A DNA stretch of 64,000 bases. Source: Guillardia theta CCMP2712. Its lineage: Eukaryota; Protista; Cryptophyta. The translations under genes and the position numbers were made by a program. This document shows, piece after piece, positions 1-64,000 of this stretch. The notes under the pieces were generated by a model that was not told where the DNA came from, did no database searches, and was given only the letters and a program-made list of their open reading frames with translations. The DNA lies in NCBI RefSeq assembly GCF_000315625.1, contig NW_005434646.1, positions 270,171-334,170 on the forward strand, given 5' to 3'. The first letter of the stretch is position 1; each line of letters opens with the position of its first letter.

Positions 1-1736
1 CTCAGAGTTTGCACCCTCCTGAAATTCAGCGACGTTGGTGCCAAGCCGAGGTTCAACGAGCATGCGACTTACTAAATCATCCCTTCGACTTGCTCCAGAT
101 TCCGCGGCGGGTCTTCGGTCGGGCCCACAGCGACATGCGGCGCGGGTAAGCTGGGGGGGACCGTCCGGGACTCGGCCCGGGAACTTGATTGCAGGATTGG
201 GTTTGGAGTCTCGGAGTGTCGACGGTCTCTCCTGATTGTCCTCGTACTGATCTTTAACTTAACTTTGAGTAAAGAAAAACTTAACTAACTTGGTGACGGG
301 GGGGGCCTATTGCCGATCGGACCGGCTGAGTCGCATTTTAGTAGGAAATTGTGACCTCTCCTCACCTTGGACTACTACCCCCACCGATAACCTTGCCCCC
401 CAACATCATTCAAGGGGTGGGGTACGTTGAATACTCGATTTGGTTGTACATTGAAATTATTTCAATAGTATCATTTTTCAAATGTTCTCGATATATATTC
501 AAAAATGCCTCGAAGTTTTTGTGCGCCTCAAGGAACCGCGCAAGGGATGGAGGGGTGGGGGTATCGAGGTAATCAAAACCATGTTACGGGGTACACTACC
601 CATGTGAGAAAACAGGGTGGATTTCACATTAAATTGAGGGGTACTTGACAAATATATGGGGTAGTGGTGAGCAGGGTAGGGTACAGCTTAAAAATGTTGT
701 AGCCAAGTAGACACACCGGTGGTTGAGGTAGCACAGAGATCATGGGGTAGCTGGTTGAATACACGTGGGTGGGGTGTATTATGAGGGGTGGGTACATTAT
801 TAAATTATGGGGGTGGGGTACTTATTGGTGTTGAAGAGTGGGATAAGGGTGACCAAGGTACTTAGAAAACAGGGGTGATGCCAAGACTTCAGTGGGGTGG
901 GGTGATGTGCCAATGTCAGCTGAGGGGGTGGGGTGCATTCACTGTTGGGTCCAGAGGATCAGGGTGCCAGGTGACAGTGGATGGGGGGAGGGGGGGTGGG
1001 CCTCGCGGATATTTTCAATGCAGGAAGCAAGGAGTGGAAGGTGGTGGTGGGAGGGAAAACTGGAGAGCAATGGCGGGAAGCGAGCGAAACCATGGGGAAG
1101 GACATGCAAAAGATTTAGAAGAGCAGTGGATAAGTTGTTCATCGAATCCACCTTGAAGAGATGCGGGGAGAAAAGCAGGTTGCGGTAACATGTCTTCAAA
1201 GGGACCAACGCGAAGGGTAGACGGTGATTTAGGATATTCTTTTCCCCGCGAGAAAGTATAACCTTCATCAGTAAGATGTAACAATACTGTTTGAAAATGG
1301 GGAAGAGAGTGCATTTGAGTGATCTTTGTTTTGTTCTGCTGTAGCGAGTCCTCGGAAGCAAGTTGTGGAGTTGCGTACTGTAACCTGTGGTCAAGTTTGC
1401 CTTGCTGTCCCTGCGAACGGTCTCTCCTTTGATGTTTGCGGATGTTCTGGACTTAAAAGAGTTGAACTTTCTTGATGCGCTCGAAAGATGAAGTGCTCAA
1501 ATGATTCTATGACTGTACTTTGACAAGTCCTGAAACTAGTTTTCTACTCCATGACAGTGTATTGACAAGTCTTCTAATAAGTTTTCAACAGGTTGAACTG
1601 GAGGGTGTGATGATTCTGTTGAAAGCAACCCGTCGGATTTGATTTGTGTTTGGGTGGAACTGCTGTTCCTCCTGACTGATAGCAGAACCTCCATTCACAG
1701 GTTGGAACAGCTTTGCCGTAAAGAGCATTGGCAGGC

Positions 1737-3389
1737 ATGGAATCCGAGACTCCTTTGCTGCAGCGTGAGGAGCTTGTCAGTGCCCTGCAGCGCGATGGGC
1801 TCTGTCTGAGACATGCAAGAGAGAACTTCAAGGCAGATGAGGAGCTGGTCATGTTTGCGGTGTCTCAGAACGGCAATGCCTTAAAATTTGCATCCGAGGA
1901 ACTCAAGAAGTCCAAGGCGATAGTGACGGCTGCTGCATTGCAACACGGCCCTTCGATGCAGTACGCTTCGAAAGATCTTATCGAGGACAGGGACTTTGTT
2001 TTGGAGCTGTGTGCCAAGGTCTGCTTGCCTTTGAGGTCAAGGCTGTTGTTGGTGACATGTCGTAGGGAGCGAGCTGCCTGTCGGGGTTGGATGAGAAGAT
2101 GAAGAAAGATAAGGAGGTGGTGCTTGCGTGTATGAGTGCGAACGGATTCCAGCTGGACAACGCAGATCCAAGTCTCCAGAAAGACAAGGAGGTTGTTTTG
2201 AGAGCTGTGAAATCACATGGCAAGGCCCTTCGATTTGCGTCAGAGGAGTTGTTGAAGGACAAGGAAGTCGTCATGGCTGCTGTAAGTGAGAACGGAGACG
2301 CTCTTAAGTTTGCGAGCTCCGAGTTGAAGAACGATCGCGACGTTGTGCTGTGTGCTGTGAAGCAATCAGGGGACTCGCTCAAGCACAGCTCAGAAGAGAT
2401 GCGGAAGGATAGAGAGGTTGTGCTGGAAGCTGTGAAGAAGAGCGGGAGAGCCCTTTCGCTGGCGCCGGCTTTCAGCGACGACAAGGAGATTGTTACAATC
2501 GCAGTTCAAGCGAATGCCAAGGCGTTGAAGTTTGCCTCGAAGGACATGAAGAAGGAGAAGGACGTTGTGTACTCAGCACTGAAGTCAGAATGCTCGGCTG
2601 GCGAGGGGCTAAAGTTTGCTGACCCTGAGCTGCAAGCGGACAAGCAGCTGGTGATGGAAGCAGTGAGGGCCGATGGAGATGCGCTTCAGTTTGCGAACGC
2701 ATTGTTGAGAGGAGACAAGGATGTCGTGACAGAAGCAGTCTCAACTCGACCAGAGGCGCTGGAGTATGCGACTGACAGCCTGAAGATTGACAAGGATGTG
2801 GTCATTATGGCTGTGAAGAAGGCAGGAGACGTCCTGAAAGTGCTGCCCTCAGAGGCACAGGATAAGGAAGTGGTACTAGAAGGTAACCTCCCCTTTGATG
2901 TCGTCACTTGATGATTTTGATTTCTTACCTGATTCCTTCTTCTCTCCCCATGTCATTTGCAAATGTTGTGATGCAAAGCTGAACATTCCTTTTTTTTGCC
3001 ACCCAATCATTTGCCACACTGTGAAAAATAGCACTCAAGACATCTGGTGATGCTATCAAGTATGTCACGGAAGATTTGATCGCAGACAGAGAAGTCATAA
3101 AGCAAGCGATCATCTCAGGAGGGGAAAAGCTGCTGGGCGCTATGGTCGATAGCGTGGAAACACAGCAGATAATCGCAGAAGTGATCGAGGAAGTTGAGGT
3201 GAGTTGACGCCATTGGAAGAGGAGGGCTCACTGGCTAACTGAGTAACCTGAGTTAACCTGACCTGAACTGAGATGACCTAACCTGACTGCTAACTTGTTG
3301 ATGGAACCTGTTGTGTTGCCTCGGGACCACTTCAGGCGCAACATGAACGAAATTTCTCACCTTTGACTTCAGAGACCTGCTACGAATAG
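1737..3389 (+). CDS. DUF4116-repeat protein (multi-exon; 5' end may extend upstream)
   Basis: ORFs 1728-2102 and 2087-2911 carry tandem ~25-aa repeats 'DKEVVLxAVxxxGxALxFASxEL' typical of DUF4116. They join via a 47-nt GT-AG intron (2019-2065); further exons ~3031-3198 and 3336-3389 end AQHERNFSPLTSETCYE*. Confidence 0.85.
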
Positions 3390-3526
3390 TAGCGGCGAAA
3401 CAAGTTGTTTAAATCCAAATGATGAAACGGTATACAAGTTGATAAGGAGATAGTTGGTGTCTTGCCTGCGCGTCGAGGACGACGAAGGCATCAATGTCGA
3501 TGACTTGACATGACATGACGTTGCTG

Positions 3527-3557
3527 GAGATGAGATGAGATGAGATGAGATGAGATG
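3527..3557. repeat. (GAGAT)n microsatellite
   Basis: Direct reading: gagatgagatgagat... Confidence 0.9.
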
Positions 3558-3935
3558 AATTTTGCTGTGCCCTAGAAGCTCTATCGCAGGCTGATGTTTT
3601 GTGCACGGTCATGCATCTAGTATGCAGCTCTGCACGCGGCGGGTTGAAACTCTGGGACTGACTTGGTTTCTCAGGCGGAGAGGAGGTGCGAAGATGAGAG
3701 CGGAGGGGAGCAGGGAGATTCGAAGAGAAGGAAGGTGGAGTGAAGCAGGAGCAGATTCGCGTTAGCGTTGAAACCGTTTTTTCAAATTTTGATTGACATA
3801 GAGAGGACATGAATAACGTGAATGAGCACAACTCCCAGCTTTCAGTCCCTATGAGGGAGAAGTTTCGATACGAATGACTATCGCCTGTACTATTATCAGT
3901 CTGGCAACACAGCAGCCCGCGTCACCCCTCTCGTC

Positions 3936-6900
3936 TTACTTTGCCATCCGACAAGTTGATCTTCGGTTCTCCTCCTTCCTTCCTGCTTCTCACGTCACCC
4001 CTGCCCTCCCCAGTCTTCATGTCTTACCTCGCGCTGTTCGGTCGGTTCTCCTTGTCGTAGTACGCCTGTCAAAACTTCAACGGCTCCACTGGTCAAACAG
4101 CTAGTCTCACCCCAGCTGCAGTCGGCGAAGCAGATTTCTTGCCCAGCTGCAACAGGCTGTCATGTTAAGGGTCCAGTCGAGGCTCTGGACCTGCTCGCGG
4201 AAGGAGGAAAGCCAGGCGCCATGGCGGTTGAACTTCTCCCTCGCCATCTCCCGCTGCAGCGCCATGCGCATCATCTGCGGGCGGATCAGGCGCCCTCCCT
4301 CCCCGCCCTCATGCTCCACCTGCCCCTGCATGAGGGCGAGACGCTGATCCTCCCATGAGCTGTAGGTTCCCGCTCCGTACGCCACGCGCTGGGAGCGGGC
4401 ATAGGAGGGAAGGTACCTGAGAAGCTGATCAGATCTTGACAGGCGGTGAGAGGAGACAATAGAAGGGGAGAGGAGAGGAGGGGAGAGGAGGGCAGGGGAG
4501 AGCAGAGGAGAGGGGAGGGAGAGCAGAGGAGAGCAGAGGGAGGGAGACGAGAAGGAGAGGAAAAACCTGAGGGTTCGTGGGTTTCTTGCTAGATCTCCGT
4601 ATCTGCTCTCATCCAAGGCCATCATATCATCGAGCTCCTCCATCCTGCTCAAAGGTTGTCAACAAGAAGGACAGCAGCTGCTCCTTCTCCTCCACCTCTT
4701 GAGGTCACGAGGGCGTGCGGGGTAGAAGATCTTCTGCACGGGTGCAGAGTACTTGGACGCAGCCTTTCGGTGCCGGGCCCGTCGTTGCAACTGCGTCAAC
4801 ATCAGTGACGTCATCAAGTCTCCTTCCGCCCCGCCTCCCCCTCACCTCATGTACAGCCGAGAAAGCTTCTGCCAGGTCAGAGTGGACGCGGTTGATGGTG
4901 GCGCAGGAGGAGGCAGTGCTGATGGACGAAGTCTCCGTGGTGTCGCTCAAGTCCCCAGCCACATCCGACAAGCCGAAGCTGTCACCCGACAGCTCGTGGC
5001 CCACACTTGGCTCGCCGTCGTTGCCCTTGATCATCGACTTGAGGACCTTCTCGGCTGTCTTGACCCGAGCTGCGTCCTCGTTGAGCGAGAGCGCTTGCTG
5101 GTTGATGGCTGCCTTGACCTCCCTGAGGAACGCGAGCTTGAACGAGTACTCAGCTGAGTTCCGCTGCCTCTCCAGCGCTTTCCTCTCCTTCTTGTACGCC
5201 TCACGGCTCGACATTAGAGACGCCAGGCGCTTCTGGATGTCTGCCTTCATCTCCTTCACAAGCTTACGGACCTTCTCATGCTCCTCGGGGATCGAGACTC
5301 TCATGTTGCTGGAGGATCGGTGAGCTCGCTTGCCCTCCCCGGCCTCTTGCTCGTTGGACGCTTTCTTCCTCTTCGCCTCCTCCACGAGGTTCTCCTCCTC
5401 TCGCAGCTGCTTCTGCAGGTCTGCCAGATGGCTCAGCCTCCTCTGGTACTCCTCCTCCATCGCCTTCAGCTCCTTCTGCCGCTGCTGCTGCCCAGCATCG
5501 TCCCACCTCTCCTTCTCTTCCTGCTTGAAGATCTTCCATGGGACAGACACATGCTTCCGCGGGAGAGGCTGGATGATCTCGATCTCTTCCACCGCCTTCG
5601 CCGTACTGCATGAAGTCTTCAGCTTCGATCGGGGATTGTCCTTGCAGCGAATCAGCTCCTGCGCCACGTCCATGGGGCTTCGCTTGTCGCTGCCGGAAGG
5701 ATCGGGGAGGATGTTCAGCAAGGCAAGCACGCTCCCTCTCTCCATCCCACACCACTCGAACCGCGTGTCGGAGGCGTCAACGGCCACAGCAAAGTCCGCC
5801 CGCAGCGCCGCGGCGAACGTGCCTTCTGACATCTCGACATGGTCGTAGTCGACGTTCAGAGTGCACCGAATGCCGACAGCGGGATGGAGGGAAGGAGGTG
5901 GAGGCTGAGAATTTTTGCGGCTCTCCTCCTCTCTGATCTCTTGCTCCAGCCTCTCCACTGTCCTCGTCTTCCTCTCCTCAAGAGCAAGGATCTTCTGCTC
6001 TGTCTCCCTCTCGAGACTGCGGAGCTCCGCTTCCAGCTCGGAGCTTCTCTTTCTCAGCGCTTCTTCCTTGTTCTTCTGCAGAATCTCTTGCTCCCTCGCG
6101 AGCTCCTCCTGTATCTTTCTCTGGATCTCTGTCCTCTTGGACTCCAAGTGCTGCATCTCGTCTTCCTCCAACCTTGCAATCTGTTGCTCGAATTCTGACT
6201 TCTTCCGCTTCAAATTTTCCTGGTACTCCTTCTCCTGTGAGCTGATCGCGTTCAGATATTCCGTTTCCTTCTCTTTCATCATGTTGGACATTTTCAAGGC
6301 ATCGAAGTTCTCCTTGGCGAGATCTTCAAGCTCCTTAGCAAGGCTTGCTTCTGTAGCTTGCTTCTTGCTTCTCATCTTCTCTTCTTCCGACCTGCGAATC
6401 ATCCTTCACATCTGAGGTTGAACATCGATTCAACTTCACCTCTTGAAACTCTCGAATTCAACCTCGAGAGATCTGACGAACTCATTCAACTTCTGCTGAT
6501 GACCCTCACGGATGACCTTTCCTTCTCTTCCGTTTCCTTCACCGACTTCTCCCTCAGTTCCTTCTCCAACAGATCTCGCTTCGTCTGGAGCTCTGCCTGA
6601 AGTTTTTGTTTGACTTGCTCTTCTTCCTTCTCTGCCTCTTTCTTCAGCTCATTCCTTCGTTTCTCCATGTTCTCTTGGTGATCTTTCTCGAGCATTTTCA
6701 GCTCATTTTCTTTCCGTTCATCCGCTAATTTCTTGGCCTCCTGCAGTTCTCGCTCTTGGGTAGCCTTGAACTCACTGAGTGCCTTGGAGTGCGCTTCTCT
6801 CGCAACTTCCAACTCAACCTCCAACTCCTTCATCTTCTTTGATTTCTCCTTCTCCAGCTCAGCCGACAAGTTCGAGATCTGCTCTTCAACGGCTGTATCG

Positions 6901-8676
6901 CGAGCAGCGAGGGACTTGTCGAGGGCTTGGTTATGCTCTTTCTCGAGCAACTCTCGTTTCCTCGAGGCTTCTTCGCTGAGCTCCATCTTCATCTTCTCCT
7001 CATTCCTCGTTATCTCATCCATCATTTGCTTTCGTTTCTCGTCCAGCTCGGCAAGTTTCCTGTCTCTCTCGGCAACGACTGCACTGAGCTTCTCCTGCGC
7101 TGCCTGAATCTCTTTCTCCACATCGGAGACTTGGGAGTCCACTGACTTGAGCTTCTCAACCTCTTCCAAGTGCTTTTTCTGCATGTTACTCAACGACTCA
7201 GTGCTATCTCTGTACTCATCGTCCAGTTTCTGATTGATCTCCCTCCGTGCTCTCTCAACCTCTTCGGCGATCTCCTTCTCTCGAGATGCCTTGAGGTTGT
7301 CAATCTCTTCCATTCTTCGCTTTCTTTCCCCCGCAAGGCTCTCCTCCATCTCTTTCTGCTTCATCTCAGCGTTGCTCTGAATGTCAGCCATCGATTGCGC
7401 TCTTCTCGCTTCCAGCTCTTCGTTCAGTTTCTTCACCTCGGCCGCTTCTTTCTCCTTCATGTCGCGCTCTTGCTTCTCCCTCTCCTCTTGAATTCGTTGC
7501 CTCATCTTCTGCTCCGCATCTTGCATGTTGGTAGTGCTCTCTTCCTTGATCTTGTTCAGCTTCTCCTCTAAGATGTTCTTCTGTTGTTTCTCAAACTGTT
7601 GAATTTCAGTGTCCCGCCTTTTGGCATAGTCTGACTGCAGTTGGCTCAACTTCTGCTGCAGCTCAGCCTCATGCCTCTGCTTTTCTTCGTTCAGGCGTTT
7701 CTCCATCTCAGCCTTGAGCTGGGTCTTCATTGCTTCCTCCTCCTCCTTCATGAATTTCTGGTACTCATCGTGTGTTGCGGCAGAGAATGTCGTGTCATGT
7801 GCAGCAGCAGCTGAGCTCTGCTTCAAGTTCTTCAGGTCCTTCAGTGACTGAACTGGTTTGTCGCCCAAGTCTGCAGAAGGACGAAGAGAGTCTTTCTTGA
7901 GGGGACCAAGACCTGACATCGGCTCTGCCGAGAAACTCGATTTTTCATTCCAGAACGGGTCACTCTTGGATTTCTTTGAGTCTCCGTCCTTTTTCTTCTG
8001 TTTCTTATCCTTCTCCTTCTTGACCTTGGCCTCTTCCTTCTGCCAAACTAGACAGTCACATTTCTTTCCAACAGCGATTCAAGTAATCTGCATGAATTCG
8101 ATGAAGAATCGCACCTCGATCAGCCTGTCCTTCTCGTCCTTGAAGAGATTCCTGTAGTACTCATCGCAAGGATGGTCCCATACGCTCTCACCGGTCGCAA
8201 AGTTGAAGTAGTAGATCTACCATCGCGATTCATCAGCTTCACCTCATCCCAAAACTCTCTCGTCAACCTCGTCATCCCCGGTTTTGCATGGTTTCCAATT
8301 CTCGGGCAGGGGAGCTTTGAGACCTTCCCTGGCGATCCAGAAGAGAGCCTTGTCTTCATCAGGATCCATACCGAGCCATTTAGCATATCTGAACTGAAGT
8401 CAACAAGACAAAGAAACCACATCGAAACAAGTGGCATACTCGAGAATTTCATCCTCCGTAGGCTCGTAGTCTTCCGGGAGCTCCTCTTCAAGAACAACGC
8501 TCTCTGTGGTTTGAGCATGGCTGTCGCTGTCATACTGTCCGTCGAACATCAGATCCTCTTGAATCATCTGCGCAGATCGCTCAAGGGCCCCCATCAGGCC
8601 TTGGTTGCCAAATCTGGATAATCACAAGGTTATCGACTGATACTCGCATGGTGCAAGCGCTGGCTTACCTGCTCAT
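3936..8676 (-). CDS. CEP164: CEP164-like centriolar distal appendage protein (N-terminal WW region plus long coiled coil)
   Basis: Spliced N-terminus [24 protein letters not shown]...[74 protein letters not shown] matches the CEP164 N-terminal/WW signature. It is followed by E/K-rich coiled-coil ORFs 6486-7919 and 4705-6402. 3' exons are approximate. Confidence 0.8.
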
Positions 8677-9371
8677 TGTGGGATGCTGGTGTATGCAATT
8701 AACCTACAGTTGCATTATCTGAATGTCAAGGTCAGGGTTCGAAGGCGATGCTGCGGTTGATAATTGGTACGATCATCGACTAATACAAACGGAATGAATT
8801 CATGCATATCGTTTCATAAACCAAGAATCTTCGGTAATCACAACATCACTCATTTTCTCCGAGATGTCGATGGCAAAATTTCTTGCAATTTTCACTCTCT
8901 TGTTCTCTCGATGCACAAATGCTGAGCAACCTTTCAAACAGGACCCTTTCATACTCCAGAATGTGTGTTTCTCTCAAACTGTCATCCTACTATCCAATCA
9001 CTCCTCGTCCTCGTCCATGTCCTCATCCTGGTCCTCCTTCTCCTCCCTCCTCTGGTCCTCGTCCTTCGTCCTCCTCGTCCTCATTATTATCTTCATCCCT
9101 TCAATCGCAACTGCTCCCCCATATTTTCAAACTTTGTGGACGTTGCACTACCCCCTCCACCCCCATTTTCATTTTCCTACCCCTTCTTTCTAGATAAAAT
9201 GCCCCTAAAAGACAGATCACTTTTTCCCCATCCATTACCCCCACCCCCAAATTGGAAGCATTTTACAGATTTTTTCTTGTTTTTTATTTCTTTTTAAATC
9301 TTTTTTTGCCTTTGGCGGGAGGCCACAAACTAGCCCCGCCAAAAATGCTGCGAGAGTGATAAGTCGCCGCC

Positions 9372-11234
9372 ATGCCAAAGTTCATCCCCGTCAGACCAGT
9401 AGCACTTGAACAGCAAGTTCATCAGCACCCTCTCCATCATACTGCTGAGACTGACTTAGCATCCTCCAAGTTTCTTGGCCCCAAGAAGACTTTTGTACCG
9501 CTCTTGCCAAGGGCTTTCGATCGATCGAGTCGAGAATTTGTCAAAAACAGTCAAAGAGTCGAATCTTTGACAAACAAGAAGGCAGCAGATATCAAAGAAA
9601 TTCAAAACTTTGAATCTCTAACAAATAAGAAGGTACCAGAACTTAACCATCAAAGATCAGATGAAAGTCCTGAGCTTCACAAATTTCAAAACAATACTCT
9701 CCAAACCAACATCAATTTTTCCGAGCAAAAGAAGAACTCTGGGCAGTTGAAGATTCCAACATTGGACCATCCAGCAAAACTCCAAGGCCATGAGCATTCT
9801 CGGGATGATGACACTTCAGAGCCAAAGGTGACAGTCTTGAAAATGCGGTTTTGATTGTCACCAGGCTCTACAGGACCGATACAGTATCCCAAACTTTTCG
9901 CTGGGTTCTTCGCCAAGAAGCTCTCAATCTGAATCTGATGATGATAGCAATACTTGTCTACCTAAAACCAACTTTTTGGGTGTCATGAAAATTGATGCTG
10001 TTGGATGTCGGTATTACAAAACTGCTGCAATGCAAGCAGAGCCTGGACAAACTCTCGACCTGGTAAACTGTTTACAATGTTTGGATAATGCACCTATATG
10101 AGACGTTCAAACAGTTGCGAGAGTCCATGAATCGATACGATCCTCTTGCCATCAGGTGAATGGAATCGTGACCGGTATGGCAGCTAACAAACTTCATCAA
10201 AAATGCCTTAGGATTCAAAGTAACATCGGTCAAATCGGTCACATCCCAAGGAAGATGTCTTGCTTTCTTAGCCCCTTGATCGACGCCAACATGTTGATGC
10301 TAAGGTGAGCAAATGCTTTGAGACTAAGCTTTCCATTCATGATTGTGAGATGCAAGGGGCAAAGTTTCCGATTCTCACATCGGAGGTCACATAGAAAGGA
10401 CGATCCCTATAGAAGTAGAAGTTCATATTTACCCTAGCTCGGAAGGCCCGGTCCAGATGGAAGCTGCATCCAAATTGGAGCAACTCAAGTCGTTTTTGAC
10501 GAGCTCAGATAAGTCGAAGGATGGAGAAAAGCCAGCAGCCAGCTCCACAGCTAAGCGGCAAGCAACTATCCATGAAGTCCTAGGTATGATCCGAGAGAAA
10601 GAAGTGGGGAACTTACTTCACATGTACTTGCAAAGGAGCACATGGGAAAAAGGCTAAAGCAGACAAGGCACAAATTGCTTACATAGAATGCCAAGGTGTA
10701 GATAAGATTTCTCTCTCGGCAACTGGCATTGAGTGGCAGAAATTCATGGATAAAGGAGGTCTTTCTCAATCATTGCTTAATGTTCTTACCTCATTGTGAA
10801 TTGTTTTAGCTCAAATGGACGTGGGTTGGATTAATGACGATTGGTTTCAAATGATGCGACCCATCAACATGCCTTTGCTAGAAGCCTTTCAGTCAAACGT
10901 GAATGCTTTATTGGACGACGGACACAATGACACTCTTGAGCAATTTCGTGAATTCATATTTGAGTCACAGATGTTCTGGGATATCGAGAGAAGTGAAATT
11001 GAAAGCGTTCAAGAAAAGCACGTTCAAGACAAGCTTACTAAATATCTTTCGAATTTCATTCATGACCTGCAGGAAAAAAGCACGAGCCAGAGAGTGATTG
11101 AAATGGTCACTTTAGAAAGATCGAGGAAAGTGTCAGGAATGAAGTTTGTACATCTTCCCACCTTTGCTAAGGATACTGAGGAGGAATTGTGCGACATCGA
11201 TTGGCTCTTGCCGGCAATTGAATCTATGTATTGA
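9372..11234 (+). CDS. HIRAN-domain protein without a detectable helicase domain
   Basis: Spliced exons 9865-10062, ~10115-10155 and ~10211-10303 give IDAVGCRYY..TLDL/LRESMNRYDPLAIR/IQSNIGQIGHIPRKMSCFLSPLID, matching the HIRAN consensus REPxNxYDxNAI..IGHIP..LxPLID. Confidence 0.75.
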
Positions 11235-13623
11235 ATTCACTTCTTCTTCTTCATAGAAGGTTCCCATTCCATAGTCTCCTGGTACAATCTCGTAAACTCC
11301 GAATCTTCTTCCTGACCCTGGCACGAAAGTCATCGCACATCTGGAGTGAGATTTCGGAACCACCTCTTCAAAGATCGGATAGGTTTCATGGTATTCTCTA
11401 AAGTAATCTCGAAAGCCCTCTTTCATGTAATTTTCGAACCAAGACATATTTCTTGGCAATTCAATATCCACATCTGAAAAACCGCATTCACATCAGCCGG
11501 AAACTCAGCACAACCTCATTCTACCCTTGCCGAAGGGTCGATATTGCCGGTTCATTACCCTCTCTCTCTCTTCAACAAGCTTGTTGAATTCATCGTCTTG
11601 TTTCTTTACCTCGTCCCAAAACGAGCGTTTATACATTTTCTAATCAGACAAACAAACTCACAAGATATAATCGAACAGGGCATGCATGGATTTCTTACCA
11701 CAGTTTGAAGGTATTTGAGATTCTCAGCATTGCTTTGATAGTCCATGATGTGTTGTACATGCATGTTGTTGTAACCCACTGTCATCATGGCACAATCGAA
11801 GCATTCGCACAACGGCATTCCCATCGCCTTGCGCAGTAGCATGGAAGTCTCACATTGAAACCGTCGCTCGGCGAAGTTGAGCGCGGTGTCATTCTGGATA
11901 CTACGTATCCAGGGGTCCGCTCCCAACTGCAGCAGCTTCGCACAAGTGTAATTGTACCCTTGGAAAGCAGCCTCGTGCAGAGGGGTCCTGCCATGATCGC
12001 AAACTGCATTGATGTGCCCGCCGAACCTCACAAGCGATTCACAGTTGAGGACCTGTCCGCTGTTGGCAGCGAAGTGAAGGGGGGAAACCTTGTAGAACGT
12101 GCTTGCATTCACATCTGCTCCATTCATAAGGAGATACTCGAGGATGTCTTGCCGATCTACCATGCTGGCAAAGTGGATCGGCTGGGAACCACCAGTCTCA
12201 TCGTCGACATAATTTACATTCGCTCCTGCCTGCAGCAATGTCGCAATGCACGTAAGATTCGTGCCATTCCTGCACGCGGCAATCAAGAGCTTTCCCAGCT
12301 TATTCGGGTCTTTGGCTGAAAGCCTCGCAACCTCCATGATGTTCACCCCAGGGTTCGGATTTTGTCGGAACTTCCTCATTCGAGGAATCCTCTCTTTCTC
12401 CTGCTCCATGATGTACCACTCGAACTCTTCCATGTCAGGGCAAGCTTCAGCTTCGTCTCGTCGTTCTCCTCATTCTCCCAGACGAACCTTCCGTTTCGCC
12501 ACAGCATCGCCGGCTTCCGCTCCACATTCCCATTGATGTACCACCACACTCCATCGGGGTGTTGGTCTTCAGTGTGGATCGGCGCCCTTTTGGCATGATA
12601 AAAAGCGCTCCCTACCTCCCCGACTTCTGGATTTGCCTTCGCCTCTGCTGCTCTCTCCAGCGCCATCTTCTTCAGATGGTTCCAAGAGAAGTCCACGTTC
12701 TTCCACGTTCCTACAACACCTGCGACTTTCGTCTGAAAGATAGTTTCCAGGTACGGGTCCTCAAAGATGAGCTTGTCGTAGTCCTTCAGCATCTCCTTCG
12801 TTAGCCACTCAGACTCTAACGCATCCCAAAGTGCAAAGTTCTCCTCCATCGTCATGGACGGGTCTATTCTCAACCTCGTCTTTCCGTCCCTTGGCCCAAA
12901 CAAGGAGTCTGCTGCCGTTGCATACGACTTGGCCAGCCCTTCAGGAACAGGGGCCCTCGGTCCAAGTCGGTATAGAGTCTTGATCAGCCGAGGACCCTCG
13001 GTGTTGTTGAAGTCCCAGAACATCTTGGGTTGTACTTTCCTCTCTAGGATAGTTCCCGCTTCCTTTGCCACCTTCAACGCTTCTATCATCCGTGGCGTGC
13101 ATGGTATCTGACAGGCGTTGTGAACAGCCTTCCTGAGGGAGCCATAGTGTGCCCGTTCGATCGCGATCCGGATCTGCATGACACAGGTTGTCTCGTTGTC
13201 AAAAGTTCCGTCGTACTTGATGCCCAACACGTCCAACATCGTTCCAGGTTTCAGACCGTCCGGGTCTTCCCGGAGGTAGGCGAAGAATTCATCCGGGTTC
13301 ATCAGTTCGATCCGCTTCTTCGGGATCTCGACCATGCAAGCCAGTCGATACTCCCTTGACATCTGGTCGAACGATGAGGAGGAGGGGTCGGAGTCGGAGG
13401 CCTCCTCCGACTCTTCTCCTCGTCTCACGTCTTCCTGAGTTATGTACTCATCTTCCCCTCCTCTGAGCCGCAGACACCTGATCGCACCTCTCATCTTTGT
13501 GCGCTGCTGTGCATCATCGCGCAAGGCAGGAAGGAGTTGGCCAGAACTCATCCTGGCGTCGCTGCACTTCAACGTCTCAGCGAGAAGAACGCTCGCACAA
13601 AGCAAGAACAGTCGTATCCCCAT
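11133..13623 (-). CDS. Signal-peptide-bearing ankyrin-repeat protein with LRLRGG leader motif (apparent frameshift near 12440)
   Basis: ORF 12376-13653 has MGIRLFLLCASVLLAET (hydrophobic leader) and CLRLRGG. Overlapping ORF 11606-12433 has ~4-5 ankyrin repeats (QPIHFAS, SPLHFAANSG, TPLHEAAFQG). ORF 11133-11471 is the likely last exon. Confidence 0.7.
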
Positions 13624-13929
13624 CTCCAACGAGACTGCCCGAGGGGGGGTCACGAGGACGAAGGACGAGAGGTCTGAGGAGTCAGTCTGCTCGTCCTCTA
13701 AGCAGCATGAGCTCGTGCTTCTCGATTTCCCTCTCCTGCGTCATCTTGCAACCTGGACATTGCACTCGTCCCACTGGTCGTATTCCTTTGCCCACATCCC
13801 CGCCCAGGACCTTTGAGACTCCGACAAGCAGCAGGACCGTACAAGCAGCCTCGGAGTCTCTGGCAGCCCGGCCGGGTCTCAGTCTCCCGGGCCGGCATGA
13901 GTCCTTAGGGCCCTCTTGCCCGGAGCCAG

Positions 13930-14050
13930 TTCTACTTGAGGTCATGAAAGCTGATATAGAACTTTATTCTACTTGAGGTCATGAAAGCTGATATAGAACT
14001 TTATTCTACTTGAGGTAATGAAAGCTGATATAGAACTTTATTCTACTTGA
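13930..14050. repeat. 37-bp tandem repeat, ~3.3 copies
   Basis: Unit TTCTACTTGAGGTCATGAAAGCTGATATAGAACTTTA repeated head-to-tail, with one substitution in copy 3 and no spacers. Confidence 0.95.
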
Positions 14051-14101
14051 AGCAGGTCATGAGAGTTTATGGCCTTGTTTCAACATCCTCACAGTGAATT
14101 T

Positions 14102-15336
14102 CTATGTTGCAGATTCTGATTGCCCTGAACCTGTCTTTTCATCATGGATGGCTGCAACCATGATGCCATAAAGTTTTTCGACCTCATCTGGACTGAATGA
14201 AGGGATCTGAATGATCTCAACCATGTCTTCCAGGCCTTTGCGTTTGATATGCCAAGATAGACGAGCAACAAACACATTCAACTCCTCTTGCACACGCTGA
14301 ACTCGCTCTTTATCTGTATGCAGCTCGGTATCGTCCAGAGCATTCCAAACGAGGATTCCGATAGGAGTGGGTAGATCAAAGTATCCATCTCTTGTCGATC
14401 CCTCGAACAATTCTAGGTGCGAAGGGTCCATGATGATGGTTCGAGCTGGAAGATACCTGTAATTCCCCAGATCTCCCGACGCCTGTAGAGTGGAATCGAT
14501 GGCAAAATTTCTCTTCTTCAGTTCCATGGCAAATTGTGCTACCTCGCTAAGACTGCGGTTTGCGCAAGATGAATCAACGTTGAGCTTTCGAGGTACAAAC
14601 ACTGTCAGTCTGGGAGTTTCCAGTTGGCAGTTGAAAATTTCTTTCTGAGCCCGTTTGACTTCCAGAGGGATAGGGTTGGGTAAGCGGGATTGATAATCCT
14701 TCAGCATTTGCGAGACAAATGCAACAAAGTTGTAGAAATACCCATCAGCCAGCCCCATCGCGGTGGATCGCTCTAGCTCGGCGATCCGTTTCTCGAGCTT
14801 TGGAACTTCATCTTCAGGGTTGGGCACGAAAAAAAGAGCTCGATACATCCAGTAGACAATCCCAGCCTCGAAAAGAGGATTCCCGAACTGCCCTGGCCAG
14901 TCTTCGACGTACGGCCATGAGAGGCCGAGGCCTGCGCCAATGAAGGCATACAGCAAGAGGTTCTCGGCCCGGAGCAAAATCTCCAGCTGAAAGCCGTGGG
15001 TAACGAGATCTTGGACCAGCTTGACCAAGGGCAGGAAGCTGTGTTGAATAGAATAGAGCCGAAGATACAAGTGGGGTCGGCCTGACTTTCTGGGTTGTTC
15101 AGGAAGATCAGGACAGAGCCAAGGGAAACAGTAAGAACCAGGAAGGCATACTCGACCAGAAGCTTGGGATTCTGCTGCAGCAAGGACAGTTGGGGTCTTA
15201 CGGATGGAAACGACACCCGGACGTAATCTTCTTCATCTTGGAGGATTTCTGGGATCCAGAAGGCGTTTGCATTCGAAGGAGTGACTTGCTGGGGCTTCAG
15301 CAATCGTCCAAACAGCGAAAGGAATTGATACATCAT
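14102..15336 (-). CDS. Transmembrane protein with bacterial-type STING cyclic-dinucleotide-binding domain (blSTING-like)
   Basis: The C-terminal ~220 aa show STAMGLADGYFYNFV (cf. bacterial STING PSTxLAxGYFxNFV and human VAHGLAWSYYIGYL), RLTVFVPRKL, YFDLPTPI (DxPT motif) and QEELNVFVARL, in the STING order. About 4 hydrophobic segments lie N-terminal. There is a 48-nt intron near 15177-15224 and a frame change near 15038. Confidence 0.8.
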
Positions 15337-16172
15337 GTCAACAGCCTGTTGGGTTCGGTCTCTCCCTCTCCCTCCTTCTGTCCGATACTCCGAGGACCCC
15401 CTCCCCACCTGACTTCTTCGCAACCTTTTCACCTTGACAGTAGCATTCCGGAAAAAAAAGAAAGCGAACAGTCGCAATTCATGCTGCGCCGGCACTGGGC
15501 ATGTCTTAAATCAACCACCACATGATACTGCCCGGCTAGTTCCGAGGGTCTCAGGCTGGTCTGTAGTAACTTTGAGTCACTAGTCACCTCAAACATACGA
15601 AGCCTCTTCGATTCAACGCGTCACGGGCCGATCCCGCCACTGACCCGCCGGGCTGAGCCGGGACCCTATAACCGTGGCAGCCCTGGCAGTATCATGAGTC
15701 GAACAGGATCTTTAACTTAACTTTCAGTAAAGAGATTGTGAACCCATGATACTCACATTGTTAAAGAGAGGTTTGTCCGAGGCTCGTACAGTTCAAAGTT
15801 TAGTTTAACTTCACTTTATATAAAAGCAAAAGCACAGAGGAGACAGTTGAACTTGAAACTTGCCGCGATCGCACGATGAGCTGCCCCGAGTGCAGCACGG
15901 CCGGGCCACCGCCCGGCGTGCCGCGCTCCGACTCACGGTGACGGCGCAACTTCCGGGATCAGAGCACTGACGCAGCCTTCGTCAGTGATGGCAGTTTCAG
16001 CGGGTTCTTGACTAACGGATGACTTTTTTTTGCCACTCCAGCGCAGATTTCGGGTGGGTAGTCGATTCGCACTACCCGGCATTGCTCAAGGATGTGAAGG
16101 TAAGGGACGGGGTACTTTTTGACCCCCTACCCCGCTTGTGACAAAAATTTACAATTGACCCGAACGCCGAGG

Positions 16173-17385
16173 ATGGCCAGCGGTAGTAGGGGCATGTATG
16201 GCGGAAACAGCAGCATGCTGGGAGGAGGAGGAGGAGCTGGAGGAGCTGGAGGAGCTGGAAATGCAGCAGGGTATGGTGGAGGAGGGAGCCTTGGTGGAGG
16301 ACTCGGAGGTGGAGGACTTGGTGGTGCGGGTACGTACGGTGGCACATCGTCAGGTATGCTGGGAGGCTACGGCAATCGCAGCGGCGGGGGGCTTGGAGGA
16401 GCAGGGCAAAGGACATCTTATGACGACTCGCAAGTTTCGTATGGAAGGAATCAACTCGGAGCAGATTGGCGCGTGCAGCTTGCCGAATATGCGTCGTCAA
16501 GGTTGAAAGACGAAGAGGTACCAGCAGAAGTCATGGCATCGACCAAGTCTGACGACAACTTTCTTGCAGATGATGCGCAGCCAGGCCGATCTGAGAGCCG
16601 TAAATAGATGACGCCTCTCTGATCTTGACTGATTGCGATCTCAGGCGAAGGCGGAGATTGAGAGGCTGAACAATGCGCTAAGGCAGTCCCAGGCCAGGGC
16701 CTCGGAGGACGTCAGGAGAGAGCAGGAGAGGCTGGGCGCTGCTTTGAGGCAGACAGAGTCAAGTGCTGAACACCAGCTCCGAACCTTAAGAGACGCTGTG
16801 AAGAGAAGGTGCGCCCATTCTTGCCGCACGCCCCCCCCCTTCCTCCACTAACAATGGCTGTTGTGCTTCAGGGACGAGGAATACAGGAGGATGTGGGCTG
16901 AGGCCATGCAGCGAAGAGACGACGAGTACCGAAGGATGTGGTCGGACGAGAAGATCAGAATCCAGCAAGTCGTCGACGAGTACCGCCGTCGGACGGACCA
17001 GGATGTTGCTAGGCTGCAGGAGGTCTGTTGTATCCTGCCGAGGGTGGTTCTGACCAGCTGCTGTGGGGAGCAGGTGGTGGATGAGTTCCGCAGGAGATGC
17101 ACGGAGGAGGGCAACCTCCTGAAGCAGATGCTCGAACGCAGCGACGCAGCTGCGAGCCTGACCACCGCACCCCTTCCCAACGGCATGACCAACCTCCCTG
17201 GTGAGTTTGGAGGTGCGACGGTGGGCCCGTCTGAACGGAGGGCATACAGGGATGCCCCACATGAACATGAACTATCCCAACTATGACGGTCTTGCCCGCC
17301 CACTTGCAGCGAGTTAGCTGAGATGTTTGTTGTGATGGCAGGTTATGGAACAACTTCGGTGCTCAAGAACAGCACTGCCATCTAA
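16173..17385 (+). CDS. Hypothetical protein with Gly-rich N-terminus and coiled coil
   Basis: MASGSRGMYGGNSSMLGGGG... joined through in-phase GT-AG introns to coiled-coil exons (AEIERLNNALRQ, RDEEYRRMW repeats); ends GYGTTSVLKNSTAI*. Confidence 0.6.
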
Positions 17386-17517
17386 AAATGGACACATTCC
17401 TCCATTGCCGCAGCTTACCTTCAAGACAAAATGGCCTTCCGTTGAAGAGTTTATCTCTTGACTTTTGACATTGAAGTAACAAGTAAGATCTTCTCGATCC
17501 TCGTCTGTTTACACTGG

Positions 17518-19549
17518 TCAATAAAGGGAACCTCCCCTAAGCTTCCTCCTCTTGAGACAGACTTCCAGGCTCCCGGGATTCAGCTCTCGGTACCCGATGT
17601 TGTTCACATCCAAGAACTCTATGACCTGGCAGGAGCAGTCATCTCAAGGCAACATAGGAAGAAGGGAGTGGAAACATTCGGTTTGATCTTGGGACGTCCG
17701 CCTTTGGAATGATTTCCAACTCCCACCACAATCTGTGTTCAGTCAGCCTCGATCGAGTGAATGCAATGAGAGCACTTCGGCGGTGACAACTTCATTCGGC
17801 TCACGAGGAGCAATGTCACGCAGGAATTTCTTCAGCCTTGTCGTCAGACGGAGCAGGAACATCAAAGGAAGTCCACCTCCAGTTCCTCCAAAGCTTCCTC
17901 CACGTACAACTGATGCAAGTCCAACTTTCTGTGCAGAACGTGTGAAGGAAGGAGAGAGCATTGGCATCGAACCTGTTTTCTCGGCTCTTGGCATTGTTCT
18001 GCTGGAAGAGATTACCCCTTGCTGCTTGTGAAAGCATGTTTGAAAGCTCACAACCACGCAGACCATGCTAGGGACCGGGCGTCACAAACTTTGACGTGAC
18101 AACAACAACAGAGCACAACCCTTGTCAAGTAGGTCTTCAAGTTTGATTCCAGCCTTCTCAGTTCTTCGGGAGGTAATCTCCGCATGCTCTCAAGGATGTT
18201 GTTGTTCTGACTGCTCGATTTCCTGCACTACTTCACCTTTCTCACGCACAGAAAATTCAACTTACTGGGTCGCCCGACCTCCAACTCTGACCCACTCAGT
18301 CTCACTGACTTGGCCGCCTCCTGCTCGCTCATCCTCCGTGAGTTCCTGCTCACAGCTTTGATGCGGCCTCGCGATCGACTGATACGTGCTGTAGGAAGGG
18401 AGAGTCTCCGACCGATACGCGCTATAGGAAGGGAGAGTCTTCGGACAGGCAGAGCTGTGTTGGAACCCACTGCTGTACTCTGTCTTGTAGCCATCACTGT
18501 AGCTCAGTAAGGACAACAAGTTTCAAACAAGACTGATGAACCTGGCAAGGCTCTCCTTGACAGGCTCGGACCCTTGCAGCCAAGCATTCTCCGGCACTGG
18601 AGCCTCTTCGAAGACTCTTGGCCCCGAGCCGAACTCTACCTCCAGCGGCACTCCCCTCTTGTTCTTCCTCGTCGTTGGTGCGAAGTCGTACTCGTCTTCG
18701 TCCTCCCACTCATCAGGTTCCACCTCTCTCAGGAGGAACTGAGCTATCTGTGTGGGGATCAGAGCTCCTCCTCTCAATCTCACGCGAGTGCTGCTGCACC
18801 TTGTCCCCATCGTCTCCGAAGAGGGAGAAGAGAGTGTCCAGAGTCTCGTAACTGATGTCAGGGAAGATCTCCTTCAGCTCCTTCCAACGAGCGTCACAGC
18901 CGTACAGGTTCACCTCCCCCCCTTGACTCACCGTGAACGCCTCTGGCTTGCAGCTGTGCGTCATCTCTTCGAGCTGCAAGATGATCTCCTCGTCGTTGTC
19001 GAGGCTGTCGACAACAGCGCAGACTAGCAGGGGAGGGTGAGAAGAGGGAAGTATTGGAGGTCTAGAAGACGCAAGGGAGGTTGCGATGAAGGAGGGAAGG
19101 GAGGGCAAGAGGGAAGAAGCATCGCGCAGGTTTGAACCTGTCTGGGAGTCCAGCATGTCGAACATAGAGACATAATCCTCGACTGGACGTTTCTGCGGAC
19201 TACTGGCAATCGGAAATGAGCGACAGAGAAAGGAGCGGAGGGAGGGAGGGAGAGAGACAGAGGTTGACGAGCATGCAATGAGAGACAGAGGATTTGATGG
19301 CAAAAAAATCCGAGTGAGCAGGACATGGGCAAGCGAGGAGCGAGGAGGTAGAGGCGCGATACCCCATGGAAAGAGGCCGGGGTAGGGAGAGGAGGGGAGC
19401 AGGGAGAAAGAAGCAGGGAGGACGGAGCGGGGAGCGGGGAGGAGGGAAGAAGGAGGAATGGTGAGGGAGGAGGGAGGAGGGTGGCAAGAAAGAGGGAGGG
19501 GGGAGAGGGAGGGAGCATAGCGACTCCTCGTCTACCTTGCGCTGTCCAT
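17518..19549 (-). CDS. CUE + Smr-domain endonuclease (Cue2/N4BP2/NONU-1-like)
   Basis: CUE-like LKEIFPDISYETLDTLF (~18830-18890). Smr motifs KLDLHQLYVEEALEELE (~17875-17927) and IVVGVGNHSKGGRPKIKPNV (~17675-17733). Ends NPGSLEVCLKRRKLRGGSLY*. Confidence 0.8.
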
Positions 19550-19994
19550 GATTGCAACAGTCGGACATAAAAGGGGCAACTCAAAATTGTATTTTATCGG
19601 GGAGAGTAGGGCATGGCAGGTGGAGGGAAGCAGAGAAGGGAGGGCAGCCGCCTTGCCCGCAGGACGAGGAGGAGATGAAGAGCAAGCGGGCCGATCAAGC
19701 TCAGGAGGACGCAGGGGGTGAGGCTGGGTAGGATCGGTCGGAAGGAGGAGCAGGAATGTAAGATGGAGGAGGTCTGTCATCACAGTCAGTAAGGGGAGAG
19801 GAGGAGGCACTTTCCCCTCGTTGACCTCTTGCTGAGAGCGTGAAGAGGGTCGATCGCCAGAGGAGCATCAAAGTTCGGTAGGCAGATGTAGCTGCATGGC
19901 TGGGAGAGCATGAGTGAGAGGGTGAGGAGTTAGAGGCAGCAGGGAGTCAGAGTGCGATCGGGGAGCTGGGCGAGGAGCGGGGAGCAGGGAGAGA

Positions 19995-22485
19995 ATGCCT
20001 CCTCGTCATGGAGAGACTTTCATTCCATGGCGCTGCCTCGCTCTTTGTCTGAGCTTTCTTTCCTCACTGACACCAACATCGTGCTCTGATGGGGAGATAT
20101 CGCTGTTCCCCCTGCCGCTCCATGTCTCCCATGGCTCCCTTGTCCTCACCTTACCACGAGGCTACACGGTGGAGGTGGACGAGGAGGTCTTGAGCTGGCC
20201 GGCTACCTCGCTGTCTCTCAGTCGTCTGCGTTCCTTGCACGAGGAGAGGACAGCAGCGTTACCAGCATGCGACGCAGCTCAAGTCACCTGCGCCATTGAG
20301 ACCGTCAGAGTCAGGGTCTTGCAGGACGCCGCCCAGCGGTCCATGGAGGAGTATGAAGTCAAGGTTGGGTCATGCGAGGTCTGCCCCATGGACCAGGAGG
20401 AGGATACGAACTCCTCTTCCATCCTCATCTCAGTAGGAAGTGCTGTGGGGCTTGTGCGGTCTGTCGAGACTGTCGTGCAGCTGCTCAGGTCCTGCGGGGG
20501 GACGTCGGTCGTTCCGTTCGCCCCGATCTCGATCTCCGATCGCCCTCAGTTTGACCACCGGGGGCTTCTGCTGGACACAAGGTGGGATGCTGCGACTTGA
20601 TTTGATGGTGATGATGATGGTGGTGGTGGTGGTGGTGGTGGTGGTGGTGATGATGATGATGATGATGATGATGATGAGGAGGAGGAGGAAGAGAGATGAG
20701 GAAGATGACTTTGGTGAGCTGCAGTCGAAACTTCATCCCCGTCCCTCTCATCCTCGAGACGTTGGACGCCATGTCCATGGTCAAGCTCAACGTGCTCCAC
20801 TGGCACATAGTGGACGCGACGAGCTTCCCCTTGAGGACGAGGAGGTTCCAGCAGCTCTCTGGGTGGGGAGCGTACTCCAACAGCTCCGTCTACGATGCCG
20901 AGGTCAGCCGCTCCCAGCTTGCCCTCGTCTGAGAGCTAGCAGGACGTCAGGGCTGTCGTGGAGAGTGCGAGGCAGCGAGGAGTGCGAGTGATTCCGGAGA
21001 TTGACATGCCCGGCCATGCCTTCTCCTGGACCGGAGTCCCTGACATCGTCAGTTGCGCCGGGAAGCAGCCGTGGGAGCTCTACTGCGCTGAGCCGCCGTG
21101 CGGTCAACTTGATCCGACCAAGGACGAGACTTTCGAGGTCGTGAGGACCGTACTGGAGGAAGTGACGCGTTTGTTCCCGGATCGCGCCGTTCACATAGGA
21201 GGAGATGAGGTGAGAGGTGGGGGAGGAGGAGCGAGGAAGGAGGAAGCTTCTCAGATGCCTGTAGGTCAACTACCGATGCTGGGACGAAGACGCGGCACTG
21301 AAGCGGAGGATGCGTCAACAAGGCTTCCAAGATTTCTCGGCCCTGTGGCAGTTCTTTGAGGACCACGTCCTTGCCTTCACGCACGAGCTCGGCAGACGAG
21401 CGATCGTATGGCAGGTGCACAGCTTCTACTTCCTCCCGATCGACTCTGACAAGGGCCCAGGACGTGCTCGATGAAGGACTCCAGCTGCCTTCCGGTACGA
21501 TCGTGCAGGTAGGACGTGGAGGCAAGGAGGGAGGGAGAGCTGACGGTGGGGGCTGGAGGTGTGGAAGGGGCAGGAGGCTGTTCTCTCTATCGCAGAGCAA
21601 GGCTTCGACGTGGTCGTCTCGAACGCGGATGCCTGGTACCTGGACTGCGGGAGGTCTGGCGGGAGGCGCTGCGTTGCCTGCGACTGAGGTGTGTCAACAG
21701 CGGGAGTTTCATTGACGGGGGAAGGTCATGGTGCGACCCGTTCAAGAGCTGGGAGGTGATCTACAGCAACGAGCCTTGCGAGGTGAGCTGGTGGCAAAGA
21801 GAGCAGAAGGGAGGGAAGGGGAGGAGAAGAAGAAGGGAAGGGAGGTGGAGAAGAGAGGGGAAGGGAGGAGGAGAGAGGTGAAAAGAAGGGGAGGAGGCTG
21901 GAAGGAGAAGTGGATGGGAGGAGCAGGAGAACAGAGTTGAATAGGAGGGGAGGGGAGGGGAGGAGGAGCGGAGACAACACAAGGAGGAGGGGAGGAGAAG
22001 GCAGCGAGGGTGACTTCTTCCAAGGACGTGACTGAAGATCTTTGCGCCCGGGTACTCGGTGGAGAAGTTTGCATGTGGAGCGAGCAGGTAGCGGGGCATC
22101 ACAAACGTTTCTTTCTCACAAAAGAGGGCAGGTCGACGAGACCAACCTGCATCAGAAAATCTGGCCGCGGGCGGCAGCAGCAGCCGAGCGGCTGTGGAGC
22201 TCTTCCTCCGTGCGGGACCTGGGAGATGCGAGGAGGAGGCTGTCTGTACTGAGGGAGCGCATGAAGGCTCGAGGTGCAGGAGGGAGGAGCGAGGGCCGAT
22301 GCTGTATCCTCAAGACTTTCTCTCCAGGCATCCCCGCGTCTCCTCTCCATCCTGCCTACTGCCATGAGCACCCAGGGAGCTGCGACTCTCATGCGGCGGG
22401 GCAGGAAGGCTCGTCAAGGGGAGTCGTCGACTTCCCCGCGTCTGCTTCGGAGACTTACAGGAGCTCGAAGGCTGCCCGCCCTTAG
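19995..22485 (+). CDS. Beta-hexosaminidase, GH20 family, secreted
   Basis: Signal peptide; DRPQFDHRGLLLDT, KLNVLHWHIVD, VIPEIDMPGH, catalytic HIGGDE, LGGEVCMWSEQ, IWPRAAAAAERLWS. Confidence 0.95.
20605..20690. repeat. Intronic (GGT)n/(GAT)n/(GAG)n trinucleotide repeats
   Basis: Direct reading inside the first hexosaminidase intron. Confidence 0.9.
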
Positions 22486-22497
22486 TCTCAAGGCTTC

Positions 22498-23390
22498 CTA
22501 GGCACTGGCCAGGCTGGGGTTGACAGCAATCTCAAGTTTCGGCCTGCGGTACCCGACAATCGAGAGCCAAATGGTCCAGGAGAAGAAGGCCATGTTGGCG
22601 AAGACAACTCGAGCATGCGGGGGAACCTGCACGCCGTGGAGCAAGTGAGCAAGCGCCAGGGGATCTCACCACGTAGAAGTTCACCAGAAGCTGGTGGACT
22701 GAATGACGAGAGGGAGAGGGAGAGGGTATCTTCTCCTTCCATTCCCGCAGCCACCTGCTGCTCCATCACACCCCAGCAGCTCCTGCTCCTGCTCCTTCAC
22801 CTTCCCCGTCCCTCCGCTGTCCCGAGGTCGTGATGCCTGGCCGTCGACACGCCGAAGAAGCCTCCGTTCAAGGTTGGAGCCAGACCGATCTGTTGGGGGA
22901 GGAGGAGCGGGTGAGGAGGGAGGGAGAGGGAGGGAGAGGAAGCAAACCTGGTTAATGAGCACCTTAGCTGCGATCTTGCCTGGAGTGATGTTCTCCGAAG
23001 GGATCAGCCGCTCAAGGAACTTGAACCAGTGGAACATCCCGAACCCCGATACTGCTGTTCCCCAGCCCAGCATGGTGAGGGTCCTCTTCGGGTCGATGTA
23101 GTGCGGGAACGGCCGGCACTCGTCGCCCTTGCTCACAGTCTGTGCGATGGTGTCTGAGGCAACTGTGATGCAGCCGCTCGTCACGATATTGGTAGTGAGG
23201 GGATGGGAGCGCAGAGCAGAGCTGTAGGCAGACCATGCAGACGAGAAGAGTCGTGGAGCTGAGCCCATGCTTGCAGTTGTGCACTGAAACCACAAGGCTG
23301 TAGCTAGTCAGGTAAACCTCTGGTGCTCATGTGGTGCGGCTTACCTGCTGTGACCAGGAAGGATCTTCGCATGTGCCTCACCTGCAGCAT
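22498..23390 (-). CDS. Mpv17/PMP22 family membrane protein
   Basis: YSSALRSHPLTTNIVTSG..SDTIAQ, DPKRT, HWFKFLERL, KVLINQ, and last exon VPPHARVVFANMAFFSWTIWLS. Start exon approximate. Confidence 0.85.
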
Positions 23391-23939
23391 CGAGTCAAAG
23401 CAGCTCTACTGACGGTAAGAACAGGCTGGCATGCTTGTTTCCACTTTGGGAGGGGAGGGGAGGGGAGGTGAGGAATGGAGGACGAGGAGCAGCGAACGAG
23501 GGGGGGTTGAGGAGGGATGTGGAGGAGAGAAGGGCAGGAAGTTCCATGTTGAGAAGGGTGGAAGGGGAGGGGAGGAGTTGGATGCGGAGGAGGCGGGGAG
23601 GGGAAGCCGGGCAGGGAGGGGAAGCCGGGCAGGGAGGGAAGGTGTGCATTCTTCTTATAAGTGGGGGACTCCGACATGCGGCAGTGCACATTGGTGGCGA
23701 CCCCGGCCCGGCCGGGCCGCCCGGCCGGGCGGCAATGCACTTTCAAGTTTTGTTCTGAAGTGACGTCAAAGTTCAGTCGATTGGCCGGGCCGCACGCAGC
23801 GGCAGTGCAGGGCCGCCTTGACTGGGATGGGGAGTAAACGACTGACACATATAACTCACGAGTCAGAGAGCCTGGTCAGCGGCGGTACCGTGGTGGACCA
23901 CTATCTATCAGTGAAGGTGACTGCCCGGGTAAGTACCCT

Positions 23940-26900
23940 TTACTTTGAAGAAAGTCGGCGTTTTAGAAGGTAGCAACCATGACGCTTGGAAAGGTACCAA
24001 ACCTTCACCGATCCATCTGTTGAACCTGAGGCAAGCTGCTCCCCATCCGGCCCCCAGCTCACGCTCTTCACGCCTCCATCTAGCCCTCTGAGTACCTGAC
24101 AGCACCTTCCAGTCTCAGTCTCCACCTCCCATACTCGCACTGTCTCGTCGTATGAACCTGTCGCTAGCAACTTCCCGTCCGGCCTCCAGCTCACGCTCTC
24201 TACCCAGCCTTCATGACCCCTGAGCACTTGACAGCAAGACCCAGTCGCTACCTCCCATACACGTGCTGTCCTATCCCATGCTCCGGTGGCTAGCATCTTC
24301 CCGTCAGGCCTCCAGCTCAAGGTCTCGACACAGCCCTCGTGCCCTACGAGCACCTGACAGCAAGACCCAGTCGCTACCTCCCAGATTCGCACTGTCTCGT
24401 CGTAGGACCCAGAGGCTAGCATGTTCCCGTCAGGCCCCCAGCTCACGCTCTCGACGCACTTCGAATGTCCAGCGAGCACCTGGCAGCAAGACCCAGTCGC
24501 TACCTCCCAGACCCGCACTGTCTCGTCGTGGGACCCAGAGGCCAGCATCGTCCCGTCAGGCCTCCAGCTCACTTCCTCGACCAAATCGTCATGTCCCATC
24601 AGCTCCACAAAGAGACTTTTAGTCCCCACATCTCTGAGCATGACTGATCCCTCCCCGTCCACACATGCCAGAGCCTTCTTGCCGTCAGGCCTCCAGGCCA
24701 AACTTCTGATCCATCCCTCCTCAGCCGTGAACGCAATGACCTGACGGCATTCTCCTGTCTCTACCTCCCACACCCGGACAGTGTTGTTCAGGGACAGGCA
24801 TGCGAGCATCTTTCCATCCTGCCTCCACCTCAACTCGGACACAGGGTCCTTGCGTCCTACCAATCTTTCGATTCGATCTCCAACATCGATTTCCATCTTA
24901 CAGCTCGCTTCGTCTTCGCCCAAAGACAAGTTCTCCATCTCTGCGATGAGCGAATCGATGGAGATAGCTTCCTCCTGACCAACCTCAAAACTCTCTCCAT
25001 TCTCACCCGAGCCGGAGGACAACAAGCTTCCGTTCTCCCCCACAAGGTTTTGTGCTCCTTCACCTGCTACTCCATCGAAACATGCCTCTTCAAAATACCC
25101 TGAAGTGAGGATCGCGCCCGAAAGATCCGCTCCCGCAAAGTTGGTCTTGTGAAAGATTCCGTCCCGCAGCACTGCTCCTGGTATCCGGACGCCATGAAGG
25201 TCGAGCCCAGAGAATGACACACCAGCTGCAACAAGGACGGAGGCTGCGTTCGCCGATGCTGCGACGACATCCGGCGCTATCTCTGGAGCTCTCGAAACGT
25301 GTATGAGGCTGAACAACCTGTCTTGGTAGTCGGGATTGCCCCTCACAAGCTCTGCCAGCTCCGCGATGATCTCCGGCTCCTCCCTCAGGTTGCGGAGGCT
25401 CAAACCTATCGGCACTGAGCCTTCGACCTTCAAGTTCGCAAGTATGGAGTCCACGAGAAAGAAAGTTCTGAATGTCTCGTCCACAAAGGTTATCTCCAAG
25501 GACTCCGACAGAGTTTCATTTGAAAGTTGCCGTTTCAGGCAGGTAAGACAACCTCTCAGCAGCCAGTAACCCAATTCGCCTTCCAGGCTCCCAGTTCTGT
25601 TGGTGGGAATGTGAAAGGGGGCCCCGGCAAAAAAATCATCGTTGGGTCTCAGGCAGAGTTTGTCTGAGTGAAGCTGATGCATTCTTATGCACAAAGCACG
25701 AGCGGCAGTACAGTACCATTCAATGCAGTTCTCATCATTGATGCCGACTCCGTTCCTTTTCATCTCTAGATTCGGCGTTCTGACAAGTTTGCGCCATTCC
25801 AGCTCAAAGCGTTCGTGGACGTATTCGTTGTAAATGTCATGCCGCGTTATCCGAAAGTCAGAATCGTCGGGTCTGTGCAGTCTCGGGAGCATTTCAAGGG
25901 TCACCTTGAGGCAAAATGGAGTCTTTACCATGCGATTGAGAACAGGAATAGTTTCCAGTGCTTCTTCGTATTGCTCTTTCGTCCATCCGCCTTCATCCTG
26001 AATTGTTGACAAGTGATAATCGACGTACCGGCTCACATGCTCCTTATCTGAAAGATCCAAGGGACACAGCCAAATGACTTGTAAGCTGTCTTTCGCAGTC
26101 TCTGGCAACCGAAAAAGCCTATGAGAGGTTCCGTCGCTCCTCAGGTAGTCACTGCGACAAGTGATCAAGGCTTTGAGACTCCTACACCCATGTAGTTCAC
26201 GGGAGATTTTTTCAACAACATTTTTCTTGATACCCATCTCATCATAGCCATCCAACACAACAAAGAAGGCCTTATTGTGAACGAATCTTTCCCTGTCCTC
26301 AACACTCAACTCTTGTCCTATAGCTTTCTGCAAATACATTTCGATGCTAACAAAAGTTGGAAGGTATATGAAGATGGGGTATAGCTTTCCGACCTCCCAG
26401 TTGTCTCCGATCTCGATCGCCCATTTTTTGCCAATGGTAGACTTTCCAGCACCAGCCTGGCCTTGCACCAGCAACACATGCTTGCGGCGATCCTCTAAGA
26501 ATCGCTGCACCACTGGGCTGCAGGGTACCTTTTCAATCGAGCCACTGACGTCGGGGTTCGTGTCAGAGCAATAGTTCTCCAGGTAGCTTTCCGAGGCATC
26601 TTGCTTGCTGTACTCCTGCGTCTCCTCCATGATGATTTTTCGCATCTTCCTCGGAAGCATGTTGCACAGGTACTCCACGTTCTTGTCCTTCGGTACCTCC
26701 CCGGTGGTCGGATCCATCTTTCCAACAAAGTCGTACGCATGGCTGTGACACCATGCATTGATGATCATGTTGGCCTTGGGGGGAGCAAAAGGTCTGGCCT
26801 GCGCAGTCACACAGTGGATGGACACTTGCGAGCTCTTCTCAAGCTTCTGTATCAGGCTGAAATCTTCCACGAAGAAGTCAATCGAATCAGCCACAGCGCT

Positions 26901-27266
26901 CTCTAGAGTCCCATCGAGTCGACCGTGCACTCCAGTGTTGATATGGATGGCTTGCTCGCGTTTGAGCATCTCCCCTATCACCAGCTCTACATCCTCTGCC
27001 GCCACCTCCAGGTCCGTTTCCCACAGTATCTGATCGCCTCGTTCAGGCCCATGAACGGAAGGGAGCGTTCGAGCAAAGAAGCGACAACTGGGATGATCCT
27101 TGAGGATGAAGAACCCACTGGAACCTCGGGGAGAAGGTTCAAGGCCCAGTGCAACAACGTCTCCTCTCGAGTTCAAGTTGAACCAGCGGCCTGGCTTCAA
27201 CGAATCACTACCGACGACTCGACTAGGAGATAAGGGCTGTCGAGCCGGGTCGTTTAGTTGGGACAT
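23940..27266 (-). CDS. Intronless NLR-like STAND protein: putative caspase-like N-terminal domain + NACHT + pentapeptide + WD40 repeats
   Basis: 1108-aa single ORF. Walker A GQAGAGKST, Walker B FFVVLDGYDE, LITCRSDYL, pentapeptide FSGLDLHGVRIPGAVLRDG..FAGADLSGAIL, ~7 WD40 repeats (GH..VxSVSWRPDG.LASGS.D.TVRVWEV). Confidence 0.9.
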   Translation of the reverse strand: MSQLNDPARQPLSPSRVVGSDSLKPGRWFNLNSRGDVVALGLEPSPRGSSGFFILKDHPSCRFFARTLPSVHGPERGDQILWETDLEVAAEDVELVIGEMLKREQAIHINTGVHGRLDGTLESAVADSIDFFVEDFSLIQKLEKSSQVSIHCVTAQARPFAPPKANMIINAWCHSHAYDFVGKMDPTTGEVPKDKNVEYLCNMLPRKMRKIIMEETQEYSKQDASESYLENYCSDTNPDVSGSIEKVPCSPVVQRFLEDRRKHVLLVQGQAGAGKSTIGKKWAIEIGDNWEVGKLYPIFIYLPTFVSIEMYLQKAIGQELSVEDRERFVHNKAFFVVLDGYDEMGIKKNVVEKISRELHGCRSLKALITCRSDYLRSDGTSHRLFRLPETAKDSLQVIWLCPLDLSDKEHVSRYVDYHLSTIQDEGGWTKEQYEEALETIPVLNRMVKTPFCLKVTLEMLPRLHRPDDSDFRITRHDIYNEYVHERFELEWRKLVRTPNLEMKRNGVGINDENCIEWYCTAARALCIRMHQLHSDKLCLRPNDDFFAGAPFHIPTNRTGSLEGELGYWLLRGCLTCLKRQLSNETLSESLEITFVDETFRTFFLVDSILANLKVEGSVPIGLSLRNLREEPEIIAELAELVRGNPDYQDRLFSLIHVSRAPEIAPDVVAASANAASVLVAAGVSFSGLDLHGVRIPGAVLRDGIFHKTNFAGADLSGAILTSGYFEEACFDGVAGEGAQNLVGENGSLLSSGSGENGESFEVGQEEAISIDSLIAEMENLSLGEDEASCKMEIDVGDRIERLVGRKDPVSELRWRQDGKMLACLSLNNTVRVWEVETGECRQVIAFTAEEGWIRSLAWRPDGKKALACVDGEGSVMLRDVGTKSLFVELMGHDDLVEEVSWRPDGTMLASGSHDETVRVWEVATGSCCQVLAGHSKCVESVSWGPDGNMLASGSYDETVRIWEVATGSCCQVLVGHEGCVETLSWRPDGKMLATGAWDRTARVWEVATGSCCQVLRGHEGWVESVSWRPDGKLLATGSYDETVRVWEVETETGRCCQVLRGLDGGVKSVSWGPDGEQLASGSTDGSVKVWYLSKRHGCYLLKRRLSSK

Positions 27267-27443
27267 CTGTGATCAAATGGGATGCAGGATCAGCAAAAAT
27301 GTGAAGACTGCAACAAGGAGGAAGCAAGAGGCTGAGCATGAGCGACAGGGATGGGAGTGGGAGGCAGCTGCTGGAGCGACATGGACGGTTCCTAGCTCGT
27401 CCCAACCTTACGTCAGCAACAAAAAGGATGGGGTCGCTTCTCA

Positions 27444-27515
27444 GGGGGATTCCGGGGATCGAACCCGGGACCTCTCGCACCCAAAGCGAGAATCATACCG
27501 CTAGACCAAATCCCC
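27444..27515 (-). tRNA. tRNA-Pro (anticodon TGG)
   Basis: Reverse complement GGGGATTTGGTCTAGCGGTATGATTCTCGCTTTGGGTGCGAGAGGTCCCGGGTTCGATCCCCGGAATCCCCC folds as a cloverleaf with GTTCGA T-loop and CTCGC/GCGAG anticodon stem; a T-run terminator follows ~20 nt downstream. Confidence 0.97.
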
Positions 27516-27907
27516 AATAATACCTTATTTGTGGCTCCAGAGCGATTATATAGTATAGTTATACCCTACCCACTCCTGGACTGCCCTGATACTTTTACCG
27601 GATCTTTTAGCTACCATTTGCAGGAAAACGGTGGGTGAGCTGATGACCCCCACCCCCTCCAATGATTTTTCAGGGGCCGTTTCATTGTGGTTACATGAAG
27701 TCCCGTGCCTGCTCTCGCCGCTACTGTTGACATCTTGCTGGTTTGTGACAGCTACCTCTCCTTCTCCTCTCCTCCACACTCATCCTCCCTCCTCTTCCCC
27801 CTTTCCTCCTTCTCCAGTGTTGGGTCACGATTTCACTTCGCCCTGGTCCGTACCGGACACTTGTTACTGCTTCGTGACACCCTGCGTTAAGTACGCTTCT
27901 TCTGAAA

Positions 27908-28970
27908 ATGCTTGGCCGTCAAATGAATGGCTACAGAACTCTCGGATTTGTGCATCAGCTCACAACAGTCTACTTTCTGAATAGAGATTACGGCATGGTC
28001 CAGTCATGCGTGAAACCGAACAGACACTTCACTTTGGATGCAGCGCCTAAATGGAGAAGGCAGAAACATGGCAGAGTCGAGCCAGACGCTGGTAAACATG
28101 GACCCGACGGTCAAATGACGTCTTTGCAACAAGCTCTTGGTGTCAAATTCAAGGACATTACCATTCTTAGGCAAGCACTGCTGCATCCCTCAATCACAGC
28201 GAGCCGTTTGGAGAGCAACCAGCGTCTGGAATTTTTGGGCGACGCAGTGTTAGGATGTGTAGTGGCAGAGAAGCTTTACGAGGAACGCAAGGGTTTGAAC
28301 GAAGGAGAACTAACATTAGCGCGTCAAAACTTAGTTTCAACTGCTGCACTTGCGGAGATAGCACTGGAGCAGGGTTATGATAAGCTCCTTTTCATGAGTT
28401 TCCAGGAAGAAGGTTACGGGGGAAGGGGCAATGTCAAGATTCTTGCAGATACGGTCGAGGCAGTCATCGGAGCAGTTTTTGTAGACCAGGGTTATCAATG
28501 CGCACAAATGGTCATCGAGAGGCTATATAAAACCAAATTTGCAAAGATGGAAACGTCTACAATTCTTACCATGGATCCGATATCTTCCGTCATGAACTTC
28601 TCGAAGCAGCTAGGACTTGAACCATGTTACAAAGTCGTCAAAGAAGGCAATCTTATTCGAATTTTGTGCGAAGTCTTGAGGTACTCATTCCCTTGGCAGG
28701 CGTCGAACATGCACCAAAGTTCACGGTTCATCTGTCCTTAAATGGCCACCCTCTTGGCTGGGGGACTGGCCGGAGCTCCAAGGATGCAAAATATGTAACG
28801 AATTTCTAGAGCCAAGTGAACTTGCTCATGATGTACAGGCGGCGTCACAGTATGCTCTTAAGCTGCTGGAGTCGAAGACAAAGCAGGAAATCGAAGCCAT
28901 CAAGGTTCTTGGATTTGACGTTCTGACCAACACAGAACCTGACATTCTAGTAGAAGCCGAGAAACTGACC
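27908..28970 (+). CDS. rnc: Bacterial-type ribonuclease III (RNase III domain + dsRBD), possibly organelle-targeted
   Basis: QALLHPS, SNQRLEFLGDAVLG signature, ILADTVEAVIGAVFVDQG; dsRBD exons (HAPKFTVHL..GTGRSSKDA..AASQYAL); ~70-aa basic N-terminal extension. 3' end approximate. Confidence 0.9.
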
Positions 28971-29045
28971 TTCTCTCCCGTCCCGACCAACGTATATTCT
29001 TTCAATTTTTCTTTCATCTTTATAAATCTTTTGTCTCTCCATTCT

Positions 29046-29531
29046 CTACACGAAGCCTTGCTTGACAACAAATGTACTGTTCTCACTATGTAGCACCTCC
29101 TGAGCATTCATAAGCACATGAGACTCAAGACCCACTGTTTCGATGTCAGAGTGAAGCCCCATTGCACATATTCCATCGATTTCCCTCATTTTCGCAAGAA
29201 ATATGTCCCTGCAAAGTGCCGAATTAGATTTCAAAGTCACGATCATGCGAACCATGAAGTCAAAGCATGATCTTCCGCACCTTTCAAGCTGCAGTCCCTG
29301 GTTTGTCATCTCAAGAATTCTCTCATGGTCGATACTACGTTCATGCAGCTTGATTAGTCGTCGGAAGTTTGACACGGTCTCGTATGGTAGCTTCAGGTCC
29401 CCGTTGTCTACCATCTCCAGTAGTTCCTGCGCTGTAGACCACGGGTTTCGCCTCTCAACGTCTTCAAGCATGTCCATTGCGTGTTCAGTTGAAGCTTCTC
29501 TCCCTACCTCCTCCACCTCCTCACGCAACAT
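29046..29531 (-). CDS. Hypothetical protein
   Basis: 161-aa ORF with a Kozak-like GCCGCCATG start and globular composition; no recognised motif. Confidence 0.45.
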   Translation of the reverse strand: MLREEVEEVGREASTEHAMDMLEDVERRNPWSTAQELLEMVDNGDLKLPYETVSNFRRLIKLHERSIDHERILEMTNQGLQLERCGRSCFDFMVRMIVTLKSNSALCRDIFLAKMREIDGICAMGLHSDIETVGLESHVLMNAQEVLHSENSTFVVKQGFV

Positions 29532-29730
29532 GGCGGCAGGAGGTGGAAGGGCTCGACGGGGTTCGTTCTGGGATTGTTCCGAGTGCGCCTCAGGAGGATC
29601 GAAATGGCCAGGGTGCGGGTGGCGCTGCTGAGTGCCAATGGCTTCACGTCCTCCAGTTACTCTCCTCTAGCAGCCAAGCTGAATCAGGTTTGAAGCATGA
29701 AACCTTGAAGATGTGCCTTGTGCCTTGTTC

Positions 29731-29825
29731 GATCTGATCTGATCTGATCTGATCTGATCTGATCTAATCTAATCTGATCTGATCTGATCTGATCTGATCT
29801 GATCTGATCTGATCTGATCTGATCT
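29731..29825. repeat. (GATCT)n microsatellite
   Basis: About 19 pentamer copies read directly. Confidence 0.95.
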
Positions 29826-30043
29826 TTATCTCAATTGATCTCATCTCTTGTCTGATCTTCTCATCATCTTCTTATTCCTCGTGTCGGGTTGTCGCCCGAT
29901 CCTATTCAACTTCCTCCATATCATCCTTGTTTTCTTGGCCCCAATACACCTGCTCACTGCGCAGTTCGAGTTTCTACCCTTCCATTTCTCACTCGCACAT
30001 TCCACGATTCGGCCTTATCTGGTGCTGAAGCTGTAAGGAGCAG

Positions 30044-31156
30044 ATGGGCTGTGAGGTCCGAGGTATCGACGTGCATCACAAGATGAGAGGACAGAAAGAT
30101 TGGCGCAGCATGACAGACCACCTGGTCGAGAGCGTGCAAGAATGGAACAAGATCAGCTCAACGCCGCTGATAGGGTTTGGTCACTCCTTCGGAGGAGCCA
30201 TCTTGTGTTGTGCGGCAGGCCGTCGGCCGGACCTCTTCCAAAAGCTCGTCATAGTCGACCCTCCCATGTTCCACCCCCTTGTTCGAATCACGTGGAGGAC
30301 AGTGCAAAGTCTCCTGGGGCAACGCGCTAGTCAGATCCACCCATTGGTACTGCCATCCCCTCACTCGCTGCCTTGTGTTGTCGTATCCCAACGCAGGCGA
30401 ACGCTCAGTTGTGACCACTGCACTCCAGTTGAGAAGGACCGTCAAGAGGAGGAACGGGTGGGCAAGTGAAGAAGAAGCCTCCAAGTGATAGCTTCTCCAT
30501 ACTGCATACTTCTCCTGATGGATTCCGTTTCGGTCTTCAAGGTATCTGCGGGCAAGGAAGCCATACAGCACGTGACTGAACTGCCATGTTGTAACCTGTT
30601 ATGATGAATTCCATTGCAGGATGAATGCCGAGAGCTTTCGAAAGTATTGTGAAGGGTTCAGAAGGGTGGACAACGTTGTTCTTCTACCAATAGATCCAGA
30701 GATCGAAGCTTCGATCTACGGTGAGACAAGCCATGTTTTTTTCACGAAATCGATCTGAGATCTCAACTGCAACAGCATACTTTCCTATCGATATCTTCCC
30801 ATTTAACGAGCCTCACGTCGGACAGTATGACCTAGCTAAAGTATCGAAGGATGTTTCATGTACTCGCAATTTTAGAACAGTACATCACTGCTGACAACAA
30901 CGGGTGACCAGCAGGATGGATGCTGTACTCGACAAGACATGAGTTGCTATCAAGGTCAGATGTGGCTTGGCTCCGTCGAAACCTCGGTTGTTTGAAGTTC
31001 GTCCCCTTCGAACAGGTAAACCTGACTCGCCAAAATCTGAACTCTCACTGTTCATTCTACCAGGGACACTTCTGGCCCTTAGAAGACGTTGATTCCTTCG
31101 CCAAGATGCTTGCGTCTCTTCTGGATGAAGGCGGATTGCCAGTAGCAGTACAATAA
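30044..31156 (+). CDS. Alpha/beta-hydrolase fold protein
   Basis: Nucleophile elbow IGFGHSFGG, FQKLVIVDPP, C-terminal GHFWPLED (catalytic His). Multi-exon; 5' end uncertain. Confidence 0.8.
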
Positions 31157-31346
31157 ACTTCCAAGTTAGTTCCCCAGTGACGTCGGTCACCGTGAGTCCT
31201 CCGACTCCGAAGGCGCTGAAGCCGCTCGGAAGTGCAGTGCCACGGTGCGGCACTGTTTCAACTTCCCAGTGTCCGGGGCGGGCCCGGGTCGGCGTCTGGG
31301 CTGTAACGCTTTCGCAACGGTGTGCTATTCCAGTTGCTGGTCCGCA

Positions 31347-32050
31347 ATGATGTTCCAAGACCTGAAGCGGCTGGAAGATGGCAGGAGGACAGAGGTGAGG
31401 GATCATGCGCATGAGCTATCGCCCCCGCACCGACGATCCATGCTGTCAAGATGATTCATTCAGAATGCATGCCGTGCGTTAGATTCTGATCGTGTGCTGT
31501 AAGAGTGGGGAGAAACTTTGTTGAACGACGCAGCGTAGTATCTAGGTTGTTGCAGCAGAGGGAGCACATGCCAATTTTCCATTTCCCAGTGATCACATGA
31601 TATCATATGCCTCCGGTCCATCAATCATGACAAGACTTGACAGATCCTGTTCTTGTTGAGAGGAGAAGCTGAGGGGTTCGACCCGTCTCTTGGCATCTAC
31701 TCGAGCTGTGATGATTCCCTGGATTGCTTCCTCTACGACGAGCATGGGACCATCACAGACAGGTGACTGCCATCTTCTTTGGACTCCTTCCCTATGAGAT
31801 CTTGTTTCCTCTTCCTTACGATGAGCCATGCACAGGGTTTGCCCTGCCGAGTCAGCGGCGGTGATGTCAGGATGAGGGTGTACTTTAGTGTTGTGTGAAG
31901 GAGCACTTGTTTTTCTAATAGTTTTCTTTCTTGAATGCGAGCAAGATGTTCCACAATCGCATTCGCACTGTTCTCTCGTTATCCCATACCAATCACACTA
32001 GTCAAGGTCAACGAGTCCGACGTCGCTTCAGCACACTGTCGAGTCAGGCG
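31347..32050 (+). CDS. Possible small multi-exon hypothetical gene
   Basis: ATG exon MMFQDLKRLEDGRRTE followed by a GTGAGG donor; later exon-like segments (EGFDPSLGIYSSCDDSLDCFLYDEHG) bounded by AG/GT. Confidence 0.3.
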
Positions 32051-32070
32051 AGCAGCAAGGTGCTTGTTGC

Positions 32071-32795
32071 TCACAGGCAATCTTCGAAACCAAGACCCAA
32101 GGCCTGCACGTCAAGTGAGAAAAAAGATCCACACCTGCATGGTGAAAGAGCTTCATCATCAAATCTCATACCTGGGCAGAGAGCTTCTTTCTCAACAGCT
32201 CATCTTCAGCCTACGGGAATTTCAGAAAGGAGTCGCGGTATGCCGTGGTGAACCTTCTCATGTTTGAGAGCAGCCTTCTGTGCCATGATGGTTTGGAGGG
32301 GAACTTCCCTCAATTTGGGTTGGTTCTGCTCCTGTTGTTCGTGTATCATTCTCTCTAACAATCTCAGTGATTGAAGCACCTTATGCATGTCAAGTTCTGC
32401 TAACAGAACAAGATTTTCTCCACGAATGACGTACAATCCCATCTGCTCGCCAAGAATGAACAATTTGGAACTTCAAAAGGCAATGAATACCCTTTCATCT
32501 GCAAAAGAATTCCCCACGACGTGGCGTTCAAACTGTGCAGGACGGTTAGCATCGAAGTCCGGATGCCGCTGATATCATCTCACCGCATCCTCAAGCACGA
32601 CATTGCCGTACTGGTCGAACGATCTCATGAAGCCGACAAAATGGCGTCCATCACGAAGGGTGACTAGGACCTGTCGTACTGATATTCAGCGCCTCGCTTC
32701 CTTCCTCGTCCTCATACCCTCTTGTCGAGATCCTCGACGAGGCTTGCCACTCCAGGCAAGAAATCGAAGAGTCCTCCTCCCGACCCCCTGTCCAT
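32071..32795 (-). CDS. LSM1: U6 snRNA-associated Sm-like protein LSm1
   Basis: LPGVASLVEDLDKR..VLVTLRDGRHFVGFMRSFDQYGNVVLEDA..GLYVIRGENLVLLAELD, the LSm1 Sm1/Sm2 motifs. Confidence 0.9.
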
Positions 32796-32862
32796 CCCGT
32801 AGTCCCCTTGTGGGAAAAGATCATGGAGGGAAACAGAAGCGAGAAGCGAGAGGGAGATAGCA

Positions 32863-32935
32863 AGTGAGTGAGTGAGTGAGTGAGTGAGTGATAGAGTGAG
32901 TGAGTGAGTGTCTGAGTGCGTGAGTGAGTGAGTGA
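32863..32935. repeat. (GTGA)n microsatellite
   Basis: Direct reading. Confidence 0.9.
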
Positions 32936-33005
32936 AGTAGGAAGGGCGGGTGAGAGAGTAAGCAGGTGAGGGAGAGAATAGCACGTTCGGAAAGAGCTGC
33001 GGGGT

Positions 33006-38089
<5,084 letters not shown>

Positions 38090-38358
38090 GACGAAAGTCA
38101 GTCAAGGGAGGAGAAGAGAGAGAAGGGAGGGGGGGAAGGGAGTGTCATGGTAGAGTTGAGAGGAGAAGATCATGAGGGGAGATAATCTCTTTGTTTTCCT
38201 TCTTCCGTCTCCTCTCCATTTCTTCACCCTCTCTGGGCTGCTCCTTCTCCTGCACGCGCTCTGCTTCCGTCCGGCATTTCCTGCTCCAAGAACTCCTCCT
38301 CCTCCCTTCTTCATTCTTCTTCCAACACACCCTCCTCTTGCTTCTCCTCCTCCTCCTC

Positions 38359-38458
38359 NNNNNNNNNNNNNNNNNNNNNNNNNNNNNNNNNNNNNNNNNN
38401 NNNNNNNNNNNNNNNNNNNNNNNNNNNNNNNNNNNNNNNNNNNNNNNNNNNNNNNNNN
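38359..38458. other. Assembly gap (100 N)
   Basis: Run of n characters flanked by (CCT)n repeats. Confidence 1.
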
Positions 38459-38639
38459 TCCTCATCCTCCTCTTCCTCCTCCTCCTCCTCCTCCTCCTTG
38501 CTTCGTCCTCTACCTCCTCCTCCTCCTCCTCTTCTTCATCGTCCTCCTCTTCGCTTCGCCTCTACCTCCTCCTCCTCCTCCTCCTCCTCCTCCTCCTCCT
38601 GCTTCGCCTCTTCGCCTCTTCGCCTCCTCCTCCTCCGCA

Positions 38640-41600
38640 CCTCGATCTGGTACTCGGCCGAGAATCCGGGAGGTGATTAGACTGGAGGTGGAAAAGAACT
38701 CCTTCCCTTCCCGTCGACGCTGGACGATCTTCCCACCGAACTTGAGAGATAACTGGAAAATATCCTCACCAATTTGAAGTTTCGAGCGACAAATTCACCT
38801 CCCGCTGTTCGAGGATGATTCATCAGCCCTGTTCTCAGTGCTGCCGTTTTTTCCCTTCATGCAGCAATCATGGAGGGGAGAGGAGGGGAGGGGAGAGGAG
38901 AGGAGAGGAGAGGAGGAAATAGGAAAGGGATAGAAGAAGAACAGGAGAGGGGGAGGAGCTGGGGAAAGAGGAAGGAAAGGAAGGAGGGAGGAGGGAGGAG
39001 GGAGAAGGGAGAAGGAGGGAGGAGAGGGGAATGAAGTCAAACACCTTTGAGGAGCTGTCCATGTCTTGATAGTGTACTGCGATGAGGTGTCCTTGAAGCT
39101 CGCCGTGTGGAAGAAGAGGGGGTTGGCGTAGTGAGTCTCTGACTGCCCCACAGAGCATCTCTCGAGCGCCCCGAGCACCTTGGCCGCATCCTCTTGGTTC
39201 CCCGCTACCATGCAGAGCAGCTTCGAGGAGAGCTGCTGGTTGTCTCCGTCAACGACCCTGTCGATCACTTCGAGGACCTTGTCCCGTATCATCTCCTCCG
39301 GGTCGTCGAGCATTTCCAGCAGCATGTCGACCACCGCAGCATCGTTGCGCAGGGAGACGCGGGAGAGAGCATCCACCGATGCCAGCCTGACGCTGACGGC
39401 AGCGTCTCGGCACCCTGACAGCAGCGCCCCGATTGATCGCGAGCTCCCCCGGTCGGCAAGGAGGGAGAGGGAGCGAGCAGCGGCGCATCTAACGCCCTCG
39501 TCGCGATCGTTGAGCGAGTGCTGTAGGATGGAGCAAGTGACGTTGTCGTCGCGGTCGGAAAACTCCGTCAGCGCGTGCAGGGCGGCGATGCGAACCTGGG
39601 GAAGCACAAGGATGAAAGTCAGACGAGATAGAAGGGAGGAAGGAATGAAGGGTAAGACACGGATAGGAGGAGGAGGAGGAGGAGGAGGAGGAGGATTGAT
39701 AGTAGGGAGAGGATGGAGGGCCAGGGAAGGAGAGGAGGAAGAGGAGGAGAATCAGAGGAAGCATACCTCTGTAGACTCATGGTGGCATCCTTCCTCTATC
39801 ATCTTCAGCCTCTTCCCATCCCCCTTCCCCAGCAATCTCTTCAGCAGACTCATCGCTATCTCCCTCACCGCAAAGTCCTGATCCGACAGCAGACCAACCA
39901 GCTGCTCCACCGCAAAGTCGTCCTGCCCCGAGCAGTTCGCCAGCAAGACATCTGCTGCTACCTGCCTCGCCCGAGCGTTCCTTGCTATCACCTCGCACAT
40001 GGCTGCTGTCAAGTCCCTGTTCCCCCTTGACACGCAAGCTGTCACTGACCCTCCTCCCACCAGCTCCACCCCGAGCCTCTGGACTTCTGGCTCCATGTGC
40101 TCTACACAGTCAACGATCGCGTCCAGAAGCAGCGGGTCGTCCTGATCACACAGTCGTTCCACCAGAGTCTGAGCTGCCAGCCACCTGATGTCTCGGTTGT
40201 ACTCCTCCAGCCTCCTGATCAGTCCCTCCACCACCAGCGAGTGCCGCACGAAGTTGCCGAAGGAACGAGCTCGGGCCGCGTGCCGCCTCTGCTGCTCCTG
40301 CGCCCCATCTCCTCCTGCTTCCTCCTCCCTCTCCAGCCTCTCTGCCTCTTCCCTCACTTCCTTCGAGCTCATCGCCACCCTGGCCAGCACCTGGATGGCC
40401 TGCAGCCGGACCTCTGCTGCCGTTACTCCTCTCCTCGCCCGGCAGCTGGCAGCAGGAAGTCTGTCCAACGCGTTCAGCTGGGCTCGCAGGCTCACCGGCC
40501 CTCGAGACTGCATCCAATCCTCCCCCAACCCCAAGTGCGGCTGGGATGCGTCCCGAGCATGCGACGTGTGCTCTCTGAGCAGCCTTTCCCAGCTGACCTC
40601 CAGCAGGGAGAGCATCCTCCTCGTCACCTCCTCGTCCCCTTTCCGAGCCACTTGAGCCAGGAGCTCCAGAGCAGAAAGGATCACGTCCCTCTCTTCCGTG
40701 ACCCAGTTGGAGTTGCAGCTGGGGTTACCGCCATGTCCTGTTCCTGATCCTCGTCCCTCATCTCCTCCTCTCTCCCCACGTGGCTTCCAGTCGACGTAAG
40801 CGAGCGCATGTGAGATGATCTGATGGTAGAGCCTGTTGTCTTCGTCTTTGCTCTCCTGCAGGAGCTGTGCAACGGTCTTGACGGTGCAGCCTCTGTGATG
40901 CGATGAGGTAAGGAGGGGAGGAGACGAGGAGGAGGGGGAGGGAGAAAGTGAGGAAGGAGGGGAGGGGGAGGGGGAGGGAGAGAGTAGAATGAAACGATCA
41001 GAAGGGATGATAGGAGGAGGAGGGAGATGGGAAGGATATTCTCAGATTACCTGACCGTCGCGTCTGGATCTGTCAGCATGTCGCACAAGAGCCGAAACGC
41101 GCGAGCAACGTCGTGATATGCGATCGAAGACACCATCTTCATCGCTTTCATCTTCACATGTACCGATTGATCGCTCAGCAGCCCTGCGATCTTGTCCATC
41201 ACCGTAGCATCCTCCCCCTTGCACACCGACGGCAGCGTCTGCATGGCGGCTTGCCGGATTTGGCCGTCACGGTCGTCCAGGCCGTTGACAACGGACCGAA
41301 CTACCTCCTCGTCCCCTCTACCCTCCCCCTTGTTCCATTCGCTCTCCTCCACCATGACCTCAAGGTTACCGAAGAAGTCCACCCGACAGGGCACCGGCCT
41401 CCTGCCGACTTCCGCCAGGCTCTCTACAGCCACCTTCCTCCTGTCGGGGTTCGGGTTCGAGCACTGGAGGAGGTGCTGGGAAACTCGAGCTCTCCTCCTC
41501 TCGCACTCCCTCCTGACTTTGAGCAGGCGAAGGTCGAACTTGTTGAGGATCAAAGATTTCGGCTTCTGCCTTCCCGTGCTCTCGTCGAGTCCATCCTCCC

Positions 41601-42287
41601 CCGCCTCCTTCAGGCGGCTCTTCGCCTCCTCCATCCTCTCCCTAGCTCGCACGAAATTCTCCTCTCCCCACGGCATCCCGAGCCGAGCAGCCTCCTGGAC
41701 CTCTCGCTCGGCCTCCTCCAGCCTTGCGTGCCATTCCTTCAACTTCTCGTTCTTGACCACCAGAGCCGCCAGAGTCTCCCGCACTTGCTGTACACTTGAC
41801 AGCTTGTCCTTGGCTCCTGCCTGCTGGTACGTGCTCTCTGCCGCATCGAGAGACTTCCCACCCTCTTCCAGTCTCTGCATGATCCTCTCATGCAGCGGCA
41901 GCGTCCACTGTCCCGGCAGGTAGGGGACAGTGTCCATCATCCGCATCTCCATGCACTCCTGCACCATCGCGTTCGCCCTGGCAAGCTCCTCATCTCCCTT
42001 GCTGCGTAGTTCAACCCGGCGCATGTGCAGATCGGCGAAGTTCTGTTCATCCTTGTTTTTTGCCTCCTCCCTCTCCAGCTTCCTGCCTATCCTCGCTCCC
42101 ACATCAACATACCTTACTCGCTCCTTGGAGCTCATCCCCCCAAGCTCACACCCGACCCTGCTCCCCTTTCTCAGCGATCAACCACTGGTACAGTTCTCCT
42201 CTTGTCTCCCTCCTCCTCCTCCTCCTCCTCCTGCTTCTGGTGCGCCTCTTGCTGTGCCTCCTGCTGCTGCTGCTGCTGCTCCTCCTC

Positions 42288-42322
<35 letters not shown>

Positions 42323-42450
42323 CTACCCCCTCCCGCATCGCCAACAATTCTGAACGTCATCCCAGCATTGCTTGCAGGATCCAAGGGCACCAGGAAGATG
42401 GATGACCAGAAGTACCGAACTTGTAGCTTTGATCGACTTTCATTCAACAT
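38640..42450 (-). CDS. HEAT-repeat protein
   Basis: Repeated LxDxDxxVRxxA motifs (GLDDRDGQIRQAAMQTL, LSDQDFAVREIA, LNDRDEGVRCAAARSL, LDDPEEMIRDKV) across ORFs 41047-42135, 39752-40684 and 38795-39607. Ends approximate. Confidence 0.75.
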
Positions 42451-42514
42451 AGAAATCTTCTCACCTTCTCTCGTTCTTCACCATTCCTTGTCGACGAAGA
42501 GAGGAGGAACATAA

Positions 42515-45500
42515 TTAGACGAGTGTATGTGCGTTTGCGATGGGAGAATGGGGAATTGAAGGAAGAGCTTGAAAGGAAAGTTGTATTTGACTGATTTCGC
42601 ATCTATGATCATACGTTGCGGATTTGAGGGCATTAGTTCGCGTTGTTGGACCTCGATCTCCGTTTCTGCGGCAGCTGAGGTCGAATCCTTGAGTTGACGC
42701 CTCAAACGGAGGGAACAGGCTCACCTGATCCTCAAGGTAGTTCACGAGCTCCTCGGAGCAGCTCGGATTTGACCTGGCCACGTCTGCCGCCGTCTGCAAT
42801 GTGCCAGCCCATTACCCATCCCTCAGGCAAGGAAGGAATCTTTACCTGATTCTTTGCATTCTTTGCTTCAGGGTCTTGGAAGCGAAGTCCTCTCTTGATC
42901 ACAGCCTGACTTGCGGGTCATGTTGTGAGACTGGCCTTGTTAGGTTCACCTTGCACAACTTGATTGAGCCGCATTCAGCTGCTATGTGCAGCGCTGTCCA
43001 CTTTCCTCCTCGCCCTTCCGCAGCCTGCAAGGAGGAGGATGAGATGGTTGATGGATGGGAAGAGTTCGACACCTTAGCAACTAGATTTAAGTCGAGCCCG
43101 TTGTCGGTCAGTTGATCGATCATGTTGAGGTTCTGTATTCATTTGCATTAGTCAGCTGGCAGGTTCCACTTGGTTGTCTTGGAACCTTGCGGCGAAGAGC
43201 ACATTCAAAGCATGACATTCCTGTTAGAATGTAAGATGTCAAAATCGTTGGTTGTCTTCATGACTCTTCTTCCCACCTGATCCCGAAGCTGCATTGACGT
43301 TTGCTTTATGTTCTATCAACAGGTTGACAAGCTGAAAACAAAAACTCACAAAAACAGATGTTTGCATACAGAGCATTATGGAGTCTTTCTTTGTTCTCTC
43401 ATCCACTGACCTCTGGTGTTCCATGCAAACAAGCTTCATGCAGTGCTGTCTTGCCTTCACTGCAAACTTCGCGAACCTTGGAATCGTTCAATCATTTCAG
43501 GAAAGAGCTCAAGGAGGCAAAACCTGCGCCTTTGCACGCAACAGACTTTTAGCACTGCTGATGTCCCCGGATCGCGCGGCGATATGCAAGGGATTCTCTC
43601 CTTGTACCCCCTGGTCAGCGCACAAATGAAGAATCGCAGGGTTGGTTCTTGTACCTTTTGAGTTGACCGCTCGAATATTGGCTCCATTCTTAACCAGAAG
43701 TTTCAGAGCATCGCTGCTACTGCTCGACGCGGCTGCATGGAGAGCAGAATCTCCTTTCTGATTGCACGTGTTGACATTTGCACCATTTTTCAGAAGGAAT
43801 TCGATAGCCTGACAAGAATGTCATGTCGGCATATCACAGGGGGTTGGCGCAAGAATCTTAGGTAAAGGATGAACAAGACAACAAAGGATCGCTCCAACTT
43901 CGATGACAGTTTTGATATCTATCAAATCATTTTGATATGCATACCTCAGGGGTTCCATGTGTGCAAGCATCCATCAGCATCTGATCGGCCATCGTCTGCT
44001 TCTTTTGCTTCACTTCCGTCACTCGTGCGTTCACCGATTCCACGAGTTGAAGCAGCGCGTCAGATCGAACGATGGGGATCCCCAGCTCCTTTGCCGCTTT
44101 CTCAGCATCAGGAAGGACTGGCGCCTCATATGCAAGGATGCAAGCATAGGCCTCATTGAAAGAGGAGAACGGGTTCCCGGAGACCCAACGGCCAAGTTTC
44201 GCATACTCCTTGTCGCAAGCCTTTGCATTCTCCTTCTCTCTCTCGAGGATAATGCTGGTCTTCTTCACGTTGTACTTGCTCACCGGCCCGATGCCGACGC
44301 CGGAAACAGGGATGGGATGGTTGTTAGCTCCGTCAAGGAAGTCGAAGAGGGCCTCTAGTGAGCCAAATGACATGGCCTGAATATGAACTCCGTCGCCACC
44401 CCTCCTGAACTTTGAGATGAAGGGGTCGAGGTCTTTCATCACTTTCTCCTTCAGAGCTGTTTCCTCACGCTCATCATTGATAATGTAGAGTCTCGACCCC
44501 GCAGCTGCCCTCTCTATGCCATTGGCGCAGATCTTGACGCTGATCGTACCCTTTACCTCCGCATTCTGAGCGTAATTCAACTTGCTCCTGGAATCCCGAG
44601 GGGCTATGGTTGTGAGGAGAGACCGTACATGAGTGATGATTGGACCGTCCAGACCCCCGACTAAAATCTTCTGCTTCTCCTTCAACCTGCCGTTCACAAC
44701 AATGGCATCCAAAACCGTCCTTGAGCCATCGATCGTCCTGACATCGAGGACCTTGCACTCAACTTCATCCTGATACTTGATTTTGTTGATCAGCATCTTT
44801 TCACTGAGTGAAAAAAGGAGGTAGAGCAGGTCGACGATGCCATCCCCACTCAATCCTGATGTCGGCACAACATTCACAACAGTTCGATTGTTTCTGTTCT
44901 CGAAGAAAACGCTGGCATTCAGTCCCTGCTTTGGCGTCAGCAAATTGAACGAGAATCAAATCAATGGGAGTGGATCAGATTGGAATGTAATCATTCAGGT
45001 TGAATTCCATCACCTGCTCTTGCAGTTGTAAGATGGTAGACTCGAAAAGCTTCTGATATTCTATTTTGACCGCCTCCGACTGCATTTCAATGGTCTCCTT
45101 GACTGTCATGGATGGATGTGATTCCCAGCCGTACAGCCGATCGATCTTGTTGAGAGCAACGAGGAAAGGAATCCTGTGCTTCCGCAGCAACTTTATACTT
45201 TCAATGGTCTCACTCTCCAACCCGTGCATGATGTCAACTACAACCACCTGCGAGCTAGAGTGAATACAGTATGTTCGGAGCACTCATGAATCTAGTTGGC
45301 ACAACAAGGGAAAACAGAAACAGCGGATGATGATGATGATGAGGTTTTTCACCGCCAGATCACAATATGATGCTCCTCTTGCTCGTAAATTGGAAAAATT
45401 TTTGTGACCCGGAGTATCTATGAGAAGCAGGCCAGGAATATTACAATCGACCTGCAAGATTGGAAGTCAGGGCATTGTATCTTTGTGCCGTATCTCTCAA

Positions 45501-46562
45501 TTGCACAGCAGTGTCATTGTGTGGGTTTACTTGCGTTTCTTTCCAAATCGTTTGAAGTCTTTCTTGCAATGTTCTTTTTGAAAGGAAGCCAGTACTTATC
45601 TGACAACCAACGTTATGATCAAGAATCAGAAAGTCAGGGTTCTAGACTGCACCTGTTGATGGTTTCCAGGCATTTCAAAATCTTGTTCATCTTCGCGACT
45701 AATCCTGTTGAACATCTTTGTTTTTCCTGCGACAAAGTTGTTAGAATTGGGATTTGCGATTGTTTTTGAGCAGCGACAGAAATCAAGGGCATCAGAGTTA
45801 AAAAGCTCGAAACAACAATTCAGCACTGAGCTTCAGATAAGTTGTTGCATGTTGAAAACATCATTCGCCCTTTCAGCACAGATGAAAAGTAATTCCAGCA
45901 TTAATTACCTGTATGAAGATGACCAAGAATACAGACGATGGGAGATCGGAGAGGCGTGTTGGCATTCGCCTGACCATTGTTCCCTGGGGCTGCATTTTCA
46001 TGCACTTGTTCACTTTCGCAAGAGTGATTTTGTTGGGGCCCTCCCTGAAACATGTAAGAGTCATGATAGGATGACTCAGCCATAGCTCTCTTACATCTTG
46101 GCTTGACTTTTCAATACGGTTGCAACTATCCTTGGCTGCAGGGACTGTTTTCAACCTTGCAGCTTCCTCTTCCTGCTTCTTTCTTTCCCTTTCTTCTTGC
46201 ATCGCACGATTTCTTTCCTTTCGTTGTTTCTCTTGTTGCAGGATTTCATTCTTCGAAAGCTTCTTGTGATGATTGGTGGACTCAATTTCCTGGCCACCCA
46301 ATCCCACCATGTCCTCTGCGCCGGGAGTCTCCACCGCACCGTTCCCCCCAACGGCCCCTTGCTTCGCCAGCATATTTCGGAATGCTTCATCTTTCTCTTG
46401 TCTTTGTCTTTGTCTCTGCTTCTTCTTTGCTTTTTGCTTCTGTGCCTCTCCGACAGGTTCAGCACCCTTAGCATCGTGTTCCTTCCCACCACAAGAATCG
46501 GACAAGTCGCCATCGGAAAGAGAGCCACAGGTAGCTCTAGATGAGTCTTCGCCCTTACTCAT
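42515..46562 (-). CDS. Divergent eIF5B/IF2-like GTPase fused to C-terminal ankyrin repeats
   Basis: [81 protein letters not shown], then eIF5B domains II-III. An in-phase splice (43944/43809) joins ankyrin exons ([34 protein letters not shown]). Confidence 0.8.
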
Positions 46563-47426
46563 GGCAGCTTGGAATTCTCGTTCTCTGCCTCAAACGAGTA
46601 GACTAACCCAGAAAATATGTCAGCTATAGGCAACAGATTCAAGTTTGTATGTCAACTACCTCCTCCTCATTACCCTGAGGATCACACCTTTGATTTTCCA
46701 AAACATCTCAGTTTTAGCCGACAATCTTTCTTGAATTGAGAGCAAGGGTTTCTCAAGCAGACGACTATCGTTCTATACTCTAGTGGAATTCCTTGTGCGA
46801 TTTCTAGCAACCTCGTTGCCTCTGTTGTTGCCTCATTTTCTTTCTACTCGGTTGTAGATGTCTCGGTTGCCCACGTACTACTGCTCTGGCCCCTTCTCCT
46901 GCTCCTGCTCCTGCTCCTCTCCTTGCCATTCAACCTCTCCCCGCCCCCGCCCCCGCCCCCGCCCTTGGCTCTCTACACTTCGCCCCCATTGTTCCCCGCC
47001 TGCATAATTTTTCAGGGCTCTAACAGGCGCATCGTAAAATTTACTTAATCCTTAATTCTAATCTAGTTTTAAAACTAGAGGACAAAACACGTTACAAGTA
47101 CCCAAAAATAGTAGTTTCGAAGGACTAAATACTTAATAAGATTAAAATATAATAAAGTAGGGGCCATCCTTGGTACTAAAAGTTTAATCTATCCTTGGTA
47201 CATACGACGTTTTATAATAATGTATATATTAAAATTTAAGCCTCTATGGGGACGATCCGCATAGGGGAGGGTACGATGTCGTGGAGGGAGAGGAGAACAC
47301 GAGCTCATGCCGTGAAGATGCAGGGAGAGAGGAAGCTCGTAGAGGGTTGAGGATCGAAGATGTCCAGATTCTGGATAGCTAGCAGAGGACTTGGCAATGA
47401 ACGGCAGAATGACTTGAGCTGGCAGG

Positions 47427-50415
47427 ATGATTTCAGACAGTGGTGGCTGTCGCAATCTTGTTATTTTTTATTTTCTTGGTCTTCTGTCGCTGCTTCAGGT
47501 ACTCCAATGTCCCATGTTGAATGATCTTACTTCCCCCAGGGTGGACAGGTGCGGACTGGCTCTTATTCTGCAGTAATAGGATTCCACGGTCGAATTCGTC
47601 CTCCAACAACCCATAGCTCCGCTTTGCGACAAAGGCTTCGAGGAGGAGGAGAGAAGGAGCTAGCAGGCAAGGTGCTCTTTGATCCCAAGACACGCATCTT
47701 CCGCCTCTATTCTCGTTCTGCATTGTACGCTTTCCGGACCGACGACTCGGGAGATCTCGAGCATCTGTACTGGGGGAGCTTCGTTCCTCCCAATGACGAC
47801 TTGAGGTACCTGGCGCTCTCAAACGTCCAGCTGTGCTTCGATCCTGGTCCCTTCAACGCTTACGACACCGAAGTGTCGGATCAGGATGCGGCCAAGCACA
47901 TCAGAGGAACTTCCTTCTCGGAGCACTTCACCCGTACTCCTTCCTTCTCTGACCGACTCTCCACGGACAGCGAGTGGGTTCACTCGATCCCGAGCGTCGG
48001 GAGGAACACAAAGCTGCTGGAGTATGCGGACCTGGGAACTGGCGACTATCGTCCACAGAGCTTCTCGGTGGTGTACGATGATGGCGGGAACATCTGTCCC
48101 CTGACCTACGTGTCCCACGAGATTATCCCCGGCAAACTTCCCATGGAGAGTGCCAAGGGTAAGTCCCTCTGGAGCTCAGAGAATGTCACTCTCCTCCCCG
48201 AGCTGAGAGGAGGGAACACCAAAGATCAGTGCACGACCCTCGTGGTCAAGATGGAGGACAGGCTGACGAAGCTGGAGTTCCACCTGATCTACACGGTCTA
48301 CAAGGAAGTGAATGCGATTTCCAGGAGGGTGATAGTGAAGAACCCGAGCGTTCGTCCCAGTGGGAACTTTGTGTGCAAGGGAGGCTGCATCATGAGCTCT
48401 GGAGCTGTCCGCCTCGAGAAGCTGATGAGCGCTACCGTTGACTTCCACACCATGAGCGGTTGGAACTTCATAACGCTCAGTGGGAGCTGGGCCAACGAGA
48501 GGCATATGAAGCTGCAAAAGCTCATCCAGGGGAAGTTCGTCGTGGAGAGCCTGCGGGGAGCCAGCAGTCACCAGCACAACCCCTTCTGCGCGGTGACCAC
48601 GACCCCGGAGTCACTCGTGGAGACCGTCGGGGAGGTGTGGGCGTTCTCCTTCATCTACTCGGGGAACTTCAAGATCGAGGCAGACGTGTCGGAGACTGGA
48701 AGAGCGCGAGTCAACGCAGGGATCAACCCCAGCACCTTCTCCTGGCACCTTCCTCCCGGCGACTCGTTCGAAAGCCCCGAGTGCGTCATGATCTACAGCA
48801 ACAGCGGACTAGAAGGGATGAGCCACTCGTTCCATGACCTGTACAGGAAGTATCTGATACCCGAGCGGTTCTTCGGGACTGTTCCTCCGGTCCTGCTCAA
48901 CACCTGGGAGGCGATGTACTTCAACGTGAACCACGAAAAAGTGGTCGAGCTCGCCCGGGCAGCCAGCGAGCTAGGAGTTGAGATGATCGTGCTAGACGAC
49001 GGATGGTTCGGCGAGCGAGAAGACGCCACGTCCTCCTTGGGGGACTGGTTCGAGGATAGGAGGAAGTTCCCCGGAGGATTGCCTGCCCTTGTCAAGGACG
49101 TCAACGCCCTCGGGCTCAAGTTCGGCATCTGGGTGGAGCCGGAGATGGTGAACGTGAAGAGCAAGCTCTACAAGGAGCATCCCTCGTGGACTCTGAACCA
49201 GCACGGGAGGAAGAGCCGCTGTGAGGGTCGCAACCAGCTCGTCCTTGACTTCACGTGCGAGGATGTGTGCTCTTATGTCATCAGCAAGCTGGGAGAGCTC
49301 CTGTCTGGCTCCAACATCGAGTACATGAAGTGGGACATGAACCGCCACCTGACGGAGGTCTACGGCAACACGAGGGCCCCGGACAAGCAGGGGGAAGTCT
49401 TTCACCGGTACATGATCGGAGTGTACAAGGTCCTCAAGTACCTCAACGAGAAGTTCCCGCATGTGAGGATAGAGACGTGCTCTGGGGGGGGAGGAAGGTT
49501 TGATCCCGGCATGCTCTTCTTTAGCCCTCAGATCTGGGCTAGCGACAACACAGACGTTTTCAGCAGGATGGCGATTCAGCATGGCACCAGCCTCGTCTAT
49601 CCCCTCCAGAGCATCGGATCGCACATGACTGCGGTCCCTAATCATCAGACGCAGAGGCTTTCTACCCTCAAAGCAAGATTCCTCGTTTCAACCTTCGGTA
49701 CTTTCGGTCTAGAGCTGGACGTCAGGACGCTTAGGTCAGCCCCCCCTTGTCATTACTTCCTTCCTGCTGGGTCTGCCTTGCCTGGTTCTTTGCGCTTACT
49801 TTGCTCCCTCCCTCCCGTTGGTCCTCCTGACTACACCGCGTCTCCAGTCACTCCCTTCTCCACTATCCCTCTCCTCTCCTCTTCTCTCCTCGCTTGTCAA
49901 AGCTCCCTTCTCACTGACTCTTCCCTTTCAGCGAGAGCGACAAGTACGAGCTATCTCGCTACATCGCCAAGTACAAGGAGCTCGCTCCCGTCATCCTTTC
50001 AGGGCGCTTCTACCGCCTCTGGTCTCCATGCAGGATGCGAGACCAGCAGGCGTACGCCTGGATGTGCACGAGCGGCGGGAGCGCGGAGCATGGGATCTCT
50101 GCGGTGGTTGCTGTGTTCCTCACAAAGATGGAGCCAGGGCACCACCTTCCTCGGCTGCGGCTGCGGGGGCTGGAGGAGGACGAGAACTACGTCATAGAGG
50201 AGATCTTTCCCAACAGGGCCAAGAGAAATCCCAGCACGGGGCAGATCGAGCTGACCGGCGGGGCTCCGCAGTGGCAGCTGGGCAATCAAAAAGTTCACAT
50301 GTCAGGAGCGACCCTTATGTCCATCGGCCTCCCTATCCGCCTCTCCTTCGATGGAGACTGCTGTGCGTTCGTCCTCACTCGGGCAAGAGGAGTTTCGGGA
50401 TCGAGGCAAGTGTAG
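47427..50415 (+). CDS. Alpha-galactosidase, GH36 family, with signal peptide and RLRGG leader
   Basis: SSHQHNPF, LNTWEAMYF, VLDDGWFG, FGIWVEPEMV, YMKWDMNR (nucleophile), CSGGGGRFDPG, QIWASDNTD. First exon MISDSGGCRNLVIFYFLGLLSLLQ is joined by intron 47499-47548. Confidence 0.95.
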
Positions 50416-50588
50416 GGTTGTTGGAGTTGTTGCCTGCGAGAATCCATGATTGCTCCTATTCCCCTTTTCCTCCGTGAGGGGTGAGCTTTGCGTCTTGAAG
50501 CTAGTCTTTCATTGTGAATGGATATAAACAACTACGTACTTCGTGCGAGACTTCACATGACAGAGGTGAACTGCTAGATTCACTTCAC

Positions 50589-52222
50589 TCACGCTCTCGT
50601 TCCAAAGCTCCGCCAATCGGAGTGATTGATGGTTGTAAAATCAGGAACCGACAGAGCAATGTGAATCAAATATCTGCACTACGGCGGTCAAAGCTTTCAG
50701 TCTCCCAACAGACAGCTGCTGTACCTCTGAAGAACTTGCAGCTCCGTGTCTTCGACGTTGGGATCGGCAGAGGTCTTTTCAAATCTGAGAGACAACACGC
50801 AATCAGACGGTCAAAATCACCACCAGCACAGTCAGGCTCACTTGCTAATCTTCAATCCTTGATTTGGGTTCAGAGCAAAATTTCGACTGATGCAAGCATT
50901 CAGAATCTCTTCTCACAGATTGAGAGCAAGGGACATGTTACCTCAAATCATCTACATGAACCGTGTTTCTCGCGCTGTAGTACTCGGGGAATTTCTGCCA
51001 GATGATTTCTAACGCCTTGACTTGATGCTCCCACAATTTCCCATCTTTCCCTTTTCTTCTCTTGGAGCGAACAGTGAACATCGCCGAATGGTCGAGAACA
51101 AAAGAGATGAAGAAGTCCGTGCTCTTGAGATCAACCATCACAATCAGAATACAAGATTCGATCGATACCGTGAAAATGTCCAGCTCAATCAGCTTGATTT
51201 CAAGCCATTTCCAGGATGTCTGTTCGAACGCGTCAATGCAAGCAATCATTGGTCGTCGATGGAAGACCTGGGACCAAACCACAATATCATAGAAGGGATA
51301 TACAGCCTTGAGAAACTCGAAGCAGAAAGGTCGTTTGTATGTTCTCCTGGGGACAACATTATCAGCTGGCTTGATGGTTGTTTGCAGCTACTTGTTCTTG
51401 AAGTGCAGAAGGGTATGGTCCAGATCAAGCACGAGAAGTTTCTTATCCCTTCTTGGTTGGTTGATAACGCTGTAACGTCATCAGGACAGACAAATTCAAA
51501 CTTTGTCTTGTACCTGATATCCACATTCTTAATCGTATCCTGCAGTTTTTGCCTATTTTCAACATCTGCAATCATTTCCTCGTATTCGCTCGGATCATAA
51601 TTCCAGTCCAGATCGTTCACAACAAGTGGCATGGCATCTATTTGAGACTGATCCAGCATAACGTCTTCATCCGCACATCCAACCTGGATCGCATATCAGA
51701 ATCTAGTATTCCAGCAATCTTCAAGATACCATCATGAACGAATGTGGATTCTTCAACTGCAGAGATTCTAATGTCACATCGTCTTCTAAGTTCGATTTTT
51801 TCCCCAATCCAATGATCTTTTGTCGTTTTGGTTGTACACAAGTCAGCATTTGAAGCATTTTTCTCACTTGCCCAACAGTGTATTCCTGAATTCAGTCAGT
51901 TTCTCTGATCCCTGAGAAAGAGATATACCTTATGCACGTCAAGGTCATATTTCTTTCCATTCCACTTTGCGATAAGCTTGTATCCTTGCTCATCAACCTA
52001 TGAAAGGAAGTTGTCACTTACCCATGCTATTCACATGGAACACGATCTTTTGTTTGCTAGTCAACACCCTCATGTTTGGAAATCCTCCAAATCAAGTGAT
52101 CATGAACTCTTGACAAGCATACATGTCTATTCAATCAAATCATGATCGTTCCATCATTTCGTCCTTTCTCCTCTCGGTCCCTCCTTCTTTCCTCCCTCAA
52201 TTCTTACCTTCGTAGCAGCCAT
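50589..52222 (-). CDS. UBLCP1: Ubiquitin-like domain-containing CTD phosphatase 1
   Basis: N-terminal UBL (LIAKWNGKKYDLDV), KLLVLDLDHTL (DxDxT), YDIVVWS, WKWLEIKL, HQVKALEIIW, NTVHVDDL, NFALNPNQGLKI. Confidence 0.9.
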
Positions 52223-52571
52223 TTTGCTTAGCTACTGCCGCACTGGTGGTACCCACAACCTACCACTCCTCCTAGCTACCACCCCACCCCATCCCACCCT
52301 AGTCCTTCACTTGAACCCACATTGCCTTCTGTCAACATCGACCCCTACCCCATCCCACCCCACCCCTCCCACGAGCCTCATAACTATATATGGGGTAGGG
52401 TATAAAATATGTTTTCATGGGTAGGGTACCCAGATCTGGCCTACAAAGGTTGCTTTCAAACTTCACAATCCACCAAATAGAAACTTTCAAACTTGAGGGT
52501 ATAACCGTCGTAACCGTTCTTTTTTATTCTTTGGTCTGATCTATTTCCGTCCACCTAGAGCCACCGCCGCC

Positions 52572-53243
52572 ATGTTCCAGTCCCTCCTCGAAACCCAGCT
52601 CACCTTCGACACGATGTCCTCTCGCGCTCAGGTGAGACCATGAAAGTGCTTGCTTCAAACGCTCTTAGAAGATATTCTAGAATGCTCTATCGCATGAATT
52701 GTTCTTGTGTTGCTGTACATGTTGGCACTATACGACACTTGGTGCTGTTCCTGCCCGAGCTGCCTTACAATCCATGGATGGCCGATGTCTTTCTTGAAAC
52801 AAAAACACACATGTCCTCCTTCTTGTTATATCCTTCACCTTTGGATCGAGCTACTTTTCATATCAGATTACATGCTAGACATTCATCTCAAGGTAAAGGA
52901 GAAACTTGGGTTGTGCAATCATTTTGTTGAGTTTATCCATCTGATTGTCATTTATGAACCATCTTTGATGTATCCATAAATTTTGCATTGCAAACTTTTC
53001 AACACTGAAGTTCATTATAAATGCTTGATTAAGATGTGTAGAGTTTTTGTGTTCGTGTTGCTGCACATGTCTAGTACTGTCTGGTGGCAACGGTTGTCTA
53101 ACTGGTTTCGACAGAGGGCATTCGCGATTCAATTTTGCACCTCATCATTGAGAACTGAGATGGAGTCCAAGCACTGCTTGGAGAAGATCCTCGGACCGAA
53201 CTCCAACGGCCCTGTCAAGTATGCTGGTGCCTCTGAATGGTAA
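52572..53243 (+). CDS. Small two-exon protein (~62 aa)
   Basis: Strong Kozak GCCGCCATG; exon 1 MFQSLLETQLTFDTMSSRAQ ends at a CAG|GTGAGA donor; exon 2 from 53115 reads RAFAIQFCTSSLRTEMESKHCLEKILGPNSNGPVKYAGASEW* in phase. Confidence 0.6.
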
Positions 53244-55202
53244 GGCAAAATGGAGCTCGGTTCTTGCAATGGCTTGAAAAGGAAGCTTGCTATGTTGATT
53301 CATGAGATTATTGTTGGGCCACAGTTTCGTATTCAGGTGTTTGCAAATGCCTATTCTTAGACAGGGTCCCGGTGGTCTTTACTGAATCCTGATGAGCATT
53401 TCTGGTTTTCTTAAAATATAGACAGTTGTGAATACAAACGGTGGATGTGCATATTGCTTGTTTTGTGTTCAAGCAGATATCCATTCCTTCTTTAGCCGTC
53501 GAGCTTCAGTCGAGAGACCTAGCACGAACATTTCTTTGAGGCTCGAACTATCACGGTTGTAGAATTGCCCCATCATAGCGAAATGATGTTATATGTTGCA
53601 GTCTACACTCATCAGACTTGGATGGCCCTCATCCTGGTCAGAAGATGGAACACATGATTCTTGCTCCCCTCTGAGCTTCAATGGTGTGCTTACATATCGG
53701 AAGATTATAGAAGTATTCACTCATTCTTGTGAACAATTTACACTGCGTTTTACATATTGCACAGAACTAAGTCTACAGAAATCCTCAATCGAAATGCATT
53801 GTGTTTGATGGGGAGCACAGCATCTATCTAATCAAAAGTCGCCGTGCAACGCCTGCCACAAGGATCAGTGCTGATTGGTCAAAATTGAGTTTGTGCTGGT
53901 TGTATATAGCACAGGAGCTTTCCACCCCTTATGGATCGGAATTTGCAAAGCTAGGACTCTTATTATTTCAACTATCTTTGTGACATGCACTCACTTTTGT
54001 GGAGGTCAAGAGGACACTACAAGTTTGTTTGGAAGAGTGCAGGAGTAAGGACAGTACTATACCAAGGAAAGACAGGATGCGGGATGAGGATCAAATATAA
54101 GGAGGGAATCCATTCGAATACCAAAACAGAGGGAGCACACATATTGCAAACAATCAGTTGAAGGCGAAGTGAATGTCTGCGGATAGTCGCTTGCAGTTCC
54201 ATTGCATCGAGAACAGCAAGAAATCGAGTCCCCGCCGAGGCTGTATGCATCTGTGAATGCAGACCCCAGGTTATATACAAGAACCTGTCTGCCAGGAAAA
54301 TGCAAAAGTACAGGCAACGTGTCGTTCGACACTCATGGAGAAAACCTGATTGTGTATGCTAGGAACCTACGGGGCTATAGAGGGGCTGAGTAATCCTCGC
54401 AAGTTCCTACCAAACCATCTTCGCCGCTCCCTCCGTCTCCCTAGCCATCGCGGACTTACCTCGCTGCATGCTCAGGATGGTGCAAGAAGCAGACGAAATA
54501 TTACCACCCTGACCTCTTCATGAACTCTTGTATAATAGCATTAGTGAGTGATAATTTTAGTCTAAATATGTTGAAATGTTTTAGCTGAGTAGGTATTTCA
54601 AAATCGACATTTTAGTTACTGTAGGAAAAGATAACCCACCCCCTCATATCGCTTTGACCACCCCGAATTCTAGTCCACCCCCCGACGATTCAAACCCTGC
54701 GCCATGGCAGGTGATCAGTTGGTGTGGTGGTGAAGGATTAACGACGATACCATTGGCGAGAGAGCATGAGAGAGTCTGTGAGGGGGGAGTATGTGATGGG
54801 AGAGAAGTCCTGATGACAGCGCTACCCTCAAGAACATCATCCTCCCAGAGAGAACTGAAGTTACAATTGAAAAGCCTTCGTCTCACTGGAACTTCAGCGA
54901 TCAAGCAATATCTTTTAGAGATATCCTGTGCTGCCAGATAGAATGCGTTTGTTTAGGGATTTAAATTTGAATGTTCCGGTGTATAGATTACTCTAGTCTT
55001 CATCTTGAAGATCTTACAAGGGCATGGCAGGCGAAATCATGAATCTGGAAGCTTTCTTCAGTCTTTAGTGAGATAGTGCCTGGATGTTCATTTCTCGTGG
55101 ATATCATCTACTCTGTACGAGTGCTTCCCTCTGCTAGATAAGGCCTGCAACCAAAATCTACGTGTTTGTCGCCGTGTCGAACAGTGAATAATCAGCACCA
55201 CC

Positions 55203-58200
55203 ATGGATGCTTACTCCAGAATCAAAAAGATCGGAGAGGTAAGATAATGGTGAATGATTGTCGACCTTTTGACGTCTCTTAGGGTGCAATGGGGTCTGCT
55301 ACTCTTGTCCAACACGTTGATTCTCAAGATTTGGTAGATCTTTTTGAATTGTTGCATTCCATCGAGACTTACCACGGGAAACACAGTTTGTTGTGAAGGA
55401 GATCAATGTGAAAGGACTCTCAGACAAGGACAGGAGAGAAGCATTGAAGGTATCGCTCAATATTGGGCCGAGAATGCCTTCACTCCTCGTGGAGCCTCAT
55501 GATGTTCCAGGAGGTTGAAGTTTTGAAGAAGCTGCGGCATCCGAACATCATCAGTATGCATGAGGTCGTGGAACACGTGGCGGAGAAGAATTATCCATGA
55601 CAATATCACAGGCGTTCATTGAGGGAGGGAACCTCAACATCCTGATGGAATACGCGGATGCGGGAGATTTAGCACAGCTGCTGCACAATGCGAGAGGAAG
55701 GCCCTTCAAGGAGGAGCGCGTCCTGGACTTGTTCGTTCAGATTTGTCTTGGTATGCATCATGTGCACTCTCAGAACATCTTGCATCGAGATCTCAAGACT
55801 GCAAACATTCTCCTGACCAGGCAAGGAATCATCAAACTTGCAGACTTTGGTATCGCAAGAGTGATGAGCTCGGAGACGGACATGGCCAAGACCATGATCG
55901 GTAGCGACGACTTGCCCTTGCCTTTGAAGTCTGACTCTCTCCCCGCAGGCACCCCCTACTATCTCTCCCCTGAGATATGTGAAGATCGCCCTTACAACCA
56001 CAAGAGCGACATCTGGTCCCTGGGCTGCGTCCTGTACGAGCTGCTGACACTCCGACACGCCTTCGAGGCGAAATCTCTCTCTGCTCTGATCCTTAAGATC
56101 ATCCGCGGGAAATTCTCTCCTGTCTCGAGCTCCTACAGCAGGGAAGTGCGTTCATTGGTCGATTCCATGCTTCAAAACAGCCCTGCTGCTCGGCCGAGCA
56201 TAGCCAGCATCCTCACTCTCAGCTTCCTCAAAGGCTACGTTTCCTCCCATACCTCAACGTGGGATTGCCTGTCGGACAAGGACGTGGAGGAGGGAGGGGA
56301 GGGTCAGCAGAATGAGGTTCAGATCGAAGAGGAGAATTCTCGAAGACAGGTCTCGGAATTCGAGAAGGAGAACGGGGCGCCAGCCCGCGCTCGCATCCCC
56401 AAGTTGGATTTCAACGGCCTGCGGGGTGGGAGGAGTGAAGGGAACGATGAGAAGGCAAAGAAGGCGAATCAGGCCCAGCCAAGGAACCACGTTCACTCTG
56501 ATCGAAAATGGAGACAGTCAAGAGAGGGAGAGGAGGTGCGGCAGGGAGAGACTGAGCAGCAGCCGGTGAAGGTGTCAGCACGGAAGTCTCTGGGGTCTCA
56601 TGATGTCAATGACGGGAGGAACGAACTGCAGTCGCCCTCCTCGAGGATGAAGTGCAATGAGAGATTCTCTTTGGGGGGAAAGGTCAACATGTCTCCTGCC
56701 GAATGGATGGCGGAGATGCATGCAAGGATAGACAGGGTGGGGCGAGGAGAGTGGAAGAGGAGCTTTTTTGACTGAGGTGTCAATGCAGGTGAAAGATGAT
56801 CTACAAGGAAGAAGGAGGGAAGATGTAAGCTTGCCCTTTTAGAAGCTACACTGTTCACCATGTGCTTGTAGGTTGCTTCAGCGCAGAAGAAAAAGGGAGA
56901 AGAGGAGGAAGAGGGAGATGGGAAAGTGTTCCGCCCTCCCTTCTTCTTGGACAACTACGACTCAGATCAGAACGTCTGCATGAGCATCGACTTCAACGGG
57001 GAGGGCGAGGACGCGTCACGGATGGGCGTGCCTGGAGACAAGGTGAGCAGCTCAGGTGAAGTTGTCGTGCACTTGACTGTTGAATGTCAAATGCAGCAGG
57101 GTCCAAAGGGACGACATCATTTCAACGACGGTATCGTCCTCGTTTCCTCCCTCCTCCCTCCTGTAGCTAACCATTTCTCCTCCTCCTCCCTTCTTCTTCT
57201 GCTCTTTTCTCCACTGTGATCGTGATCCGGATGCAGATGGAGCTTTGCTCTCTCCACAAACAAGATCTCGTCCTCCTATCAACAGGTCCTGATCTCTCCG
57301 TCCTTTCACTTCAGCCCCCGTCCCTCTCATCCTCTGACGTGCTCTCGATGCGATTTCTGCAGAGCGCTGAGGAAGAGGGAGTCGGATCAGTGGAACTTCG
57401 AGCACCATGAAGGAGGCGAGAGGAGCGGAGGAGAAGAGAAGCCGGCTTCCGAGCAGGGAGACAGTGCCTGCTCTTCAGGACGAGAGATGCGAGCTCGAGC
57501 TCTGGCAGAGGCGGAGAGGAGGTAACGAACACCTCTGCTCCCTCGCACTCCTTGAACTCTCCTGTGCAGAGCAAACTTAGCAAAGAAGCTGCAAAATCAG
57601 AGGATTCCAGCTACAGGGGATGCTGGCCAATCAGACGGGAATCGGAGGATGTCGAACCCCTCCAAAGCACCCAAGAAAGGAGGGGTAGGCGACGCCTGCG
57701 GAAAGAAGGAGGAGGCGAAGAAGACTTCAGTCGGAGTAAACAAGGGCAGGAGCAACCCCGTCCTTTCTGCGGAAGATATGAAGCTGCGGCAGAAAGAGCA
57801 TAAGGAGAAGTTGAGAGTGAGATGCCTATATTATCTCAAGCCTTGTGATGGCGATGGCGATGCGCTGTAATCCGATTACTGATATGATAATGATGGTGAT
57901 GATGATGGTGATGAGGACGACGACAATGATGATGGTTTACAAGTGGAAGGATCATAGACAAGGCTTGACATCTATGTGTTGACTTGTTGTGCTTGCAGGC
58001 GGTCAGGTCAAAAATCTCTCTGGGCGATTCGCCTTTCTCTCCACGCAACCACGCGAGCAAAGGAAGCGGAGACCGGGTGGCTCAGGAGGAGGAGAAGGGG
58101 GGGAGGGAGATGTCGGAATTCAAGCAGAAGAAAGGAGGCCTGAAGTTCGACGTGGAGATCGCGAGCTCAGAGATCAAGAGGACGGGGAGTGAAGGGCAAA

Positions 58201-59994
58201 AGTCGAGTAACGCGGCAGACGCGAGTACTGAGGAAGAAGGAGGGAAGGGAAAGAAGATGTCCTTGGCAGAAGTGATCAGGCGGGGGAGAGAGCAGCGAAA
58301 GGAGAGTGGCACACAGGTAGGAGGGAGGAACGGACTTGAAGTTGATAATTGAGACGCTGATTGAGATGATGATGATGATGATTATGATGATGATGATGAC
58401 GACGACGATGATCATTTGCAAGGCAACATCTTGGTAGAGCAGATCAGCGATGAAGTTTGATGTATGATGGAGATGGGGGGTAATATATATGATGGAGATG
58501 TTTCACGTATGTTGAAGATGTAATTGTTGTTACTAAATCATGATGGACTTGCAGGATGTTCCAACGGAGATCGTGTGCTCCAACGTTCCATCTCAGGGTC
58601 TGAGGACGATAGAGGAAATGCGTCCTCAAGACTCCATCGACGTTCTTTGTCACTTGCCTCTGAGACTGCAAGGTCAGCTTCTCCTCCCTCCTTCCCTCCC
58701 TTACTCACCCTCCTCCTCCGTCCTTCTCTCTCTTGCCTTGTTATCTTCCTTGTTCGCATGCTGTCTATCAACCTGCTCCCTGCTCCCTGCTGTCTCCTTC
58801 CTCTAATCGATCATGCTGATCCCTCAGCGTATCCGGCAATCCAGGAGCCGAAAGCTCTCGGTCTGCTCCCCTTGTCTCTCCTTCTTCCTCCTCACTTGCT
58901 CGCCAGGCGCCCATCGGGACTTCCAGCCAGATGAGGAGGAGACAACACAGGGGGAGGTCGACGAAGAAGGAAGGACTTCCCCTGCTGAACCCGCAGCTGC
59001 GATACTCCCGGTTGGCTTTGCGGGAAAGACTCGCAAGACTCTCAAAGATATACGACACCTGCACAGGTTTCAACTCTTTCTCCTCGTCCTCCTCGTCCTC
59101 CCCCTCCCCCTCCCCCTCCCCCTCTTATCCACCTCTCGCTCGTGGTCTGCTGTTGCACTGGCACACCATTCTCATCCTCGCCTGCTGCACCTGCTGTGCC
59201 TTTCCCTCTCTTGCTCCTCTCATTCTGCTTTGCTGCTGCCCCTCCTGCCCTTCCTGTTCCTCACGATCTGCAAGTGGTAGACTGATGAGGTGCTCCTGCA
59301 GTTCGCCCGAGCTCACAGAGATGTTGGGGGGGATGAGCGTCCCGGAGGAGGCGAAGGAAGCGAGCGAGGGAGAGGAGAAGCGTTTCCCTCCGCTGGTCGA
59401 GAAGGAGGAGAAGGAGATGGCTTCCTCCTCTTCGCTGATCCCGTCGGAGATGATTGAGAAGATGCGGCACAATTGCGAGCAAGTGAGTTCCCTCAATGGT
59501 CCTTCCCCCTCCTGCCCGTCTCCTCCCTCCTCCTTCACCTTCCCTGGACCTCTCCCTCCTCCTCCTCACCGCCTGACCTCGCTTGCAGTCTCTCGGTCTG
59601 AGCCTCTTCCTCGACGTCTATCACAATCTTCGAGCCAGTCACGACGGCTCTAATGCTCTCCCCGTGAGACTGATTCCTCCTCCCCCTTTCCCCCCCCCTT
59701 CCCTCCTTCCTCCCTCCCTTCCTCCCTCCCTCCTCCCTCCCTCCTACCCGTTCCTCCTCCTCATTCCTCCCTCTCCTCATTCCTCCCTCCTCGTTCCTCC
59801 TCCCTCCCTCCCCTTCCACCTTCTCCCTCTTCTCTCCTCTCTTCCCTCACCATCTCGCTCACACCCTTCGGTTCTCTGCCTTGACCGATGGACAGGGTGA
59901 AGTGCTCGACCGGCTCGGGGAGGAGCGACTGCCGATGATCAAGGAAGTGGCGAAACTTATCCAGAAGGAGGAGGACGTGTACCTGCAGCACTAA
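55203..59994 (+). CDS. NIMA-related (NEK) serine/threonine kinase
   Basis: MDAYSRIKKIGEGAMG, VVKEI, EVEVLKKLRHPNII, LHRDLKTANILL, ADFGIAR, IGTPYYLSPEICEDRPYNHKSDIWSLGC; NEK1-like C-terminus IEKMRHNCEQSLGLSLFLDVY ending QKEEDVYLQH*. Confidence 0.9.
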
Positions 59995-60099
59995 GGAGGA
60001 GGAGGAGGAGGAGGAGGAGGAGGAGGAGGAGGGTTGTAACACTAGATTGTTTATATTGAGGGGAAGGACAGGAGGTAGAGGCTGCAGCCAGAGGAGAGA

Positions 60100-62055
60100 A
60101 GAATTGTAAAAGGACTTACGACCTTGATCCTCGTCATGTCGTAGCTGCCGCAAGTGGTGTTAGAGACAGGAAAGAGAGAATGAGCAAGTCCAGGAGGAAG
60201 GGAGGGAGGAGGGAACGAGGATTGGGACTGGTAGGGGGGAGGGGGAGGGGGGTGGGGGCTGGGACGGGGCATTGAAGGGCAGGAGGGAATTATCATGCCC
60301 GTACCTGAAGGGCTCGAGGATAGACGAACAAAGAGTGACGCTACGGGTGCACTGCCCTCCTCTCCTACGAGGACGCGAATCATGGCCGTCCTCCTTCCTC
60401 GCAGCTCAATAACTCACCACAACTTGAGCTCAAGATCGTCGGAAAGAGACGCGACCAGGTCAGGTAGGAGGACGTCGAAGCACCTCATCTGCATCTTGTC
60501 AAGTCTCTTCCCTTCCTCCTCCTCCTCCCCATCCTTCTCCACTCCCTCTTCCTAGCCCCCACCTTCCTCCTCCTCCTCTTTACCCCCTCCCACCCTTCTC
60601 CTCCTCTTTACCCCTTCCCACCCTCCTCTTGTTCCTCTCTCCTCACCTTACGCGTGTGTCCTCCCAACCTCGAGAAGCGAATGTCGTCTGCTTCTTTGCC
60701 TTCTCGCCCCTCCTTGCCCGCAACGAGGATGTCGGCCCCCTCTACATAAGCTATCTTGTCTCCCTCCCTGCTCCATACAGTCCCGTGTCACCTCCTCCTC
60801 CATACCCCTCGCTCCTCCCTCCCTCCATCCATCCCCACCAGAATCTCGCATCTCCCGAAGACTGCATCTTCGACTCCAGTAGGCAAGAAGAGGTTCCAAG
60901 GCTCCAGACCTCAACGCCGGTGAAGCTGGGAGCATGCTCAGTCGTGAAGGAGAGAAGGAGGAGAAAGAAGGGAGGAGAAAGAAAGGAGGAGAAAGCAGAA
61001 AGGAGAAAGCAGGGGAGACAGCAGACAAGGAAAGAGGTTGATGAGCACAGGAGGTAAGGAGGTAGGGAGGAAGTCAACAGCAGGAGCCCGTCTACCTCTC
61101 CTCACTCGCCCTGTTCTTGCGTGATGACATCAGAACTTTTCCGTCCACATGTTCTGATGTGCAGGAATCATTCAAGGGCAACAGGAACCACAAGAGGCAC
61201 CTGAGAAGTCGCTTTCCCCATCACCGGCATCTCCTCCTTCTCCCTTCACTTGCTCTTTTTCTTCCGCAACAAACTGCACAGGGATGTTGTGAAGTTTACA
61301 GCCAATGCGGAGTTTCTTGGAGGTTTTTCTGTCCTCTTATCATCAAAATCTGAGCCTTTTCCATCCCAGCAGAAACATTGCGAGGATCAACATCAGAGAT
61401 GACACTTCTGTGGGTACCGCGAGAAGGACACAATGGAAGACAAGAAGTAGTAGTAACAGGAGGAGGAGGAGGAGGAGAGGGGAGAGGGGAGAGGGGAGAG
61501 GGGAGAGGGGAGAAGAACAGGGGATGGAGCGGGTAAGGCAACAAACCTCTCTAGGTCAAACAGCTGACTCCATCCCTGGGGGATGCGTTAGCAGTGAAAG
61601 GAGCCCTCCCCTTCACCTGTCCTCTCGTGAAGATGAGACAGAACTTGCTGCTCTGCAAGGTGCAGTTGAGCATCCGGGTGGCCTGCCGTCCTCGTGATCG
61701 GAGGCTCCTGCGCGCTTCCTCTGCCCACCTCAGACTGACATCTCTTGAAGTCAAAGGTCTCGCCGTCCCTGCTCGACCTCGTCAGGAACGAGCTCTCGCC
61801 GCCATGCTGGTACAAGTTGTCCCCGGTGACGACGTCCGCTATCCGCCATCCCTTGGAGAACCTGAGGCAGCAGCGAACGGTCGGCTCTCCTCACCCCCTC
61901 CTCCCAGCATGTCTCACCGGTCCCCGAACGTACAGAAGAGATGGGTAGCGGAGGTATCCATGCTGGTGACTGGCTTGACAAGGAGTTAGCGGTCAAGAGG
62001 GACGAGAAGGAAAAGAGCAGGAGGAAAAGCAGGAAAGCGTTGGACAGGCTGGGGG

Positions 62056-62146
<91 letters not shown>

Positions 62147-62599
62147 GTCCTCACCTCCCCGGGTAGATTCGCGAGCTCTGTGCTCTTGCTGTCCTGCTGG
62201 CCCTGCATCAGCTCTGATCTAGAGCATGCCCCCATACCTCAGTTGCCTCCTTCATCCTCCACGCGCAGACCCTCCCGTTGATCGTTCCCTGCCATGAGCG
62301 ATGCTAAGGAGCGAGTCATGCCAGAGCCTCGCACGCTACCGTGAAGACGAGCAGGTCCTGTGCCATGCAGAAGCAGGAGATGGGCTGCGACAGCATGCAA
62401 TGAGCGACCTCTTCACCTCATGCTCCCTCCTCTCACGTCTCCCATAGGCTCTTGCGCCACCCTCCTGGGCTTCAGGCGATCTCTCCATCCTTGCATGATG
62501 GCAACCGGCGGCGACCATCACAAGCTCGACCGGGTGCGACTGAGTCGTTTCCCTCGCCTCCTCATGCTCTCTCGACGAGCCTCCTCTCTTAGCGTCCAT
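60100..62599 (-). CDS. Probable WD40/beta-propeller protein (multi-exon)
   Basis: Spliced segments QPISCFCMAQDLLVFT/GTINGRVCAW, PVTSMDTSATHLFCTFGD, GVEVWSL, LGGHTR, LVASLSDDLELKL. Boundaries approximate. Confidence 0.5.
62057..62146. repeat. (GGACGA)n hexamer microsatellite
   Basis: Direct reading; intronic. Confidence 0.95.
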
Positions 62600-62879
62600 G
62601 TCAGACCAACTTCCGTCCCTCCTCGCTCCTCCCTCCTCGCTCCTCCCTCCTCGCTCCTCCCTCCTCGCTCCTCCTTCCCCCCTCCCCCCTCCTCTCTCCT
62701 TCCCCTCCCTACCTCGCCGAACTTGCCCCGACCAATCTCCCCCTGCCGCAGCCTTCACCAAACAATAAAAAACAATAAAATTGACAAAAAACTAAAGGAA
62801 AAGTATTGAACCTACGTCGAATCCTACTTGAGATCCCATAGAGCTCCACATAATTTCCCCCACCAGCTGCCCCCATTCC

Positions 62880-62940
62880 TTCCGCCTCCGCCTCCTCCGC
62901 CTCCTCCGCCTCCTCCGCCTCCTCCGCCTCCTCCGCCTCC
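62880..62940. repeat. (CCTCCTCCG)n repeat
   Basis: Direct reading. Confidence 0.85.
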
Positions 62941-63105
62941 CTGTCCCCTCCTCCTCTCCTCCCTCTCCACTCGAGTAGAAACTCTTCCCCCCTCCCCCTC
63001 TTCCCCCCTCGTCCAGCTCCATCCCACGCTCCTCCGCTCGGCTCCCCTTCCTCCCTTCCCCGCGCCGCGCTTCCCCTAAGAATGATCTGAGGCCAGAGGT
63101 TCAGC

Positions 63106-64000
63106 ATGGACGAGCAAGCGGCGAGGGAGCTGGAGGTGGTATCGCACGAGATGCGGACGTTCCTGAGGGAGGACGTGGAGAGGATCTGCAGGGAGGCGAT
63201 GGAGATGGTGAACGAGGTCAGCATGCACCTCAAGTGTACCGAGCTGTACAAGGACAAGGACGGGGGTTTGGTGGCGGCGGAGGAGGGGAGCATGCTATTT
63301 CTCGAGAGCGACGACAAGACTGTGGTCGGCTCGTTGCGCATCTCAGACTGCCATGTCCACGACTTCGACGTGAACGTCAGGTTCCCCAAGTACAACAAGG
63401 GAGGCAACATGCAGTTCACCATCGCGCACAAGTTCACCTACACCCTCCGGCAGATCCAGGACGCGCTCCACTACATCGAGAGGGCAGGAGGCATGCTCGT
63501 TCACCTGCCCCACCTGGAGGGAGCAGGTGATCCGACATGGAGAGAGCTCCTCCCTTACATGCGCAAGATCACCAAGGTACGTCCCAGCCCTCCTCCTCCT
63601 CGGGGCCCTGAGAGGGAAGAACTCATCCTCCCGCAGGTATGCTCCGACATCGTCGAGCTGCTGCTCAAGGCCGTGACTGAGCTGAACGACTGGAGCACTA
63701 GGGTGGCGTCTCTCTCTCCTGCCCCCTCGAGCCTCACTGACCCGCATGCGCAGGCCCTCCCGTCCCTCCCGCAGAACTGGTTGCGGATGGAGCCTGCGCT
63801 ACCATCCGACCTTCTCCTCCAGGCAGCGCCGCGAGCTCGCTGCTCCATCCTCACGTCCTTCGTTGCAGATGTACCTCAGAGGCTCCACCCTCACCCTCCG
63901 CGTCTGCATCCTCGCCATGCATGCCAAATGCCCGTCTAACAAAGCAGAGGTTCGAAGAGGACCTCCCTCCCTCCCTCCCTCCCTCCCTCCCTCCCTCCCT
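63106..64000 (+). CDS. Rogdi/RAVE subunit 2-like protein (runs off window end)
   Basis: EMRTFLREDV..VVGSLRISDCHVHDFDVNVRFPK..YTLRQIQDALHYI resembles the Rogdi family (EFxWLLxEEV..WxLQQIQDAxNH). Confidence 0.65.

Follow-up and report, generated by a model that had tools for sequence, protein, structure and literature searches.

A divergent Tox-HDC domain on a family of NLR-like NACHT-WD40 proteins in the cryptophyte Guillardia theta

Introduction

Receptors of the NLR-like kind have been described in animals, plants, fungi and bacteria; for algae with secondary plastids, to our knowledge, little has been reported. A gene in the 64,000-nucleotide stretch of Guillardia theta DNA analysed here (the window) encodes a protein of this general appearance, raising the question as to what kind of domain occupies its N-terminus, the position at which such receptors carry their effectors. 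The original prediction was a caspase-like protease of clan CD, possibly undescribed, on a NACHT-WD40 receptor. We find that the receptor part of this proposal and the His/Cys pattern of the N-terminal domain hold, but that the caspase-like identity does not, and that the domain is a divergent member of Tox-HDC (PF15656), a Pfam family already described.

Results

Architecture of the gene and its paralogues

The features of the gene are listed in Table 1; its first ATG is only two in-frame codons away from an upstream stop. A NACHT module and WD40 repeats do follow the N-terminal domain as proposed, with both Walker motifs present and with the NPHP3_N (27.2 bits, cut-off 24.8) and WD40 models above their Pfam cut-offs. 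The NACHT model itself falls short with the query (20.8 bits, cut-off 26.7) but its cut-off is passed by homologues, and the Walker motifs together with the match to NACHT-type models indicate a NACHT-clade STAND NTPase. Tandem repeat analysis shows that the WD40 units are near-identical to each other; positions 24116-24572 hold 3.6 copies of a 126-nt unit in tandem, with a nucleotide identity of 80%.

Table 1. Coordinates of the gene and its features in the window.
Feature	Position	Strand	Residues	Basis and remarks
Whole gene	23940..27266	(-)	1108 aa	Guillardia theta; uninterrupted single frame; Tox-HDC + NACHT + pentapeptide + WD40; ORF and Pfam
Tox-HDC domain	26697..27218	(-)	aa 17-190	phmmer, Pfam on homologues, AF2
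His motif IHINTGVHG	26922..26948	(-)	aa 107-115	H108, N110, T111, G112, H114 (26925-26927), G115; counterpart of Tox-HDC [SGxH]
Asp135 (FFVED)	26862..26864	(-)	aa 135	Alignment of 54 homologues; AF2 models
Cys motif MIINAWCHS	26742..26768	(-)	aa 167-175	N/D170, W172, C173 (26748-26750), S175; small-x-Cys-x-small between strand and helix
NACHT-type P-loop NTPase core	26136..26477	(-)	aa 264-377	Pfam and motifs
Walker A GQAGAGKS	26439-26462	(-)	aa 269-276	Fits GxxxxGK[ST]
Walker B FVVLDGYDE	26238-26264	(-)	aa 335-343	Fits hhhhD[GAS]xDE
Pentapeptide repeats	25068..25154	(-)	aa 705-733	PF00805, 27 bits, above cut-off
WD40 beta-propeller	23979..24854	(-)	aa 805-1096	PF00400, 205 bits, 6 stretches; one propeller

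The gene belongs to a family of at least 11 paralogues in the Guillardia theta genome. All ten intact paralogues examined share a common architecture, with lengths from 709 to 2106 aa, and there are also defective copies, one frameshifted and one fragmentary.

Membership in the Tox-HDC family

Tox-HDC was introduced by Zhang, de Souza, Anantharaman, Iyer and Aravind in 2012 (PMC3482391), who predicted a Rossmannoid three-layer alpha/beta sandwich that might resemble the caspases, and either a thiol peptidase or a transglutaminase activity, as equal alternatives. The family was founded on the toxin domains at the C-terminal tips of secreted polymorphic toxins (RHS, T2SS) and on effectors of pathogens (PMC3482391). 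Our literature search found the name Tox-HDC only in this paper and the accession PF15656 in none, and the family is absent from Kaur et al. 2020 and from a 2026 Nature survey of bacterial STAND receptors.

A phmmer search of 1.8 billion proteins with the query domain recovers P0008 (E 5.7e-13) and P0009 (E 4.7e-12), and both of these pass the PF15656 cut-off of 21 bits (21.7 and 25 bits, respectively). PF15656 is matched by 29 of the 54 aligned homologues (best E 1.1e-7) and directly by paralogue L016 (E 6.9e-4, 20.3 bits), and it appears in the precomputed annotation of the Hanusia orthologue P0054. Because residues 1-222 of the query match no Pfam model directly, even at E 10, membership of the query itself is transitive. 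A six-frame scan of the whole genome with the Tox-HDC model gave zero matches, as did its controls, and is thus uninformative. On its N-terminal side the conserved domain extends about 60 residues beyond the 130-position Pfam model, residues 17-83 forming a conserved beta-rich part outside it.

The query shares with the described Tox-HDC domains sequence homology, the three motifs ([S/T]GxH, D and C), the predicted Rossmannoid sandwich and the status of an enzyme predicted from sequence. It differs in setting, as those are C-terminal tips of secreted bacterial toxins, whereas the algal domain forms the N-terminus of an intracellular protein, has its gene in a eukaryotic nuclear genome and is joined to a STAND NTPase.

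Conserved residues

His114 and Cys173 are located where the original prediction had put them, 59 codons apart, and their conservation is clear. H114, G115, C173 and S175 do not vary among 11 intact paralogues encoded in this genome, and since these proteins are only 38-49% identical overall, the two motifs are not chance occurrences. In an alignment of 54 homologues from cryptophytes and bacteria, N110 is kept in every sequence, D135 in 53, and G112, H114 and C173 in 52 each. The exceptions at C173 are one truncated row and one serine, in P0012, which has lost both residues, with Gln in place of the His and Ser in place of the Cys. H151 is kept in only 44 of the 54, and position 170 alternates between N (29) and D (23). 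The query segment T111-G112-V-H114 satisfies the Tox-HDC [SGxH] motif, and the conserved D/N of the family corresponds to either D135 or the N/D at position 170; D135 is likely the 'D' of the H-D-C signature.

Predicted fold

Two AF2 models (pLDDT 92.5, for the query domain, and 88.1) are beta-alpha-beta sandwiches, a predicted fold that matches the class proposed by Zhang et al. 2012 (PMC3482391). As anticipated, beta-strands precede both motifs (aa 107-111 and aa 167-170 in the query model), with H114 and C173 lying 2-3 residues past the strand ends. In both models D135 is located mid-helix rather than at a strand end, and a classical Cys-His-Asp triad is therefore not assured. An extra helix and strand separate the His strand from the Cys strand in the query model. 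Taken with the alignment, the models predict a Rossmann-like alpha/beta enzyme with H114, D135, C173 and the invariant N110.

Comparisons with PDB sequences gave no match for the query by phmmer and only a chance match (E 0.15) for a profile of the 54 homologues, and TM values in an ESM Atlas shape search were below 0.5 throughout. The best rows of the latter (TM 0.41 and 0.48) are dual-specificity phosphatase-like clusters, a reading that we dropped because the CX5R arginine is absent. Terminase-like clusters from an ESM Atlas feature search (scores up to 0.78) we regard as noise. Papain-like, LRAT-like and sortase-like His/Cys folds were also considered, but the models are Rossmann-like and none of these folds is among the search matches.

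Origins of the fusion

In the tree, the Tox-HDC domains of cryptophytes group as a single clade (SH-aLRT 100), within which Guillardia and Hanusia sequences pair; the deeper forks, and with them any choice of a sister group, are unsupported. We note that the Hanusia homologues carry names that look transcript-derived, an indirect hint of expression. The nearest kin of the algal NACHT-pentapeptide-WD40 chassis are found in Tatlockia, Mortierellaceae and Mycoavidus, and these have no Tox-HDC but carry other domains instead, such as a kinase or a metallophosphoesterase.

Bacterial proteins also have Tox-HDC N-terminal to STAND modules: NB-ARC+TPR in P0027, NACHT+HEAT in P0029, NACHT+Ank in P0036 and NACHT in P0022. 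The contig of P0027 is bacterial and also encodes Fic and a group II intron maturase; that of P0036 carries IS66. Their STAND modules have no match to the NACHT region of the alga up to E 10, and because the bacterial modules are thus unrelated to it and the algal chassis kin lack Tox-HDC, the pairing arose repeatedly. Such repeated independent pairing fits an effector role for Tox-HDC. Free-standing relatives occur in likely intracellular bacteria, for example in a Simkaniaceae MAG.

Discussion

The reading that we favor, if only slightly over its negation, is that the protein is an NLR-like STAND receptor whose Tox-HDC tip is a putative thiol enzyme switched on by oligomerisation, most likely a peptidase or isopeptidase, with death or defence as its output. 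The sensor of a trigger would be the WD40 propeller, perhaps together with the pentapeptide repeats; the NACHT NTPase would then swap nucleotide and oligomerise; clustering would turn on the Tox-HDC domains; and these would attack proteins of the cell or of an invader as thiol hydrolases, peptidases or isopeptidases being the likeliest kinds, to give a death or defence response. This reading builds on family membership, residue conservation, fold class, architecture, the expansion to no fewer than 11 paralogues and the repeated, independent joining of Tox-HDC to STAND NTPases; catalytic activity, activation by oligomerisation and an immune role of the protein itself we infer. An NLR-type immune-receptor function is suggested by the architecture, the expansion of the paralogues and the similarity of the repeats.

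The thiol enzyme could instead be something other than a peptidase, still triggered by NACHT: a transglutaminase, glutamine deamidase, acyltransferase or similar modifier. The A171-W-C173-H-S175 segment, small-x-Cys-x-small between strand and helix, resembles nucleophile elbows, and those of many non-peptidase hydrolases share this look. The free-standing relatives in likely intracellular bacteria point the same way, as Cys-His effectors of such bacteria are often modifying enzymes, and a transglutaminase was one of the two equal alternatives of Zhang et al. 2012 (PMC3482391). No structural neighbor of such chemistry rises above background in the structure searches, however, and while the present evidence does not separate this reading from a peptidase, we consider it rather unlikely. 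A non-catalytic role, with H108, H114, D135, H151 and C173 binding metal or serving structure in an adaptor or oligomerisation module, would account for the conservation of several His along with Asp and Cys, and its mid-helix position could let D135 reach across to H108 or N110 in the adjoining strand. It is nonetheless very improbable, given the incomplete retention of H151, the fact that P0012 has lost His and Cys together, which suggests a functional pair, and the nature of the founding members as toxin tips and pathogen effectors, a position occupied by enzymes (PMC3482391).

A true clan CD protease (caspase, metacaspase, CHAT or C80), which would make the protein a single-chain apoptosome, has in its favor the strand-x-x-HG and strand-x-x-C arrangement at 59-residue spacing, an effector position on a STAND NTPase and the suggestion of the 2012 authors that the fold was possibly caspase-like (PMC3482391). 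The likeness to the clan (caspase C14, CHAT, the C80 CPD, gingipain and legumain) extends to HG and C just past hydrophobic strands of an alpha/beta sandwich. The caspase-hemoglobinase fold is nevertheless not recovered in either of two fold searches or with the sequence profile, and the query has the extra strand between its His and Cys strands; we regard this identity as very improbable. The result corrects a tempting mis-annotation, as a domain of alpha/beta type with an HG...C pattern cannot be called a caspase on those grounds alone.

Returning to the STAND-switched thiol enzyme, among its closest parallels are the fungal NACHT-WD40 NLRs (HET-E/HET-D/NWD of Podospora and relatives), which share the order of N-terminal effector, NACHT and WD40, along with highly similar WD40 units, many paralogues and variable repeat number. 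In place of Tox-HDC these use HET, PNP_UDP, patatin, amyloid motifs and others as effectors, and the algal chassis differs further by its pentapeptide repeats between NACHT and WD40; it is nearer to those of Mortierellaceae, their endosymbionts and Legionellales than to ascomycete NWDs. With Apaf-1 and the apoptosome, and with inflammasome NLRs, the likeness lies in the STAND NTPase, the WD40 (or LRR) sensor and, presumptively here, a proximity-induced Cys protease as output logic; Apaf-1, however, recruits a separate caspase through its CARD, whereas the putative algal enzyme is part of the same chain and by fold not a caspase. Bacterial Avs/bNACHT antiphage proteins likewise combine effector, STAND module and repeat sensor in a single chain, and P0022, P0027, P0029 and P0036 are bacterial proteins with Tox-HDC in the effector position. 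Neither their Tox-HDC nor their NACHT portions match any PADLOC model, and Tox-HDC goes unmentioned in the bacterial STAND papers searched; we are not aware of any Tox-HDC STAND protein that has been assayed against phage.

We tentatively propose, at somewhat less than even confidence, that Tox-HDC is a new class of STAND-activated cysteine enzyme, Rossmann-like and with no solved relative, which was recruited independently at least four times in bacteria (to NB-ARC and NACHT) and once in cryptophytes, where it gave rise to about a dozen NLR-like receptors encoded by intronless genes, both parts of which are probably of bacterial origin. The occurrence of Tox-HDC on four kinds of unrelated bacterial STAND switches is good comparative evidence for a controllable, dangerous activity, and the fusions offer a simple handle on its function. 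The cryptophyte has at least 11 NLR-like genes whose output domain is a predicted enzyme family; if the proposal is correct, these would be the first candidates for an immune repertoire of NLR type in a cryptophyte, and Tox-HDC would stand beside TIR or caspase domains as an immune effector module used across kingdoms.

The receptor gene and its surroundings

Positions 26720-27266 form the 5′ end of one minus-strand ORF, whose first ATG lies just two in-frame codons after the upstream stop. Translation of this ORF shows that the coordinates originally proposed for the His and Cys motifs, and the 59-codon spacing between the two residues, are exact. Residues 1-222 have no Pfam match, even at E 10. 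Downstream of this N-terminal domain are a NACHT-type P-loop NTPase, pentapeptide repeats, an acidic linker and a WD40 propeller, the units of which are 126-nt tandem repeats with 80% identity at the DNA level. The NTPase region scores 27.2 bits against NPHP3_N (above the cut-off) and 20.8 bits against NACHT (below the cut-off), and with NPHP3_N, both Walker motifs and the propeller present, the NACHT-WD40 architecture of the original prediction stands.

Positions of the receptor gene and its motifs and repeats
Feature	Position	Strand	Detail
Whole gene	23940..27266	-	single ORF, 1108 aa
His motif	aa 107-115; His114 at 26925-26927	-	IHINTGVHG
Cys motif	aa 167-175; Cys173 at 26748-26750	-	MIINAWCHS
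Walker A	aa 269-276		GQAGAGKS
Walker B	aa 335-343		FVVLDGYDE
Pentapeptide repeats	aa 705-733		Pfam
WD40 propeller, one	aa 805-1096		Pfam

A tRNA-Pro gene (anticodon UGG; 27444-27515, minus strand) shares the strand of the receptor gene and lies 178 bp upstream of its start codon, so that there is very little space for a promoter. Divergent from the receptor gene is a 277-aa ORF (27908-28741, plus strand) in which an RNase III domain is clearly recognised (Ribonucleas_3_3, E 1.4e-31). Another ORF, 322 aa long and some 9 kb away (14102-15070, minus strand), weakly matches prokaryotic STING (PF20300, E 2.9e-4, 21.3 bits; cut-off 27.1); were this match genuine, the receptor gene would have a second immune-type gene of bacterial character near it.

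Relationship of the N-terminal domain to Tox-HDC

Searched exhaustively with phmmer, a library of 1.84 billion representative proteins yielded 51 matches to the N-terminal domain. The closest public-library proteins are from the cryptophyte Hanusia phi (EukProt), some of them nearly identical to Guillardia paralogues, and the remaining matches are mostly metagenome proteins of 220-350 aa, with some long multi-domain ones. Tox-HDC (PF15656) is matched by 29 of the 54 aligned homologues, with no second recurring family; the homologues P0008, P0009 and P0013 score above its Pfam cut-off, one Guillardia paralogue (L016) matches the model directly (E 6.9e-4), and PF15656 appears in the precomputed annotation of a Hanusia orthologue. 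Comparison of the homologue alignment with the profile ranges places the start of the conserved region about 60 residues upstream of the Pfam model start. On these homologue matches we assign the domain to Tox-HDC, a family named in 2012; the domain itself is thus not undescribed.

Zhang et al. (2012; PMC3482391) defined Tox-HDC by three sequence features: [SGxH], a D or N that is conserved, and a C with absolute conservation. They found the domain in pathogens including Coxiella, Xenorhabdus and Photorhabdus and as the tip of RHS-type polymorphic toxins, and predicted a Rossmann-like α/β sandwich with thiol peptidase or transglutaminase activity. The counterparts here are TGVH (H114), FFVED (D135) and AWC (C173). 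N110 is kept in 54/54 homologues, D135 in 53/54, and H114 and C173, the residues singled out by the original prediction, in 52/54 each, while position 170 alternates between N and D. One 480-aa metagenome protein with Tox-HDC and TPR repeats (P0012) has both His replaced by Gln and Cys by Ser; it is probably inactive, judging from these substitutions, and could be used as a natural control.

Paralogues in the Guillardia genome

The genome searched (87.1 Mb, 669 contigs) has the N-terminal domain at 14 places, 11 of which, the query included, have long uninterrupted frames. While the Guillardia theta nuclear genome is intron-rich, the ten intact paralogues (L015-L024) are uninterrupted frames of 2.1-6.3 kb (709-2106 aa, GC 0.46-0.61), all with the same order of N-terminal domain, NACHT, often pentapeptide repeats, and one to several WD40 propellers. 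Their domains are 38-49% identical to that of the query, and H108, N110, T111, H114, G115, E134, D135, S149, H151, N166, N170, W172, C173 and S175 are invariant in the eleven intact members. One paralogue (L022; G000:C118:108500-117500, ORF 3033-8072, minus strand) has an extension of ∼660 aa preceding Tox-HDC, in which no Pfam match is reported. The other copies, one broken across two reading frames near aa 134 (L012/L013; G000:C44 ∼476715-477202) and one short fragment (L014; G000:C90:38048-38188), are decaying family members.

In a domain tree all 16 sequences from cryptophytes group together in a single clade (SH-aLRT 100), and the deep forks that would place its sister group lack support. 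Because Guillardia/Hanusia pairs occur inside this clade, the expansion is older than the split of these two algae.

Tox-HDC on other STAND switches

Several further STAND proteins carry Tox-HDC N-terminally: with NB-ARC and TPR in P0027, whose contig also contains Fic, HTH and a group II intron maturase; with NACHT and HEAT in P0029; with NACHT and ankyrin repeats in P0036, which adjoins IS66; and with NACHT in P0022. The STAND modules of these four do not match the NACHT region of the alga even at E 10. The best non-cryptophyte relatives of the algal chassis (the NACHT-pentapeptide-WD40 part) are in Tatlockia (Legionellales) MAGs, Mortierellaceae fungi and their Mycoavidus-type endosymbionts; all of these lack Tox-HDC, and their precomputed Pfam annotation lists other families in its place, for example protein kinase or metallophosphoesterase. 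Since the STAND modules are dissimilar and the kin of the chassis lack Tox-HDC, the sequence comparisons indicate that the pairing arose several times by domain shuffling. Such repeated pairing is the pattern of the effector domains of NLR-like proteins and, by analogy, speaks for an effector role of Tox-HDC.

The chassis itself (P0055-P0087) is common to Mortierellaceae, Mycoavidus-type endosymbionts, Tatlockia MAGs and cryptophytes, suggesting that intracellular bacteria and eukaryotic hosts have exchanged genes.

Predicted fold and activity

An AlphaFold2 model of the domain, built with the 54-sequence alignment (pLDDT 92.5, pTM 0.88), has a small β-rich part N-terminal to a core of four strands (79-83, 107-111, 148-152 and 167-170) and three helices (90-102, 128-140 and 175-183). 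H114 comes after the second of these strands and C173 after the fourth, and the second helix holds D135. As modelled, the domain is a Rossmann-like α/β sandwich, in agreement with the 2012 prediction. Foldseek finds no PDB match at E ≤0.001, the best rows beyond that threshold being isopropylmalate/isocitrate dehydrogenases and phosphotransacetylases; all ESM Atlas shape matches have TM <0.5, and at the sequence level the family profile gives no relative of solved structure. The domain is therefore one without a close solved relative, and because these searches gave no close match the caspase-like fold originally proposed gives way to a sandwich that is not specifically of the caspase-hemoglobinase type.

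A true caspase-like protease, for which the His-Cys pair had spoken, is accordingly a minor alternative: in contrast to caspases, the domain has a helix and an extra strand between the His and Cys strands, and D135 lies mid-helix. A non-catalytic domain is likewise a minor alternative. A thiol enzyme other than a peptidase is a serious rival, the transglutaminase prediction for the family being of this kind.

The Tox-HDC family and the NLR-like architecture are each already known; their combination was not found in the literature searched, and no PADLOC model covers it. We consider it most likely that the receptor is a sensor that oligomerises to activate a thiol hydrolase: the WD40 propeller would sense a trigger, the NACHT domain would oligomerise, and the clustered Tox-HDC domains would then work as a thiol hydrolase.
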